In this document: positions 1 through 64,000 of the stretch, piece by piece
Numbering within the stretch: the first letter of the stretch is position 1
Layout of the letters: every line of letters starts with the position of its first letter
From: Candidatus Krumholzibacteriia bacterium
GTDB taxonomy: Bacteria; Krumholzibacteriota; Krumholzibacteriia; LZORAL124-64-63
Assembly: GCA_024763215.1 (NCBI GenBank)
Contig: JANTFX010000004.1
Coordinates: 8,961 to 72,960 of the forward strand
Direction of reading: 5' to 3'
DNA: 64,000 nucleotides
Notes under the pieces: model-generated
Databases searched by the model: none
Seen by the model: only the letters and a program-made list of their open reading frames with translations
What the model was told of the DNA's origin: nothing
Made by a program: the position numbers and the translations under genes

Positions 1-512
1 ATCTGTATTTCCGCTTGAACGTTTACCCCCTGACCATTCCACCTTTACGGGAGCACAAGGATGACATCGCCCTTCTGGCGCAGCATTTCCTGAGTCAGGA
101 GGAGCGCAAGCTGGGGAAGAAGCCCGGCCCCCTGAAGATCAAGCACATCCGGGAACTGGAGAGCTATCCCTGGCCGGGGAATGTGCGTGAATTGCAGAAC
201 GTGATCGAACGGGCGGTCATCATGGGAGATCCCGGCGAGCTGCATTTCGAACTGGACCATGGGGCGATTCAAACGTCGGGGCAAGGCAAGGACGGGGGCG
301 AATCCTTGCCGGCCGGCGCCGGAGAAATCCTGACCGAGGCCCAGATCCGGCAGCTGGAAAGAGAGAATATCAAGCGGGCCCTGGCCGCCTGCGGGGGGCG
401 GGTTGCCGGACCCAGGGGGGCGGCGGCTGTGCTGGGGATCAAGCCCACGACCCTGGCCTCCCGGATGAAGGTGTTGAACATCGCCAGGCCGGAGCGGAAA
501 GCCCGGGGTTGA
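1..512 (+). CDS. Sigma-54-dependent Fis-family transcriptional activator (FhlA-like), C-terminal part; 5' end outside window
   Basis: Frame open from the window edge (LYFRLNVYPL..IPPLRE). AAA+ motif YPWPGNVRELQNVIERA. C-terminal HTH GRVAGPRGAAAVLGIKPTTLASRM. Confidence 0.9.
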   Translation, partial: LYFRLNVYPLTIPPLREHKDDIALLAQHFLSQEERKLGKKPGPLKIKHIRELESYPWPGNVRELQNVIERAVIMGDPGELHFELDHGAIQTSGQGKDGGESLPAGAGEILTEAQIRQLERENIKRALAACGGRVAGPRGAAAVLGIKPTTLASRMKVLNIARPERKARG

Positions 513-629
513 GCCGGGGCGGCACACGGACGCAGGTGGACCAGCGCACAGGCAGTTGTCAAATCCCCCGCTATCCCCCATATTCCAGCCTCGAATCAGC
601 CCTGTTTTTTTCGACCCGAGGTGTCTTTC

Positions 630-3047
630 ATGGCCTACGACCCTTCAATAATCGAACCGCGCTGGCAGCGGTACTGGGACGAGCACAAGACCTTCGCAGC
701 CTCCGACGACGGCGATAAGCCCAAGTACTACGTGCTGGACATGTTCCCCTACCCCTCGGGCAACGGCCTGCACGTGGGGCACCCCGAAGGCTACACCGCC
801 ACCGACATCATGGCGCGCTACAAGCGCATGACCGGCCACAACGTGCTGCATCCCATGGGCTGGGACAGCTTCGGGCTGCCGGCGGAGAACCACGCCATCA
901 AGACCGGGACGCACCCGCGCGAGACCACGCTGAAGAACATCGCCAACTTCAAGCGTCAGCTCCAGATGCTGGGGTTCAGCTTCGACTGGGACCGCGAGGT
1001 CGCCACCAGCGAGCCCGACTACTACCGCTGGACCCAGTGGATCTTCACCCTGCTGTACCAGCAGGGCCTGGCCTACGAGGGCGAGATGGCCGTCAACTGG
1101 TGCCCCGCCCTGGGCACGGTGCTGGCCAACGAGGAGGTCAAGGACGGGCTGAGCGAGGTGGGCGGCCACCCGGTGGTCCGCAAGCCCATGAAGCAGTGGA
1201 TGCTCAGGATCACCGCCTACGCCGAGCGCCTGCTGGAGGACCTGGACGAGCTGGACTGGCCCGAGTACATCAAGGATCTGCAGCGTAACTGGATCGGCCG
1301 CAGCGAGGGCGCCGAGGTGGATTTTCCGGTCCAGGGCAGCGAGTGCAAGCTGCGCATCTTCACCACGCGGCCCGACACCATGTTCGGGGCCACGTACATG
1401 GTGCTCAGCCCCGAGCATCCCTGGGTCGAGGAGCTGACCACCGCTGAGCAGAGCGAGGCGGTGAAGGCCTACCAGGCCGAGGCCGCGGCCAAGAGCGACC
1501 GTGACCGGCAGATCAGCAAGGAGAAGACCGGCGTTTTCACCGGCAGCTACGCCCTCAATCCGGCCACCGACCAGGCCATCCCCATCTGGATCGCCGACTA
1601 CGTGATGATGGGCTACGGTACAGGCGCCATCATGGCCGTGCCCGGCCAGGACGAGCGCGACTGGGAGTTCGCCGAGAAGTTCGACCTGCCGATCCTGCGC
1701 ACGGTGCAGCCCCCGGCCGATTTCGACGGCCAGGCCTACACCGGCGACGGCCCGGCCATCAACAGCGGCTTCCTGGACGGCCTGCACGTGGCCGAGGCCA
1801 AGGAGAAGATGACCGCCTGGCTCGAGGAGAAGGGTCTGGGCACCCGCAAGATCAACTACAAGCTGCGCGACTGGCTGTTCAGCCGCCAGCGCTACTGGGG
1901 CGAGCCGTTTCCGCTGCTGAAGTTCGACGACGGTTCCATCCGCGTCATGGAACCGGACGAGCTGCCCCTGCTGCTGCCCGAGGTCGACAAGTACGAGCCG
2001 GCCGGCACGGGCGAGGGGCCCCTGGCCACCGTCACCGAGTGGGTCGAGGTCACCGATCCGGTCACCGGCAGGAAGGCCCGCCGCGAGACCAATACCATGC
2101 CCCAGTGGGCGGGCAGCTGCTGGTACTATCTGCGCTTCATCGACCCCCGCAACAGCGAGCGGGCCTGGGACCCCGAGAAGGAAAAGTACTGGATGCCCGT
2201 GGACCTGTACCTGGGCGGCACCGAGCACGCGGTGCTGCACCTGCTGTACGCCCGCTTCTGGCACAAGGTGCTGTTCGACCTGGGCCTGGTGTCCACCAAG
2301 GAGCCGTTCAAGAAGCTGCGCAACCAGGGCATGATCCTGGGTGAGAACGGCGAGAAGATGAGCAAGAGCCGCGGCAACGTCGTCAACCCCGACGATGTGA
2401 TCGCCCAGCAGGGCGCCGACGCGCTGCGCCTGTACCTGATGTTCCTGGGCCCGCTGGAGCGGGACAAGCCCTGGAACACCAAGGGCATCGAGGGCGTGCG
2501 CCGCTTCCTGGAGCGCACCTGGCGCCTGTACTGCGACGAGGAGGACAACCTTTCGCCGCAGGTTCAGGACGTCGAGCCGGACCAGGAGCTGCTGCGCCTG
2601 CTGCACAAGACGATCCACGCCGTGACCACCATGACCGAGGACCTGCGCTTCAACACCGCCATCAGCCAGATGATGGTCTTCGTCAACGAGGCGACCAGCC
2701 GCCAGGTGCGCCCGCGCACCGTCCTGGAGCCCTTCGTGCTGCTGCTGGCGCCCTACGCGCCGCACCTGGCCGAGGAGCTGTGGGGCAAGCTGGGCCACGG
2801 CGAAACCCTGACCTACGAACCCTGGCCGCAGTACGACGAGCAATACCTGGTCGAGGACACGGTTACCGTCGTGGTCCAGGTCAACGGCAAGGTGCGCGAC
2901 CAACTCGAGGTGGCCGTCGATGCCGACCCCGAACAGGTCAAGGCCGCGGCCCTGGCCTCGACCAAGATCCGCAAGTGGACCGACGGCAAGCACATCGTCA
3001 AGACCATCTACGTGCCGGGCAAGCTGGTCAGCGTGGTGGTGAAATAG
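630..3047 (+). CDS. leuS: Leucine--tRNA ligase
   Basis: MFPYPSG.GLHVGH (HIGH motif), KMSKS, editing-domain [14 protein letters not shown] at 630 follows a GAGG RBS. Confidence 0.98.
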
Positions 3048-3200
3048 GCGGTGCCGTCCCCTTTCGTGCGAACGGTCGAGCGATCCGGCATGAATGTGGT
3101 AGATTGTTATTTCAATTCGTGTGACAACCCGACTTTTTCCAGATACCGCCGCGACCGAAAACGAGACGGCAGACGGCAGGTGAAAGGTCTTTGATTCCCC

Positions 3201-4445
3201 ATGCGAACCCTCAGATTTTCTCCGGTCGACAAGGTGCTGAAGCCGCTTCAGGAGTTCCTCCACATGGAAGCGGCCGGTGGGCTGTTGCTGATGATGGTGA
3301 CCGTCTTGGCACTGGCCGTCGCCAATTCACCTCTGGCGACCCATTACCGAGCGTTTCTGGAACTCCCCCTCGAGGTCAGGGCCGGCAGCTTTGAAATCGC
3401 CAAACCCCTGCTGCTGTGGATCAACGACGGCCTGATGGCCGTGTTCTTCTTCCTGGTCGGCATGGAGCTGAAGCGCGAGGTCATCGAGGGGCACCTATCG
3501 AGCCCACGGCAGGCTAGCCTGCCTGCATTCGCCGCCCTGGGCGGGATGCTGGCCCCCGCGGTTCTCTATGTGGTCTTCAACCGGGGGGATTCCGTCGCCC
3601 TGGGAGGGTGGGCCATCCCGACGGCGACAGACATCGCCTTTGCCCTGGGCGTGCTCTCGTTGCTCGGAAAGCGTGTTCCGACGCCGCTGAAAGCCTTCCT
3701 GCTGAGCGTTGCCATCTTCGACGACCTCGGCGCGATCATCGTGATCGCCCTGTTCTACACGGCCAAGCTGTCGGTCATCTCCCTGGTGGTTGCCGCGGTT
3801 CTCGTCCTGGGCCTTGCCGCCCTGAACCGGAGCGGCGTGACGCGGCCCGCAGCCTATTTCCTCCTGGGCGTGCCCTTGTGGGTTGCGGTGTTGAAGTCGG
3901 GCGTACACGCCACCTTGGCCGGGGTCGTGCTGGCGATGTTCATCCCGCTGAGGGTTGGGAAGGACGCTGCCGCGGCGTCCCCTCCGAAATCGCCATTGCG
4001 GCACCTTGAACACGCGCTGCATCCGTGGGTGGCTTTCGGCGTGCTGCCCGTCTTCGCCTTTGCGAACGCGGGCGTGCCGCTCGGCGGTCTTTCCCTGACC
4101 GATGTGCTTCACCCTGTTCCGTTGGGCATCATCGCCGGGCTCTTTTTCGGCAAGCAGATCGGGATCCTGTTGATGTCCTGGATTGCCGTGCGGCTGGGAA
4201 TCGCCTCACGCCCCGAAGGGGTCGGCTGGGGGCAGCTCTATGGCACGGCGGTGTTGTGCGGCATCGGCTTCACGATGAGCCTTTTCATCGCCTCCTTGGC
4301 ATTCGAGGAGGGCAGCGCCGCTTTCCTGGGGCTGGAGCGGCTCGGTATTCTGATCGGCTCCCTGGTTTCCGGGTGGCTGGGCTATGCGGTGCTGCGCGTT
4401 TCCTTGAACCGCCGCAGTGCCGCGGGCGATGCGTCCGAGGTGTGA
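3201..4445 (+). CDS. nhaA: Na+/H+ antiporter NhaA
   Basis: WINDGLMAVFFFLVGMELKRE, GWAIPTATDIAF, AIFDDLGAI, SGVHATLAGV, GIGFTMSLFI. Confidence 0.97.
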   Translation: MRTLRFSPVDKVLKPLQEFLHMEAAGGLLLMMVTVLALAVANSPLATHYRAFLELPLEVRAGSFEIAKPLLLWINDGLMAVFFFLVGMELKREVIEGHLSSPRQASLPAFAALGGMLAPAVLYVVFNRGDSVALGGWAIPTATDIAFALGVLSLLGKRVPTPLKAFLLSVAIFDDLGAIIVIALFYTAKLSVISLVVAAVLVLGLAALNRSGVTRPAAYFLLGVPLWVAVLKSGVHATLAGVVLAMFIPLRVGKDAAAASPPKSPLRHLEHALHPWVAFGVLPVFAFANAGVPLGGLSLTDVLHPVPLGIIAGLFFGKQIGILLMSWIAVRLGIASRPEGVGWGQLYGTAVLCGIGFTMSLFIASLAFEEGSAAFLGLERLGILIGSLVSGWLGYAVLRVSLNRRSAAGDASEV

Positions 4446-4515
4446 CCTGAGGGCGGAGGGGAATAGCACCGGCCTCCCGGTGAGCTGAAGCACCGTGAAG
4501 GCCTTTTGCCGCCGA

Positions 4516-5454
4516 TCAATCCAGATGCATGCGCAACAGGCGCTTGACCTTCATCTTCAGGTGGTAACGGGGATTGCGTCGCCAGCGCAGCAGCCCCTGC
4601 AGGTGCTTCAGCTCCTTGCGGGCCTCGGCCATGCCGCGGGCCCGGCAGGCGTCTCCGGCGCCGAAGTCGGCCCAGTGGAACTCGGTGACCTTGGGCCGGA
4701 TCACGAAATCGGCCTCTGCGCAGACGAACCTGTTGAGCCGCTGGCGGGCGATGGTGTTGCTGCGCAGGATCATGTCCAGGCCGGTGTTGAAGGTGCTTTC
4801 CTCGAAGGCCGGAATGTCGACGGCGATGACGAAATCCGCTCCCAGTTCCCGGCACGTTTCCACCGGCACCCGGAAAGGCCCGCCGCCGTCCACGATGATC
4901 ATCCCGTCCCGGCGCACCGGGGGGAAGACCGCGGGGATGGCGCAGCTGGCGTAAAGCCCTTCGACCAGCGATCCGGAAGTGGCCACCACGGAATTTCCCG
5001 AGACCAGGTCGAGCGCCACCGCGGCCATGGGGATGGGCAGGTCCTCGAAGCGCAGGGGGCCGAAGGCCGCGCTCAGGGGGTTCAATAGTTTTTCGCGCTC
5101 CTGGATCCAGGGGCGGGTCACGGTCTTGACGGCGATCATCTTGCGCTGCATGAAATCGAAGATCCCCGACAGGCGTTCCTGGGTCGACTGGGAGTCCGGT
5201 TCTTCCTTGGGCACGAACGGCGCCCAGTAGTCGGCGAAATCCTTGTTGCTGACGTAGATCTTCAGCTTGTCCCATATCCAGTCGGGGTCCGGGCTCTGGG
5301 CGTACAGGGCGCCCACGATGGAGCCCATGCTCGTGCCGGCGACGATGTCGGCGCGGATGCCCGCCTCCTCCAGGACCTGCAGGACACCAGCGTGGGCCAG
5401 GCCGCGCGCGCCGCCGCTGCCCAGGGCGATCCCGATTTTCGGTTTCTTGGCCAT
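4516..5454 (-). CDS. Patatin-like phospholipase (NTE/RssA family)
   Basis: GSGGARG oxyanion loop, GTSMG nucleophile elbow, DGG motif. Start placed at MAKKPK (5454) rather than the ORF-track start. Confidence 0.9.
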   Translation of the reverse strand: MAKKPKIGIALGSGGARGLAHAGVLQVLEEAGIRADIVAGTSMGSIVGALYAQSPDPDWIWDKLKIYVSNKDFADYWAPFVPKEEPDSQSTQERLSGIFDFMQRKMIAVKTVTRPWIQEREKLLNPLSAAFGPLRFEDLPIPMAAVALDLVSGNSVVATSGSLVEGLYASCAIPAVFPPVRRDGMIIVDGGGPFRVPVETCRELGADFVIAVDIPAFEESTFNTGLDMILRSNTIARQRLNRFVCAEADFVIRPKVTEFHWADFGAGDACRARGMAEARKELKHLQGLLRWRRNPRYHLKMKVKRLLRMHLD

Positions 5455-5611
5455 GGACTTCCCTGTCGTGTTGGGGGTCAGATTTTCAGCGAAGATAACA
5501 AAGACCCGGGTGGGGACCAACGAGTCTTTGACCAAAATGCGGTCTCCGGCTAGCCTAGCAGCGGCCAAGATGCCTCCGGTTCCGGATCTTCAGCAGGAAA
5601 GGAATTGCTCC

Positions 5612-6589
5612 GTGGCCCGAATCACCATGAATCTGGATCCCGACTCCCCCTTCATGCTCGAGCGTATGCTGCGCCTGTGGCGGCTGGGCATGGAGGACGA
5701 GGAAGCGTTCGCTTCCGAGGAGGAGTTCCGCAGCGGTCTGGAAGACCATGACCATGAGGATCTTTCACAGCGCTACGCGCATATGATCCAGGACAAGCCC
5801 CGCGAGCTGGCCCAGGAACTGGCGTACCAGGCCTACGAATCCACCCTGGCCGACCGGGCCCTGGAACTGGCGGGCAAGGCCCTGGAGCTGGACCCCGACT
5901 GTGTGGACGCGCTGACCCTGCAGGCGTTTCTGACGGCCGAGGACGTGGGGGAGCTGATCCCCCGGCTGGAACACGCCGCCACCTGCGGCGAGAAGGCCCT
6001 GGGCGAGGAATTCTTCGCCGAGTTCATGGGGGATTTCTGGCCCATGGTCGAGGCCCGGCCCTACATGCGCTGCCTCAAGCACCTGGCCGAGGTGCTGTGG
6101 AACGTGGGGCGCCGTTTCGATGCCGTGGCGCAATACGAGAACCTCATGGACCTCGATCCGGCGGACCACATGGGCAACGGGGCGCTGCTGCTGGGGAACT
6201 ACCTGGCCATGGGCGAGGTGCAGCGGTCGTGGGACCTGCTGGAGGAGATCGATGACGAGGCCGGGGCGGTCTACAACTGGGCGTGGGTTCTGCTGTCCCT
6301 GCTGGTGGACGACCAGGAGGGTGCGCGGCAGGCCCTGGATCATGCCCTGGACATGAACCCCTACGTCGCGCCGTTGCTGATCGGTCTGGGCGGGGAGGTG
6401 GAAATGGATCTGCCGCCCACCCTGATCACCGGGAGCCGGGAAGAGGCCCACTATTGCATCCAGGTGCTGGGGCAGGCCTGGGCCGGGCACATGGACGCCC
6501 ACTGGTGGCTGCTGGATGTCCTGCGGGAAATGGGCCTGGTGACCGAGGACGACGCGCCCATGCCCGATGACCCCCCGTCGGTCAACTGA
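5612..6589 (+). CDS. Acidic TPR-like helical repeat protein, function unknown
   Basis: TPR-like segments (ALELAGKALELDPDCVDA; ARQALDHALDMNPYV) and an FW.MVEARPYMR segment. GTG start after AGGAAAGGA; ATG 5627 is an alternative. Confidence 0.7.
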   Translation: MARITMNLDPDSPFMLERMLRLWRLGMEDEEAFASEEEFRSGLEDHDHEDLSQRYAHMIQDKPRELAQELAYQAYESTLADRALELAGKALELDPDCVDALTLQAFLTAEDVGELIPRLEHAATCGEKALGEEFFAEFMGDFWPMVEARPYMRCLKHLAEVLWNVGRRFDAVAQYENLMDLDPADHMGNGALLLGNYLAMGEVQRSWDLLEEIDDEAGAVYNWAWVLLSLLVDDQEGARQALDHALDMNPYVAPLLIGLGGEVEMDLPPTLITGSREEAHYCIQVLGQAWAGHMDAHWWLLDVLREMGLVTEDDAPMPDDPPSVN

Positions 6590-6607
6590 ATGGCCACGGG
6601 CCCCTTG

Positions 6608-6636
6608 TTTAATTGTTCCGGAATTTATGGTATAAT
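6608..6636 (+). promoter_or_regulatory. Putative sigma-70 promoter (extended -10) for the S8 peptidase
   Basis: TGGTATAAT at 6628-6636 in an AT-rich intergenic patch. It implies the real start lies downstream of the ORF-track start 6613. Confidence 0.5.
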
Positions 6637-6702
6637 GCATGTGTGAGCTTGAAACCGCCGGTGCTCCGTCGCCGGCTCCGACCACATGCCGGAGAAGTGG
6701 AA

Positions 6703-9225
6703 TTGCGCCCCTTGATATCGCCCACCGCAAGGATCCAACCTGGTTTTATGCTGCTGGCCCTGGGGCTGGCCGCCGTGCTGGTGGCCGCGGTTCCTGCTCC
6801 CGGGTTCGGGGATACCCCTGATGGTCCGGTCTCGCCCTTGTTGCAAAGGGCGCTGGAGCATCCCTCGGACCTGGGCCTGGGCCGGGACGAGCCCCTGACG
6901 GTATGGGTCTTCTTCAAGGACAAGGGCGTAGCGGGCAAGGATCTGGGCCGGGCCCTGCAGGCGGCGAAAAGCCGCTTGAGCCCCCGGACCATCGCGCGCA
7001 GAGCCAGGAGCGCCGGTCCCGGCCGGCCGGTCGTGGACGCACAGGATCTGCCGGTTGCCGCAGCCTACCTGCGGTCGATCACGGATCTGGGCGCCCGGTT
7101 GCGCCATACCAGCCGCTGGCTCAACGCCGCCAGTTTCTCTGTGGATCCTGCCCTGGTGCCGCGCCTGGCCGCCTTGCCCCATGTCAAGCGTCTGGACCTG
7201 GTGCACCGGTTCCGGCATCCGGCCCCCCCGGAACTCGAACCAGTATCGCCACCGGAAACCGGCGGCGCCCCCAAGGCGGCCCAGTGGACCCTGGACTACG
7301 GTCTGAACCGCGGCGCCCTGGAACAGATCGACGTGCCGCCTGTGCACGAGATGGGTGTGACCGGCCGCGGCGTCGTGGTCGGCATGCTGGATACCGGTTT
7401 CCGGACCACCCACGAGTCCCTGGCCGGGGTGCCGGTGCTGGGCGCGTTCGATTTCGTGGACAACGACTCCATCGTGGATCTGCAGGATGGCGACCTCTCG
7501 TCGGTGATCACCCACGGCACCATGACCCTGTCCACGGTGGCCGGGTACATGCCGGGCCAGCTGGTGGGCCCCGCGTTCGGGGTCTCGGTCCTGCTGGCCA
7601 GGACCGAGGACGTCTCGCAGGAGGTGCCCGCCGAGGAGGACCACTGGGTGGCGGGCCTGGAATGGGAAGAGGCCCAGGGCGCGGACATCATCTCCTCCTC
7701 CCTGGGCTACATCGACTGGTACACTTACGAGGACCTGGACGGCAACACCGCCGTGACCACCGTTGCCGCGGATCTGGCCGTGGGCCGCGGCCTGGTGGTG
7801 GTCAACTCGGCGGGCAACTCGCGGGCCAGCCTGGGTTACCTCATCGCCCCGGCCGACGGGGACAGCGTGATCACCGTGGGTGCGGTCGACCAGGACGGGA
7901 TCCATACCAGCTTCTCCTCGCCCGGCCCCACCGCCGACGGCCGCATCAAGCCCGACGTGATGGCCCTGGGTTTGAACAATCCGGTGGCCAACCCCACCGA
8001 CGATCATGCCTACCTCAGCGCTTCGGGCACCTCGTTCAGCTGCCCTCTGACCGCGGGGGTGGTGGCGTTGATGCTCTCGCGGGTGCCCTCGTTGACGCCC
8101 ATGCAGATCCTCGAGGCCCTGCACGCGACGGCCGACAATGCGGCGACTCCGGACAACGACTACGGCTGGGGCATCGTGGACGCTCTGGCCGCGGTGACGT
8201 ACTTCGGCCCGGTGTTCCAGGTGTCGCCCCAGGGTGACACCGAAGACGCCGCCGGTCCCTATCCGGTGACGGCCGTGATCACCGACCGGGTGGGCGTGGA
8301 TCCTGCGAGCGTCATGCTGAACTACCGTGTCAACGGCGGTAGCTGGTCGGCCCTGGGCATGCCCCCGACCGGCAACGCGGATGAATACGCCGCGGAGATC
8401 CCCGGGCAGCCCCTGGGCTCCACCGTCGAGTACTACGTGCAGGCCACCGGCACCAACGGGTTCGTCACGACCTGGCCGGTGTACGGTGAGGACGATCCTG
8501 CCGTATTCCAGGTCACCTCCATCGTGCAGCTGCAGGTGGCCGCGACCCCCGATCTGGTCATCCCCATGGACGATCCCGCCGGCATCGCCAGCGTGATCCA
8601 GGTCTCGGGCGCCCAGTCGGGCAGCATCGTGGATGTGAGCGTGGACGTGGGGATTTCGCACCCGGATATCGGTGAGCTGACGGTGCTGCTGACCAGCCCT
8701 GCGGGCACGACCGTGACCCTGCACCTGCAGAGCGGGTCCGGGACGGCCGATCTGGTGGGGAATTACCCCCAGAGCCTGGCCGTGGACGGTCCGGGCAGCC
8801 TGGCATGGTTCCACGACGAGGGCAGCACCGGGCCCTGGACCCTGACCGCCATCGACGCCTTGCCCGGCAACAACGGGGTGATCGACAGCTGGGGTCTGAA
8901 TTTCACCCTCAAGGATTTCGTCTCCGCGGGGGGGCATCTCCCGGTTTCCGCTGCCGTGCTGTTCCCCAACAGCCCCAACCCCTTCAACCCGAGCACCCGC
9001 ATCGCCTTCGAACTTGCCGTTGCGGGCCGGACGCAGCTTTCCATTTTCGATCTGCGTGGTATGGTTGTGCGCAGATTGCTGGGCGGCGTGCTGGACGCGG
9101 GCAGGCACAGCGTGACCTGGGACGGCCGCAACGATTCCGGCCGCCAGGCGGGCAGCGGCGTCTACCTCTACCGGCTGGTCACCCCCACGGAGACGCTGGA
9201 ACGCAAGATGCTCCTGGTCCGCTGA
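6703..9225 (+). CDS. Secreted S8 serine peptidase with proprotein-convertase P-domain and FlgD-Ig-type C-terminal domain
   Basis: Catalytic motifs LDTG, HGT and SGTSFSCP; hydrophobic signal peptide; P-domain (VSVDVGISHPDIGELTVLLTSPAG); CTD PNPFNPST..WDGRNDSG..SGVYLYRL. Start uncertain (6703 TTG or 6748 ATG). Confidence 0.9.
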   Translation: MRPLISPTARIQPGFMLLALGLAAVLVAAVPAPGFGDTPDGPVSPLLQRALEHPSDLGLGRDEPLTVWVFFKDKGVAGKDLGRALQAAKSRLSPRTIARRARSAGPGRPVVDAQDLPVAAAYLRSITDLGARLRHTSRWLNAASFSVDPALVPRLAALPHVKRLDLVHRFRHPAPPELEPVSPPETGGAPKAAQWTLDYGLNRGALEQIDVPPVHEMGVTGRGVVVGMLDTGFRTTHESLAGVPVLGAFDFVDNDSIVDLQDGDLSSVITHGTMTLSTVAGYMPGQLVGPAFGVSVLLARTEDVSQEVPAEEDHWVAGLEWEEAQGADIISSSLGYIDWYTYEDLDGNTAVTTVAADLAVGRGLVVVNSAGNSRASLGYLIAPADGDSVITVGAVDQDGIHTSFSSPGPTADGRIKPDVMALGLNNPVANPTDDHAYLSASGTSFSCPLTAGVVALMLSRVPSLTPMQILEALHATADNAATPDNDYGWGIVDALAAVTYFGPVFQVSPQGDTEDAAGPYPVTAVITDRVGVDPASVMLNYRVNGGSWSALGMPPTGNADEYAAEIPGQPLGSTVEYYVQATGTNGFVTTWPVYGEDDPAVFQVTSIVQLQVAATPDLVIPMDDPAGIASVIQVSGAQSGSIVDVSVDVGISHPDIGELTVLLTSPAGTTVTLHLQSGSGTADLVGNYPQSLAVDGPGSLAWFHDEGSTGPWTLTAIDALPGNNGVIDSWGLNFTLKDFVSAGGHLPVSAAVLFPNSPNPFNPSTRIAFELAVAGRTQLSIFDLRGMVVRRLLGGVLDAGRHSVTWDGRNDSGRQAGSGVYLYRLVTPTETLERKMLLVR

Positions 9226-9278
9226 TCCGGCCGCCCGGCCCCGAAAATTGACCTCCATACCCAGGGGATGATGCCCGC

Positions 9279-10817
9279 ATGGCGAAGTCCACCACCAGGT
9301 TTTTCTGCACCGAGTGCGGCCACGAGGAACTGCGCTGGCTGGGTAAATGCCCCGGCTGCGGGCAGTGGAACACCTTCAAGGAAATGAAGATCACCCCCGA
9401 GGGTGGCAAGAAGGGCGCGCGCGGTTTCGCCTCAGGTGCTGCCGGCGGTCCCGGCCGCCGCTCCGCCCCGGGTTTCGCGGGTCCCGGGCCGCAGGGCCCC
9501 TTGCAGGCGGTGCCCCTGGCCCGGGTCGGTTCGGCCGAGCACGAACGTCTGCCGGTCGAACCGGCGGAGGTGGCCCGGGTGATGGGTGGGGGCCTGGTGA
9601 CCGGTTCGGTCGTGCTGCTGGGGGGCGAGCCCGGCGTGGGGAAATCCACCCTGCTGACGGGCCTGGCCCTGTGGTGGGCCCGCCAGGGGGTGCGGGTGCT
9701 GTACGTGGCCGGCGAGGAAGCGCCCGCCCAGATCCGCATGCGCGCCGAGCGGCTGGGATTCGCGCCCGACAAGGAGGAGGGGTTCGCCATCCTGCCCGAG
9801 GTCCATCTGGAATCCCTGGTGGACACCCTGGCCCGGGAGGTCGCCGACCAGGTACGTCAACCCGAGGTGACGTCCACCGAGGGTGACGGGAGCGATCCGC
9901 AGCCCCGGCAGGCCTGCATCGCCATCGTGGATTCGATCCAGACCCTGCACAGCGAACACATCGACGCCTTTCCGGGCAGCCCCACCCAGATCAAGTATTG
10001 TGGCGGGGTCATGGCGGATTTCGCCCGGCGCAGCGGCTGCCCGGTGTTCCTGGTGGGGCATGTGACCAAGACGGGCGATCTGGCCGGCCCCAAGCTGCTC
10101 GAACACATGGTCGATACGGTGCTGTACTTCGAGGGCAGCGACGGCGGCCCCATCCGCATGGTGCGCGCGGTCAAGAATCGCTTCGGCAATACGGGGGAAC
10201 TGGCGGTGCTGGAGATGAGGGCCGACGGCCTGGTGCCGGTGGACCAGGCCGGGGTGCTGTTCCTCAGCGCACGGCGGGGCAGCGAACCGGGCGCGGCGGT
10301 GTGTGCGGTCCGCAACGGTTCCCGCACCTTCCTGGTGGAGATCCAGGCCCTGGTTTCGGCCTCGCGCTACGGCACGCCCCAGCGGGTGGTCCAGGGCGTG
10401 GACAGCAAGCGGGTGGCCCTGCTGGCGGCCATCCTGGAAAAGCGCGCGGGTCTGGACCTGGCCGGGTGCGACATCTTCGTCAAGGTGGCCGGAGGCGGGC
10501 GCATCGACGATCCCGGCGCCGATCTGGCCATCATGGCGGCGTTGGCCTCGTCCCTGCGTGAGCGGCCGGTGCCCCAAAGCACCCTGGTGCTGGGCGAGGT
10601 GGGGCTGACCGGGGAGGTGCGCCGGGTCACGGATCTGGACGCCCGCCTGCTGGAGGCCGGGCGGCATGGTTTCGCGCGGGTGGTCATGGCCCCGCCGGCG
10701 CACCGGGGCAAGCGGGCCGGGGGCAAGGCCCTGGAAATCGCCGCCTGTTCCAGCGTGGAAGAGGGGATCGCCATGGCCCTGGAGCCGGCCGCGGGACGGG
10801 CCCGGGGAGGCAACTGA
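9279..10817 (+). CDS. radA: DNA repair protein RadA/Sms
   Basis: C4 zinc finger CTECG..WLGKCPGCGQWNT, Walker A GGEPGVGKST, KNRFG motif. Confidence 0.96.
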   Translation: MAKSTTRFFCTECGHEELRWLGKCPGCGQWNTFKEMKITPEGGKKGARGFASGAAGGPGRRSAPGFAGPGPQGPLQAVPLARVGSAEHERLPVEPAEVARVMGGGLVTGSVVLLGGEPGVGKSTLLTGLALWWARQGVRVLYVAGEEAPAQIRMRAERLGFAPDKEEGFAILPEVHLESLVDTLAREVADQVRQPEVTSTEGDGSDPQPRQACIAIVDSIQTLHSEHIDAFPGSPTQIKYCGGVMADFARRSGCPVFLVGHVTKTGDLAGPKLLEHMVDTVLYFEGSDGGPIRMVRAVKNRFGNTGELAVLEMRADGLVPVDQAGVLFLSARRGSEPGAAVCAVRNGSRTFLVEIQALVSASRYGTPQRVVQGVDSKRVALLAAILEKRAGLDLAGCDIFVKVAGGGRIDDPGADLAIMAALASSLRERPVPQSTLVLGEVGLTGEVRRVTDLDARLLEAGRHGFARVVMAPPAHRGKRAGGKALEIAACSSVEEGIAMALEPAAGRARGGN

Positions 10818-10818
10818 C

Positions 10819-11586
10819 ATGGAACAGACCCCGCAACCGGCACCCATCATCCATCTGATCCAACTGGCCGGGGGCAAGGGTCTGCGCGCGGGCGGGGGTC
10901 CGGGTGCGGCGCCCAAGCAGTTCCGCCCGACCGGCCGCGGGCTGCTGTTCACCGTGAGCCTGCGGGCGTTCCTGGAGGGCGGACGGGAGCACGGTTACCG
11001 GGTGGGTTCGGTGACGGTGGTGGTGCCGGATGATTGGCGGGAAACCGCTCTCGATGCCCTGACCGGACTGATGGCCGGGCAGGGGGGAACCCCCTGGACC
11101 CTGGCGCCGGCCGGATCCTCCCGGACGGCCTCGACCTGGAACGCCTTGTCGGTGATGGCGGGCGGGGATGCCGGCCTGCCCGAGATCGGGGACCGGGACC
11201 TGGTGGCCATCCACGACGCGGCCCGGCCGTTCGCCACGGCGGCGTTGCTGGGCCGGCTGATCAAGGCCGCGGCCGGGGCCGGGTGCGCGGTGCCCGGAGT
11301 TCCGGTCATCGACACGGTGGTGCAGGCCGCGGAGGCCTCCGGACGGGTGCGGGTGCGGTATCTGCCGCGCGAGACCCTGTCGGCGGTGCAGACGCCGCAG
11401 GTCTGCCGCTGGGATCTGGCCCTGGCCGCCCACCGCTGGGCCGCCGGAAACGGGGCCGAGTTCACCGATGACGGCGGGTTGCTGGCCGACAGGGGCCATC
11501 CGCCGGTGGTCGTCCCTGGGGAACAGGGCAACTGGAAGGTGACCACCGAGGAACAGTGGCAGCGGGCGCGCGATATCCTGACCTGA
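10819..11586 (+). CDS. ispD: IspD-like 2-C-methyl-D-erythritol 4-phosphate cytidylyltransferase
   Basis: LAGGKGLR..PKQF, IHDAARPF, AVQTPQ, TDD, NWKVTT. Lies directly after radA, a common synteny. Confidence 0.8.
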   Translation: MEQTPQPAPIIHLIQLAGGKGLRAGGGPGAAPKQFRPTGRGLLFTVSLRAFLEGGREHGYRVGSVTVVVPDDWRETALDALTGLMAGQGGTPWTLAPAGSSRTASTWNALSVMAGGDAGLPEIGDRDLVAIHDAARPFATAALLGRLIKAAAGAGCAVPGVPVIDTVVQAAEASGRVRVRYLPRETLSAVQTPQVCRWDLALAAHRWAAGNGAEFTDDGGLLADRGHPPVVVPGEQGNWKVTTEEQWQRARDILT

Positions 11587-11597
11587 ATTTCCGGGCA

Positions 11598-11634
11598 ATA
11601 AAAACCGGGCCCTGGCGGCAAGCCGGGCCCGGTT
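11598..11634 (-). terminator. Rho-independent terminator between convergent ispD and OMP genes
   Basis: Stem AACCGGGCCC(T)GGC / GCCGGGCCCGGTT. The A-run at 11600-11604 gives a U-tract on the minus strand. Confidence 0.7.
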
Positions 11635-11666
11635 CGTCGTATCGGCTCCGTCGCGGCGGAAAAATA

Positions 11667-12209
11667 TCAGTTGCCGAGGTTGAAGGAGAAACCGCCGCCG
11701 ATGGTGAACTGGTCCACGTCGCTGACCACACGGTAACGGGCCTCGATGAACATGTTGTTGTTGAAGTCGAGGCCCCCGCCCAGATCCAGCCCCAGCTTGG
11801 TCTCCGAGTCGTCGACGCTTGCGGAATATCCAGGCAGGCCGGTCACGGCCTCGGGCAGATCCCAGGAAAAGAAATGCAGGGCCAGGCCGGCGGTGAAGTA
11901 GGGCACGAAGGCCGGGTTGTCGATGACCAGGTTGTAACGGGAGCGCGCGCCGAGGGCGAAATCGCTCAGATCCCAACCGTCGTAACCGCTCAGGTTCGAT
12001 GACCAGTAGTCGGCGGTGAAGGCCAGACCGAACATGGGGGTCAAGGCACCCACGTCGACGACGGCGCCCACGCCGATGGTCCCGTCCAGATCGCTGGGAG
12101 CGACATAGTCCACCCGCGGGGAAACGCTCAGCAGGCTCATGCCGGCCCAGGCGCCGCCCGCGCCCAGAATCATGGCCAGTGTCAGGGTGAGGATCGCCGT
12201 CTTCTTCAT
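11667..12209 (-). CDS. Small outer-membrane beta-barrel protein (OMP_b-brl/OmpW-like)
   Basis: Signal peptide MKKTAIL..AWA, PYFTAGLAL strand, C-terminal IGGGFSFN beta-signal-like strand, GGAGG RBS. Confidence 0.85.
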   Translation of the reverse strand: MKKTAILTLTLAMILGAGGAWAGMSLLSVSPRVDYVAPSDLDGTIGVGAVVDVGALTPMFGLAFTADYWSSNLSGYDGWDLSDFALGARSRYNLVIDNPAFVPYFTAGLALHFFSWDLPEAVTGLPGYSASVDDSETKLGLDLGGGLDFNNNMFIEARYRVVSDVDQFTIGGGFSFNLGN

Positions 12210-12259
12210 TTGCAGACCTCCGTGTGAGTTAATCTTCCTTACCATACCGGGATGTACAA

Positions 12260-12323
12260 GGCAGGCAACCGTTTCTGGTTGCCTGCCGTGGGCATGATAG
12301 GCCCGGGTGACGCCTTTTTGCAA
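12260..12323 (-). promoter_or_regulatory. Putative sigma-70 promoter plus 5'-UTR hairpin for the OMP gene
   Basis: Minus strand TTGCAA(12323-12318)-N18-TATCAT(12299-12294), then a perfect 11-bp inverted repeat GGCAGGCAACC-6nt-GGTTGCCTGCC (12260-12287). Confidence 0.5.
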
Positions 12324-12431
12324 GCCATCTTTCATGGAAATTTTGCGATTCAGAACACAACCGTGGGGAATCATGATATCATGGCCAGAGCCAACACAGG
12401 AACTGAACCCGATAGATGGAGGGAAAAGCTG

Positions 12432-14186
12432 ATGAAACGACTGAATGGATGCTGGAAGCTCATGCTGGGGGGGCTATTGATCATCGCCTGGGCGGGGTGC
12501 TCGGGGGATTCCCCCACCACGCCGGATCAAGCGGGATCGGAAATCACGGCCCCAGCCGCGGGGCTGCAGAAGACCCTTCCGGCAGGAGAGGTTCGCCCCA
12601 CCCTGGATGAGGTCCTGCCGGGCCGCTACATCGTGCAGTTGAACGGCGACAAGGGATCGGTCAAGGCCATGGCCACGGACCTTGCCAAGCGCCACGGGTT
12701 CACCGTGGACCACCTCTACCAGGACGCGGTGAGGGGGTTCGCCGCCGGGATGACTGCTGATCAGGCCAAGCAGCTGGCGGGCGAGAGCGTGGTCCTGACC
12801 GTGGAGCCCGACCGCCTCATGACCGTGTTCGCCCAGCATGTGCCCACGGGCGTCGACCGCATGGATGTGGAACGGAATCCCGGGGCGGGGATCGAGGCCG
12901 GGCCGGTCGCCGTTGATGTGGATATCGCCATCATCGATACGGGCATCGATCCGGATCACCCCGATCTGAATGTCGTCGGCGGCGTGAAGCTCGTCGGTGG
13001 CGTGCCGGACCCCGACTTCAGCGACGGCTTCGGCCACGGAACCCATGTGGCGGGCATCGCCGCCGCCAGGAACGATGGCCGGGGCATCGTGGGCGTGGCC
13101 CCCGGCGCGCGCCTGTGGGCCGTGAAGGTCATGAGGGACAACGGGACCGGAAGCCTGTCGGATATCATCGCCGGCCTGGACTGGGTCGCCGCCAGGGCGG
13201 ACGAGATCGAGGTCATCAACATGAGCCTCGGCGGTTTCGGCTGGTCCGACGCCTACCGCAGCGCGGTGCAGGGCTGTGTGAACCAGGGCGTGGTGGTGGT
13301 GGTGGCGGCCGGGAACATGGGCATGGATGTCTACGGATTCGATCGCACCATCGGCAACTGGGACGATACGACCCCGGCGGCCTTCCCCGAGGCCATGACC
13401 ATCTCCGCGTTGGCCGACAGCGACGGTCTGCCCGGCGGGCTGGGCGCGGCGACCTCATCGGGAGCCGATGATTCGTCCCCCGGTTTTTCCAACACCTCCC
13501 ACACCGTGGTCGCGGGCAACCCCGTGAACTCTCCCGGTGCCGCCATCGACCTGATGCTGCCGGGCGTGGACATCATCTCCACGGTGCCCGGCGGCGGCTA
13601 TGAGGCCATGACCGGCACCAGCATGGCCTCGCCCCACGGCGCCGGCCTGGTGGCCCTGTACATCGCCTCGCACGGCCGGGCCACCGACGCGGCCGGGGTC
13701 TATGCCATCCGGCAGGCCCTGATCGATGCCGGGGCGCCCCAGGACAGCGCCTGGGGGCTGGCCAACGGCAGCGATCCGGACGGCAATCCGGAGCCCATCG
13801 GCATGGCGGCTCCCCTGTCCTCCTTCACCGATGTCGGTTTCCGCTTCTTCAAAGCCCAGGAAACCATCTACCCCGGCCAGACGATTCACGCGAGCGTGAT
13901 CATGGGGAACCGAGGCACCACCGATGTGGTCGTCCCCGTGACCGTGACCATGATCGAGCCGGAATCGGGCCGTGAAGTGATGACTCCGCGCACGGCTCCC
14001 ACCCTGGCTTTGGGGCAGACGCTGACCAGCTTCCCCCACATCCGGACCCCGTCGTCCTTGTCCCCGGGGGTTTACACCCTGGTCGTTCAGCATGATTTCG
14101 TGGACGATCTGGGGTTCAATGACAGCATGTCCATCGAGATCGAGGTGTTGCCCGCACCCCAGGGGCGACAGATCGTAGCCGACTGA
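12432..14186 (+). CDS. Lipoprotein subtilisin-like S8 peptidase with I9 propeptide and C-terminal Ig/CARDB-like domain
   Basis: Lipobox WAGC; IIDTGID, GHGTHVAG, GTSMASPH; propeptide RYIVQL..GFAAGM. Confidence 0.9.
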   Translation: MKRLNGCWKLMLGGLLIIAWAGCSGDSPTTPDQAGSEITAPAAGLQKTLPAGEVRPTLDEVLPGRYIVQLNGDKGSVKAMATDLAKRHGFTVDHLYQDAVRGFAAGMTADQAKQLAGESVVLTVEPDRLMTVFAQHVPTGVDRMDVERNPGAGIEAGPVAVDVDIAIIDTGIDPDHPDLNVVGGVKLVGGVPDPDFSDGFGHGTHVAGIAAARNDGRGIVGVAPGARLWAVKVMRDNGTGSLSDIIAGLDWVAARADEIEVINMSLGGFGWSDAYRSAVQGCVNQGVVVVVAAGNMGMDVYGFDRTIGNWDDTTPAAFPEAMTISALADSDGLPGGLGAATSSGADDSSPGFSNTSHTVVAGNPVNSPGAAIDLMLPGVDIISTVPGGGYEAMTGTSMASPHGAGLVALYIASHGRATDAAGVYAIRQALIDAGAPQDSAWGLANGSDPDGNPEPIGMAAPLSSFTDVGFRFFKAQETIYPGQTIHASVIMGNRGTTDVVVPVTVTMIEPESGREVMTPRTAPTLALGQTLTSFPHIRTPSSLSPGVYTLVVQHDFVDDLGFNDSMSIEIEVLPAPQGRQIVAD

Positions 14187-14207
14187 CAACCGGGGTTGGC
14201 GATCACG

Positions 14208-14234
14208 GGGCCCGGCCGCCGGCCGGGCCCTTTG
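14208..14234 (+). terminator. Probable terminator hairpin after the S8 peptidase
   Basis: GGGCCCGGCC-GCC-GGCCGGGCCC followed by TTTG; the U-tract is short. Confidence 0.5.
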
Positions 14235-14331
14235 CACATGATCGGGCCGGGGGCTTGCGGGGCTGGCCGGATCTACGGATACTGATCAAAGACTATAATT
14301 GTTTTCTTTGTGTGCGAAAAGGAGTCTTGCC

Positions 14332-14895
14332 ATGCGGGATCTTGTCGTCGGCGCGCTGGTTCTGGTAGCTTGCCTGATGGTGGCCGGCGCGGGGTATGCC
14401 CAGTTCCAGGATCTGCCTCGCGTCGGTTTGAGCGCTTCGGCCACCTCGTACGTGGACTCGGTCGCCGTGGATCTGGGCGCCCCCTTCACGGTCTATGCCT
14501 GCATCTTCGGACCGGACGCCCAAACCCCCCTGCAGGAGACGATTTCCAGCGTGCCCTGGGTCATCCACCAGGTGTGTTGCGGGGCGGCCATGGAGATCCT
14601 GGATGTGCAGTACAACCCCGAGCTGGAGCACACGGGCCACCCCTTGGCCGGCGTGCGCAGCACCGCTCCTGAATGCCTGCAGCGTGATTCGCTGCTGCTG
14701 GCCACCTTGCTGGTTCAGGTCACGGCGGACCAGCCGGGGGAGTTCCTGTGGGCCGCCGGACTGGCCGACGCCTACGTGGACTGCAACGGGGACAACCCCT
14801 TGTTCCAGGGGCTTCCGGTGCTGATCATCGCCGATGGCGGCCAGGTTCCTGACGGCAAGACTAGCTGGGGGGGGCTGAAGGCCCTGTATCGCTGA
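14332..14895 (+). CDS. Secreted hypothetical protein with C-terminal SWGGLKALYR motif
   Basis: AAGGAG RBS, signal peptide ending AYA-like (GYA), several Cys including a CC pair, terminal GKTSWGGLKALYR*. Confidence 0.75.
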   Translation: MRDLVVGALVLVACLMVAGAGYAQFQDLPRVGLSASATSYVDSVAVDLGAPFTVYACIFGPDAQTPLQETISSVPWVIHQVCCGAAMEILDVQYNPELEHTGHPLAGVRSTAPECLQRDSLLLATLLVQVTADQPGEFLWAAGLADAYVDCNGDNPLFQGLPVLIIADGGQVPDGKTSWGGLKALYR

Positions 14896-14915
14896 CCGCT
14901 GATACCCCGTGAGTC

Positions 14916-15734
14916 CTACTGTACAAGGGTGATGGTCCTGAGCCGTGTGGTGGCCCCCGCTTCCAGCTGAACCAGGTATGTGCCGCTGGGTTGACGTCGC
15001 CCGGTGTTGTCGGTGCCGCGCCACGTTACCTCGTAGCGCCGGCCGGCGGCCCGGGTATCGTCAACCAGGGTAGACACGAGGCGGCCCCGCAGGTCCAGGA
15101 TCCGGAGCTGGACGGCGACATCCGCCGCCCCGGGGGCCAGCTCGAAGGGGATCCGCGTGGAAGGGTTGAAGGGGTTGGGGTAACCGGCCAGGAGCTGGTG
15201 CCCGGCGCCGGGAATCTCGGGCGCTGGTGAAAGCAGAGCGGCCAGGCCCTGGTCGATGGCCCCGCGCAGGGCCGCATCATCGTAGTCACCCCGCCAGATC
15301 ACGATACCGTCGCCCCCGATGACGAACAGGTAGTCGTAACCGCAGTTGTAGTCGGTGGTGATGCCCGCGGCGCCGCCGTACATCAGGATGGGGTAGGTGA
15401 CACCCGAACCTGAAGCGAAGATGTCCACCTGCGGCACTCCTCCGTCCCACACGTCGATGGCCAGGGCCGCGAAAGGCTGATCCTTGTAGGTCTGATAAAT
15501 GGCCTCCGTACCGGGGCCGTTGTTGATGCAGGCGATTCAACCGTAACCGATGATGAAGAGCATGACCACCTGGCCCTGATGCTCGCTAAGGGTGTGGATG
15601 GTCGTGCCGGGAAATTCGGTCAGGGCGAAGTCCGCGGCCACGGTGCCCGGGTCACCGGGTCCGGGTCCGGCCAGGGCGCCCGCGGCGGCAGCCAGGCAGC
15701 AGGCAAGGGCGATGGCTGTGCTGGGTTTTCTCAT
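14916..15734 (-). CDS. Secreted selenoprotein: thioredoxin-fold redoxin (UxxC) fused to a FlgD-Ig-type C-terminal domain; in-frame TGA at 15537-15539 read as Sec66
   Basis: ORF-track pieces 15537..15779 and 14916..15452 share a frame. Read-through gives ADFAL..LSEHQGQVVMLFIIGYG-U-IAC..YKDQPFAALAID..GVTYPIL..LFVIGGDGIVIW, a TlpA/AhpC-like fold, then YPNPFNPST CTD. Confidence 0.85.
15501..15518 (-). promoter_or_regulatory. Bacterial SECIS-like hairpin
   Basis: mRNA GGCCCC-GGUAC-GG(A)GGCC starts 18 nt after the UGA; the apical loop begins with G about 25 nt from the UGA, fitting bSECIS geometry. Confidence 0.65.
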
Positions 15735-15916
15735 GGGGTTCCGGCCTTTCGTTCGCTGGTGGAGCCCGTCATTTAACAAGACAAAAACGGTATTGAATTT
15801 ATACGAAGCTGGCCCCCCTCCCGCAACCCCGCCCCATGCGATCTCCGTGTCAGAACCTTGGCAGGAGATCTCCCATGGGGTATGGTGGCAAGCCGAACGG
15901 GAGGAAGGGAGACGTC

Positions 15917-16606
15917 ATGATCATCAACGACCACGGCCGGGGTCATTTGCGGATCCTCCAGTTGCATCTGGGCGGGGATCGCAACTTCCAGTACCTGCTG
16001 GCGGATGCCCGCACGGGCGAGGCGGTGGCGGTGGACCCCGGATTCGCGCCATCGCGCATGCTGGCCATCGCCCGGGAACAGGGGCTGACCATAGGACAGA
16101 TCCTGATCACGCATGGCCACTCCGATCACCAGGGCGGAGCCGTCGAACTGGCCGCTTTGACCGGGGCGGTCATCCTGGCGGGGGATCCGGGTGACCTGGC
16201 CGGGGCCGAGCCCCTGGCCGACGACCAGTTGCTGAGGCTCGGGGGGCTGGTCGTCCGCGCCCTGGCCACCCCCGGCCACGCCCCCGACCATTTCTGCTTC
16301 ATGTGCCAGGACTGCCTGCTGACCGGGGATCTGCTTTTCTGCGGCAAGGTGGGCGGCACGGGCCCGTATTTCCCCGGCTCCAGCGCCGGCCAGGAATGGG
16401 AATCGCTGCAGCGCCTGCTGCTGCTGCCGCCCGAGACCCGCATCTATCCCGGCCACGATTACTACGGGGGCCAGGGCACCATGCCGTTTTCCACGCTGGC
16501 GTTCGAGCAGGAGCACAACCCCTTCCTGACCAGCGGGGGGTTCGAGGCCTTCTGCGCCCTCAAGGAGAACTGGGCGGAGTACAAGGAAGAGCACGGTATC
16601 AGGTGA
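15917..16606 (+). CDS. MBL-fold metallo-hydrolase (glyoxalase II/ETHE1-like)
   Basis: THGHSDH (HxHxDH), TPGH, LLTGDLLF, IYPGHDY. Confidence 0.9.
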   Translation: MIINDHGRGHLRILQLHLGGDRNFQYLLADARTGEAVAVDPGFAPSRMLAIAREQGLTIGQILITHGHSDHQGGAVELAALTGAVILAGDPGDLAGAEPLADDQLLRLGGLVVRALATPGHAPDHFCFMCQDCLLTGDLLFCGKVGGTGPYFPGSSAGQEWESLQRLLLLPPETRIYPGHDYYGGQGTMPFSTLAFEQEHNPFLTSGGFEAFCALKENWAEYKEEHGIR

Positions 16607-18945
16607 GGTATCTACCCCTGGGCGGACAGGACGGACCCGGCGCCATCTGGCGCCTGATCCTCGTCAGTTGTCTGGCGGTCCTGGTCGCCGTGGGCACGGT
16701 CAGCCTTACGGTCGATGCCAAGCTCATGCCGGCGGGCATCTCCACCACGGTGGCCGGGTTGCTGCTGCTGGCCGCCTGGGGGCTGGTCGTCCGTTTCCTG
16801 TTGCTGGATACGTGGGGGCGGCGCTGGTGGCTGGGCGTGCAGGTGCTTTTCCTGGTCCTGATCCTCGCCGCGCCCAAGGTGGGCATGGTCCTGGGGCTGG
16901 TCGGCTCGGGGTTCTTCCTGACCTTCCGCCGCTACCGCCCCTGGAGGCTGGTGACCGCCCGCCAGAGGGCCCTGGGTTTCGGCCTGAGCCTGGTCATGCT
17001 GCCGGCCCTCATCCTGGCCCGCCGCTTCTGGGACGTCGATGCCGGGGGTGTCTTCCTGGACCGGCTGCGCTGCCTGGGCGGCTGGTCCCTGGGTAACCTG
17101 ATCGGATTCTGGGCCTGGTCCCTGGTCCATCTGGTGCTGCGCATGCGCCTGCACTTCATGCGCCTGCGGCCCAAGCTGGCGGTCAACGCCATCCTCATCG
17201 GGTTCATCCCCCTGGTCCTGATCTCCGCGCTGGGTGTGGTGATCCTGTACACGGGCCTGGGCGGGAGCCGGGCGGTGCGGGCCCGGGACACCCTCGAATC
17301 ATGGCGGGCCATGACCGCCGAGGGCTCGGACCTGGCCGGGGCGGTCTTCGACACGACCTTCGTCTGGCCGGCCGCCGGGGGATCCAAACCCGGGACCCTG
17401 CGGGATGCGCACCGGATTCCGGCGCCGACGGTGTTGCCGGATCTGGCCCGTGATCTGGCCGGCGTCATGCCGGTGGCACGCGACACTGCAGGCCTGGCGG
17501 CGGTCGCGTCCGATACCACCGACTGGTTCGTGCTCGACGGCGGCATCTGGCTGGTCAGGTGGCAGGGTCTGGGGACGGACCACCCACGCGCCAAGGGCTG
17601 GAAGCTGGGTGTGCGGCCGTTGCGCCGGCTGTCCGGCATTCTGGGGGCCGCCATCGAGATCTCCAGCATCGACGCCCGTGCCGAGGGGAAGAGCCTGGTC
17701 CTGTCCGCCCCCTCGGAGCAGGACCGCAAGCTGTTCCCCGGCCTGAAGGTCAGCGCCCGGGACATCACCCCCGATTCCCCTTTCTGGGACCGGCCCATGT
17801 TCTTCGGGGGCACGCTGTTCCGGGTATGGAAGATCCAGGACCGGGTGCTGGATTCGGACATGGTCTTCATCAACCTGAAGGTGGGCTGGCCGGAGATCAG
17901 CGGGGATTTCTTCAAGGGTGAATCCAACATCAACATCGCCGTGGTCGTGGTGCTGGGGCTGCTGGTGTTCCTGTTCCTGGTCCTGGAACTGTTCGCGGTT
18001 TTCTTCGGGGTCAGGATCACCGAGGGGATCGTGAGCGCGGTGCATGCCCTGCGCGACGGCATGAGGGCGGTGGCCGCCGGCGATCTGGAAACACGGGTCC
18101 GGGTGCCCAACGAGGACGAGTTCGGCGACCTGGCCGCCGGCTTCAACGACATGACCGCATCCTTGAAGCAGGGCCGGGAGGTCGCCCTGGCCAACGACCG
18201 CCTGCAGCAGGAGCTGGCCACGGCCCGGGCCATCCAGGTCCGCCTGCTGCCGGGGCAGGTTCCACACCTGGACGGCTTCGAGGTTGCGGGCACGAGCATC
18301 CCCAGCCGGGAGATCGGCGGGGACTACTACGATTTCCTGGCCCAGGGGGAGGACCTGGTGGGCATCGCCATCGGCGACGTCTCGGGCAAGGGCATGCCGG
18401 CGGCGCTGCTGATGTCCAACCTGCAGGCGAGCCTGCACGGCCAGGTGTTGCACCCGGGGACGGTGGCCTCTGTGGTGGCCAGCGTCAACGAGCTGCTGGT
18501 GCGCTCGACCGACGCCCACATGTTCGCCACCTTCTTCTACGGCCTGCTCAACACCACGACCGGGGAGTTCACCTGCACCAACGCGGGCCACAATCCCCCG
18601 CTGGTCGTGCACAGGGACGGGACCATCGAGGAGCTCAGCCGCGGGGGGCTGCTGCTGGGCATGCTCGAGGAACAGGTCTACCAGCAGGATACGGTCACCC
18701 TGCAACCGGGGGATGTGATCGTGATGTACACCGACGGCATCACCGAGGCCGTCGGGCCCGGCGTGGAGGAGGACGATCCGGAGGCCATGTTCGGCGAAGA
18801 GGCCTTGCGCCGGGTGGTGCTGGAGAACCGTCACCTGCCCGCGGCCGGCATCCAGGAGGCGATCCTGGCGGCGGTGTCGGCGCACACGGCGGGGGTGCCG
18901 CAGTCCGACGACATCACGCTGGTGGTGATCAGGCGGAGGGACTAG
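16603..18945 (+). CDS. Membrane sensor PP2C phosphatase (SpoIIE/RsbU family) with HAMP domain
   Basis: Multiple N-terminal TM helices; HAMP (EDEFGDLAAGFNDM); GGDYYD, GDVSGKG, NAGH, YTDGITEA, DDIT. GTGA overlap with the upstream stop. Confidence 0.9.
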   Translation: MRYLPLGGQDGPGAIWRLILVSCLAVLVAVGTVSLTVDAKLMPAGISTTVAGLLLLAAWGLVVRFLLLDTWGRRWWLGVQVLFLVLILAAPKVGMVLGLVGSGFFLTFRRYRPWRLVTARQRALGFGLSLVMLPALILARRFWDVDAGGVFLDRLRCLGGWSLGNLIGFWAWSLVHLVLRMRLHFMRLRPKLAVNAILIGFIPLVLISALGVVILYTGLGGSRAVRARDTLESWRAMTAEGSDLAGAVFDTTFVWPAAGGSKPGTLRDAHRIPAPTVLPDLARDLAGVMPVARDTAGLAAVASDTTDWFVLDGGIWLVRWQGLGTDHPRAKGWKLGVRPLRRLSGILGAAIEISSIDARAEGKSLVLSAPSEQDRKLFPGLKVSARDITPDSPFWDRPMFFGGTLFRVWKIQDRVLDSDMVFINLKVGWPEISGDFFKGESNINIAVVVVLGLLVFLFLVLELFAVFFGVRITEGIVSAVHALRDGMRAVAAGDLETRVRVPNEDEFGDLAAGFNDMTASLKQGREVALANDRLQQELATARAIQVRLLPGQVPHLDGFEVAGTSIPSREIGGDYYDFLAQGEDLVGIAIGDVSGKGMPAALLMSNLQASLHGQVLHPGTVASVVASVNELLVRSTDAHMFATFFYGLLNTTTGEFTCTNAGHNPPLVVHRDGTIEELSRGGLLLGMLEEQVYQQDTVTLQPGDVIVMYTDGITEAVGPGVEEDDPEAMFGEEALRRVVLENRHLPAAGIQEAILAAVSAHTAGVPQSDDITLVVIRRRD

Positions 18946-19066
18946 CAGGGAAACCCCCGTGGGCCTCGTCGTTTGACAGCCATCAAGGAATGCTGGAATA
19001 CGCCGGGTTGCGGTAGTATCATCCGCCGAACATCGATTTCAACCCAGCCCAGGAAAAGGTGTGCTC

Positions 19067-20581
19067 ATGTTAGAATGGTTCCAGGCTTTCCATGCTTCGC
19101 TGCCGAACTGGCTGCAGGAGTTTTCCCCCGTGGTGCTCCTGCTGATCGTCGTGGCGCTCGTCTTCTACCGCCTGCCTTCGGTGGATGTCGGCCACGACAA
19201 GGGCTTCAAGCGCCGGCGGCTGATGAACTGGCTACCGCTGGGCCTGACCTACGCCTTCCTCTACATGGGGCGCTACAACCTGAAGATCAGCAAGTTCGCC
19301 TTCGAGGAGATGAAGGGGCTGGACGGCAGTCCGCTTATGGGCAACTCCGACTTCGGGGTGATCTTCATGTGGGGGACCATCGTCTACGGTATCTCGTTCA
19401 TCATCAACGGGCCGTTGACCGACCGCCTGGGCGGGCGGTTCTCCATCCTGATGGGCGCGGGCGGGGCCATGGTCATGAACGCCCTGATGGGGCTGGCCTC
19501 GCTGTCGTTGCTGCATCACGGGCCCATGTCCCATCTCCTGTCGGCGCACTTCGTGGTGATCTTCTCCATCCTCTACTCGCTCAACATGTACTTCCAGAGC
19601 TTCGGAGCCGTGGCCATCGTCAAGGTCAACGCGCCCTGGTTCCACGTGCGCGAGCGCGGGGTGTTCGGCGCCATCTTCGGCATCCTGATCTCCCTGGGCA
19701 TCTATTTCGCCTTCGACCTGGGCGACATGATCCTGGACGGCATGGGGCTGATCTGGGTGTTCTTCATGCCGGCGATCCTGCTGGGGCTGTTCTGGATCAT
19801 CGACTTCTTCATCGTGCGCAACCGCCCCTCGCTGGCGGGCCAGGAGGACTTCGACACCGACGACGCCACCTCGGGCCAGGAAGGGCCGCGCCTGGGAGCG
19901 GTCAAGGTGTTCAAGATGATGCTGAGCAATCCCGTCATCATGACCATCGCCTTCATCGAGTTTTGCAGCGGGTTCCTGCGCCAGGCCATTATGCAGTGGT
20001 TCCGGACCTTCGCCAAGCAGACCGACGCCGTTCTGGGTCTGAAGGAGAGCTTCGTGTACCACAACTGGGGGCTGTTGCTTTGCATCGCCGGGATCACCGG
20101 CGGGGTGATCGCCGGGGTGATCAGCGACCACGTGTTCCAGTCGCGGCGCGGGCCGGTGGCCGGGCTGCTCTACGGCGTGATGCTCATCAGTTCGGTGGTC
20201 CTGCTGTTCACCTACCAGATGCCCTTCGTGGGCTGGCTGGTGATCCTGATGTCCATGGCCGTCATCGGCGTCCACGGCATGCTCTCGGGCACCGCGAGCA
20301 TGGATTTCGGCGGAGCGCGCAACGCGGGGATCGCGGTGGGGATCATCGACGGATTTGTTTATCTTGGCACTGCGGTCATGTCGGGCACCTACGCCCTGAT
20401 CCTGCCGCACGAGGAGCTTGATGCCGCGGGGCACATCGCCGGGGCGGCCACCGATCCTGCGAACTGGCGGGCCTGGCCCCTGGCCATGATCCCCATGGCC
20501 GTGATCGGACTGGTGCTGGCGTCCCGGCTGTGGAACGCCAAGCCCAAGCCCAAGCCCAAAGCCCAGCCCGAGGTCTCCTGA
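19067..20581 (+). CDS. MFS transporter, GlpT/UhpT (OPA)-like
   Basis: YAFLYMGRYN, NGPLTDRLGGR, WF..RERG, GIAVGIIDGFVYLG; many TM helices. Confidence 0.85.
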   Translation: MLEWFQAFHASLPNWLQEFSPVVLLLIVVALVFYRLPSVDVGHDKGFKRRRLMNWLPLGLTYAFLYMGRYNLKISKFAFEEMKGLDGSPLMGNSDFGVIFMWGTIVYGISFIINGPLTDRLGGRFSILMGAGGAMVMNALMGLASLSLLHHGPMSHLLSAHFVVIFSILYSLNMYFQSFGAVAIVKVNAPWFHVRERGVFGAIFGILISLGIYFAFDLGDMILDGMGLIWVFFMPAILLGLFWIIDFFIVRNRPSLAGQEDFDTDDATSGQEGPRLGAVKVFKMMLSNPVIMTIAFIEFCSGFLRQAIMQWFRTFAKQTDAVLGLKESFVYHNWGLLLCIAGITGGVIAGVISDHVFQSRRGPVAGLLYGVMLISSVVLLFTYQMPFVGWLVILMSMAVIGVHGMLSGTASMDFGGARNAGIAVGIIDGFVYLGTAVMSGTYALILPHEELDAAGHIAGAATDPANWRAWPLAMIPMAVIGLVLASRLWNAKPKPKPKAQPEVS

Positions 20582-20607
20582 ACCTGGGCCTGCCGAGGTT
20601 GACGAAC

Positions 20608-22554
20608 ATGTTACGCATGATACGCGCCGGTGCCGCGCTGCTGTCGCTTGCGGTGCTGTGTGCGGCGGCGGGGGCCCAGACTCCCGCGCTCGCGCCGGCT
20701 GATTCTTCCGCTCTTGCTCCCGGTTTCATGGTGGTCGACGGGGACACCCTGTGGGTGGCCGCGCCCCTGGAGGTTGTCGGCACGCGGGTGCCGGCGGCGC
20801 TGCCGGGTCAGCTGCGCCCGGTGGGTGTGGTGGCGGCGGACGATCTGGATGAGCTGCCGGCCGGTTCGATTTCCGATGCCCTGGCCGCCGCGCCGGGGGT
20901 GGTCACGGGGCAGCGGCGCACCTTCGGTGTCCAGTCGGACCTGAGCATTAGGGGCTCCAGCTTCGAGCAGGTGCAGGTGCTGCTGGACGGCAACGACATG
21001 AGCGACCCCCAGACGGGCCACCACCTGCTGGACCTGCCGTTGGCCCTGCAGGACATCGAGCGTCTGGAGGTGCTGCCGGGCCATGGCTCGGCGCTCTACG
21101 GGTCGGGGGCCTTCGGCGGCACCCTGAACGTGGTCACCAGGCAGCCGGGAGACCGCACCGGTGGCGAGGTTGCCGTCAGCGGCGGCGGGCAAGGCACGCG
21201 CGGGGCACGCGGTGCCGCCGATGTGCGGCTTGATGAGGCGACGGGTTTGCGGCTGTCGGGCTCCGCCTTCGGCACCGACGGCTACGATGTGCCGACCGCC
21301 GGGGGCGGCAAGCAATGGGCGGGCAACGACGCCGAGGTCTATACGGCCACCGGCCGTCTGGTGCGCAATACCGACGGCGGCCAGTGGGATGCCTTCGCCG
21401 GTTACGCCGCGCGCGAGTTCGGCGCCCTGGATTTCTACGCGCCCTACCCCTCGCGCGAGCGCACGCGCACCTTCTTCGCCGCGCTCAAGCGCAACTGGTC
21501 GGCGTCCCGGCGCCTGACCCTCGAGCCGCGGCTGCATTTCCGGCGGCACACCGACCGCTTCATCCTGCTCAAGGACGACCCCGAAGCTTTCACCAATGAC
21601 CATGTGACCCGCCGCGCCGCCGGCGAGCTTCGCGGCATCGTGGATCTGGGCCGGGGCCATGCGGCGGCCTGGAGTCTGGAGGGTGCGTACGAGGACATCG
21701 ACAGCCGGGGCCTGCGCGCGGGCGCCTGGGGCGAGGCCCTGGGCTTCCATGTGCGCCGCAGGATGTCGCTGGCGGTGGAGGTCGACCGCAACCGGGGGCC
21801 GGTGCGTTGGCAACTCGGGGGGCGCATCGACGGCCGCGATGCTTACGCGCCCCGCACCACCGGCACCGCGGCTCTGGCCTGGGATCCGACCCGCGCCTGG
21901 ACCGTGCGCGGCAGCATGGGGGGCGTGTTCCGGGTGCCCACCTTCACCGAGCTTTACTATGTAAGCCCGGCCAACGTGGGCAACCCCGGCCTGAAGCCGG
22001 AGCACGGCTGGACCTGGGATACCGGGCTCGGCTGGCATGCCGGCGCCATGGCCGCCCGGGCCACGTACTTCGAGCGCTACGAGGACGATCTGATCGAATG
22101 GGCGCGGCCCGCGAACGCGGCGGATAATCCCTGGCAGGTCATGAACATCGCCACGGGCAAGACCCGGGGCACCGAGCTGCGCCTGGACTGGACCGCGCCC
22201 CGCGGACACAGCCTGGGCCTGTCGTGGTCGTGGCTCGACAAGACCACCGCCCTGCCTGCTGGTTTTATGGGCAAGTACACCCTGCTGGCGCCGCGGCAGG
22301 TGCTGGCGGCCCGGGGCAACCTGGTGCTGCCCGCGGGGTTCGGCCTGGGGCTGACCTCCCGCTACATCGAACGCACCGGCGGCCCCGCGGAATTCAACAC
22401 GGCCTTCGTCCTGGACGGCAAGCTGACCTGGACCAGGGGCGACTGGTTCGCCCACCTGACGGGCACCAACCTGCTGGACCGCAGCTACCAGGAGGTGCCC
22501 GGGGTGTATATGTCCGGGCCGCTGGCGGTGGTGGAGGTCGGACGCAGGTTCTGA
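20608..22554 (+). CDS. TonB-dependent receptor (BtuB-like)
   Basis: Plug motifs LSIRGSSFEQVQVLLDG and IERLEVLPGHGSALYGSGAFGGTLNVVT; NPGLKPE; NLLDRSY; terminal Phe. Confidence 0.92.
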   Translation: MLRMIRAGAALLSLAVLCAAAGAQTPALAPADSSALAPGFMVVDGDTLWVAAPLEVVGTRVPAALPGQLRPVGVVAADDLDELPAGSISDALAAAPGVVTGQRRTFGVQSDLSIRGSSFEQVQVLLDGNDMSDPQTGHHLLDLPLALQDIERLEVLPGHGSALYGSGAFGGTLNVVTRQPGDRTGGEVAVSGGGQGTRGARGAADVRLDEATGLRLSGSAFGTDGYDVPTAGGGKQWAGNDAEVYTATGRLVRNTDGGQWDAFAGYAAREFGALDFYAPYPSRERTRTFFAALKRNWSASRRLTLEPRLHFRRHTDRFILLKDDPEAFTNDHVTRRAAGELRGIVDLGRGHAAAWSLEGAYEDIDSRGLRAGAWGEALGFHVRRRMSLAVEVDRNRGPVRWQLGGRIDGRDAYAPRTTGTAALAWDPTRAWTVRGSMGGVFRVPTFTELYYVSPANVGNPGLKPEHGWTWDTGLGWHAGAMAARATYFERYEDDLIEWARPANAADNPWQVMNIATGKTRGTELRLDWTAPRGHSLGLSWSWLDKTTALPAGFMGKYTLLAPRQVLAARGNLVLPAGFGLGLTSRYIERTGGPAEFNTAFVLDGKLTWTRGDWFAHLTGTNLLDRSYQEVPGVYMSGPLAVVEVGRRF

Positions 22555-22648
22555 TTACTGCCTGATATCGAACTGATGCGGACCCTCTTCGAACATGGGA
22601 CCCTCGGCTATATTAGGTGCGCAACGGGGGGATGCTTTTGGCGCCAGG

Positions 22649-22678
22649 TAGTCCGCCGCCTCTTAGTCCGCCGCCTCT
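22649..22678. repeat. Perfect 15-bp tandem duplication
   Basis: TAGTCCGCCGCCTCT occurs at 22649-22663 and 22664-22678. Confidence 0.85.
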
Positions 22679-22724
22679 GTCGGCGTGACTCGCATCTGCC
22701 CAGCTGCTCTTTCGTGTACCACGA

Positions 22725-22774
22725 GTGTCCCACTGTCCCACGTAATCGGGGTGGACGGTTGGCAAGTGGGACAC
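22725..22774. promoter_or_regulatory. 10-bp inverted repeat upstream of the AT-rich islet (possible regulator site)
   Basis: GTGTCCCACT (22725-22734) and AGTGGGACAC (22765-22774), 30-nt spacer. Confidence 0.45.
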
Positions 22775-22953
22775 AATTAATGAGACATTGATTTGAATGC
22801 GGGAATGTGGATGTATGGAAAATATTGTAATGTAATAAGTTAGGATATTTGCAGCTGTTGGGTGTGGAATATGCTGAATTGGATGTGTGCGCGTGGGATG
22901 TCCTGCGATTATTGCAAAATCGGGGCTGTTACTCTTATTAAGGAGGGGGTCAG

Positions 22954-23850
22954 ATGAAGGCTCTATTGGTGATAATGACGGTTTTTTTGTTTGCTGGTTG
23001 CTATTCTCCTGATACCTCTTCCTCCCCTGGGGATATCACAAAGCCCTTCGATAACAGGGTGATACCATGGCGGATGGAGAAAAAAATGACTTCGGGAACC
23101 CCATGCGTTGTTGGAGGTGATGCTTTAGCGACCTTTAAAGTTGGTGATTCATTGGTCGATATTCTGATTCAGTATTATGACAACGATACTTGTGTGTTGT
23201 TGGCAAGATGGGATGATTCAGTTTGTAGGTGGGTGCGTTTGATACCGCTTGCCGACAAGAACAAAGTCGGGTATTCAGCCGAAATACTGAATGGTGGTGT
23301 CGTGTTGTTTGGAACTCAACTGTTATTCGATTCTGTTGATACCGATGTTATCGAGTTAACAGAGTATACTCCCGATGACAAACTCCAGATTGTAATAAAT
23401 GATTGTCCAGGTGACAGCCTTTCTGAGTCATATTGTTTCAATAATACATCCCCCACGGAGTTCAGGCGCGCAAAGTCAACAACACAATCGGAAATGGAAC
23501 AAATTGTCCTTCAGGTGGAGGCGGAGAAAAATCTAACGGATGAGAGCATATTCGGCTATGGCAGCACGTTGTATTACAATGATGATGGAGAACGCCTGAT
23601 AAATCTAGTTAGGGATGATTCTTTTGCCCGGTGGGTCTTCAACCTGTCGAATTCCGGGGAATTAGTCGTTGACACATATAGATGGGGATGGTCTGATTGG
23701 ATTACTGGGTGTGCTCTCGCCAAGTGTTTGCTTGGTGGCGGTCCTGCGAATCCAGTTTGTGCAACCTGTACTGTAGTATCCGGGGGCCTGTGGTTTGCTA
23801 AAGCCGTTACTTGTTTAATTGACTGTGATGCTTGGCCGGAGGGTATGTAA
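22954..23850 (+). CDS. AT-rich lipoprotein with Cys-rich hydrophobic C-terminal peptide (bacteriocin-precursor-like)
   Basis: AAGGAGG RBS; lipobox FAGC; last 55 aa contain 6 Cys; codon usage differs visibly from neighbours. Confidence 0.7.
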   Translation: MKALLVIMTVFLFAGCYSPDTSSSPGDITKPFDNRVIPWRMEKKMTSGTPCVVGGDALATFKVGDSLVDILIQYYDNDTCVLLARWDDSVCRWVRLIPLADKNKVGYSAEILNGGVVLFGTQLLFDSVDTDVIELTEYTPDDKLQIVINDCPGDSLSESYCFNNTSPTEFRRAKSTTQSEMEQIVLQVEAEKNLTDESIFGYGSTLYYNDDGERLINLVRDDSFARWVFNLSNSGELVVDTYRWGWSDWITGCALAKCLLGGGPANPVCATCTVVSGGLWFAKAVTCLIDCDAWPEGM

Positions 23851-23852
23851 CA

Positions 23853-24092
23853 ATGGGAAACCAGGATTTGACAAGGGCGCTGGATGCATTCGTGTGTTTT
23901 TTGGGCGTTTTTTTGTTTGGCTTGGGGTTATGGAAAATCCATCGGCAAAAGATGACCCCGGGCACTTTTTTTGTTCCCGGCAGCTCTAGTGAATTCAGGC
24001 GCAACATGGGGACGGCTCCCTTTTGGCTCATTATAGTCGGCGCCCTCATGACCCTTGTCATGCTGTTCTTTCACGCTATTGGGAGCCCGTGA
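23853..24092 (+). CDS. Small two-TM membrane protein (possible immunity partner)
   Basis: ATG 2 nt after the upstream stop, GGAGG upstream, two hydrophobic stretches (AFVCFLGVFLFGLGLW; FWLIIVGALMTLVMLFF). Confidence 0.6.
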   Translation: MGNQDLTRALDAFVCFLGVFLFGLGLWKIHRQKMTPGTFFVPGSSSEFRRNMGTAPFWLIIVGALMTLVMLFFHAIGSP

Positions 24093-24096
24093 GCTT

Positions 24097-25509
24097 TTAC
24101 CGGAAGATATCGATCCGCCGCCACCGGCCCGAGGCGAAACGCCGGTACAGGGCCAGGCCCTGCAGCAGGTAGCAGAAGCTGGCGCCTATCCATGCCGTTT
24201 CCACATCGCCCCCCCGCATGACGATGAGGTACCAGGTCAGGGGGATGAACAGGCCCCACATCAGGCCCAGGGTGACCAGCATGGTGAAGCGGGTGTCGCC
24301 GGCACCGCCCAGGATGCCGCTGCTGAGCATGCGCAATCCGTCGAAGATCTGGAAGATCGCCGCGGTGACGGCCAGGCCCGCGCCCAGGGCCAGCACGGCT
24401 GGATCGCCGGTGAAGATGCGGAAGATCTCATGGCGCAGCAGGACGATGACCACGGCCAGGGATAGGGAATAGTAGAGCCCCAGCTTGTAGGTCTGCCGCC
24501 CGTAGCGTGCGGCCATGTCCGGGTCGCGCGCCCCGATCCAGTTTCCGGTCAGCACGCTGGCGGCTGTGGTCAGCCCCCACAGGGGCATGAAGCTGAACGA
24601 GAGCAGCTGGATGGTGATCTGGCTGGCGGCCAGGGGCACCGCGCCGGTGGTGCCCACGAAGATGGTGAACATCAGGAAGCCGCCCATGTCGATGAACCCT
24701 TCCCAGGCCGCCGGCGCGCCCACCCGCACCATGCGCCCGATGGCGGCCCGGTCCAGCGACCGCGGCAGGTGCAACCGGTACCTGTGGCGCAGGTGCGGCG
24801 CCAGGGCCCACAGCACCAGGGCCACGGTGTTCACCATGACGCCGCAACTGGTGGCCATGGCCGCGCCCTTGACGCCCAGGGCCGGTACGGCCAGCAGGGT
24901 GTGGCCGCCGAGTTCGAAGCCGCTCCAACCGAAGATCAGCCAGATGTCCAGCACCAGGTTCACCACGTTGCCGATGATGCCCGCGTACATGGGAATCTTC
25001 ACGTCGCGGCGGCCCTGGAAGAAGCCCATGAGGACGAACCCCGCCTGGGTGAACACGGCGCTCAGGCTGCGCCACTTGATGTAGGTGTAGGTCAGGGTCT
25101 GCACTTCGGGGGGATTGTGGGTCCAGGGCAGCAGCAGGTAGCTGAAGTAGCCGAAAACCTGCAGGACGAGTCCTGAGAACAGGGCGATGTACAGGCCCTG
25201 CCAGGCGTAGTGGGCCACTCCGGGGTCGTCGTTCTTGCCGTGGGACTGGGAGACGAAGGTGCCGGTGATGCGGCTCAGGTTGTTGAAAAGGGAGTACGAG
25301 GCCCAGGTGAGCATGCCTCCCAGGCCGGCCGCGGCCAGGGAAACGCTGTTGACCCGTCCGAGCAGGGCGGTGTCCACCGTCCACATCAAGGTCTGCGACA
25401 GCATGGCCAGGATGGTGGGCGTGGCCAGGGCGAGGATCTCGCGCCCGTGATGCACCGCGACCACATCGCGCAGGGAATTCCGGTGGCGTTCGGTGGTGTT
25501 CAGGGTCAT
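24097..25509 (-). CDS. MATE-family efflux transporter
   Basis: LALATPTIL..VDTALLGRV, FFQGRRDVKIPM..NLVLD, LGVKGAAMAT, LGGAGDT. Confidence 0.9.
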   Translation of the reverse strand: MTLNTTERHRNSLRDVVAVHHGREILALATPTILAMLSQTLMWTVDTALLGRVNSVSLAAAGLGGMLTWASYSLFNNLSRITGTFVSQSHGKNDDPGVAHYAWQGLYIALFSGLVLQVFGYFSYLLLPWTHNPPEVQTLTYTYIKWRSLSAVFTQAGFVLMGFFQGRRDVKIPMYAGIIGNVVNLVLDIWLIFGWSGFELGGHTLLAVPALGVKGAAMATSCGVMVNTVALVLWALAPHLRHRYRLHLPRSLDRAAIGRMVRVGAPAAWEGFIDMGGFLMFTIFVGTTGAVPLAASQITIQLLSFSFMPLWGLTTAASVLTGNWIGARDPDMAARYGRQTYKLGLYYSLSLAVVIVLLRHEIFRIFTGDPAVLALGAGLAVTAAIFQIFDGLRMLSSGILGGAGDTRFTMLVTLGLMWGLFIPLTWYLIVMRGGDVETAWIGASFCYLLQGLALYRRFASGRWRRIDIFR

Positions 25510-25595
25510 CATTCCTTGTCGTGGCCATCGGCCAAAGAGAGCGTCCGGATTCGTCATGATGCCCCAGGATGCGCCACCGGAACAGGAGAAACCGC

Positions 25596-26933
25596 ATGAC
25601 CAGACTCTTGCCAACAGCGGCAGGACCGGTGACCGGCGCGCTCAGCGTGCCCGGGGACAAGTCCGTTTCCCACCGGGCCGCCCTGTTCGGGCTGCTGGCC
25701 ACCGGACCCTGCCGCGCCACCGGCTGGCTGGATGCCGCGGACACCCGCAGCAGCCTGGCGGCGGTGCAAAGGTTGGGCGCGGATGCTTCCTACGAGGGCA
25801 AGGTGCTCCGGGTTGCTCCAGGAACCGGACCCGCCGCCCTTGTCGGGCGCCGGGATCCGGTCGCCATCGACTGCGGCAACAGCGGCACCACCGCGCGCCT
25901 GCTCATGGGTTTGCTGGCCGGCTGGTTGCCGCCGGGAGGGCCGGATGTGGTGCTGTCCGGCGACGCCTCCCTGAGCGGGCGGCCCATGAACCGGGTGATC
26001 GAGCCGTTGCGCGGCATGGATGCGGACATCACCTGCCTGCAGGAGGACGGGCGGTTGCCCGTCCGGGTGGGCGGGGCGGATCTCCAGGCGGTCGAACACG
26101 AATTGCCGGTGCCCTCGGCCCAGGTCAAGTCGGCCCTGCTGCTGGCGGGGCTGCACGCGCGCGGGCGCACCGTCATCCACGGCGGAGGCGCCTCGCGGGA
26201 CCACACCGAGCGCCTGCTGCGGGTCATGGGCGTGCGGCTGGAGGACCTGCCCCGCGGCGGCCTGGCCATCACGGGCGGGCAGCAGCCGGGCCACTTCGAT
26301 ATAGTCGTGCCTGGCGATCCCTCCTCGGCGGCGTTCTTCCTGACCGCGGCGGCCATGATCCCCGGCTCTCGGGTCACCGTTACCGGCCACGCCTTGAACG
26401 AGGGCCGCCTCGGCGCCCTGCGGATGCTGCGCCGGGCCGGGGCGGACGTGACCCTTGCGCGCGCCCGGGGCCCGCGCGAGGGGGAGATGCTGGGCGATGT
26501 GACCGTGGCGTACGGACGGCCGCGACCCTTCACCATCATCGGGGACGAGATCCCCACCCTGGTGGACGAGATCCCCGCCCTGGCGGTGCTGGCCACGGCC
26601 CTGCCGGGGACCAGCGTGATCAGCGGGGCGCAGGAGCTGCGGGTCAAGGAATCGGACCGGCTGGCGCTCATGGCGGCCAACCTGCAGCGCCTGGGGGCCA
26701 AGGTCACCGAGAAGCCCGACGGCCTGGAAATCACCGGCCCGGCGCGGCTGCGCGGGGGCACCGAAGATGCCCCCCTGGTGCTGGAGACCGCCGGCGACCA
26801 CCGCATCGCCATGGCCATGGCCATCGCCGCGCTGACTGCCGGGGGGCATTGCGTTCTGGACGATCCGGGGTGCGTCGCGGTATCCTATCCCGACTTTTTC
26901 AACGCCCTGGGCGCATTGCTGCGCCGGGGCTGA
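25596..26933 (+). CDS. aroA: 3-phosphoshikimate 1-carboxyvinyltransferase
   Basis: PGDKSVSHR, DCGNSGTTARL, SAQVKSA, RDHTER, ELRVKESDR, DHRIAM. Confidence 0.97.
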   Translation: MTRLLPTAAGPVTGALSVPGDKSVSHRAALFGLLATGPCRATGWLDAADTRSSLAAVQRLGADASYEGKVLRVAPGTGPAALVGRRDPVAIDCGNSGTTARLLMGLLAGWLPPGGPDVVLSGDASLSGRPMNRVIEPLRGMDADITCLQEDGRLPVRVGGADLQAVEHELPVPSAQVKSALLLAGLHARGRTVIHGGGASRDHTERLLRVMGVRLEDLPRGGLAITGGQQPGHFDIVVPGDPSSAAFFLTAAAMIPGSRVTVTGHALNEGRLGALRMLRRAGADVTLARARGPREGEMLGDVTVAYGRPRPFTIIGDEIPTLVDEIPALAVLATALPGTSVISGAQELRVKESDRLALMAANLQRLGAKVTEKPDGLEITGPARLRGGTEDAPLVLETAGDHRIAMAMAIAALTAGGHCVLDDPGCVAVSYPDFFNALGALLRRG

Positions 26934-26947
26934 CCGACGGAGACCGC

Positions 26948-28081
26948 ATGCTGCGTTACCTGCTGGCCGGCGAGAGCCACGGACCCGCCCTGGTGGGCAT
27001 CCTCGAGGGCTTCCCCGCGGGCCTGGTCATCAAGGAAGCCCTGGTCAACGCCGAGCTGGATCTCAGGCGCCAGGGCTACGGTCGGGGCGTGCGCGTCACA
27101 ACCATCGAACAGGACCGGGTGGAGTTCCTGGCCGGGTTCTGGAAGGGCAGGACGCTGGGCTCGCCCATCGCCTTTACCATCGCCAACCGGGACCACGAGC
27201 TGCGCAAGGGCAAGCCCGCCCAGCGCTGGAAGGTGCCCCGGCCCGGGCATGCGGACCTGCCGGGGGTGATCCGCTACGGCTACGACGATTGCGCCCCGGT
27301 GGCCGAGCGCGCCAGCGCCCGTTCCACCGCCGCCTACACCGCCGCCGGCGCCTGCGCCAAGGCCCTGCTGGCGAAGTTCGGGGTCACGGTGCTGTCCCAT
27401 GTCAAGGCCGTGGGCGGGGTCGAGGCCGCGGAAACCAGGCCGACTCCTGCCCGGCTCAAGCGCATCCGCAAGAACCGGCCCCTGCGTTGCCTCGATGCCG
27501 AGACGGAAAACCGCATGACCGCCGCCATCGACGCCGCCGTGGCCGACGGGGTGACCATCGGCGGGGTGTTCGAGGTGGTGGCCTTCGGCGTCCCGGCGGG
27601 GCTGGGCACATATGCCCATCCGGACCGGCGCCTGGACGCGCGCCTGGCCGCAGAGGTCATGGGCATCCCCGCGGTCAAGGCCATGGAGATCGGCGACGGG
27701 ATGACCGTGGCCGGCGAGGACGGCCGCACGGCCCACGACGAGATCTTCCCCGCGGGGCGGGACCGGGTGCGGCGCGGCACCAACCGCGCGGGCGGCCTCG
27801 AAGGCGGGGTGACCAACGGCGAGCCGGTGGTCGTGCGCGGTTTCGTCAAGCCCATCAGCAGCCAGAAGAGGCGGTTGGCCAGCGTGGACCTGCGCACGGG
27901 CAAGGCGGCCCGGGCGGCGTGGGTGCGGTCGGATACCTGCGTGGTGCCGGCTGCCGGCATCGTGGCCGAGGCCGCGGTGGCCTGGTGTCTGGCCGACGAA
28001 TTGACCAGTTTACTGGGAGGGGACAACCTGGACGTGATGCTGCGGCGCAGCAGGGAACTCACCGGATGGAAAAAGGCATGA
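26948..28081 (+). CDS. aroC: Chorismate synthase
   Basis: MLRYLLAGESHG, PRPGHAD, ERASARST, TNRAGGLEGGVTNG, RSDTC. True start 26948 after GGAG. Confidence 0.96.
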   Translation: MLRYLLAGESHGPALVGILEGFPAGLVIKEALVNAELDLRRQGYGRGVRVTTIEQDRVEFLAGFWKGRTLGSPIAFTIANRDHELRKGKPAQRWKVPRPGHADLPGVIRYGYDDCAPVAERASARSTAAYTAAGACAKALLAKFGVTVLSHVKAVGGVEAAETRPTPARLKRIRKNRPLRCLDAETENRMTAAIDAAVADGVTIGGVFEVVAFGVPAGLGTYAHPDRRLDARLAAEVMGIPAVKAMEIGDGMTVAGEDGRTAHDEIFPAGRDRVRRGTNRAGGLEGGVTNGEPVVVRGFVKPISSQKRRLASVDLRTGKAARAAWVRSDTCVVPAAGIVAEAAVAWCLADELTSLLGGDNLDVMLRRSRELTGWKKA

Positions 28082-29331
28082 ACAACGAGACCGGATTCGC
28101 ATCGTTCCTGGACGAGATGAAGTGGCGCGGCTTCTTCGAGCAGTGCACCGACGAGAAGGCTCTGGCCGAGCTGCTGACCGCCGAGACCGTGACTGCGTAC
28201 ATCGGCTTCGACCCCACCGCCGACAGCCTGCACATCGGCAGCCTGCTGCCCATCATGGGGCTGGTGCACCTGCAGCGTCATGGGCACCGGCCGATTGCCA
28301 TCGTGGGCGGGGCGACCGCCATGGTGGGCGACCCCAGCGGCCGCACCGAGCTGCGCAGCATGCTCACCCTCGAGCAGATCGAGCGGAACCTGCAAGGCAT
28401 CAAGGAGCAGCTGTCCCACTACATCCGCTTCGGCGATGGGCCGCAGGACGGCCTCATGCTCAACAACGCCGACTGGCTCAAGGATTTCGGCTACCTGGAG
28501 TTCCTGCGCGAGTACGGCCAGTTCTTCAGCGTCAACCAGATGCTGACCCGCGATTCGGTCAAGACCCGCATGGAGCACGGCCTGTCCTTCATCGAGTTCA
28601 ACTACATGATCCTGCAGGCTTTCGATTTCATGGTGCTCAACCGCGACCACGGTTGCCGGCTGCAGATGGGCGGCAGCGACCAGTGGGGCAACATCTGCTC
28701 GGGCATCGACCTGACCCGCCGCGTGAACCGGCAGGAGGTGTACGGCCTGACGTTCCCGCTGATGATGACCGCCGCGGGCACCAAGATGGGCAAGACCGCT
28801 TCGGGCGCGGTGTGGCTGGCGGCCGCGCGCACCAGCGTGCACGATTTCTACCAGTTCTGGATCAACGTGGACGACCGGGATGTGGCGCGTTTCCTGCGGC
28901 TGTACACCCTGCTGCCGCGCGAGCGCATCGAGGAGCTGGAAAAGCTCCAGGGCGCCGACATCCGTGAGGCCAAGCGCGTGCTGGCCGGCGAGGTGACGGC
29001 CCTGTTGCACGGCCGTGACGCCGCGGACAAGGCCGCCGAGGCGGCCAGGGCTCTTTTCGGGGGCGGGGGTGACGCCGAGAGCATCCCCAGCAGCGAGCGT
29101 CCCGAGGGCGACTTCGCCGGGGACGGCCTGCTGCTGCTGGAGGCTCTGGTGGAATCGGGGTTGCTCAAGAGCAAGGGCGAGGCCCGGCGCATGATCCGGC
29201 AACAGGCGGTGCGCGTCAACGGCGAGGTGATCTCCGACGAGATGCGGGCGCTTTCGGCCGCCGACATCCGTGACGGGCGCATCGCCCTGCAGGTGGGCAA
29301 GAAACGGCACCATCACATCCTGGTGGGGTAA
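28078..29331 (+). CDS. tyrS: Tyrosine--tRNA ligase
   Basis: YIGFDPTADSLHIGS, QMGGSDQWGN, KMGKT, C-terminal S4 domain. ATGA overlap with aroC. Confidence 0.97.
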   Translation: MNNETGFASFLDEMKWRGFFEQCTDEKALAELLTAETVTAYIGFDPTADSLHIGSLLPIMGLVHLQRHGHRPIAIVGGATAMVGDPSGRTELRSMLTLEQIERNLQGIKEQLSHYIRFGDGPQDGLMLNNADWLKDFGYLEFLREYGQFFSVNQMLTRDSVKTRMEHGLSFIEFNYMILQAFDFMVLNRDHGCRLQMGGSDQWGNICSGIDLTRRVNRQEVYGLTFPLMMTAAGTKMGKTASGAVWLAAARTSVHDFYQFWINVDDRDVARFLRLYTLLPRERIEELEKLQGADIREAKRVLAGEVTALLHGRDAADKAAEAARALFGGGGDAESIPSSERPEGDFAGDGLLLLEALVESGLLKSKGEARRMIRQQAVRVNGEVISDEMRALSAADIRDGRIALQVGKKRHHHILVG

Positions 29332-29447
29332 CTCCAGGGATGCACCCTGGATATTTCATACCGGTATCATCTTGCTTTGATGGTATAACTGTATTTGTTT
29401 CTTTTGCTTACGAGAACTCTTTATGAAAAATTACAGTTTTCTCCATA

Positions 29448-29474
29448 TCAACATCCGCCTCCCCTGGCCGATCA
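29448..29474 (+). promoter_or_regulatory. Putative sigma-28 (FliA)-type promoter
   Basis: TCAACATC-N11-GCCGATCA versus consensus TAAAGTTT-N11-GCCGATAA; strong -10 match and exact spacing. Confidence 0.45.
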
Positions 29475-29540
29475 TGGCAGGTCGGTAACCCAACTTCCCG
29501 ACCATGACCGGGACCCGAACCAGGCGAGGAACTTCACACC

Positions 29541-30392
29541 ATGACTTCACTACAGGAACTGGTTGCGGCGGCCGGAGGGCCCACCGCGCGCCCCGACTCC
29601 ATCGTCAGCCTCATGGAGATCATCGAGGATCCCCTGGTCGACGCCCACACCCTTTTGCCGGTGGTCAAGCAGGATCCCGGGCTGACGGCGGGCCTGCTGA
29701 AGCTGTGCAACTCGCCCCTGTACGGATTCAAGCGCCGGATCGGCAGCGCCGAGGAGGCCCTGGTGCTGGTGGGCAACCTGACCTTTGCGCGGCTGTGCTT
29801 CACCCTCAGCCTCGAGCCTGTTCTGCACCGCGATCTGCCGGGATACGCCCTCGACCTGGACACCCTGTGGCGCCACAGTCTGGCCACCGCCTACGGCGCG
29901 GCGTTCCTGATGAAGGCCTCGGGTGCTGCGAACCAGCGGGACCGCGCCTTCACCGTGGGTCTGCTGCACGATATCGGCAAGCTCGCCCTGGATGGCGCCC
30001 TGACCGGGTCGGCGGCGGACCCGGACTCCGCCGAGGCGGCCCTGGTGAGCAGGGAGCAGGAAATCGCCCTGACAGGCCACGACCATGCCGAGGTCGGCGC
30101 CGCCCTGCTGGACAGCTGGGATCTGCCGGACGAGATCGTGGCGGCGGTCCGATGGCACCATGAACCCCGCCGGCAGGAGGCGGGGGCGAAGCTGGCGGCA
30201 GCGGTCCACGTCGCGGATAAGGTGGTGCATATCGCCACCTGCCTGCGGTCGGGATCCCAGGCCGTGGCGGGGTGGGTGGAAGAGGCCTGCGGCGAGGATA
30301 ATTTTCCCACCTCCGCCATGGAGGACCTGGCCGGAGCCATCTCCTCGGCCCAGCAGAACATCCTTTCCCTGGCGGCAGGCCCTCGGCTTTAA
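29541..30392 (+). CDS. HDOD-domain protein
   Basis: QDPGLTAGLLKLCNSPLYG, LWRHSLATA, GLLHDIGKL, HAEVGA.LL..W.LP.EI..AV.WHH. Confidence 0.92.
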   Translation: MTSLQELVAAAGGPTARPDSIVSLMEIIEDPLVDAHTLLPVVKQDPGLTAGLLKLCNSPLYGFKRRIGSAEEALVLVGNLTFARLCFTLSLEPVLHRDLPGYALDLDTLWRHSLATAYGAAFLMKASGAANQRDRAFTVGLLHDIGKLALDGALTGSAADPDSAEAALVSREQEIALTGHDHAEVGAALLDSWDLPDEIVAAVRWHHEPRRQEAGAKLAAAVHVADKVVHIATCLRSGSQAVAGWVEEACGEDNFPTSAMEDLAGAISSAQQNILSLAAGPRL

Positions 30393-30500
30393 CCCGGGCC
30401 TTCCGAATCCGGAGCCGGAGTTACCGCCCCTCGCCTGGCCCGAAATAATTTGCTATTCTCACCACCATTTGGGCTATAGAATCGAGCCAGGAGGGTCCTG

Positions 30501-33389
30501 GTGATCGGGAAAACCGTATCCCACTACCGGATTATCGACCGCCTGGGCAGCGGCGGCATGGGTATAGTCTACCTCGCCCTGGATGTTGATCTCGATCGAA
30601 ATGTTGTCCTGAAATTTCTTCAACCCTGGTTGGCCGGAAATGATGAGGCGCGCAACCGACTGGTCCGCGAAGCCCAATCCGTGGCCGCCCTTGATCACCC
30701 GAATATCTGCACGATCCACGAGATCGGAGTCACCGAAGAAGGGCAAGTATACCTTGTTATGGCCTATTATTATGGGCAAACCCTGGCAGAGGCCTGCCAA
30801 CCCTCCGGTTTACCAACCGACAGGGTCCTGGCCTATGTGTCCCAGGTGAGCTCCGGCCTCGAGTATGCTCATAGCAAGGGGGTCATCCATAGGGACATCA
30901 AGCCCGGCAATCTTTTGCTCACCAGGGACGATCAGGTCAAGATACTGGACTTCGGTCTGGCCAAGCTGGTCCTTGAATCTCAAGCAACTATGCCCGGTAC
31001 GCTTATGGGCACCCCGGCCTACATGGCTCCTGAACAGATCAACGGCTTGGCCACCGATGGTCGGACAGACATCTGGGCTCTCGGGGTCAGCGTGCACGAA
31101 CTTCTTACTGGGTCGGCTCCCTTCGGGAAGGCTCCGCCCCAGTCGGTCTTCAATGCCATCCTCAACACTGAATATGCATCATCCCCTCCTTCCACCCAGC
31201 TCGTTACGGGCTGGCAGGGTGCTGTGACAGGTTGTTTGCAAAGAAACCCGGACCAGCGCTTTCAAACCATATCAGAGTTCCGGGATGCGCTTCCCGAAAT
31301 GGCCAAAACCTCACTCCAACCTTCTATCAGCCAATTTGGCCCCCGCCTGAGCGCGAAATCTACAGGTCTGAAGAACCGGATCAACATCCTGCTGGTGATG
31401 GTAGTCCTCCTTGTCCTAGGCATGGCCGGCTGGAAGATAATCCCTCGAACGAGGCCTGCGGATGGCCTTCCTGCCATATCCGTAACCGGCTTCACGACGC
31501 CGGCGGCCGGACCCGATGAGGATGAAATCCATTTGATGGACCTAATCCTCATCGGATTGGTCCAGCAATCTCCGGTACGGGTCATCAGTTCTGATCTCTT
31601 CGAATCCCATCTTAGGAAGGCAACAGATACCGCTGAACAGAAGCCAGATCCAGGGTTGGCCCTGGCCACGGCCCGGAGCATTGGTGCCACACTCATGCTC
31701 TCTGGCCAGCCTCGTCAGGACCACGATGGTTTCTATTCGACATGGAAACTCCTTGAGACCGATGGTGGTTCAGTCCTTAACGCGGGCATGGTCCGAGCCC
31801 CCACCGAGTTCTCACTGGCCGACAGCATCGTGAACAATGTGTTACCCTTCCTGGCATCCATCGCTCACACCGGACCCACCCCAGCATCACCATCGGTCTC
31901 GGCCTTTTCCACGACTTCACCCGAAGCCTTTGAATTGCTGACCTTGTCCCGACAGATCAAGAAAAACGAGGATTATCCCGCCGCCGTAAAAAAATTACAG
32001 GCTGCGGTCGCCCTTGATCCCCATTTCGCCCTGGCCTACCTGGAATTGGCGGATGCCTTCTGGGTGCAAAACCAATGGGCCCGGGCCGAGGATGCACTTA
32101 ATAAGGCGGAGGCCAACCGGGACCGCCTGGATGGCAAGTCCCTGGCTTTATTGGGCATCATGCGCAAGCAACTGGAGTGGCGGGTACCGGAGGCCCTTGA
32201 GGACTACCGGGCGCTGCTACGGAAATGGCCGGATGATCTGTTCCTGTTGCGCCGGTACACCTTGACCCTGTGGTGGTGGTGGTATTTCGAAGATGCCGTG
32301 ACCGCAGCTGACGAAGCCCTCCTCCAGTATCCTGATGATCTGGATTTTCACCTAACCCGGCTCCGGGGCCTCCTGAATTCCGGTCGTGTCACCGAATCCC
32401 TCACCCAGACCCGGTCGATGGTTGCGCTGTATCCCTATTCACTGCCCTTGAAATCCCATCTGGCCCAATGTTATCTGGCCATTGGGGAGCCGGACAGTGC
32501 CGAGATGCTTATCCGTTCCATCCATGCCTCAGACCCCGAATCAGACCTTTTGACCTATTCCCGGGACCTGGCAGAATGTGCATGGAGGCGAGGGGATACA
32601 ACCGAGGCCCTGGCAATCCTGGACAATGCCAAACGGGAACTTCCACCTGACCATACCGCCCGCCATGAACTCGACTTCGGATACGGGTTAAACAAGGCGG
32701 ATATCCTGGCCGAATCCGGGCGGATTTCCGAGGCCCAGGCCCTCATAAAGGGGGTGGAAAAAACCATGATGAAAGAAAGCGATCCGGGAAGCACCGTTTT
32801 ATTCTTAATGATAAGGGCATATTTCAGTTTCCGGTGGGGCGATGACCGAACGATTCTGGAATGCTCTGACGCTATCGCCGATTTGAAGCATTATTCACGC
32901 GCAACAATTTTTGCCAAATGGCTGCGGGCCGAGGCCATGGTCGGCCTTCGGGATATTCAGGAGGCCAGAAGACTATTGCGGGAATTGAGGGGTTACCCCC
33001 GGAAATTCGGAGTTTTTGTCGGATACGCACAGGAGCATCTGGCCCTGAGGATCGCCCTGGCCGAGGGTGACGGCAAGGCTGCCGCCAGGGCAGCCGACCG
33101 CTTGCCCCGTTTTGCCCCTCTCAGCATCCAGGATCAGGAACTCCGCGCCGCCGCCTATGACGCCAATGGGGATCTGCAGCAGGCCATTGCCACTCTCGAG
33201 GACCTTCTGCACATATTTCCCGGAGCCGTTCGGGATCATTTGGAACTGGGAAAGCTACTGGAAAAGTCCGGCCGACACCAGGCGGCTCGCCGAGAGTACA
33301 AAGCCTTCCTGCAGGCCTGGACCGATGCACCGCCCAACGACCCTCGGGTATCGGAAGCAAAGGAGTTATATGGGCTCCTCAGCCCATAG
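30501..33389 (+). CDS. Hanks-type Ser/Thr protein kinase with TM segment and TPR-rich C-terminus
   Basis: LGSGGMGIVY, HRDIKPGN, DFG, GTPAYMAPE, DIWALG; one TM; TPR-like repeats; AT-richer codon usage than flanks. Confidence 0.92.
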   Translation: MIGKTVSHYRIIDRLGSGGMGIVYLALDVDLDRNVVLKFLQPWLAGNDEARNRLVREAQSVAALDHPNICTIHEIGVTEEGQVYLVMAYYYGQTLAEACQPSGLPTDRVLAYVSQVSSGLEYAHSKGVIHRDIKPGNLLLTRDDQVKILDFGLAKLVLESQATMPGTLMGTPAYMAPEQINGLATDGRTDIWALGVSVHELLTGSAPFGKAPPQSVFNAILNTEYASSPPSTQLVTGWQGAVTGCLQRNPDQRFQTISEFRDALPEMAKTSLQPSISQFGPRLSAKSTGLKNRINILLVMVVLLVLGMAGWKIIPRTRPADGLPAISVTGFTTPAAGPDEDEIHLMDLILIGLVQQSPVRVISSDLFESHLRKATDTAEQKPDPGLALATARSIGATLMLSGQPRQDHDGFYSTWKLLETDGGSVLNAGMVRAPTEFSLADSIVNNVLPFLASIAHTGPTPASPSVSAFSTTSPEAFELLTLSRQIKKNEDYPAAVKKLQAAVALDPHFALAYLELADAFWVQNQWARAEDALNKAEANRDRLDGKSLALLGIMRKQLEWRVPEALEDYRALLRKWPDDLFLLRRYTLTLWWWWYFEDAVTAADEALLQYPDDLDFHLTRLRGLLNSGRVTESLTQTRSMVALYPYSLPLKSHLAQCYLAIGEPDSAEMLIRSIHASDPESDLLTYSRDLAECAWRRGDTTEALAILDNAKRELPPDHTARHELDFGYGLNKADILAESGRISEAQALIKGVEKTMMKESDPGSTVLFLMIRAYFSFRWGDDRTILECSDAIADLKHYSRATIFAKWLRAEAMVGLRDIQEARRLLRELRGYPRKFGVFVGYAQEHLALRIALAEGDGKAAARAADRLPRFAPLSIQDQELRAAAYDANGDLQQAIATLEDLLHIFPGAVRDHLELGKLLEKSGRHQAARREYKAFLQAWTDAPPNDPRVSEAKELYGLLSP

Positions 33390-33484
33390 TTGGAATCTCG
33401 TTCCCCAATTGGAAAAATTGCCAGTGCTCACGGCTGACGGTTACGATCGCATGGTTCTGGTTGTAAGCAATGCCGAAATATCCC

Positions 33485-33615
33485 CTCACGAGGCCGGTGC
33501 CGTTCGGCGGCTTGGACGCTGAAGCGAGCGTTGTTGCGGGGCAGGTATTGCTCTCCAGCCAGGGGTTGGCCTGCTCGATGGTCTTGATGCCAAGGGATGC
33601 CGGGCTTGGCATTTC
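33485..33615 (-). pseudogene. Frameshifted fragment of an ISNCY/IS481-like transposase
   Basis: Joining two minus-strand frames gives LGIKTIEQANPWLE-x-QYLPRNNARFSVQAAE, resembling the recalled LxGIxTIEEANxFLxxxYLPxHNxRFxV segment of ISNCY transposases. Confidence 0.65.
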
Positions 33616-33724
33616 CGGCGGCCATGGGTTACCATGAACCGGTTGCCCGGGGAACCGAATCTCCGCCGGACGGTATGACCCCGGGTCCGCCGCCGCCATG
33701 TCTTCGTCGCAAGGATTTCCCATC

Positions 33725-34924
33725 ATGACCACACTGCCTCGCCGTGCCGCAGCCCTGTCCGTCTGCCTGTTCCTGCTGGTGGCCGGGATGGCCGGGGCCA
33801 ACCCCGACTACGACGCCGCCCTCGCCCGCACCCGTACCCTGACCGACAACCTGCAATCCTACGAACTGCAGGGGACCATGCACATGGCGACCAACGTCAA
33901 GGGCCAGACCGGCGGCATGGAGATGGAGGCGGATATCTTCGCCGCGGCCCGATATCCCGACCGCCTGGTCAGCCGCCAGGACGGCAGTTTCTTCAAGCTG
34001 GACCTGGGGGTGGGCCCGGAACATTCCTGGTTCTACCTGGGCCAGAAAAACGTCTGTTTCCTCTCCGGGCCCGTCATGCTCAGCCGGGAACTGACGGCCG
34101 ACCAGAACATGGAGCTGGTGCCCGAGCAGGTGTTCAACTTCTTCTCGGGCCTGGGCCAGACCCTGTTGCCTGCGGGCCTCGAGGTGGCCGAGATCACCGG
34201 CCACGAGGTCTACCACATGGGCGGAAAGGATATCCCCTGCCAGGTGTTCACCAGCCCGGCCGTACCGGAAGCGGGCAAGGGGCCGCGGGAGTACTGGTAT
34301 GACCCGCAGTCCGGCCTGGTGCTCAAGGCCGTCATGTCGGTGACCGGGGTGCGCAACGGCATGCAGATGGAACAGACCCTGGACTACGAGACGTCCAGGT
34401 TCACCCTCAACGAACCGGTCCAGGAGGATCTCTTCACCTTCGCGGTCCCCGCGGGGGCCAAGGTGGTGGACCAGCTGGAGAAGGTGGTCAACCCCGATTC
34501 GATGACCGGCGAGGCCGCCCCCGAAATCTCCTTCACCGACCTTGACGGCAACACCCTCAAGCTTTCCGATTTCCGGGGCCGGGTCGTGTTCCTGGATTTC
34601 TGGGCCACCTGGTGCGGCCCCTGCAAGATGGAGATGCCCCACCTGGAAACCCTGCACCAGGAGCTGGGCGGGAAGGACGGCGTCGTGTTCCTGGCCGCCA
34701 GCAGCGAGGATCCGGCGACCATCAAGGCCTTCCTCAAGAAGTACGGCTACACATTCAAGGTGGTGCAGGTTTCCGCCGAGGACGCCGCGGGCAAGTTCAA
34801 GGCGACCAGCATTCCCTCCGGTTTCGTCATCGATCAGGACGGCGTGATCCGGGCCCACCTGGTGGGCGCCCAGTCGGAAAAGCAGCTGCGGGCCGCCCTG
34901 GGCAGGGCTGGTATCGGCGGGTAA
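33725..34924 (+). CDS. Periplasmic protein: LolA/DUF2092-like N-terminal domain plus TlpA-type redoxin
   Basis: Signal peptide ending AGA; YWYDPQSGLVLK and LFTFAVPAGAKVV (LolA-like ending); APEISFTDLDG..FLDFWATWCGPC..IPSGFVIDQDG. Start 33698 or 33725. Confidence 0.85.
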   Translation: MTTLPRRAAALSVCLFLLVAGMAGANPDYDAALARTRTLTDNLQSYELQGTMHMATNVKGQTGGMEMEADIFAAARYPDRLVSRQDGSFFKLDLGVGPEHSWFYLGQKNVCFLSGPVMLSRELTADQNMELVPEQVFNFFSGLGQTLLPAGLEVAEITGHEVYHMGGKDIPCQVFTSPAVPEAGKGPREYWYDPQSGLVLKAVMSVTGVRNGMQMEQTLDYETSRFTLNEPVQEDLFTFAVPAGAKVVDQLEKVVNPDSMTGEAAPEISFTDLDGNTLKLSDFRGRVVFLDFWATWCGPCKMEMPHLETLHQELGGKDGVVFLAASSEDPATIKAFLKKYGYTFKVVQVSAEDAAGKFKATSIPSGFVIDQDGVIRAHLVGAQSEKQLRAALGRAGIGG

Positions 34925-34947
34925 TCCGGGTCAAGAGCGAGGTCGGT

Positions 34948-35979
34948 TCAGCGCCCCGCTTCCAGCGGGCAGCCGTGGTCATCGACGGGGGTGCCGGCCG
35001 GGGTGTCGGGGCAAAGGTCGCGGCCGTCCCTGACGCCGTCGCCGTCGTTATCCAGATCAGGGCAGCCGTCCTCGTCCTCGAATCCGTCCCTGTCCTCGGG
35101 CAGGTTGGGGCAGAGGTCCTGGTCGTCGGGGATCCCGTCGTGGTCGTTGTCCAGGTCAGGGCAGCCGTCCAGGTCGTTCCAGCCGTCCAGGTCCTCGCGG
35201 GCATCCGGGCACAGATCCCGGTCGTCGGGCACGCCGTCCCCGTCGCCGTCCCGGTCGCCCAGCCACCACGTGATCCCGATCATGGCCACCGATGCGGAGC
35301 GGTTCGCGTCCACATGGTCCGGTCCCCAGATGCTGCTCAGCCCGATGTCGTCCCGATCGTTGCCCTGCCTGACCTGGTAGGCGGCGCGGGCGTTCAGTTC
35401 CAGGCGCGAGGTCAGGCGCCACGCCGTTCCCAGCCTCACCTCCAGGGTCAGGTCGGTGCCTTCGAGGGCGTGGCCGTTCCCGTCGATGTCGTAGCCTGAC
35501 ACCGCCTCGCCGGTGGCGAACCAGCCGGGTTCATCGTCCCGGGAGACCACCTTCCACGAGGTCAGGCCCAGGCCCGCACCGATGAACGGGGAGAGGGCCG
35601 CCGCGGGGGAGAACAGGAAGTCCACCCCGGCCATGGGCTGGGTGACGAGGGTGTAGAAGGGCTGCTTGACGTCGCTGGTCCAGCCGGCGTCCAGGCCCGG
35701 CAGGGCGACCCCCGCGCCGACGAACCCGTTGCGCAGGGCGAGCTGCAACCTCCAGCTCGGAGCCAGCTCGCGGACCAGGGACAGGCCCGCCAGGCGGTCG
35801 ACGGTGCTGTAATCCCAGCTGCCCTCCTGCAGCTTGATCATGCCGCCGGTCAGTTCCAGGCCGGTGCGGCCGCCCGGCAGCAACGCCGCCGATGAGGTTC
35901 CGGCGGACAGCAACAGAGGGATTGCTATCAGGGCGGCAAGCATGAGTCTGCGTACGATGCGGGCAACGGGGTCTGGCAT
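34948..35979 (-). CDS. Outer-membrane beta-barrel protein with thrombospondin type-3 Ca-binding repeats
   Basis: Signal peptide, SPFIGAGLG barrel strand, then repeated DxDxDGVPDxxDLCP / DGCPD units ending VDDHGCP. Confidence 0.85.
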   Translation of the reverse strand: MPDPVARIVRRLMLAALIAIPLLLSAGTSSAALLPGGRTGLELTGGMIKLQEGSWDYSTVDRLAGLSLVRELAPSWRLQLALRNGFVGAGVALPGLDAGWTSDVKQPFYTLVTQPMAGVDFLFSPAAALSPFIGAGLGLTSWKVVSRDDEPGWFATGEAVSGYDIDGNGHALEGTDLTLEVRLGTAWRLTSRLELNARAAYQVRQGNDRDDIGLSSIWGPDHVDANRSASVAMIGITWWLGDRDGDGDGVPDDRDLCPDAREDLDGWNDLDGCPDLDNDHDGIPDDQDLCPNLPEDRDGFEDEDGCPDLDNDGDGVRDGRDLCPDTPAGTPVDDHGCPLEAGR

Positions 35980-36108
35980 GGGCTATCTCCGCCGGGTGGG
36001 GCGACCGGGAAAAGGAATCAGGGTTTTGAAGGGGTGATTCTAGGCGGTCGGGGCGGATTTGGCAATCCCCCTCCGCCGGGTCGGTTCGCCCGGCGATCCA
36101 ATATTGCG

Positions 36109-36136
36109 TTGCAAAACAGACTAATGTTGCTACTAT
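36109..36136 (+). promoter_or_regulatory. Putative sigma-70 promoter for the wzc-like/PKS operon
   Basis: TTGCAA-N16-TACTAT with TG at the extended -10 position. Confidence 0.5.
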
Positions 36137-36257
36137 TTCAGTCGATGTGGATTGTCCAGGGCCACATTCCCGCCTAATAGACGTGAAATAACGCATTTAT
36201 GCAGGAAACGGGAAACCCTGGGTGGGGAGCCGCAACCACCAACAAAAGAGAATCACC

Positions 36258-38051
36258 TTGATTATCCAGCACTACCTTCAGCTGTTGAGCCACCACCGCA
36301 GGCTCGTGGGCAAGATCCTTCTGTGGGTGACCCTGATCACGCTCGTGTTGAGCATGCTGTTGCTGATCATCATGCCCAAGTATACGGCCACCTCCAGCGT
36401 GGTCATGCTGCCGACCGATCCCGAACTGGCCTTCACGCGGGGTTGGGTCGGCTCCAGCCAGTACAACCCCACCGCGTTCATGGCGCAGACCCAGGTGGAA
36501 TACCTGCTCAGCATGCCCGTGGCCAAGGTCACCCTGGACCAGCTGATGGCTGAATATGCCAAGGAAATGGCTGACGTGGCCAACCCCGGCGGCCTGCGCG
36601 GGCTCATGACCTCGGCGGTCAAGTCCATGCGCTACGCGTATTTCTGGACCTGGAACACGCTGAACTACGGCAAGTACATCCCTCTGACGACCTATGAATC
36701 CTACCTGGCGTTGCTGCGCAAGGGGACCAAGGTCGAGGTGGTCGAAGGGTCCTTCGTGATGCAGATCTCGGTCACCTTGCCGGATGCGAAGCTGGCCGCG
36801 CGGGCGGCCAATGTCCTGGCCGACGCCTACCAGAAGGAGATCGCCCGGGAGTTCTCCATGAGCGGCACCGAGCTGCAGGGGTTCTTCGACCGTGAAATCG
36901 CCCGCCGCCAGGCCGTGGTCGACAGCCTGGTCAACCAGGAGATCAACCTGGGCCGGGAACTGGGCGTGCTCTCGCTCAACGAACAGAAGGCGGCCCTGCA
37001 GGCGGCCATGGATTCCGAGTTGACGGCCCTGACCGGCGCCCAGGTCGACCTGGCCCAGCTGGAGTCGAAGGTGGCGGCCTTGAAGGACCAGATCGGCAAG
37101 GTCACCCAGCAGGACTTGCTGGCGCAGATGGATGAGGATCTGGCCATGCAGGAGGTCCAGCGTCAGGTGCTCCAGCGGTCGGTCACCGCCCACCGGGCGA
37201 ACCTCGACGATTTCAATCGCCAGCTGGAGGATCTCGCGGCCAAGGCCCAGCCCTTGCAGGCCGTGACCCTCAAGCGGGAGAACGCGGAGGCCAATCTGCA
37301 GGATCTGGTGCAGCGCAAGCTGGATGTCTATCTGTCCACCTATGCCTCCTTGTCCGAGGTGCGCACCATCAGCCCGGCCATCCCGCCGAAGTACCCCAGC
37401 TCGCCCGAGATCCTGGTTTACACCATCATCGCGTTCATCGCGGGTCTTTTCATCTCCATCTTCCTGCTCATCGCCATCGACTCGACCAGCGAGGCGGTCA
37501 AGACCTTCCCCGACCTGTTCAACGTGACGGGGCAGAGGGCCCTGGCCTTCATCCACCCGGCCATGAGCGCCCAGGCCCGGGGCAGGCCCCTGCGGTTCCT
37601 GAAGCGGTTCGATTTCCTGTCGGGGGGGATCCCCGACCTGGTGCACCGCCTGTCGGGACGCGGAGCGGCTCCGGAGTCGCCCCTGGATATCGTCTGCTTC
37701 GGAGGCCGGCAGGTCGGCGTGGATGCCGCGGTGACCCTGTGCGTCACCCTGGCCAAGGAGGGCAAGCGGGTCGTGTGCAGCCTGCCCGAGGGTGTGCCCG
37801 CGCCCACACTGCCGGCGGACGTTGCCGGCCTGGTCGATTTCGGCCCGGGCGCGGCCCAGGCCCCGGGCGCGGTCTACCTGCGCCTGGATACGGCCACCAC
37901 GCCCTGGGACCGGCTGCACGGGGACAGCAGCCAGGGCTTCATCTGCGCCCTCAAGGCGGGGCTGTTCAGTGAGGACCGTCTGGCCGGGTTCCGCGACGAG
38001 GCCCGGGAAGCCGGGCAGGACAAGGTGGACTTCATCCTGGTCGCGGATTAG
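36258..38051 (+). CDS. Polysaccharide co-polymerase (Wzc/GumC-like) with degenerate kinase domain
   Basis: TM1 followed by PKYTATSSV, TQVEYLLS, long coiled coil, ISPAIPPKYPSSP then TM2; no intact Walker A. TTG start inferred. Confidence 0.85.
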   Translation: MIIQHYLQLLSHHRRLVGKILLWVTLITLVLSMLLLIIMPKYTATSSVVMLPTDPELAFTRGWVGSSQYNPTAFMAQTQVEYLLSMPVAKVTLDQLMAEYAKEMADVANPGGLRGLMTSAVKSMRYAYFWTWNTLNYGKYIPLTTYESYLALLRKGTKVEVVEGSFVMQISVTLPDAKLAARAANVLADAYQKEIAREFSMSGTELQGFFDREIARRQAVVDSLVNQEINLGRELGVLSLNEQKAALQAAMDSELTALTGAQVDLAQLESKVAALKDQIGKVTQQDLLAQMDEDLAMQEVQRQVLQRSVTAHRANLDDFNRQLEDLAAKAQPLQAVTLKRENAEANLQDLVQRKLDVYLSTYASLSEVRTISPAIPPKYPSSPEILVYTIIAFIAGLFISIFLLIAIDSTSEAVKTFPDLFNVTGQRALAFIHPAMSAQARGRPLRFLKRFDFLSGGIPDLVHRLSGRGAAPESPLDIVCFGGRQVGVDAAVTLCVTLAKEGKRVVCSLPEGVPAPTLPADVAGLVDFGPGAAQAPGAVYLRLDTATTPWDRLHGDSSQGFICALKAGLFSEDRLAGFRDEAREAGQDKVDFILVAD

Positions 38052-38144
38052 CGACGGGATATTCCAGGCAGGATCGGTATTCCCGCACCGCGGGGGATTG
38101 GCTGCGGGGCGGCGGTGCGCCGCCGTCCGCAGGGGAGGCGTTTC

Positions 38145-41100
38145 TTGAAGAACGACAAGTGCCAAGGGCCCTACGACGGGGATTACGAGCATCCGAATTT
38201 TTTCAACAACTGCCCCAGCCTGGTATCGGTGCTGCGGTACTGGGCGCAGGAGACGCCGGACAAGACGTCCCACATCTATCTCGCCGAGGGCGAGCTGGAA
38301 GCCGACCGGCTGACCTTCGCCACCCTGGACGAGGACGCGCGCAGGATCGGCGCCTGGATCCAGGATCAGGGGCTTGCGGGCAAGCCCATCCTGCTCATGC
38401 ACCCCCCCGGGCTGGACTTCATCCGTTCCTTCTACGGCTGCGTGTACGGCGGGGCCATCGCCGTGCCCGCCTTCCCGCCCCGTTCGCGGCGGGTGGACAA
38501 GCGCATCGAGGCCATCGTGGCCGATTGCGGGGCCGCCGCCGTGTTCACCAACACCATGGCCTATGAGGTCACGGCCGGGCAGCTGGGCGGCGGGGACGCC
38601 CCGGTGGTGGACACCGAAGAGCTGGAGTTCGACGCGGACCTGTGGCGGGATCCGGTTCTGGACCACGACAGCATCGCCCTGCTGCAGTACACCTCCGGTT
38701 CCACCAAGGCCCCCAAGGGGGTCATGGTCACCAACGGCAACCTGCTGCACAACCTGGATTGCATCGCCCGGCACGGGGGGATGACGCCCGCCACGCGCAT
38801 GGGGATCTGGATCCCGTTCTTCCACGACATGGGGCTGGTCTCGGGCGTGGTGCTGCCGGTGGTGATCGGGTGCGACGCGGTGATCATGTCGCCGGCGGCG
38901 TTCCTCAAGAAGCCCATCCGCTGGTTGCGGGCCATCAGCGACTTCAAGGTCGAATCCTCGCCCGCGCCCAACTTCGCCTTCGAGCTGTGCACCGCCATGG
39001 TCAGCGAGGCCGAATGCGAGGGGCTGGATCTGAGCAGCTGGCGCATGGCCTGGAACGGGGCCGAGCCGGTGCGCGCGGAGACCCTGCACGCCTTTCAGGA
39101 GAAATTCGCGCCCTACGGGCTGCAGCCGGGCACGCTCTCGCCCTGCTACGGCATGGCCGAGACCACGCTGTGCGCCACGGCCACCAGCTACAAGCACCCC
39201 TTCCACACCACCCTGGTGGACAAGTCCGCCCTGGAGCAGAACCGGATCGTGCGTCGGGACGATCCCGACGAGACGACCTTCGAACTGGTCAGCTCCGGGG
39301 TGCTCAGCCACGGCTTCGACGTCCGCATCGTCGATCCGGGCACCCTGGAGGAATGCCCCCCGGACGTCATCGGCGAGATCTGGTGCAAGGCTCCGAGCGT
39401 GGCCGCCGGCTACTGGCAGCGGCCCGAGGAGACCGAAGAGGGCTTCGGCGCCCGCATCGAGGGTACCGGAGAGGGGCCGTACCTGCGCACCGGCGATCTG
39501 GGCTGTTTCCTGGACGGGGAACTGTACGTCACCGGGCGTCTGAAGGACTTGATCATCGTCGGGGGCCGGAACATCTACCCCCAGGACGTGGAGTTCGTGG
39601 TCACCGAGTGCCACGACGCCCTGCAGGCCGGCAGTTGCGCGGCGGTGGCCCTGGAGGTGGACGGGCGCGAGGTCCTGGGCGTCTTCCCCGAGATCAGCCG
39701 CACCCGCCGCAAGGATTTCGACGCGGAGGAGATCTTCCATGCCATCCGCGAGGCGATCTCGGAGAACTTCGAGCTCGCGGCGCAGACCATCGGGTTGGTG
39801 GCCCCGTACGCCATACCCAAGACCAGCAGCGGCAAGATCGCCCGGCAGATCGCCAAGCGGATGTACCTGGCCGGTGAGCTGAAGCTGCTGGCCGAGTGGA
39901 AGGCCGAGGCCCCGCGCGCGGAGGCGTCGACCGAGGCGACCGGGGCCTTCGCCGCCCTGGCCTCCCGCCTGGACGAGCGCAACGACCGCGAGCGCCGGCG
40001 CCTGCTGATCCGGTTCCTCCAGGATATCCTGGTCGAGGTCGCGGGGTTGTCCGGCCTTCCGGATCCGACCCAGGGTTTCGCGGCCATGGGCATCGATTCC
40101 ATGATGGCGGTCAAGCTGGCCCGCCGCCTGCAGAGCGAGCTGGGCTCCGACATCGACCTGCCGGCGACCTTGCTGTTCGACCGGCCCAACATCGCCGAAC
40201 TGGCGGAGTACCTGGCCGGGCAGCTGGCCCGCGCCGAGTCCGGACCCGCCGTGGCCGCCGGCCCGGACACCGACCATGCGCACGCGCCCGTGGCGGTGGT
40301 GGGCTTGAGCTGCCGCTTCCCCGGGGCCTCATCGCCCGAGGAATTCTGGGAGCTTCTGGTCGGCGAGCGCGACGCGGTGGGCGAGACCCCGGCCGACCGC
40401 TGGGACAACGATGTGTTCTACGACCCCGATCCCGACGCCCCCGGCAAGGTGTCGACCCGCTGGGGTGGCTTCATCGACGACATCGACAAGTTCGACGCGG
40501 CCTTCTTCGGTATCAGCCCGCGGGAGGCCGAGAGCCTGGACCCCCAGCAGCGCCTGTTGCTGGAGCAGACCTGGCTGGCCCTGGAGGACGCCGGTCTGAG
40601 CGCCCAGGCCGTGCGCGGTTCGCGGACGGGCGTGTTCGTGGGCATCAGCACCAAGGACTACTACAACCTGGTCCGGATGCAGGGCCAGGACAAGATCGAC
40701 GCCTACCAGGCTACCGGGGCGGCCTCCAGCGCGGCGGCGGGACGGCTGTCCTACTTCTTCGGCTTCAAGGGGCCTTGCGTGGCCCTGGACACGGCCTGCA
40801 GCTCATCCCTGGTGGCGGTGCACGAGGCCGTCCAGAGTCTGCGCCGCGGTGAGAGCGAGCTGGTGGTGGCCGGCGGGGTCAACGCCATCTTGACGCCCGA
40901 GGTGACGATCAGTTTTTCCCGGGCGCACCTGATGGCCCCGGACGGCCGTTGCAAGGCCTTCGACGCCGCGGCCAACGGTTACGTGCGCGGCGAGGGTTGT
41001 GGCATGGTGGTGCTCAAGCGCCTGGACGATGCGGTGCGCGACGGCGACCGCATCCTGGGCGTGATCCGCGGCAGCGCCGTGAATCAGGACGGGGACAGCT

Positions 41101-44100
41101 CCGGCCTGACCGTCCCCAACGGGCCCAGCCAGGAGGCGGTCATCAAGGCCGCGCTCCAGGATGCGGGCCTGGCTCCCGAGGCGGTGACCTTCCTGGAGGC
41201 CCACGGCACCGGCACCTCCCTGGGGGATCCCATCGAGGTGCAGTCCGCCGCGGCGGTGCTGGCCGGCGGCCGCACGGCCGACAAACCTCTGCTGCTGGGT
41301 TCGGTCAAGACCAACATCGGGCATCTGGAATCGGCCGCGGGAGTCGCCGGGCTGTGCAAGGCGCTGCTGACCCTCGGCCATCGGCGGATCCCGGCCACCC
41401 TGCACTTCACCGAACCCAACCCCTACATCCCCTGGGACCGGCTGGCTGTCCGGGTGGTGGACGAGGCCATGGATTGGCCCGAGGACCGGCCCCGCATCGC
41501 CGGGATCAGCTCCTTCGGCTTCGCCGGCACCAACGCCCACGTGATCATCGAGGGCCCCCCGGAAACCGCCGCGCCCGCCGCGGAAGCCGAGTCGGAAGAC
41601 GGCCTGCTGGCGCTCTCGGCGCGCACGCCGGAAGATCTCATCGCGCTGGCCGGCAGCTACCGGGAACATCTGGGGACCCTTGCCGGCTCTGACCTGCGCG
41701 ACGCCCTGCACACGATCAACACCACCCGCAGCCGGTTCGAGCACCGCGCGGGCGTGGCGTTCACCTGCACCGCCGAGCTGGAGGAGGGGTTGCAGGCGCT
41801 GAATGACGGCGCGGCCGCCAAGGGTGTCGTGACCGGTTCCTTTGCCGGCGGCCTGGTGCCGGTGACCGCGTTCCTGTTCACCGGCCAGGGGTCCCAGTAC
41901 CCCGGCATGGGCCGCGAGCTGTACGACCGCCAACCTGTGTTCCGGGCCATGCTGGACCGGTGCGCGGCGGTTTTCGACGGTTTGAAGGAGGCCGAGGCGC
42001 CCGGGCTGCTGGCGGTGATGTTCGGCGATGACCCCGACCAGCTGAAACAGACCGCCTATACCCAGCCCGCCCTGTTCGCGCTGGAAGTGGCCCTGGCCGC
42101 CCTGTGGGAAAGCTGGGGAGTGAAGCCGGAGATCCTGCTGGGCCACAGCGTGGGCGAGATCGCCGCGGTCTGTGTTTCGGGCGGCTTCACGCCCGAGGAC
42201 GGCATGAAGCTCATCAGCGCCCGGGCCCGGCTCATGGGCTCGCTGCCGGCCGGCGGCGCCATGGCGTCGATCCAGGCTGCTGCGGACGTGGTGGAAAAGA
42301 GCGCTGCGGAGTCCGGCCTGGACGTGGCCGCCTACAACGGGCGCGACACGGTGGTCAGCGGGGACGCGGACCGTATCCAGGAGCTTTGCGCCCGCCTGAA
42401 GGACGAGGGTGTCCGCTGCACGGTGCTCAAGACATCCCACGCCTTCCACAGCTCCCTGATGGATCCCATCCTAAACGAGTTCCGGACCATCGCGGCCACC
42501 ATCCCCGCCGCGCCCCTGCGGATTCCGGTGGTCAGCAACCTGACCGGCCAGGTCCTGGACGCGGGACACGTCATCGCACCCGGTTACTGGGCCGATCATA
42601 TCCGCAACCCGGTGCGCTTTGCAGACGGCATGGCCGTGCTGGCCGAACAGGGCGCCGCGGCGATCCTGGAGGTCGGCCCGCACCCGGTGTTGACGACCAT
42701 GGGCCAGCAGTGCTGGCCGGAGAAGCTCGCCTCGGGTGATGTTTCCGGGCAGCCGGCATGGATCGCCTCCCTGCGTCGTGACCAGCCCTCAGACCGGCAT
42801 ATCTTCAAGGCGGCTGGAGCCCTGTTCACCGCGGGCGTTGAGCCGGATTTCCAGGCGCTGGAGGGGGAGGCCCTGGCGCGGCGCCGCAAGGTGCCCGTTC
42901 CCCATTACCCGTTCGCCCGCAAGCGGTTCTGGGTCGAGATCCCCGAGGACCAGCGCAGCCCCCGCGCGCTGCTGACCCCCTACCTTTATCGGACCGTTTG
43001 GCATGAAACCGCCCTGCCGGAGACGGGGGCGTTGCCGGCCGGCCGCTGGCTGTTGATCGGGCAGGGGTCTGGTCTGGCATCAGGACTGGCCGCGCGGTTG
43101 CGCGGCCTGGAACAGGCGGTCACCGAGGTTCCCGGCGGCGAGGATCCGGTCTCCGCCTTGCAGGCCTGGCTCGCCGAGGAATCCGAAGTCCCGGGTCGGG
43201 TGGTCTTCCTCGGCGGGGTGGATCATGCGCGGGCCGGCAGCTTCGACGAGCTGCTGGCCGCACGCGCCGGCGGGGTGGGCACGGCCCTGGCCTTGATACG
43301 CGCCCTGATCGCCGCGGACCGTCCGGCGCGGTTGGCGCTGGTCACCCGCGGAGCCCAGGATGTCCTGGATTCCGATGACGTGGCCCCGGTCCAGGCGACC
43401 CTGTGGGGTGTGGGCAAGGTACTGGACTCCGAGCACCCGGAGCTGTGGGACAAGTGCGTCGATCTGGATCCGGCTTCCATGGCGGATGAGGCCGGGCAGC
43501 TGCTGGCGGCCCTGGCCGCTGCCGACGACGAGGATCTGACGGCCCTGCGCGGCGGCCGATACCTGGTGGCGCGTCTGGAACAGATGGACGCCCTGAAGCT
43601 GCCCGCCCGGCTGGAGGCGGCCAAGGCGGGCACGGTGCTGATCACCGGCGGCCTGGGCGCCCTGGGATTGCAGACGGCGCGCAGGATGGCCGAGCGCGGC
43701 GCCCCGGCCCTGGTGCTGACCAGCCGCCGCGAGCCTTCCGAAGCCGCGGCCGCGGCCATCGCCGAGCTGGCGGACACCGGTTGCCGCGTCGAGGTGATGT
43801 GCGCGGACGTGGGGACCGAGGACGGCGTCTCCGGTCTTCTGGACCGCATCGCCGGCTCGGATCTGCCCCCGCTCGGCGGCGTGATCCATGCCGCGGGGGT
43901 CGTGGATTCCCGTCCCCTGGAGCAGATCGACGACCAGGCCCTGGAAACGGTGCTGGCGGGCAAGATGAACGGGGCGTGGCTGCTGGACCGCCTGACGCGG
44001 CAGCGGGATCTGGACCTGTCGCTGTTCGTGTGCTTCTCGTCCATCGCGGCGGTGTGGGGCGGGCACAGCCAGGGCCACTATGCGGCGGCCAACGCGTTCC

Positions 44101-47100
44101 TGGACGCCCTGATGGCCAGGCGGCGTGCGGACGGCCTGCCGGGGGTGGCGGTGAACTTCGGGCCGGTGGCCGGCATCGGCATGGCCGCGGGCGAGGACGC
44201 GGGCGCCTGGCTGGAAAAGCGGGGCCTGCGCCTGGTGCCGCCCGCCCTGGCGCTGACGGGTCTGGAGGGTCTGGCCGCAGCCGGCTGTTCGGGCCTTGTG
44301 GCCGGTGTGAACTGGCCCGTATTCAAGCCCCTGATGGAGAGCATGCGCCGCCGGCCCCTGTTCGAGACCATCGCTGCAGCGGAGCAGGAGGCCGCGGCCG
44401 CTCCGGCCGAGGCCGCGGGTTCGGCCCTGGTGGAGGCCTTGCAGGAGGCGGATCCGGAAGACCGTCACGAGCTGCTGGTCCAGGCCGCGGTCAAGATCCT
44501 GGCCGAGGTGCTGCGGCAGCCCGCCCGGGAAATCAATCCCCAGGCCGGTTTCTTCGATCTGGGGATCGATTCGTTGATGGCCGTGGAGTTCCGCAACCGC
44601 CTGGAAAAGAGCCTGGGCTGCCGTCTGCCGGCCACCCTGGTCATGGACCACCCCAACCTTGACGCCGCCGCCGACCATATCCTGCAGAACGTGCTGGAGC
44701 TGGAGGAGAAGCAGGCGCAGCAGGTGGTCGTGGTCACGGGTTCGGACGAGCCCGTCGCGGTGATCGGCCTGAGCTGCCGTTTCCCCGGCGCCGAAAACGC
44801 CGCGGCCTTCTGGCGCCTGCTGGACGAGGGCGTCGACGCGACGTGCGAGATTCCCGACGACCGCTGGAACGTGGACGACTACTACGACCCCGACCCCGAC
44901 ACGGCCGGCACCATGTATGTCCGGCGGGGCGGGTTCATCACCGATGTCGACCGGTTCGATCCGCGCTTTTTCGGGGTCTCGCCCCGCGAGGCCGTGAGCA
45001 TGGACCCCCAGCACCGGTTGCTGCTGGAGCAGGCCTGGCATGCCCTGGAGGACGCCGGGCTGGTGCCGGACCGTCTGGCCGGCGCGCGCGCGGGCGTTTT
45101 CGTCGGCATCACCTCGCCCGATTACGCCTCCCTGATCAAGGCCGGCGGCGGGGAGATCGATCCCTACTTCGTGACCGGCAACGCGCCCAACGCCGCCGCC
45201 GGGCGCATCGCCTACCTCATGGGGTTCGAGGGCCCGGCCATGGCCCTGGACACCGCGTGCAGCTCTTCCCTGGTGGCGGTGCATCAGGCGGTGCTCAGCC
45301 TGCGCAGCGGGGATGCCGACCTGGCCCTGGCCGGTGGGGTGAACCTGATCCTCGATCCCGTGGGGATGGTGGCCACCAGCCGGGCCCGCATGCTGGCGCC
45401 CGACGGGCGCTGCAAGACCTTCGACAGGAGCGCCGACGGCTACGCCCGGGGCGAGGGCTGCGGCATGGTGGTGCTCAAGCGCCTGGGCGACGCCCAGCGG
45501 GACGGCGACAGGATCCTGGCCGTGATCCGGGGCAGCGCCGTGAACCAGGACGGGCGCAGCAGCGGCCTGACCGTGCCCAACGGCCCCAGCCAGGAGCGCG
45601 TGATTCGCGAGGCCCTGGCGAGGGCCAAGGTCACCCCCGGCCAGATCGATTACCTCGAGGCCCACGGCACCGGCACCATCCTGGGCGACCCCATCGAGGT
45701 GCAGGCCGCCATGAACGTGCTGGGCGAGGGGCATTCCCGGGAGCACCCCCTCCTGCTGGGCTCGGTCAAGACCAACGTGGGCCATCTGGAAGCGGCCGCG
45801 GGGATGGCCTCGCTGCTGAAGGTCGTGCTCTCGCTGCAGCACGGGCGCCTGCCGCGCCACCTGCATGTGACCCGGCCCAACCCCGAGATCCGGTGGGAGG
45901 AACTGCCGGTGCGGGTGACCACCGAGCCTGTGCCCTGGGCTCCGAAGGAGACACCGCGCCTGGCCGGGGTCAGCGCCTTCGGCGTCAGCGGTACCAACGC
46001 GCATCTGGTGGTTTCCGATGCCCCCCCGGCACCGCAGCCGGAACCGGCCGCGGCCGGGACCAAGGCGGGATGGCACCTGCTCCCGCTGTCCGCGCGCACC
46101 GAGGGGTCCTTGACCAGGCTGGCCGCTTCCTACGCCGAGCTCCTGGCCGGGGCCCAGAGCCCGGATCCCGAGGTCCTCTGCTTCTCGGCCGCCACGCGCC
46201 GGGCCAGGATGGAGCACCGCGCCGGCCTGGTCTTTGCCGATCTGCCGGCGTTGCGGGCCCAGCTCGAGGCCCTGTCCAGCGGCCAAACCCACCCGGGGCT
46301 CGTCACCGGATCGGTCGTGCGACGTGACGGGCGGCCGGCCCGCGTGGCCTTCCTGTTCACCGGCCAGGGTTCCCAGTACACGGGCATGGGCAAGGGCCTT
46401 TACGACGAGTACCCGGTGTTCCGGGAGATGCTGGACCGTTGCGCCGCGGCGTTCGAGGCGGCACGGGGGCAGGAGCGTCCTCTGGGTCTGCTGGAGGTCA
46501 TGTTCGAGGATCATGGCGACCAGCTGAATCAGACCGGCTACACCCAGCCGGCCCTGTTCGCCCTGGAAGTGGCCCTGGCGGCCTTGTGGCAAAGCTGGGG
46601 CATCGCCCCGGCGGCGGTCCTGGGGCACAGCGTGGGCGAGTTCGCCGCCGCCTGTGTCGCGGGTCATCTGGCCGTGGAAGACGGCATGGCGTTGATCAGC
46701 GAGCGCAGCCGCCTGATGCAGGAACTGCCGGCCGGGGGCCTGATGGCCTCGGTGCTGGCCGACCCGCAGCGGGTTGAAGCGGCCGCGGCGGAGGATCCCG
46801 ACCTCTTCGTGGCCGCCTACAACGGCCCCGAGACCGTCGTGAGCGGCCCGGCCGCCAGCGTCGAGAAGGCCGTGGCCCGGCTCGAGTCCGAGGGCTGCCG
46901 TTGCACCATCCTGAAGACTTCCCACGCCTTCCACAGCTCCTTGATGGAGCCGATCCTGGCCCCCTTCCGGGACTTCGCCGGCAGCCGCGATCTCCAACCC
47001 CTGCAGGTGCCCCTGGTGAGCAACCTCACCGGAAAGGTGCTCGGGCCCGGGGAGGCCCCGTCGCCCGACTACTGGACCGACCATATCCGCCAACCCGTGC

Positions 47101-50100
47101 AGTTCGCCCAGGGCATGGCCCGCCTGGCCGAGATGGATTGCGACGTCATCCTGGAGGTCGGTCCGCACCCCGTGCTGACGACCATGGGCCGGCAGTGCTG
47201 GCCGGAAACGGGCCCGGATGCGGGGCCGGTATGGGCGGCCTCCCTGCAGCGGAAACAGGACGCACTGGCGGTGTGCACCGAAGCGGCGGCGACGCTCTTC
47301 GGCGCCGGCGCCGCCCTGGATTTCGAGGCGATGGCAGGCGACCGCTGGGCCGGCCTGCGGCCGGTGGACCTGCCCCTGTACCCCTTCGACCGCCAGCGCT
47401 ACTGGGTGGAGACCGCGGCCGCGGACCAACCCCGCGGCTCCGGAGGCCTGGACCGCCTGGGTTACCGGGTCGTCTGGAAGGACGGCGGCGTGCCGGCCGT
47501 CTGCCCGGATCGCGTTGCCGGCCGGACCTGGCTCATCATGGGCAACCCCGATGACTGGGGGCGGCGGCTGTTCGCGGCCCTCGAGGCCCGGGGCGGCCGG
47601 GGCCACCTGGTGGAGATCCCCCGGGACACGGCGGATCCAGCCTCCCTGCGTGCCCACTGCCGGGCCGCGCTGCAGGCAGCGTCCGCGGATCCGGAGCTTC
47701 CGCTGGGTGGGGTCATCCACCTGGGCGGCCTGGAGGTCGTCCGTCCGGAACAGGTTGAAGAGCTGTGGGCTTCGCAGACCTCAGGCGGCGTGTGCGCCAT
47801 GTTCCTGGCCCAGGAGCTGCTGGAGCTCGGCGCCCGGGCCAAGCTGTGGTTGCTGACCCGTGAAGCGACCGGTGCGGTGGCGGGAGAGCCGGTCGCCCCG
47901 GCCGGCGCGGTCCTGTGGGGGCTGGGCAAATCCCTGGCCCTGGACCATCCCGATATCTGGGGCGGTCTGGTCGATCTGCCGCCGGCTGCGGACCGGGAAA
48001 CCGGCGACGGGTTCACGGACCCGGCCGACCTGGTCGTGGCGGCGCTGGCGTCAGGGGACGGCGAGGACCAGGCCGCCCTGCGCGGCGGCCGGCGGCTGGT
48101 GGCTCGCCTGGCCCGGGCTCCGCTGGGGTCCGGGGGACCGGTCTGGGATAACGAGGGAACCTACCTTATCACCGGCGGCCTGGGGGCCGTGGGCCGCAGG
48201 ATCGCCGGCCGCCTGGCCGATCGCGGCGTCCGCGGCCTGGTGCTGGTCGGGCGCGGCGAGCCCGGACCCGACGCCCGCACCCTGCTGGCGAAGCTGGAAC
48301 GGACCGGCTGCCGGGTCCTGACGCCCCGCTGTGACATCACCGACCCGGACCAGGTTTCGGGCTTGCTGGCGGGTTTGACTGCCGAGGCCCTGGCCGCACA
48401 GGACATGCCGCCGTTGCGGGGCGTGATCCACGCCGCGGGCATCAGCCGCCTGGGCGATTTCAACCAGCTCACGGCGGAGGAATTCCTGGAGGTGCTGCGG
48501 CCCAAGGTGGCCGGAGGGTGGCTGCTCGACAGGGCGATCCGCGCGCAGGGCCTTGATCCGGTCCTCTTCCTGTGCACCTCGTCGGTGGCGGGCCTGTGGG
48601 GCGCGCCCAGCCAGGCCGCCTACGCCGGCGCCAACGCCTTCCTGGATGCCCTGGCCGCATCCCGCAGCGCCGCCGGACTGCCCGCCTGCAGCATCGCCTT
48701 CGGCCCCTGGGGCGGAGGCGGCGGAATGGCCGGCGACAGCGAGGTCTCGGGCCAGCTCAAGCAGCTGGGCCTGCGCATCTTCTCTCCCGGCAAGGTACTG
48801 GACGCCCTCGAAGCGGCCGCCGCCACCGGCTCCGACCGCCTGGCCCTGGTGGACGTGGACTGGGATGTGTTCCGGCCCCTGGTCGAAGCCCGCGGGTCCA
48901 TGCCCCTGCTGGCGGACCTGGAAGAGGGGCGGCCCGACGCCGAGACGGCGGACGCCCTGTCCAACCTGGGCTCCGCTTCGGCGGATGAGCGGGCGCGCAT
49001 CCTGGCCGGGACCATCCGCAAGGAAGCGGCGGCCGTGCTCAAGGTGCCCCTGGAAGCGGTGGGCGACGGGACCTCGTTCTTCGATCTGGGCCTGGATTCC
49101 CTCATGGCCCTGGATCTGATCCGGCGCCTGAACCGCGCCCTGCCCGGGACCCGTTGCGCCTCCTCGCTGGTCTACGAGCATCCCACGGTCGGCGAGCTGG
49201 CCACGGCCATCTCCGGGCTGCTGCCCGCTGCCGCCCCGGCTGCGTCCGCGCAGCCTGCGGCTCCGCAGGAGCCGGCGGCCGCTGCGGATTCCCACCGGGC
49301 CGGCGGGTATCAATACCGGCGCTACCGGGAAGGGGACCGGGACGGGCTCGTGAACCTTTACGGGGCCGTTTTCGGACCCGAGGTGGGCCGGAACGCCGAG
49401 CGCATCTGGAACTGGAAGTTCCTGGAGAATCCCCTGACTCCGGCCGAGGGGCCCCTGGTCGACGTGCTGGAACACGAGGGGAGCATCGTCGGGATGAACG
49501 GCGGGATCTGGACGCGGTTCAAGATCGGCGATGCCACCGTGCCCGGCATCTGGAGTTGCGATTCCCAGGTGCACCCGGACCACCGGCGCGCCTCGGTGGG
49601 CTTCTTCCAGCATGTCGAACAGACGGCGCCGGTGACCAAGCTCGGCACCCCCAACGCGGACATGTACAAGGTGGCCGCGGCGGCGGGTGGCATCATCGAC
49701 CTGGGCCGGTTCGTCAACCTGAAGGCGATCCTGGATCTGGACTCCCTCTTGAAGTCCGAAGGCCACAACCCCCTGCTGGCCAAGGCGGCCGGGGTCGGCA
49801 ACGCCCTGGTCAACGCCGGGTGGAACCTTTTCGCCCGGCCGGACACCGGTTCCGGCCTGGCCGTGACCGAGATCCCGTCCTTCAGCGACGAGTTCGACGG
49901 GCTGTGGCAAAGGGCGGGCGGCGGCTACGAGGGCATCATGGTGCGGGACGCCGGCTTCCTGTCCTGGCGCTTCGACCGGTGCCCCAACCGGACCTACCGG
50001 CGCTACGCCGCGAGGCGGGGCGGAGAGCTGGCGGGCTACCTCGTGGTGCGCGAATTCGTGCGCCACGGCAGCCGCCGGGCCCTGATCGTCGACTACCTGG

Positions 50101-50375
50101 TGTCGGTGGACGACAAGGAGGCCCTGGACGGCCTGGTCCAGAGGGCCATGGCCGATTTCCGCGCCCACGGCGTGGACCTGGTCACCTTCCCCATGTCCAG
50201 CACCATGCTCGATCACGCGGCCCTGTTGCGCCGCCACGGGTTCCTGTTCACCAAGCAGAGGCGGCACGTGGTGGCGAGCCGGACCGCGGGCGATGCGGAC
50301 CCGGGCCGGGTGGGTACCTGGTTCTTCACACTGGCCGATTCCGATGCCGATTTCTCGGGTCTGGAGGAGGACTAG
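38145..50375 (+). CDS. Type I modular PKS: FAAL-ACP-KS-AT-KR-ACP-KS-AT-KR-ACP-GNAT
   Basis: FAAL ([41 protein letters not shown]); ACPs GIDSMMA, GIDSLMA, GLDSLMA; KS DTACSSS/HGTGT x2; AT GHSVG/HAFHS x2; KR ITGGLG..YAAAN/YAGAN; C-terminal GNAT-like region from ~49300. TTG start after GGGGAGG. Confidence 0.95.
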
Positions 50376-50404
50376 CGGCGGCGCGAGGCTCCTAGGGGGC
50401 CGGG

Positions 50405-51283
50405 TCAGCGTCCCAGGAGCTTGCGCGCTCCCTGGCGCAGCTTCCGGGGCATCAGGCTGGTGTAGACCCGCTGGAACCTGAACAAAAGGCCGTTGCTGCG
50501 CCTCAGCTGCTCCAGGTCGGCCTGCAGCTGCGGACCGGCGGCCGTGATACGGGCGTCGATCAGCCGCCGGGCCAGCTCGTACAGTTCCATGTCCAGGGAC
50601 GTGGCGGCGGCAATCTGCTGCCGCAGCTCATCGCCGACCACCAGTTTTTGCCCCCGTGTCGCGGCCGCGTTGCGCCGGATCGACACGATGGGTTTGCGCC
50701 AGCCCAGGATCGTCTTCATCAGCAGCAGACATTCGTCGAAGCGTTCGAGCACTCCGGGGATGTCGAAGGTCTCCAGGTTGCGTTTGGCCTTGTCCAGCGC
50801 GTCGTCGGGCAACGGTTCCAGGGGGCTGCCGTCCACCACGCCCGAGGTCAGATAGCCGCTGATCTGCGCAGTCTGCAGGTTGAGCGAGTTGATCGACGCC
50901 CGGTATTCCAGATGGGCCTCGGGTGAGGCCATGGCCTCGGGCGGATAATGGATGAACTTCGAGCTGCGCCCGACCAGGTGCTTGTACTCGGACAGGAACC
51001 GGTCCACGGGATTGCGCAGGATGGTGGCCAGGCAGTAGGGCCCGGGCAGGTGATCCTGGATGCCGTAGGCGACATGGCCGCGCAGGCACTTGATCCGGCT
51101 CTTCTGCTCGTCGCTCATGGCCAGGAAGCGCTCCTGGCTTTCGAGGTGGTTGAAGCCCACCCCCACGATTTCCCCGTGCTTGTACTGGCGGTTGATGACC
51201 CCGTTGAGGGTCGAGCCGCCGGTCTTGGGCACGTGGATGAAGACGGCGGTGGGCCGGGTATCCGGCTGGGGATTGACGGTCAT
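50405..51283 (-). CDS. Sulfotransferase (Sulfotransfer_2 / Gal-3-O-ST-like)
   Basis: 5'-PSB FIHVPKTGGST, 3'-PB LRNPVDRFLSEY, LDMELY; AAGGAGG RBS. Confidence 0.88.
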   Translation of the reverse strand: MTVNPQPDTRPTAVFIHVPKTGGSTLNGVINRQYKHGEIVGVGFNHLESQERFLAMSDEQKSRIKCLRGHVAYGIQDHLPGPYCLATILRNPVDRFLSEYKHLVGRSSKFIHYPPEAMASPEAHLEYRASINSLNLQTAQISGYLTSGVVDGSPLEPLPDDALDKAKRNLETFDIPGVLERFDECLLLMKTILGWRKPIVSIRRNAAATRGQKLVVGDELRQQIAAATSLDMELYELARRLIDARITAAGPQLQADLEQLRRSNGLLFRFQRVYTSLMPRKLRQGARKLLGR

Positions 51284-51333
51284 GGGGGCAAGCCCTCCTT
51301 CGTCCGGCCAGGGCCGGGAATGGATCGTCAGGA

Positions 51334-52230
51334 TCAGCGCAGCTTGCGCAGGGCGCGGCGCAGACCCCGCGGCACCAGGCGCTGGTAGTTCCGTTGCATG
51401 GAGACCAGGGCGCCGTTGACGCGCTTGAAGCGGTTCACCTCGCGCGTGAAGTCGGAACCCTCGGCCTGGATGTCCCGTTCCAGACGCTCGCAAGCGTAGG
51501 CGTACAGCCGCTTGTCCGGGGCGATGAGCTCCTCCAGGCGCCGCTTGCCCTGCTCGGTGATGTCCCCTGCCGGCCGGGGCGCCTTGTTGACGTTCTCGCG
51601 CAGGTAGTGGATGCCCCTGGTCCAGCCCAGGCGCCGTTTCATCAGCACCAGGGATTCATCGAAGCGGCTGAGGACCCCGGTCACGGCGCAGTAGCGTTCC
51701 AGGTTGTCGATGGCCTGCTCCACCGCATCTTCCGGCAAGGGGTCCAGGGGCACCTTCAGCTCGCCCAGGGGCAGGAAACCCCCGGCCTGCCGGACCTGCC
51801 AGTTCACCGCCCCGTTGGCATGGACGTGGTCGAGGTAAGTGTCGAAATCCCGCAGGGCCTCGTCCGGCACCGGCAGATCCGGACGGACGTGAGGGAATTC
51901 CTTCAGGAACCGGTACTCCGAAATGAAGCGTTTGACCGGGTCCCGCAGCATGGTCACGTAGACCGGCCGGTGGGGCAGGTGCTCGTGGATCCCGAAGGGG
52001 TAGTGGCCCTTGACGCAGCGGATGGGCTCCTTCTGCGCGTCGCTGAGGGCGAAGAAGCGGTCGAAGGTCTCCAGGTGCTCGAAGCTCACCTCGCAGTACT
52101 GCTCGGCGGGGAACTGGCGGCGGATGATCCCGCCCAGGGTGGTGCCGCCGGCCTTGGGGATATGCAGGAAGATCAGGACCGAGGGCTCGTCCCCGGCGGG
52201 GGTCCAGGAGGTAGTGGAATCGTGGGCCAT
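51334..52230 (-). CDS. Sulfotransferase (Sulfotransfer_2-like), paralog of the adjacent gene
   Basis: FLHIPKAGGTT, LRDPVKRFISEY, FDESLVLMKRRLGW. Confidence 0.88.
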   Translation of the reverse strand: MAHDSTTSWTPAGDEPSVLIFLHIPKAGGTTLGGIIRRQFPAEQYCEVSFEHLETFDRFFALSDAQKEPIRCVKGHYPFGIHEHLPHRPVYVTMLRDPVKRFISEYRFLKEFPHVRPDLPVPDEALRDFDTYLDHVHANGAVNWQVRQAGGFLPLGELKVPLDPLPEDAVEQAIDNLERYCAVTGVLSRFDESLVLMKRRLGWTRGIHYLRENVNKAPRPAGDITEQGKRRLEELIAPDKRLYAYACERLERDIQAEGSDFTREVNRFKRVNGALVSMQRNYQRLVPRGLRRALRKLR

Positions 52231-52256
52231 GGTCTTCCTTTGCGCGGTATGAGGTT

Positions 52257-53207
52257 TCAGTCCAGCCAGCTTCCCAGGTCGCGCTGCAGCAGGTCCTGCA
52301 GCTGCAGGATCTCGTCCCGGTAGATTTCCTGCAGCCGCCGGCGGGTTTCCGGTGCCATCTCCACCTTGGCCAGGGCCCGGCGGCCGATGATGTTCTTCAG
52401 CTTGCGTCGGTTGTCCCGGGAAACCACTGCCTTGAAGGCCGACTTGACCGGGTTGTCCGCCAGGAGCATGCGGATGAAACCCTTGTTGCGGGGTTTGCCG
52501 GAGACGTTGTAGATGCGGCTGGTGTCCGGCCTGAAATCGGGATCCACGCCGAGGAAGGTGAAGGCCTCCCGGCAGATGCCGGCCGCGTCGCGCTTGAGGT
52601 CGTCGAACAGGATGATCATGATCTGTTCGGTTCCGAAAGCCTCCTGCCAGGCCTTGACCTGCTCCGTGTAGCGTCCCACCCCTATATAATCCTTGAAGAG
52701 CTTGGCCCCCTCGGCCTGCCTGCGGGCGATGGTCTCGGGCGCGATGGCCTCCTCGAACTCCAGGTCTTCCTTCAGCACCCGGGCGAAGGTCCAGTACATG
52801 GACCAGGCACGGTCCACCGGGTTGCGCAGGGTGATGAAGAACTTCAGCTTCGCGGCGGCCTCTTCCGGGTACACTTCGCGGATGCCGGCGATGGCGGTCC
52901 GGTGCGTGTACAGATACGAGGGTGAGGCTTCACCGGTCAGCCGTCCGGGGCCGCAGTCGGCGAATAGCCCGGCATAGGTCTTCAGGTCGGTGACGGGATC
53001 GCCCAGGTTGGGCGCCCGGTCCGCGGGCCCGGGATGCATGGGGAAGCTGAAGAACCAGGGTTCCTTGACCGGGGGGATATGGATGCCGGGGTGCTCGCCG
53101 AAGTAGCGGAACAGGGAACTCGTGCCGCCCTTGGCCGCTCCGAGGATGAAAAAATCGGGCAACGTCGCGGGCCCGTAACCCTTGATATCCAGGTTCATGC
53201 CGGTCAT
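52257..53207 (-). CDS. Sulfotransferase (Sulfotransfer_1, heparan-sulfate-ST-like)
   Basis: PDFFILGAAKGGTSSL, KEPWFF, GEASPSY, LRNPVDRAWS. Start could be 53198, 53207 or 53216. Confidence 0.9.
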   Translation of the reverse strand: MTGMNLDIKGYGPATLPDFFILGAAKGGTSSLFRYFGEHPGIHIPPVKEPWFFSFPMHPGPADRAPNLGDPVTDLKTYAGLFADCGPGRLTGEASPSYLYTHRTAIAGIREVYPEEAAAKLKFFITLRNPVDRAWSMYWTFARVLKEDLEFEEAIAPETIARRQAEGAKLFKDYIGVGRYTEQVKAWQEAFGTEQIMIILFDDLKRDAAGICREAFTFLGVDPDFRPDTSRIYNVSGKPRNKGFIRMLLADNPVKSAFKAVVSRDNRRKLKNIIGRRALAKVEMAPETRRRLQEIYRDEILQLQDLLQRDLGSWLD

Positions 53208-53407
53208 CCCTCCCATTGGTAGGCCCGCCCAATCTATCGGCCCCCCGGCGCCATGTCAACCGGGGGGAACTTACAGCCGGCCGCCGGGTTTCACGCCCAC
53301 GCCGGCCCCTGAAGGCGAAAATGAACGGTTGAAAATAATACCGTTTTGAATCATCCTCGGGGCTACCCCTGAGTTCACTCGACCACAGGAAAATAGGAGG
53401 GATCCCC

Positions 53408-53926
53408 ATGAAAAGAATGATCGCGCTGGCGGTACTGCTCGTCAGCATGACGGCCCTGCTGGGCACCGCCCAGGCCGCCAAGGGCCAGGTCGCTTCGGAT
53501 ATGGCCAGCATGTTCAGGCCCATGAGCGGCCAGGAGGAAAAGAGCTTCAAGACCCGCCTGAACCTCACCGAGGACCAGCTCGCCCGGCTCAAGACCATCA
53601 ACCAGAACTACCGCAGCGACGTGCAGGCCCTTGCGCGCAAGTACCGCACGGCCCGTGAGGATCTGATCAACGCCCTGAAATCGGCCGACCCGCACTCCCA
53701 GAACATCGCCCGGAAGATGGGGGATCTGCACCGGACCCAGTCCACCCTGGTGGACAAGGAAGTGGAATACTGGAGCCAGGTCTCGGATGTGTTCACACCC
53801 GAGCAGGCGGACGAATTCTGGCGGATGTTCGCCCGCAGCCGGGTCCGCGGGGGTGAGGGCGCCGCCGCAGCGACCCCTGCCGAAGGCTCGGGCAAGTATG
53901 AAATGCAGGAATCAGGGGGCGATTAG
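53408..53926 (+). CDS. Periplasmic Spy/CpxP/ZraP-like helical protein
   Basis: Signal peptide ending AQA; LNLTEDQ and VFTPEQ (LTxxQ motifs); AGGAGG RBS. Confidence 0.8.
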   Translation: MKRMIALAVLLVSMTALLGTAQAAKGQVASDMASMFRPMSGQEEKSFKTRLNLTEDQLARLKTINQNYRSDVQALARKYRTAREDLINALKSADPHSQNIARKMGDLHRTQSTLVDKEVEYWSQVSDVFTPEQADEFWRMFARSRVRGGEGAAAATPAEGSGKYEMQESGGD

Positions 53927-53947
53927 TCCCGTCGGCATGGGCAGGGA

Positions 53948-55396
53948 TCAGGATGTGTCCGGACCCGCGGCCTCGCGCTGCGGGTCCGTCGTTATCCGGA
54001 TGGACTTGCGCCCCCAGTCGGGCAGAACGGCCCTGGCGAAAGCCACGGCCAGGGCTATGTAGAGCCACACGTATTTGTTGTATTCGTTGGGCATGAACAG
54101 GGAAACCGCCATGAATCCCACGTAGGAGTAATGGAAGGCCTCGGCGTAGGTGCGGATTTCCTGGGTGGGGCCGTGCTTGCGCACCCGGTTCAGGCAGATG
54201 CCTCCCAGCACGATCATGGCCACGAACAGGAACATGCCGACCAGGCCGGTTTCGGTGCCGACTTCCAGGTACATGTTGTGCAGCTGCCGGTTGATGAAGA
54301 TGCGCTGGCTGGGCATGAACCTGTATATCGGGTCGGCGTAGTAGTACTGGAACTGCCCCGGCCCTATGCCCAGGAAGGGGTGGGTGGAGAGCAGCTGCAG
54401 GCCGACGGTGTTGTAGCTGATGCGCGCCATGATGGAGTCGTCCTGTTTCCAGTCCTGGACCAGGGTCATCAGGCGGTCCCAGTATTCGGACGGGATCAGG
54501 GGGATGGCCACCACGGCCACGATGATCGCGATCACGAAGGCCACCGGCAGCAGTCGGTGTCGGCGGAATTTCCAGTACAACCAGAACACCAGCAGCACAT
54601 ACACCAGGGCCGCGCTGCGGGCGAACGAAAGGATGATGGCGACCGTCCCCACGAGGATGGTCGGGCCGGTCAGGATCCGCCACTTCTTCATACGCAGGAA
54701 GAGGATCAGGGCCAGGGTGGTGCCGGCCAGGTTCATGGTGGCGGCGGTGGTCGGGTTGTAGTCGGAACCTCCGGCCGAACGCGACACACCCTGGTACGAG
54801 GCTGCGGTGGCGGCATGGGATCCGCCGACCAGGGTCGTGCCGGTGACGTAGTCCATGACGACCATGGCCGAGGACAACCCGGTGGAAACCACGATGACCA
54901 GCAGCAGCAGGCGCACCTGGGAGAATTTCTTCACCACCCGGATCGTCAGGTAGAGCATCCCGAGCAGGCTCAGGTACTTGCGCACGGACCAGAGTCCGAA
55001 ATCCAGATCCTTGATGAAGAAGAAGGAGGTCAGGATGACCAGTCCGAACATCATGGCCATCTGGACCAGCGGCTCCGGCCGCCCCAGCCTCAGCTTGTGC
55101 GATTCCCGGAAGCCCAGGAGGATCACCCCGGCCAGGGCCACCATGGTGATGAGCTTCTCGGGGGTCAGCATGGAACTGGTGGGCACGAGGCGGAGCAGGG
55201 CGTCGAGCTGGACGAAGAAGGTGATGAACAGCAGGCCCAGGAAGGGGTGGAAGAACACGAGCAGCCCCCCGGCCATGATCACCGGCAACGCGATCGCCAG
55301 CACACCCAGCCCCATGAGGGATGATGCGATGACGATCAGGGCCATGAGGAAGGCGCCGCCGATGATCGTCAGGTTCAGGGGCAGGGAGCGGGGCAT
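53948..55396 (-). CDS. O-antigen ligase/Wzy-type polymerase family membrane protein
   Basis: Many TM helices; ILSFARSA; HPFLGIGPGQF..LHNMYLEVGTETGLVG (Wzy_C signature). Confidence 0.88.
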   Translation of the reverse strand: MPRSLPLNLTIIGGAFLMALIVIASSLMGLGVLAIALPVIMAGGLLVFFHPFLGLLFITFFVQLDALLRLVPTSSMLTPEKLITMVALAGVILLGFRESHKLRLGRPEPLVQMAMMFGLVILTSFFFIKDLDFGLWSVRKYLSLLGMLYLTIRVVKKFSQVRLLLLVIVVSTGLSSAMVVMDYVTGTTLVGGSHAATAASYQGVSRSAGGSDYNPTTAATMNLAGTTLALILFLRMKKWRILTGPTILVGTVAIILSFARSAALVYVLLVFWLYWKFRRHRLLPVAFVIAIIVAVVAIPLIPSEYWDRLMTLVQDWKQDDSIMARISYNTVGLQLLSTHPFLGIGPGQFQYYYADPIYRFMPSQRIFINRQLHNMYLEVGTETGLVGMFLFVAMIVLGGICLNRVRKHGPTQEIRTYAEAFHYSYVGFMAVSLFMPNEYNKYVWLYIALAVAFARAVLPDWGRKSIRITTDPQREAAGPDTS

Positions 55397-55625
55397 GGGT
55401 TGAAGCTCGGCTTTCTCCGCCAGTATTCTTCGGGTTGCAGGGGGAACCGATTCCCAGATTAGTCGGGACCTTGGAGATGTCAAGGCGGTTGTCCGGACCC
55501 GGGTGGCCGCTGCCCGCGAAAAATGGTGTGGCGCAGGCCGCCGGTCGGCACCATACTCTGCGCACTGCGTGCCCGGCCTCGTCCGGGTGCGGCTTCGTTT
55601 CCACTCCTATCCCAGGCGGCGGTGC

Positions 55626-57197
55626 ATGGCGCCCAGAAGCAGACTGAAGAAGATCATCACTTCCGTGGCCAAGGTGGCCTTCTCGCGGGGGCTGGGCCTG
55701 GTGCTGGCCCTGGGGGTTTCGGCCCTGCTGGCCAACCGCCTGGGGACGAGCGAATCCGCCGACGCCTTCTTCTTCGCCCGGCGCCTGGCCATGGGGTTCT
55801 CCGAGGCCGCCAGCCGCATCTCCAACGTCATGCTCGTGCCGGGCCTGGTGGCCATCCTGGCCGCCGGCGATGTCGGGCAGGTGCGCAAGGTCTGGCGGCG
55901 TTACCAGCTGCGGGTCCTGCTCTGGGTGTTGCCGGTGGCCATCCTCGGCGCGATCCTCGCCCCGAACATCGTCCGCCTGGCGGGCCCGGGGCTGTCCGCT
56001 CGGGGTTCGGAGCTGGCGGGCGTGCTGTTGCGGGTGATGATCTTCATCATTCCTGTGACCGTCTTCCGGGCCATCAGCGCCAGCATGCTCAACGCGGGCC
56101 GCGTCTTCGGCGTGCCGGAACTCATGGCCCAGTTTTCCCGCTTCCTGCTGGTGATGGCCCTGCTGTTCCTGGTGCCCCCGCACGGGGTGGCCTTCCTGGC
56201 CTGGGTCATGCTGACCGGTTCGTTCCTGGCTGCGCTGACCCTGACCATGATCGCCAACCGTTCCCTGGTGCGGATCAAACCCCGGCCCGGGGCCGGCCAG
56301 GGTGACGGGGGCAACGGCCCGGGGCGGCTGTTCCTGCCGGGCCTGCTGGTGTTCGGGGTCAACCAGGCCTTGATCTGGGTGGAATACGGTTTCGCCTCCA
56401 CGCTGGGGACGGGCAACATCGCGGTGCTGGAATACGGCTACCGGCTGATGGCCATCCTGCCCGGCCTGATCACGGCCAGCCTCACCACGGTGATGTACAC
56501 GGAGTTCTCGCACCAGATGGCCACCGGGGACCGGGAGGCCATGTTCCGCAGCCTGGCCCGCGCCTTGCGGGCGGGCCTGTTCATCCTGGCTCCCATCGTG
56601 GCCTTCATGGCCTTCCAGGGCGAGGCGGTCGCCGGGTTGCTGCTGCACCACGGACGGTTCGACGCGGCGGCGGTGAGTCAGACGGCCATGATCATGAGGA
56701 TGGTCGCCTTCGCCGGCATCGGCATGTTCCTGTCCCGCATCCTGATCTTCAGCATGTACTCGGACAAGAACCTCTCGATCCTCAGGCTGGTGGTCCTGGT
56801 GGTGGCCATCAATTTCGTGACCAGGCTTTTGTTCATCAAGCTGCTCATCGGGCCCATGGGGCCGGCGGGGATCGCCCTGGGCCGCAGCCTGTCGGTGTTC
56901 TGCCGCATGATGGTGGTGTTCTTCCTGCTGTACCGGGCCTGGGGCCGTTTCCTGCGCCTGGCCGATATCCGCAACATGCTGCTGGTCGTCCTGATCACCC
57001 TGGTCTCCATGGCCGCGAGCCTGGCCGTGGACCACTGGCTGGGCTGGAACGAGGGCGGGGGGTTCCTGGCCCGGCTGCTGGGCCTGATGGGCGCCGCGGG
57101 CGTCGGCTTCGGTCTCTTCGTGGCCATTTCCGCCGCCGTCAGGTTGCCTGAATTGACGGCGGTCCTGGCCATGATCCGACGCAAGAGGCCGGTCTGA
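55626..57197 (+). CDS. MurJ/MviN-like (MOP superfamily) lipid-linked oligosaccharide flippase
   Basis: LGTSESADAFFFA, LEYGYRLM.LP, LLLHHGRFD, MGPAGIALG; about 14 TM segments. Confidence 0.85.
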   Translation: MAPRSRLKKIITSVAKVAFSRGLGLVLALGVSALLANRLGTSESADAFFFARRLAMGFSEAASRISNVMLVPGLVAILAAGDVGQVRKVWRRYQLRVLLWVLPVAILGAILAPNIVRLAGPGLSARGSELAGVLLRVMIFIIPVTVFRAISASMLNAGRVFGVPELMAQFSRFLLVMALLFLVPPHGVAFLAWVMLTGSFLAALTLTMIANRSLVRIKPRPGAGQGDGGNGPGRLFLPGLLVFGVNQALIWVEYGFASTLGTGNIAVLEYGYRLMAILPGLITASLTTVMYTEFSHQMATGDREAMFRSLARALRAGLFILAPIVAFMAFQGEAVAGLLLHHGRFDAAAVSQTAMIMRMVAFAGIGMFLSRILIFSMYSDKNLSILRLVVLVVAINFVTRLLFIKLLIGPMGPAGIALGRSLSVFCRMMVVFFLLYRAWGRFLRLADIRNMLLVVLITLVSMAASLAVDHWLGWNEGGGFLARLLGLMGAAGVGFGLFVAISAAVRLPELTAVLAMIRRKRPV

Positions 57198-58715
57198 TCA
57201 GGGGAATTCCACCGGCACCAGGGTGGGGCTCCCACCGGTGACGTAGGCCCCGCCGGGCAGTTCCTCGCTGACCACCGTCGGCAGCGGCCCCAGTTCGAGC
57301 AGCCCGTCGGCCGGGGTGGTATCGATCTCGTAGATGCCGTACAGCGCGTCGGTGACCACCATCATCTCGCTGGCCTGGATCGTGGGCGGCAGCTGGTAGG
57401 TCGCGTTCTGATCGGTCTGCCAGCCCACGAAGATATCCGGTCTGTCCTCGCGGTGGACGATGTACTGGCCCGGCCCGGGTTTCTCGACGCTTGTCATGCC
57501 GTCCAGGATGGCCGCCAGCAGGTGGTAGCCCCAGAAACCTCCGGTGGGCTGATGGTTCGCGTCGATGAGCTGGAGCTGGGAATTGCCCCAGGTGGGTCCG
57601 CTGTTCGGGTCGTATTCCCGGCCGAACATGGACAGCCAGATGCTGAGCTTGAGGTCGCGCGACAGGCCGTCGAGGTTGATGTCCAGCGCGGCCAGGAAAT
57701 GCTCTTCGGGGGTGATCACCGGGTCGTAGGCCAGGTTGGGCCCCCCGCATTCGGCCGTCAGCAGAGGCGTGTCCCCGACGCTTTCGCGGATCCTGTCGAT
57801 GCGGTACTGGTTGTACTCCACCGGGCCGTACAGGTGCAGATCGGCCATGTCGTAGCGGCTCTCGGCCAGGACCCGTTCCCGGGTCGCCACCGCATCATCC
57901 ACCAGGGGGTGCTGGGCGATGTCCACGGTGAGGGAATCCTGGACGGTGTCGTTGTAGAACCTGCGGGCGGTGTAGTTGCCTTCGCCGGCGTTGAGCACCA
58001 TGGCGTCCAACCCGATGGACGGGATGCCGCCCAGGACCACGGTCGCCTCGGGATCGTTCCCCTTGACCGCGTCGTACGAGGCGTTGAGCAGGTCGATCAA
58101 CTGGTCGATGGTCCCGGTCCAGCCGCCGTAGTTGTTCTGGGGCGAGGGCCACTCGTTGATGAACTGATAGTACTTCACGGGGCGCAGCAGCCCCGGCATG
58201 TCGTCGACCCCGTCCTTGTTGTAGCGCTGGACCACGTGCGCCACGAAGTCCGACCAGTCGTTCATATCACGCGGAGGCCGGTTGGCGGCCGTCAGATCCG
58301 TGGCCTCGGTGCCCCACGGGGCGTCGCACTGGAAGGTCAGGAAGACGTCGATCCCCAGCCCCTGCAGGACCTTGATCTTGTTGTCCATGGCGTTCCATTT
58401 GAAGTCGCCCTTGGCCGGTTCCCGGTACCGCCAGTACACGGTGAAGCGCACCACGCCGAACCCGCACTGGGGGAAGAGGAAGTAGGTGCTCAGATCATGG
58501 GGGGGGAAGCCCAGCCCCAAACGGGGGTTGGGTTCGAACGCCAGGTTGGCCAGCATGAGGCCGGAGGTCTTGAGGTTCGCGGGCTGGTTCCAGGTGAGCT
58601 GCACATCCGCGGTCCGCGGGCCCGTGGCCGTACCGTGGCCATCGGCCGCCTGGACGACCGAACCCATGACCGCAACCAGCAAAGTGATCAGGACAACCGT
58701 GGCGATCTTTCTCAT
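57198..58715 (-). CDS. Secreted clan-A glycoside hydrolase (GH39/GH5-like)
   Basis: Signal peptide; W...EPAKGDFKW; YYQFINEW (acid/base Glu); DLHLY; LLTAECG (nucleophile Glu). Confidence 0.75.
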   Translation of the reverse strand: MRKIATVVLITLLVAVMGSVVQAADGHGTATGPRTADVQLTWNQPANLKTSGLMLANLAFEPNPRLGLGFPPHDLSTYFLFPQCGFGVVRFTVYWRYREPAKGDFKWNAMDNKIKVLQGLGIDVFLTFQCDAPWGTEATDLTAANRPPRDMNDWSDFVAHVVQRYNKDGVDDMPGLLRPVKYYQFINEWPSPQNNYGGWTGTIDQLIDLLNASYDAVKGNDPEATVVLGGIPSIGLDAMVLNAGEGNYTARRFYNDTVQDSLTVDIAQHPLVDDAVATRERVLAESRYDMADLHLYGPVEYNQYRIDRIRESVGDTPLLTAECGGPNLAYDPVITPEEHFLAALDINLDGLSRDLKLSIWLSMFGREYDPNSGPTWGNSQLQLIDANHQPTGGFWGYHLLAAILDGMTSVEKPGPGQYIVHREDRPDIFVGWQTDQNATYQLPPTIQASEMMVVTDALYGIYEIDTTPADGLLELGPLPTVVSEELPGGAYVTGGSPTLVPVEFP

Positions 58716-58774
58716 ATCTCAACACCATCCCTGCCGTGCAGAATGTTCATCCTCGTGACCGAACACGAGAAAAA

Positions 58775-58790
58775 GGCAAGTTGCGTGCCG
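58775..58790 (-). promoter_or_regulatory. Sigma-54 (-24/-12) promoter for the glycoside hydrolase
   Basis: Minus strand CGGCACGCAACTTGC matches TGGCACG-N4-TTGC, 60 nt upstream of the ATG; IHF-like CAACAAGTTG about 58856-58865. Confidence 0.7.
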
Positions 58791-58942
58791 GGGGTGCGGG
58801 GTGCCGGACCGGGCGGGATGCAGCCGGGGGCGCGCCTGTCAGGTGATTGAACTACAACTTGTTGCAGGGGTTGGCTTCCGGGGCGGCGGCGGGATACGCA
58901 CCGGTGTGGCACGTTGGCCAGGATGCAGATTGCAAGCCGGGA

Positions 58943-59830
58943 TCACCCCGCGCCGCGGTCCCGCATGAGCCAGCACCACCCGGGCCAGGTGACGCCCTTG
59001 AGCTTCATCTTCCAGGCGCGCAGGCCTGCCAGAATCCGCCAGGGGATCAGCCTCGCCGCCGCCAGGGCGCTCTGCAGGACGAGGCGGTCCAGGCGGGTGA
59101 GTGCCCCGGCCGGCCGGGCGGGATTCTTGAAGCTGGTGTTGGGCGCGTAGCGGACCGCGAGCATGGTCTCATCGAATTCACAGCCCAGGAAGGCCGTGAC
59201 CCGCCGCAGGGTGCCGGGGGTGTCGTCCAGCAGTTCCTCGTAGGTGAGCAGCAACGCCCGGTCGCTGCGCCGGCAGAAATCCGCCAGGGCCCTGGCGTGC
59301 AGGGAGATGGCGAAGCCGCCGGCCAGCACCTTGGGGATCCTCAGCACCGGTGCAGGCGGGCGGCGACCGTAGGCCCACAGGCGCGATCGCATGAGGGAGG
59401 CCGGGCTGCGCAGGATGCCCAGGAAGAGGGCGTCGGGAAACAAGCCTGCCAGCTCCGGCCCCAGCATGGTGTGGTCGGGGCTCTTCTCCAGCCAGAAATC
59501 GGCCCCCTCGCGCCGGGCGACGTGGTCCATCACGAGCCGGAAGGCACCGGCGTAGTCGCGGGGGCAATCGGCCAGGAACCGGTCCCTGTTAAAGCCCGAC
59601 AGCAGGAAGTAATCGCAGGTGGTGAACGCGGTGCAGAAGCGCCGGAAGTTGGCGTCGTCCCCGAGGTCGCCGAAGGCGCGGGCGAAGTGCGAGAAGAAGA
59701 TGCTCTCGTGGATGCCGCGGTGTTCGGCGGACTCCACCGCGGCGATCAGGGGGTGCCCCCCCAGGCAATTGGCCAGCCAGGTGGTGCCCGATCGCTGGAG
59801 TCCCAGGACGAAGATGGGGGTGGGGCTCAT
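58943..59830 (-). CDS. Sulfotransferase (Sulfotransfer_3-like)
   Basis: PIFVLGLQRSGTTWL, WLEKSP, LFPDA, LLTYEELL. Confidence 0.88.
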   Translation of the reverse strand: MSPTPIFVLGLQRSGTTWLANCLGGHPLIAAVESAEHRGIHESIFFSHFARAFGDLGDDANFRRFCTAFTTCDYFLLSGFNRDRFLADCPRDYAGAFRLVMDHVARREGADFWLEKSPDHTMLGPELAGLFPDALFLGILRSPASLMRSRLWAYGRRPPAPVLRIPKVLAGGFAISLHARALADFCRRSDRALLLTYEELLDDTPGTLRRVTAFLGCEFDETMLAVRYAPNTSFKNPARPAGALTRLDRLVLQSALAAARLIPWRILAGLRAWKMKLKGVTWPGWCWLMRDRGAG

Positions 59831-59836
59831 GGGGGA

Positions 59837-61087
59837 TCACCCGTCCTTGTCGTGGCCGGCGGTCGCGGCCCCGGCTGTGTGCGCGGTGAACAGCTCCAGT
59901 TGCCGACGAACGTTCTGGACCAGGTTGAAATCCCTGACGACCTTTTGCCGGCCGCGGCAGGCCATGGCGTAGGCGGTCTCGGGATCGTCGTGGACTTCCC
60001 GCAGGCAGGCGGCGATGGCGGCCGCATCCTCGGGCTCGACGAGGAACCCGGTCTCGCGGTCGCCGACCAGTTCGGGGATGCCCGAAACCCGCGTCGTGAT
60101 CACCGGCCGCTGATGAGCCAGGGTTTCGATGACCACGTTGGGTATGCCCTCGGTGCGGCCGCCGGGGCCGATGATGCTCGGGACCACGACCACGTGAGCC
60201 AGACCGTAGTAGCGGCTGACGGTTTCGTGGGGTTGGGGGCCCAGGAACTCGACCCGGTCCTGCAGCCCGAGCTCGGCCACGCGGGATTTCAAGTGCTGCT
60301 CGAGGGGGCCGGCCCCGATCAGGGACAGCTTCCAGTCGCCCAGCGCTCCGCCGGCTTCAGCCAAGGCATCGAGGAGGAAGTCTATGCCCTTGCGCACCTC
60401 CAGCGAGCCCACGTAGAGGATCCGGAAAGGCCCGTCGGGAGTGCGCGCGAGGGCGGGCACCTGGTCGGGGTCCAGGCTCGAATGGATCACGTGCATGCGT
60501 CGCCCGGCCAGGGCGGGGACCCTCTCGGTGAGGAAGCGCACGTTGTAGTCGGTGATGGTGCGTATGAAAGCCGCCTCGCCCAGCTTGCGGTCCAGCATGG
60601 CCTGGGTGATGAAGATGTCGTGGGCCCGGCAGCTGACGCTGTAGGGCAGACCGGTCATGCGCCCGATGATCCAGCAGCAGGTGGCCGGGTGGGAGGCGAA
60701 TTCGGCGTGGACGTGGTCCGCGCCCCAGGCCTGCAGGTCCTCGGCGATGGCCAGGCATTTGGGCAGGATCACCAGTGACTTGGCCAGGGTGACGGGGTGG
60801 CGCCAGAAGCCCATGATCAGATCCAGCTTGATCCTCATCAGGGTCAGGGGTCTGCGCACCAGCGCACGGCCGAGGGCGCCGAGGACACGGCGATCCACGA
60901 GGTAGCCGAAGGAACGGGCCCAGCCCAGGATGGGCCGCGCGAAATCATGGACCTTGTCGTGCTTGCGGAAGCCGGACATGTGGTAGAGGCGGATCTCGTG
61001 GCCCTCGCGCGAGAACTGCATCACATCCCGCAGGATGAAGGTCTCGGTGGTCTTGGGGAACTCGGTGACGACGATTCCCAGCCGCAT
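59837..61087 (-). CDS. Glycosyltransferase family 4 (WcaL-like)
   Basis: FPKTTETFI, HVHAEFA, RAHDIF, VGSLEVRKG, EGIPNVVIE, SGIPELV. Confidence 0.92.
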   Translation of the reverse strand: MRLGIVVTEFPKTTETFILRDVMQFSREGHEIRLYHMSGFRKHDKVHDFARPILGWARSFGYLVDRRVLGALGRALVRRPLTLMRIKLDLIMGFWRHPVTLAKSLVILPKCLAIAEDLQAWGADHVHAEFASHPATCCWIIGRMTGLPYSVSCRAHDIFITQAMLDRKLGEAAFIRTITDYNVRFLTERVPALAGRRMHVIHSSLDPDQVPALARTPDGPFRILYVGSLEVRKGIDFLLDALAEAGGALGDWKLSLIGAGPLEQHLKSRVAELGLQDRVEFLGPQPHETVSRYYGLAHVVVVPSIIGPGGRTEGIPNVVIETLAHQRPVITTRVSGIPELVGDRETGFLVEPEDAAAIAACLREVHDDPETAYAMACRGRQKVVRDFNLVQNVRRQLELFTAHTAGAATAGHDKDG

Positions 61088-61092
61088 GGCAT

Positions 61093-62334
61093 TCAGCCCC
61101 TCTGTAGAAGTTTCGTGGCCAGGCGCACCATCGACCGCGTGGCCTGGCAGAGCATCAACGCCGGATACCAGTAGTAGTTGCCCAGCCCGACGGCGACCTG
61201 GGCCCGGAAATAGAAGGCGTCGGCGGCGGTGCAAGGCAGCCCCAGCACGTCCTTGCCGACGTGGATCCGGCTGATCAGGCTCGGGTCTTCACCCGGCCGG
61301 TTCTCGAACCAGCCGCCGGTCGTGGCGGCGAAGCCGGCCTGCAGGGCCAGCTCGCGCGCCCGGGGCGTGGTGTGGTTCTGGGGCCAGCAGAACAGGTCGA
61401 CGGGCTTGCCCAGCATCTCGCCCAGCTCCCTGCGGCAGCGCTGGAATTCCGCGCTGACCCGGTCGCGGTATTCCTGCTCGGATTCGCGGCGGCCGTCCAG
61501 CCAGCGGCGGGCGGTCAGGGAAGGCAGGTTCTCGGGAACGGGGGATCCCAGGGGCACGGCGGCCGGTTCCTGCTCCAGATACCAGCGGCTCTTGTTGCCG
61601 GGAACCGCGGCCCACTGGAGCCAGGCCAGGTTCCGCCAGTTGGCGGCGGTCAGCTCGCCGACGACGCGCGGCCCCACGGCCACCCGGCCGTGATCGGTGC
61701 CGTGGGACTGGACGTCGATCAACCCGGTGGCTTCCATGGCTGCCAGCTCGGCCCTGTTCAAATAGCCGTCCCACTGCAGCGGCCGGGCATCGGACGGGTC
61801 TTCGGTATCCAGGCTGGGCCGGAGCTCCGCGCCGGGGTCGATGAAGTCCAGGGAGACGAACAGCGTGGCGGGCATGCCGTGCCGCTTCAGGTACGGCAGG
61901 GCGGCCACCCAGTTGTCCAGGTAACCGTCGTCGAAGTGCAGCACGACCGACCTGGCCGGCAGGGGGCGGCCTTCCCGGCGGCAGGCCACCAGTTCCCGGG
62001 TGGGAACGACCCGGCAACCGGTGTCCGCCAGCGTCTGCAGCATGCGGGCGAACAGATCGCTGCCCAGGGAGATATCCGGGGCCCAGGGCAGCCAGTCGGG
62101 GGCGTCCGAGACGCTGTGGAAGGTGAAGACAGGCACGGCGCCGGGGCGGTAGAGGAACCTGTGGGTGACCGCGGCTGTCACCGCCGGCAGCAGCAGCCAC
62201 CACCAGGATCCGGACCACACCAGGCCGACGATGCCGGCGCACACGGCCAGGAACAGGGCCGACAGGGCCGCCACGGCCCTCAGCTTGCGGCGCTTGCGGG
62301 GGCGGCGGTTAAGGGGGGTTTCGGGGGTGTTCAC
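61093..62334 (-). CDS. Membrane-anchored polysaccharide deacetylase (NodB/IcaB-like, CE4)
   Basis: Two N-terminal TM helices; VVLHFDDGYLDN (motif 1) and QSHGTDH (motif 2). GTGA overlap with the upstream gene. Confidence 0.88.
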   Translation of the reverse strand: MNTPETPLNRRPRKRRKLRAVAALSALFLAVCAGIVGLVWSGSWWWLLLPAVTAAVTHRFLYRPGAVPVFTFHSVSDAPDWLPWAPDISLGSDLFARMLQTLADTGCRVVPTRELVACRREGRPLPARSVVLHFDDGYLDNWVAALPYLKRHGMPATLFVSLDFIDPGAELRPSLDTEDPSDARPLQWDGYLNRAELAAMEATGLIDVQSHGTDHGRVAVGPRVVGELTAANWRNLAWLQWAAVPGNKSRWYLEQEPAAVPLGSPVPENLPSLTARRWLDGRRESEQEYRDRVSAEFQRCRRELGEMLGKPVDLFCWPQNHTTPRARELALQAGFAATTGGWFENRPGEDPSLISRIHVGKDVLGLPCTAADAFYFRAQVAVGLGNYYWYPALMLCQATRSMVRLATKLLQRG

Positions 62335-63320
62335 GGCAGCCACCGCTTGATCATGGTGGCCGCGCCTCCTGTGAAGATCTTCTTCCAGGGCAGCTTGAGC
62401 CCCGCTTCGAGCGGCCGCAGCATCCGTTGCCAGAGGAGCTTCAGCCGCCAGGGCAGGGGCCGGCACCTGGCTTCGGGCCGGTACCCCAGCCGGGACATCT
62501 CCGGCTCGGATTCGTGCTCGATGATGGCTACCTGCACCGGGGTCAACCTGTCCCGCCACTTGTACAGGGAGGCCGGGTTGAGCGGTTTGAGGACCGGAAG
62601 ATCCCGCAGGGTCTTTTCATCGTCGGGGTAGAGCCGGTAGAGGGCGGCGTCGGAGCGGGCAAGCATGTTCGGATGGTATTGCTCGCCGATGAAGTCGCAG
62701 ATCCTCCGGAGGACGGACTCCCCGTCGGCCACCAGATCCTCGTAGCTGACCAGCATGACGTTGCCCTGCCCTGCCCTGGCCAGGACACCGCGCATGCTGC
62801 GTCGCCAGCGCCGGGCGTGGACGTGGGGGAAGCGGCTGGACCGGGCCCAGTTCTTGGCCAGGATGGAAGAGGTGACGGCCCGGGGGTCCCGCTGCATGTA
62901 AAGGACCCTGGCGGCGGGAAACCACTGGAGCAGGGTGTCCAGGTAATCCGCGTGGCGGGGGGTCTTTTCGCCCCACCGCGCCTTGCCCGTCCGGGCGGCG
63001 TACTCCTGGCAGATGGCGGTGAAGATGCCGCGGAAACCGGGATCGCCCAGGCCGTCGATGCGCGCCCGCACCCCGGCGGGCGTGATGCCGAAGGAGGGGA
63101 AGAGCTCGCCGGCGGTGAGCTTGCTCCAGAACAGTTCGAAGTCCCGCGGACGGGTGGGGTCCAGGTGGCCGTAGATGCGCATCCAGCTGTTGAGGAAATT
63201 GGTTTCCGGGGCGATGGCCAGCTGCGGGTGGGAGCTGAGCATCATCCGCATCAGGGTGGTCCCGGAGCGGGGAAGACCGATGATGAAGACCGGACTGTCC
63301 TGATCCTGGCCCTGGGTCAT
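62331..63320 (-). CDS. Sulfotransferase (Sulfotransfer_3-like)
   Basis: PVFIIGLPRSGTTLM, WGEKTP, RDPRAV.SS, VSYEDLV, KWRDRL. Confidence 0.9.
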   Translation of the reverse strand: MTQGQDQDSPVFIIGLPRSGTTLMRMMLSSHPQLAIAPETNFLNSWMRIYGHLDPTRPRDFELFWSKLTAGELFPSFGITPAGVRARIDGLGDPGFRGIFTAICQEYAARTGKARWGEKTPRHADYLDTLLQWFPAARVLYMQRDPRAVTSSILAKNWARSSRFPHVHARRWRRSMRGVLARAGQGNVMLVSYEDLVADGESVLRRICDFIGEQYHPNMLARSDAALYRLYPDDEKTLRDLPVLKPLNPASLYKWRDRLTPVQVAIIEHESEPEMSRLGYRPEARCRPLPWRLKLLWQRMLRPLEAGLKLPWKKIFTGGAATMIKRWLP

Positions 63321-64000
63321 GGTTCGTTGATGATGCGGTCGACGATCCAGACCGACGTGATGATCGACAGGGCCGGCAGGATGTTGCGCAGCACGTACCC
63401 CACCTTGGCGACGTTGGACTGGGATACATGGATCCTGTCGCCGGGCTGCAGGGGGATGTCGCCCTGGGTGACGGCCTCGAAGTAGGTGAACTTGTAGACC
63501 GTGGAATCGGTCCCCGTATGCCTGAACAGAAGCAGGTCGTCGAAGGATGCCGAGTCCATGTTGATGCCGCCCGCGCGGGCCAGGCCCTCGACCAGGGTCG
63601 TGCCCTTGCTGGGTATGGGGTAAGGACCGGGGGCGGCCACATCGCCCAGGACATAGAACTGATTCTCGGTGACCGGCGGGATGAAGAGCTTGTCGCCGTC
63701 ACGCAGCAGGATGTCGAGGTTGGCGTTGTGGCCGTGCTCGGAGGCCCACAGGTCCAGCTCGTGGACCTGGCCGTCGCGGGTCAGCAGGACGCGCGTCAGG
63801 TCGCCGTCGGTCCGGGGGCCTTCGGCGGCGGCCAGGGCCTCACCGACGGTCATCAGGGCGTTGGACAGGAATACGGTGCCGGGCTTCTGGACCTGCCCGT
63901 TGACCAGGACCGGGTGCGCTTCGTAGTCCACGACTTCCAGCTCGACCTGGGGTGACGGGATGATGTCCTGGTAGGCGTTCTCGATGGCCACGGCCGCCCC
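63317..64000 (-). CDS. Polysaccharide export protein Wza-like (SLBB domains), 5' end outside window
   Basis: VNGQVQKPG, LLRDGDKLFIP, YVLGDVAAPG, LARAGG, LQPGDRIHV, C-terminal amphipathic helix. Confidence 0.88.
   Translation of the reverse strand, partial: GAAVAIENAYQDIIPSPQVELEVVDYEAHPVLVNGQVQKPGTVFLSNALMTVGEALAAAEGPRTDGDLTRVLLTRDGQVHELDLWASEHGHNANLDILLRDGDKLFIPPVTENQFYVLGDVAAPGPYPIPSKGTTLVEGLARAGGINMDSASFDDLLLFRHTGTDSTVYKFTYFEAVTQGDIPLQPGDRIHVSQSNVAKVGYVLRNILPALSIITSVWIVDRIINEP

Follow-up and report, generated by a model that had tools for sequence, protein, structure and literature searches.

The minus strand of a 64,000-nucleotide stretch of DNA from a Candidatus Krumholzibacteriia bacterium (the window; all coordinates refer to this whole stretch unless a contig or locus is named) carries what is almost certainly a selenoprotein gene, which gene finders cut in two, here and in close relatives, as judged from frames and alignments. 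Read through its single in-frame UGA, the gene would encode an exported thiol-disulfide selenoenzyme of 272 residues in which UGA-66 specifies selenocysteine (Sec) and a redoxin domain is followed by a C-terminal tail of the FlgD_ig/T9SS type. We put the probability of this reading at about 0.8.

Reading frame and annotation

From its ATG (15734-15732) to its TAG (14918-14916), the minus strand between 15734 and 14916 forms one frame of 272 residues, which contains a single in-frame TGA at 15539-15537 (codon 66) in the context LFIIGYG-U-IAC when TGA is translated as U (Table 1). The TGA falls on the first position of the redox motif (GYG-U-IAC), as an earlier note on this DNA had pointed out, and its column is conserved across genomes. 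The same note had predicted that gene callers would split the gene, and this is what happens: translation table 11 cuts the frame into an 80-aa ORF (15537..15779) and a 178-aa ORF (14916..15452), and the protein database entry for the gene (P0002, 170 aa) consists of the C-terminal piece only. The close database matches (n=56, E<=1.2e-25) are 153-208 aa long and cover at most 75 % of the query, and 17 out of 17 aligned close entries start downstream of U. That all 56 entries are short and that every aligned one begins past U is what systematic truncation at a Sec codon would produce. Reading the gene through corrects a systematic annotation error which, judging by coverage, has left 56 of 56 close entries without the signal peptide and the active site.

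Table 1. Features of the predicted selenoprotein gene and of a redoxin fusion gene elsewhere in the genome
Feature	Coordinates	Strand	Basis or remark
Complete selenoprotein gene, 272 codons (one UGA read as Sec) plus TAG	14916..15734	-	Read-through translation; orthologues read alike
Possible Shine-Dalgarno-like GAAAGG, 10 nt 5' of the ATG	15745..15750	-	Sequence reading, tentative
Putative signal peptide, residues 1-22 (MRK, hydrophobic run, ALA before G23)	15669..15734	-	Sequence inspection
ResA/TlpA-like thioredoxin-fold (redoxin) domain, residues 27-170	15225..15656	-	Pfam, NCBIfam, PDB profile, Foldseek
UGA predicted to encode selenocysteine 66, position 1 of the UxxC redox motif	15537..15539	-	Aligned with the first Cys of CxxC in homologues
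Cys69, resolving residue of UxxC	15528..15530	-	Invariant in alignment A3
Candidate bSECIS hairpin GGCCCCG-GUA-CGG-A-GGCC	15501..15518	-	MFE -9.8 kcal/mol, 7 bp, one bulged A
C-terminal sorting domain (FlgD_ig / T9SS type), residues 181-272	14919..15194	-	Pfam, NCBIfam, AF2
TlpA-DUF6029 fusion	G000 contig C5, locus L130 955..2925	-	Ends YGTFRY

The redoxin domain

Taken as a single sequence, the domain around the UGA stays under the thresholds of the families that it resembles: AhpC-TSA of Pfam matches residues 45-160 with E 6e-5 (23.4 bits against a gathering score of 26), Redoxin of Pfam with E 0.016 (15.4 bits against 26.6) and ResA of NCBIfam with E 3.4e-8 (33.6 bits against a cut-off of 170), while no NCBIfam model names this redoxin family. 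Yet a redoxin profile built from 28 family members reaches solved structures of extracytoplasmic redoxins in the PDB, 3kcm at 5e-21 and ResA at about 1e-14, with the U column on the first Cys of CxxC, and the domain is best regarded as a diverged subfamily.

The fold had been expected to continue past the TGA. Indeed, the AhpC-TSA match extends on both sides of the codon, and the AF2 model computed from alignment A3 reaches a mean pLDDT of 89.6 and places U66 at the N-terminal end of helix 1 (residues 67-83). The model further comprises a disordered linker (residues 170-175) and a beta-sandwich (residues 193-270) whose strands exceed a pLDDT of 90. Foldseek superimposes ResA with a TM score of 0.86 and an rmsd of 1.9 over 137 columns; its top two-domain match is DipZ, in whose solved structure a redoxin likewise precedes a beta-sandwich. 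The reading as a redoxin joined to a FlgD-type C-terminal domain is backed by the Pfam and NCBIfam searches, the sequence and fold searches against the PDB and the structure model alike. Within the window itself, the ORF 33698..34924 has a TlpA-like domain, FLDFWATWCGPC, to which LFIIGYG-U-IAC had been aligned (at about 34600) in the earlier note; BLASTP agrees, placing U on the first Cys of this domain at 24 % identity and E 1e-4. That ORF (+) encodes a 408-aa exported protein in which an N-terminal part of about 260 residues precedes a classical TlpA domain (WCGPC).

Conservation of the UGA and exchange with cysteine

A scan of contigs with the tail motif [YF]PNPFNPxT gave 80 loci that have only the C-terminal domain in common; since these are uninformative about the redoxin, six-frame searches of related genomes were used instead. 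In 60 such genomes they yielded some 30 matches in which homology extends to either side of a single TGA. When 32 segments were read through, 27 had U in the same motif, G-[YHWF]-x-U-x-x-C, and in the same column; one family member (L122) has Cys at the Sec column (GYACAPC), and more distant TlpA-like outgroup sequences (L126-L129) have CxxC at the Sec position in four cases out of four. A phylum-wide search of 208 genomes found a match at E<=1e-15 in 69 of them, with 83 matches in all. By hand count, exactly one TGA is present in 79 of these, two in 1 and none in 3, and one of the three TGA-free matches begins at residue 68, past the Sec site. The homologues examined have TGA or Cys at the site and never another residue, in line with the Cys homologues that the earlier note had anticipated. 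Columns invariant in alignment A3 lie on either side of U66, namely G30, L38 and G63 before it and C69, W96, G98, P115 and Y129 after it. Conservation of the TGA column across genomes shows that the position of this codon is more than chance. The possibility of a sequencing error, also raised in the earlier note, finds no echo in read data: contigs from two public runs of one study cover 15537-15539 and have TGA only, and a strain-variant contig with 5 differences over 145 nt (among them, by inspection, synonymous third-position changes 5' of the TGA) keeps it as well. Since the runs probably include the source sample, these contigs are weak as independent support. No RNA run was found to contain the stretch, a result that has no bearing on expression.

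To what degree the family alternates between Sec and Cys can be seen from a search of the family profile against 1.84 billion representative proteins, which had 54,416 hits at E<=0.001, of which 80 reached E<=1e-30. The 14 matches that were fetched include Cys forms of full length (about 255-270 aa) that have GYGCPHC or GYACPHC and carry a sorting tail. A tree was built from the 27 Sec rows, L122, 3 generic TlpA sequences and 11 Cys forms chosen manually among the 150 matches listed; it separates the family from generic TlpA with 100/99 support. It requires a minimum of 2-3 Sec/Cys changes, and a Cys clade is nested among Sec rows. A lineage with near-universal selenium use in a redoxin, and with Cys reversions inside Sec clades, should be useful for the study of Sec/Cys exchange. 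Tandem arrangements also occur: several related genomes (loci L118 and L120; genomes G134, G145, G146 and G155) have two Sec-redoxin copies a few hundred bases apart, both with a TGA.

Selenocysteine machinery and genetic code

The Sec machinery that the gene had been taken to imply does exist in this genome, an assembly of 3.23 Mb in 179 contigs with a completeness of 93.6 %. Its components are selD (367.9 bits), selA (454.3), selB (324) and tRNA-Sec (69.4), all above curated cut-offs, and the tRNA-SeC is called by ARAGORN too. Each refuting condition named in the earlier note has come out in favour of its reading. The selD gene (contig C38:14498-15415, minus strand, locus L001) is itself Sec-encoded, with one in-frame TGA in the context FAKSAG-U-AAKLSPGDL. 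A paralogue (contig C47:18771-19211, minus strand) constitutes a second Sec-redoxin, 35 % identical, which has the motif VGYS-U-PFC and ends in a short C-terminal tag in place of the FlgD-type tail. With selD, the genome has at least three Sec-UGA genes. On the other hand, TGA closes 2386 ORFs of at least 300 codons in the same genome and is thus an ordinary stop codon here that has not been generally reassigned.

A candidate bSECIS element

The G-loop hairpin that had been noted 18 nt 3' of the TGA is present at 15518-15501, its loop GUA (15511-15509) lying 25 nt from the UGA, but taken alone it does not rise above chance. [quoted passage not shown] 2 legend). In our own implementation they are satisfied by this hairpin and by 25 of 27 family members, but also by 80 of 150 true TGA stops and by 93 of 150 in-frame sites picked at random from long ORFs. 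Since 53-62 % of control sites thus fit the model in this genome of 66 % G+C, it is unspecific and by itself a weak test. Folding of the 76 nt around the UGA gives z = -0.84, which is not distinctive; together with the control sites that fit so loose a model, this means that the hairpin alone is not above chance.

Stronger indications come from comparison. RNAalifold predicted no pairs and no consensus structure for all 27 downstream stretches, and the test was then run on one specified helix. In the 20 closer orthologues, for which the codon alignment is ungapped, 86.5 % of the helix cells are paired, against 32-52 % after a shift of the partner by 1-3 columns, and compensatory changes affect both sides in four of the seven pairs (7 cells). 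None of 500 shuffles reached the observed percentage paired, the number of double-change cells or the covariation score, and 2/500 reached the number of pairs changed on both sides; over all 27 sequences 83.5 % of cells are paired, with 16 double-change cells, all these covariation figures being inflated by the relatedness of the sequences and by the derivation of the helix from one of them. The seven most divergent copies form a stronger hairpin that is shifted in register and has a UGA-to-loop distance of 19 nt, and the paralogue on C47 has an 8-bp version at the same distance from the UGA (18 nt). Rfam gave no meaningful match at E<=10. The hairpin may well function as a SECIS.

Export and the C-terminal domain

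The putative signal peptide has an equivalent in all full-length orthologues, whose N-termini are likewise basic and then hydrophobic; the AF2 model places a helix at residues 7-17 at low pLDDT. A reading of Cys12 as the acylation site of a lipoprotein was rejected, as it has no lipobox context and the Cys is absent from the conserved set of the orthologues.

The C-terminal domain begins after the linker with LLAGYPNPFNPST. It matches FlgD_ig of Pfam at 7.6e-8, above the gathering score, while Por_Secre_tail (0.0044, 17.7 bits against 27) and TIGR04183 (8.7e-4, 19.2 against 23) both fall below their cut-offs; the NCBIfam model of PorU matches with its C-terminal domain at 5.2e-10, below the whole-protein cut-off. 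Such C-termini are frequent in this genome, where 69 stop-to-stop ORFs have PNP[FA]NP within their last 110 residues and about 50 places, including this gene (C4:23912-24145), resemble no part of the PorU model but its C-terminal domain.

The genome also encodes candidates for the corresponding machinery. Both PorU (full-length, 468.8 bits) and SprA (497 bits summed) score above their cut-offs, and a PorV-like gene (98.2 bits, under the cut-off) directly adjoins PorU. GldK gave weak partial matches only. GldM and GldL were not found in this 93.6 % complete genome; their absence says little, since the same searches were silent in every control genome too. A DsbD/CcdA-type membrane protein (184.7 bits) could reduce periplasmic redoxins. 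The earlier note had called the protein exported and possibly surface-sorted. The exported redoxin with its C-terminal domain stands, but sorting to the surface keeps a conditional status, given that PorU, SprA and a PorV-like protein are present but the searches found neither GldL nor GldM. A T9SS-like route of secretion is probable and, among the locations considered, the most likely reading; a purely periplasmic location is its main rival.

Gene neighbourhood

The convergent neighbour of the gene is a 198-aa ORF that belongs to no known family (14299..14895, +); the divergent one is a gene for an MBL-fold hydrolase (15836..16606, +; GloB-like at 3.3e-30, under the cut-off). The hydrolase could be described as GloB-like or as persulfide-dioxygenase-like, both matches being under curated cut-offs. 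Further away, a subtilase gene (12252..14186, +; Peptidase_S8 with an I9 propeptide) lies upstream in the window and recurs as a neighbour at one orthologous locus (L103).

In 19 orthologous loci scanned for about 1.5 kb on each side, the divergent MBL-fold neighbour is kept in four (L102, L103, L108, L109), of which L108 and L109 come from other genera. A DUF6029 gene is found downstream on the same strand in five of the 19 (L111, L114, L115, L117, L123), and a gene for a Cys-type AhpC-TSA/Redoxin protein lies directly downstream in three (L112, L114, L123). In several related genera the Sec-redoxin gene apparently heads an operon with a Cys-type TlpA redoxin and DUF6029. The single DUF6029 match of the present genome is fused behind a TlpA-like domain (WCRPC) in a 656-aa protein with a signal peptide, the end of which looks, from its sequence, like the terminus of an outer-membrane barrel.

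Alternative readings

An in-frame TGA may also be a true stop, in a pseudogene, through a sequencing error or between two small genes, with no full-length protein being made. Gene callers end the ORF at this codon, and the hairpin by itself is statistically undistinctive, both of which would fit. Such an explanation is nevertheless very improbable, as the TGA column is kept in 27 of 27 read-through TGA copies and in 79 of the 83 matches from 69 genomes, conservation of amino acids extends to either side of it, only read-through completes the thioredoxin fold, a signal peptide is missing from the downstream piece and the letters are confirmed by the run contigs. Equally hard to credit is a UGA read as Trp, Gly or Cys, be it by a changed code or by near-cognate suppression. 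Nothing specific speaks for it; in other systems, Cys is known to be inserted at UGA when selenium is scarce. Here, the 2386 long ORFs ended by TGA mark it as an ordinary stop, the Sec machinery is complete and in homologues the site pairs with no residue but Cys, all of which argues against another amino acid.

The more serious competitor, unlikely as we judge it to be, accepts a genuine selenoprotein and keeps it in the periplasm, where it would be reduced by CcdA/DsbD like TlpA and ResA, the Ig-like C-terminal domain serving as a structural or binding module. The DsbD/CcdA-type protein of this genome would suit such a role, the T9SS tail models stay below their cut-offs, GldL and GldM were not found and GldK is weak; moreover, the best two-domain fold match is DipZ, in which a beta-sandwich comes after the redoxin, and some family members have no such C-terminal domain at all. 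Against a confinement to the periplasm speak the location of the domain at the extreme C-terminus, as in some 50-69 other ORFs of the genome, its match to the C-terminal domain of the PorU model, the presence of PorU and SprA above cut-offs and the existence of Cys homologues with clear Bacteroidota-style tails of the same kind.

Proposed mechanism

The reading frame, the conserved UGA, the pairing of Sec with Cys, the Sec machinery, the fold and the arrangement of the domains are established by the analysis. As regards Sec insertion itself, the role of the hairpin, the path of secretion, the place where the protein ends up, its substrate and its electron donor, we infer the following course for the exported and probably secreted selenoenzyme. 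UGA-66 would be decoded as Sec by SelB and tRNA-Sec, aided by the intragenic hairpin 18 nt downstream. The signal peptide would direct Sec-type export across the inner membrane, followed by folding in the periplasm, where the redox pair Sec66-x-x-Cys69 could form a selenenylsulfide in place of a disulfide. The protein would then be transferred to an outer-membrane SprA/PorV/PorU machinery and be released or fixed on the cell surface, where it might act as a thiol-disulfide reductase or as a peroxide-reducing enzyme. Selenium would confer higher reactivity and resistance to over-oxidation.

A further extension of this scheme, which is speculative and unlikely, makes the protein a surface selenoenzyme that crosses the outer membrane by means of its T9SS-type tail and is the outermost member of a thiol/selenol relay, running from CcdA/DsbD to an outer-membrane-bound redoxin (the TlpA-DUF6029 fusion) and on to the selenoprotein. 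If such a relay existed, selenium would enable the enzyme to persist and turn over in surroundings that are oxidising and poor in reductants. In any case, the gene offers a concrete and testable candidate for a selenoprotein that leaves the periplasm. Should surface display be confirmed, the questions would become how an extracellular selenol is re-reduced and what its target is.

Comparison with known systems

The combination of features, described as unusual in the earlier note, turns out to be less so: Cys versions of the redoxin with a tail are common, and UxxC TlpA-like selenoproteins have already been catalogued. [quoted passage not shown] As described there, these families share with the present one the Sec in first position of UxxC on a TlpA/Prx-like thioredoxin fold, the existence of Cys homologues and a bioinformatic origin of the prediction; in this comparison by description, the difference is that Sec is here nearly fixed across a phylum-level group. 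The same passages make no mention of a signal peptide, a secretion tail or this lineage, and in PMC13188914 the terms 'signal peptide', 'secreted' and 'periplasm' each occur 0 times. A poorly weighted literature search gave no selenoprotein joined with FlgD, Eisenbacteria or Krumholzibacteriota, and its lone T9SS paper was unrelated; the combination may be published. The protein is possibly a new member, or even a new subfamily, of the UxxC thioredoxin-fold selenoproteins, in which the secretion-type tail and the near-fixation of Sec stand out.

With ResA, TlpA and CcmG (DsbE) (PDB 1st9, 1su9, 3kcm, 1jfu, 3gl3), the family has in common the fold, the motif at the start of helix 1, export and a cis-Pro-type YP loop, P115 being invariant in the family. 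These proteins have WCxxC, whereas the present family has GYG-U-xx-C together with motifs of its own (D-x-W-[DN]-G and Y-x-x-x-Y-D); they are membrane-anchored or periplasmic, with no sorting tail after the redoxin. The Cys-form homologues (for example P0146, P0147, P0152, P0154, P0159 and P0134) share with the present protein the succession of a signal peptide, a redoxin and a C-terminal sorting domain. About 255-270 aa long, with GYGCxxC and a T9SS tail, they fall into the same family on the tree and match the profile at E 1e-30 to 1e-39. They differ by having Cys for Sec, and most seemingly come from another lineage of low G+C and have a tail of the 'PNPA' type.

An experimental precedent for a thioredoxin-type protein taken to the cell surface by its C-terminal domain, likened here by description, is HBP35 of Porphyromonas gingivalis, reported as a T9SS cargo with thioredoxin activity (PMC4674972). 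It differs in that it uses Cys, belongs to a pathogen of the Bacteroidota and has a haem-related role. The multihaem cytochrome selenoprotein MccSep (bioRxiv 10.1101/2025.11.18.688581) is described as an exported selenoenzyme outside the cytoplasm; its fold and chemistry are unrelated to those of the redoxin, and the part of the source at hand mentions no sorting tail.

A second C-terminal tag

Members of the family that lack the FlgD-type tail end in a short tag of approximate consensus [ST]-[WF]-[GS]-x-[IVL]-K-x-[LM]-[YF]-R, which is covered by no family of Pfam or NCBIfam. That two C-terminal tags can replace each other within one family suggests a sorting role for the short one too, perhaps as a signal not described before. 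The same tag ends 32 stop-to-stop ORFs genome-wide, many of them of about 200-290 aa, and the convergent 198-aa neighbour (14299..14895, +) ends in it as well, as TSWGGLKALYR.
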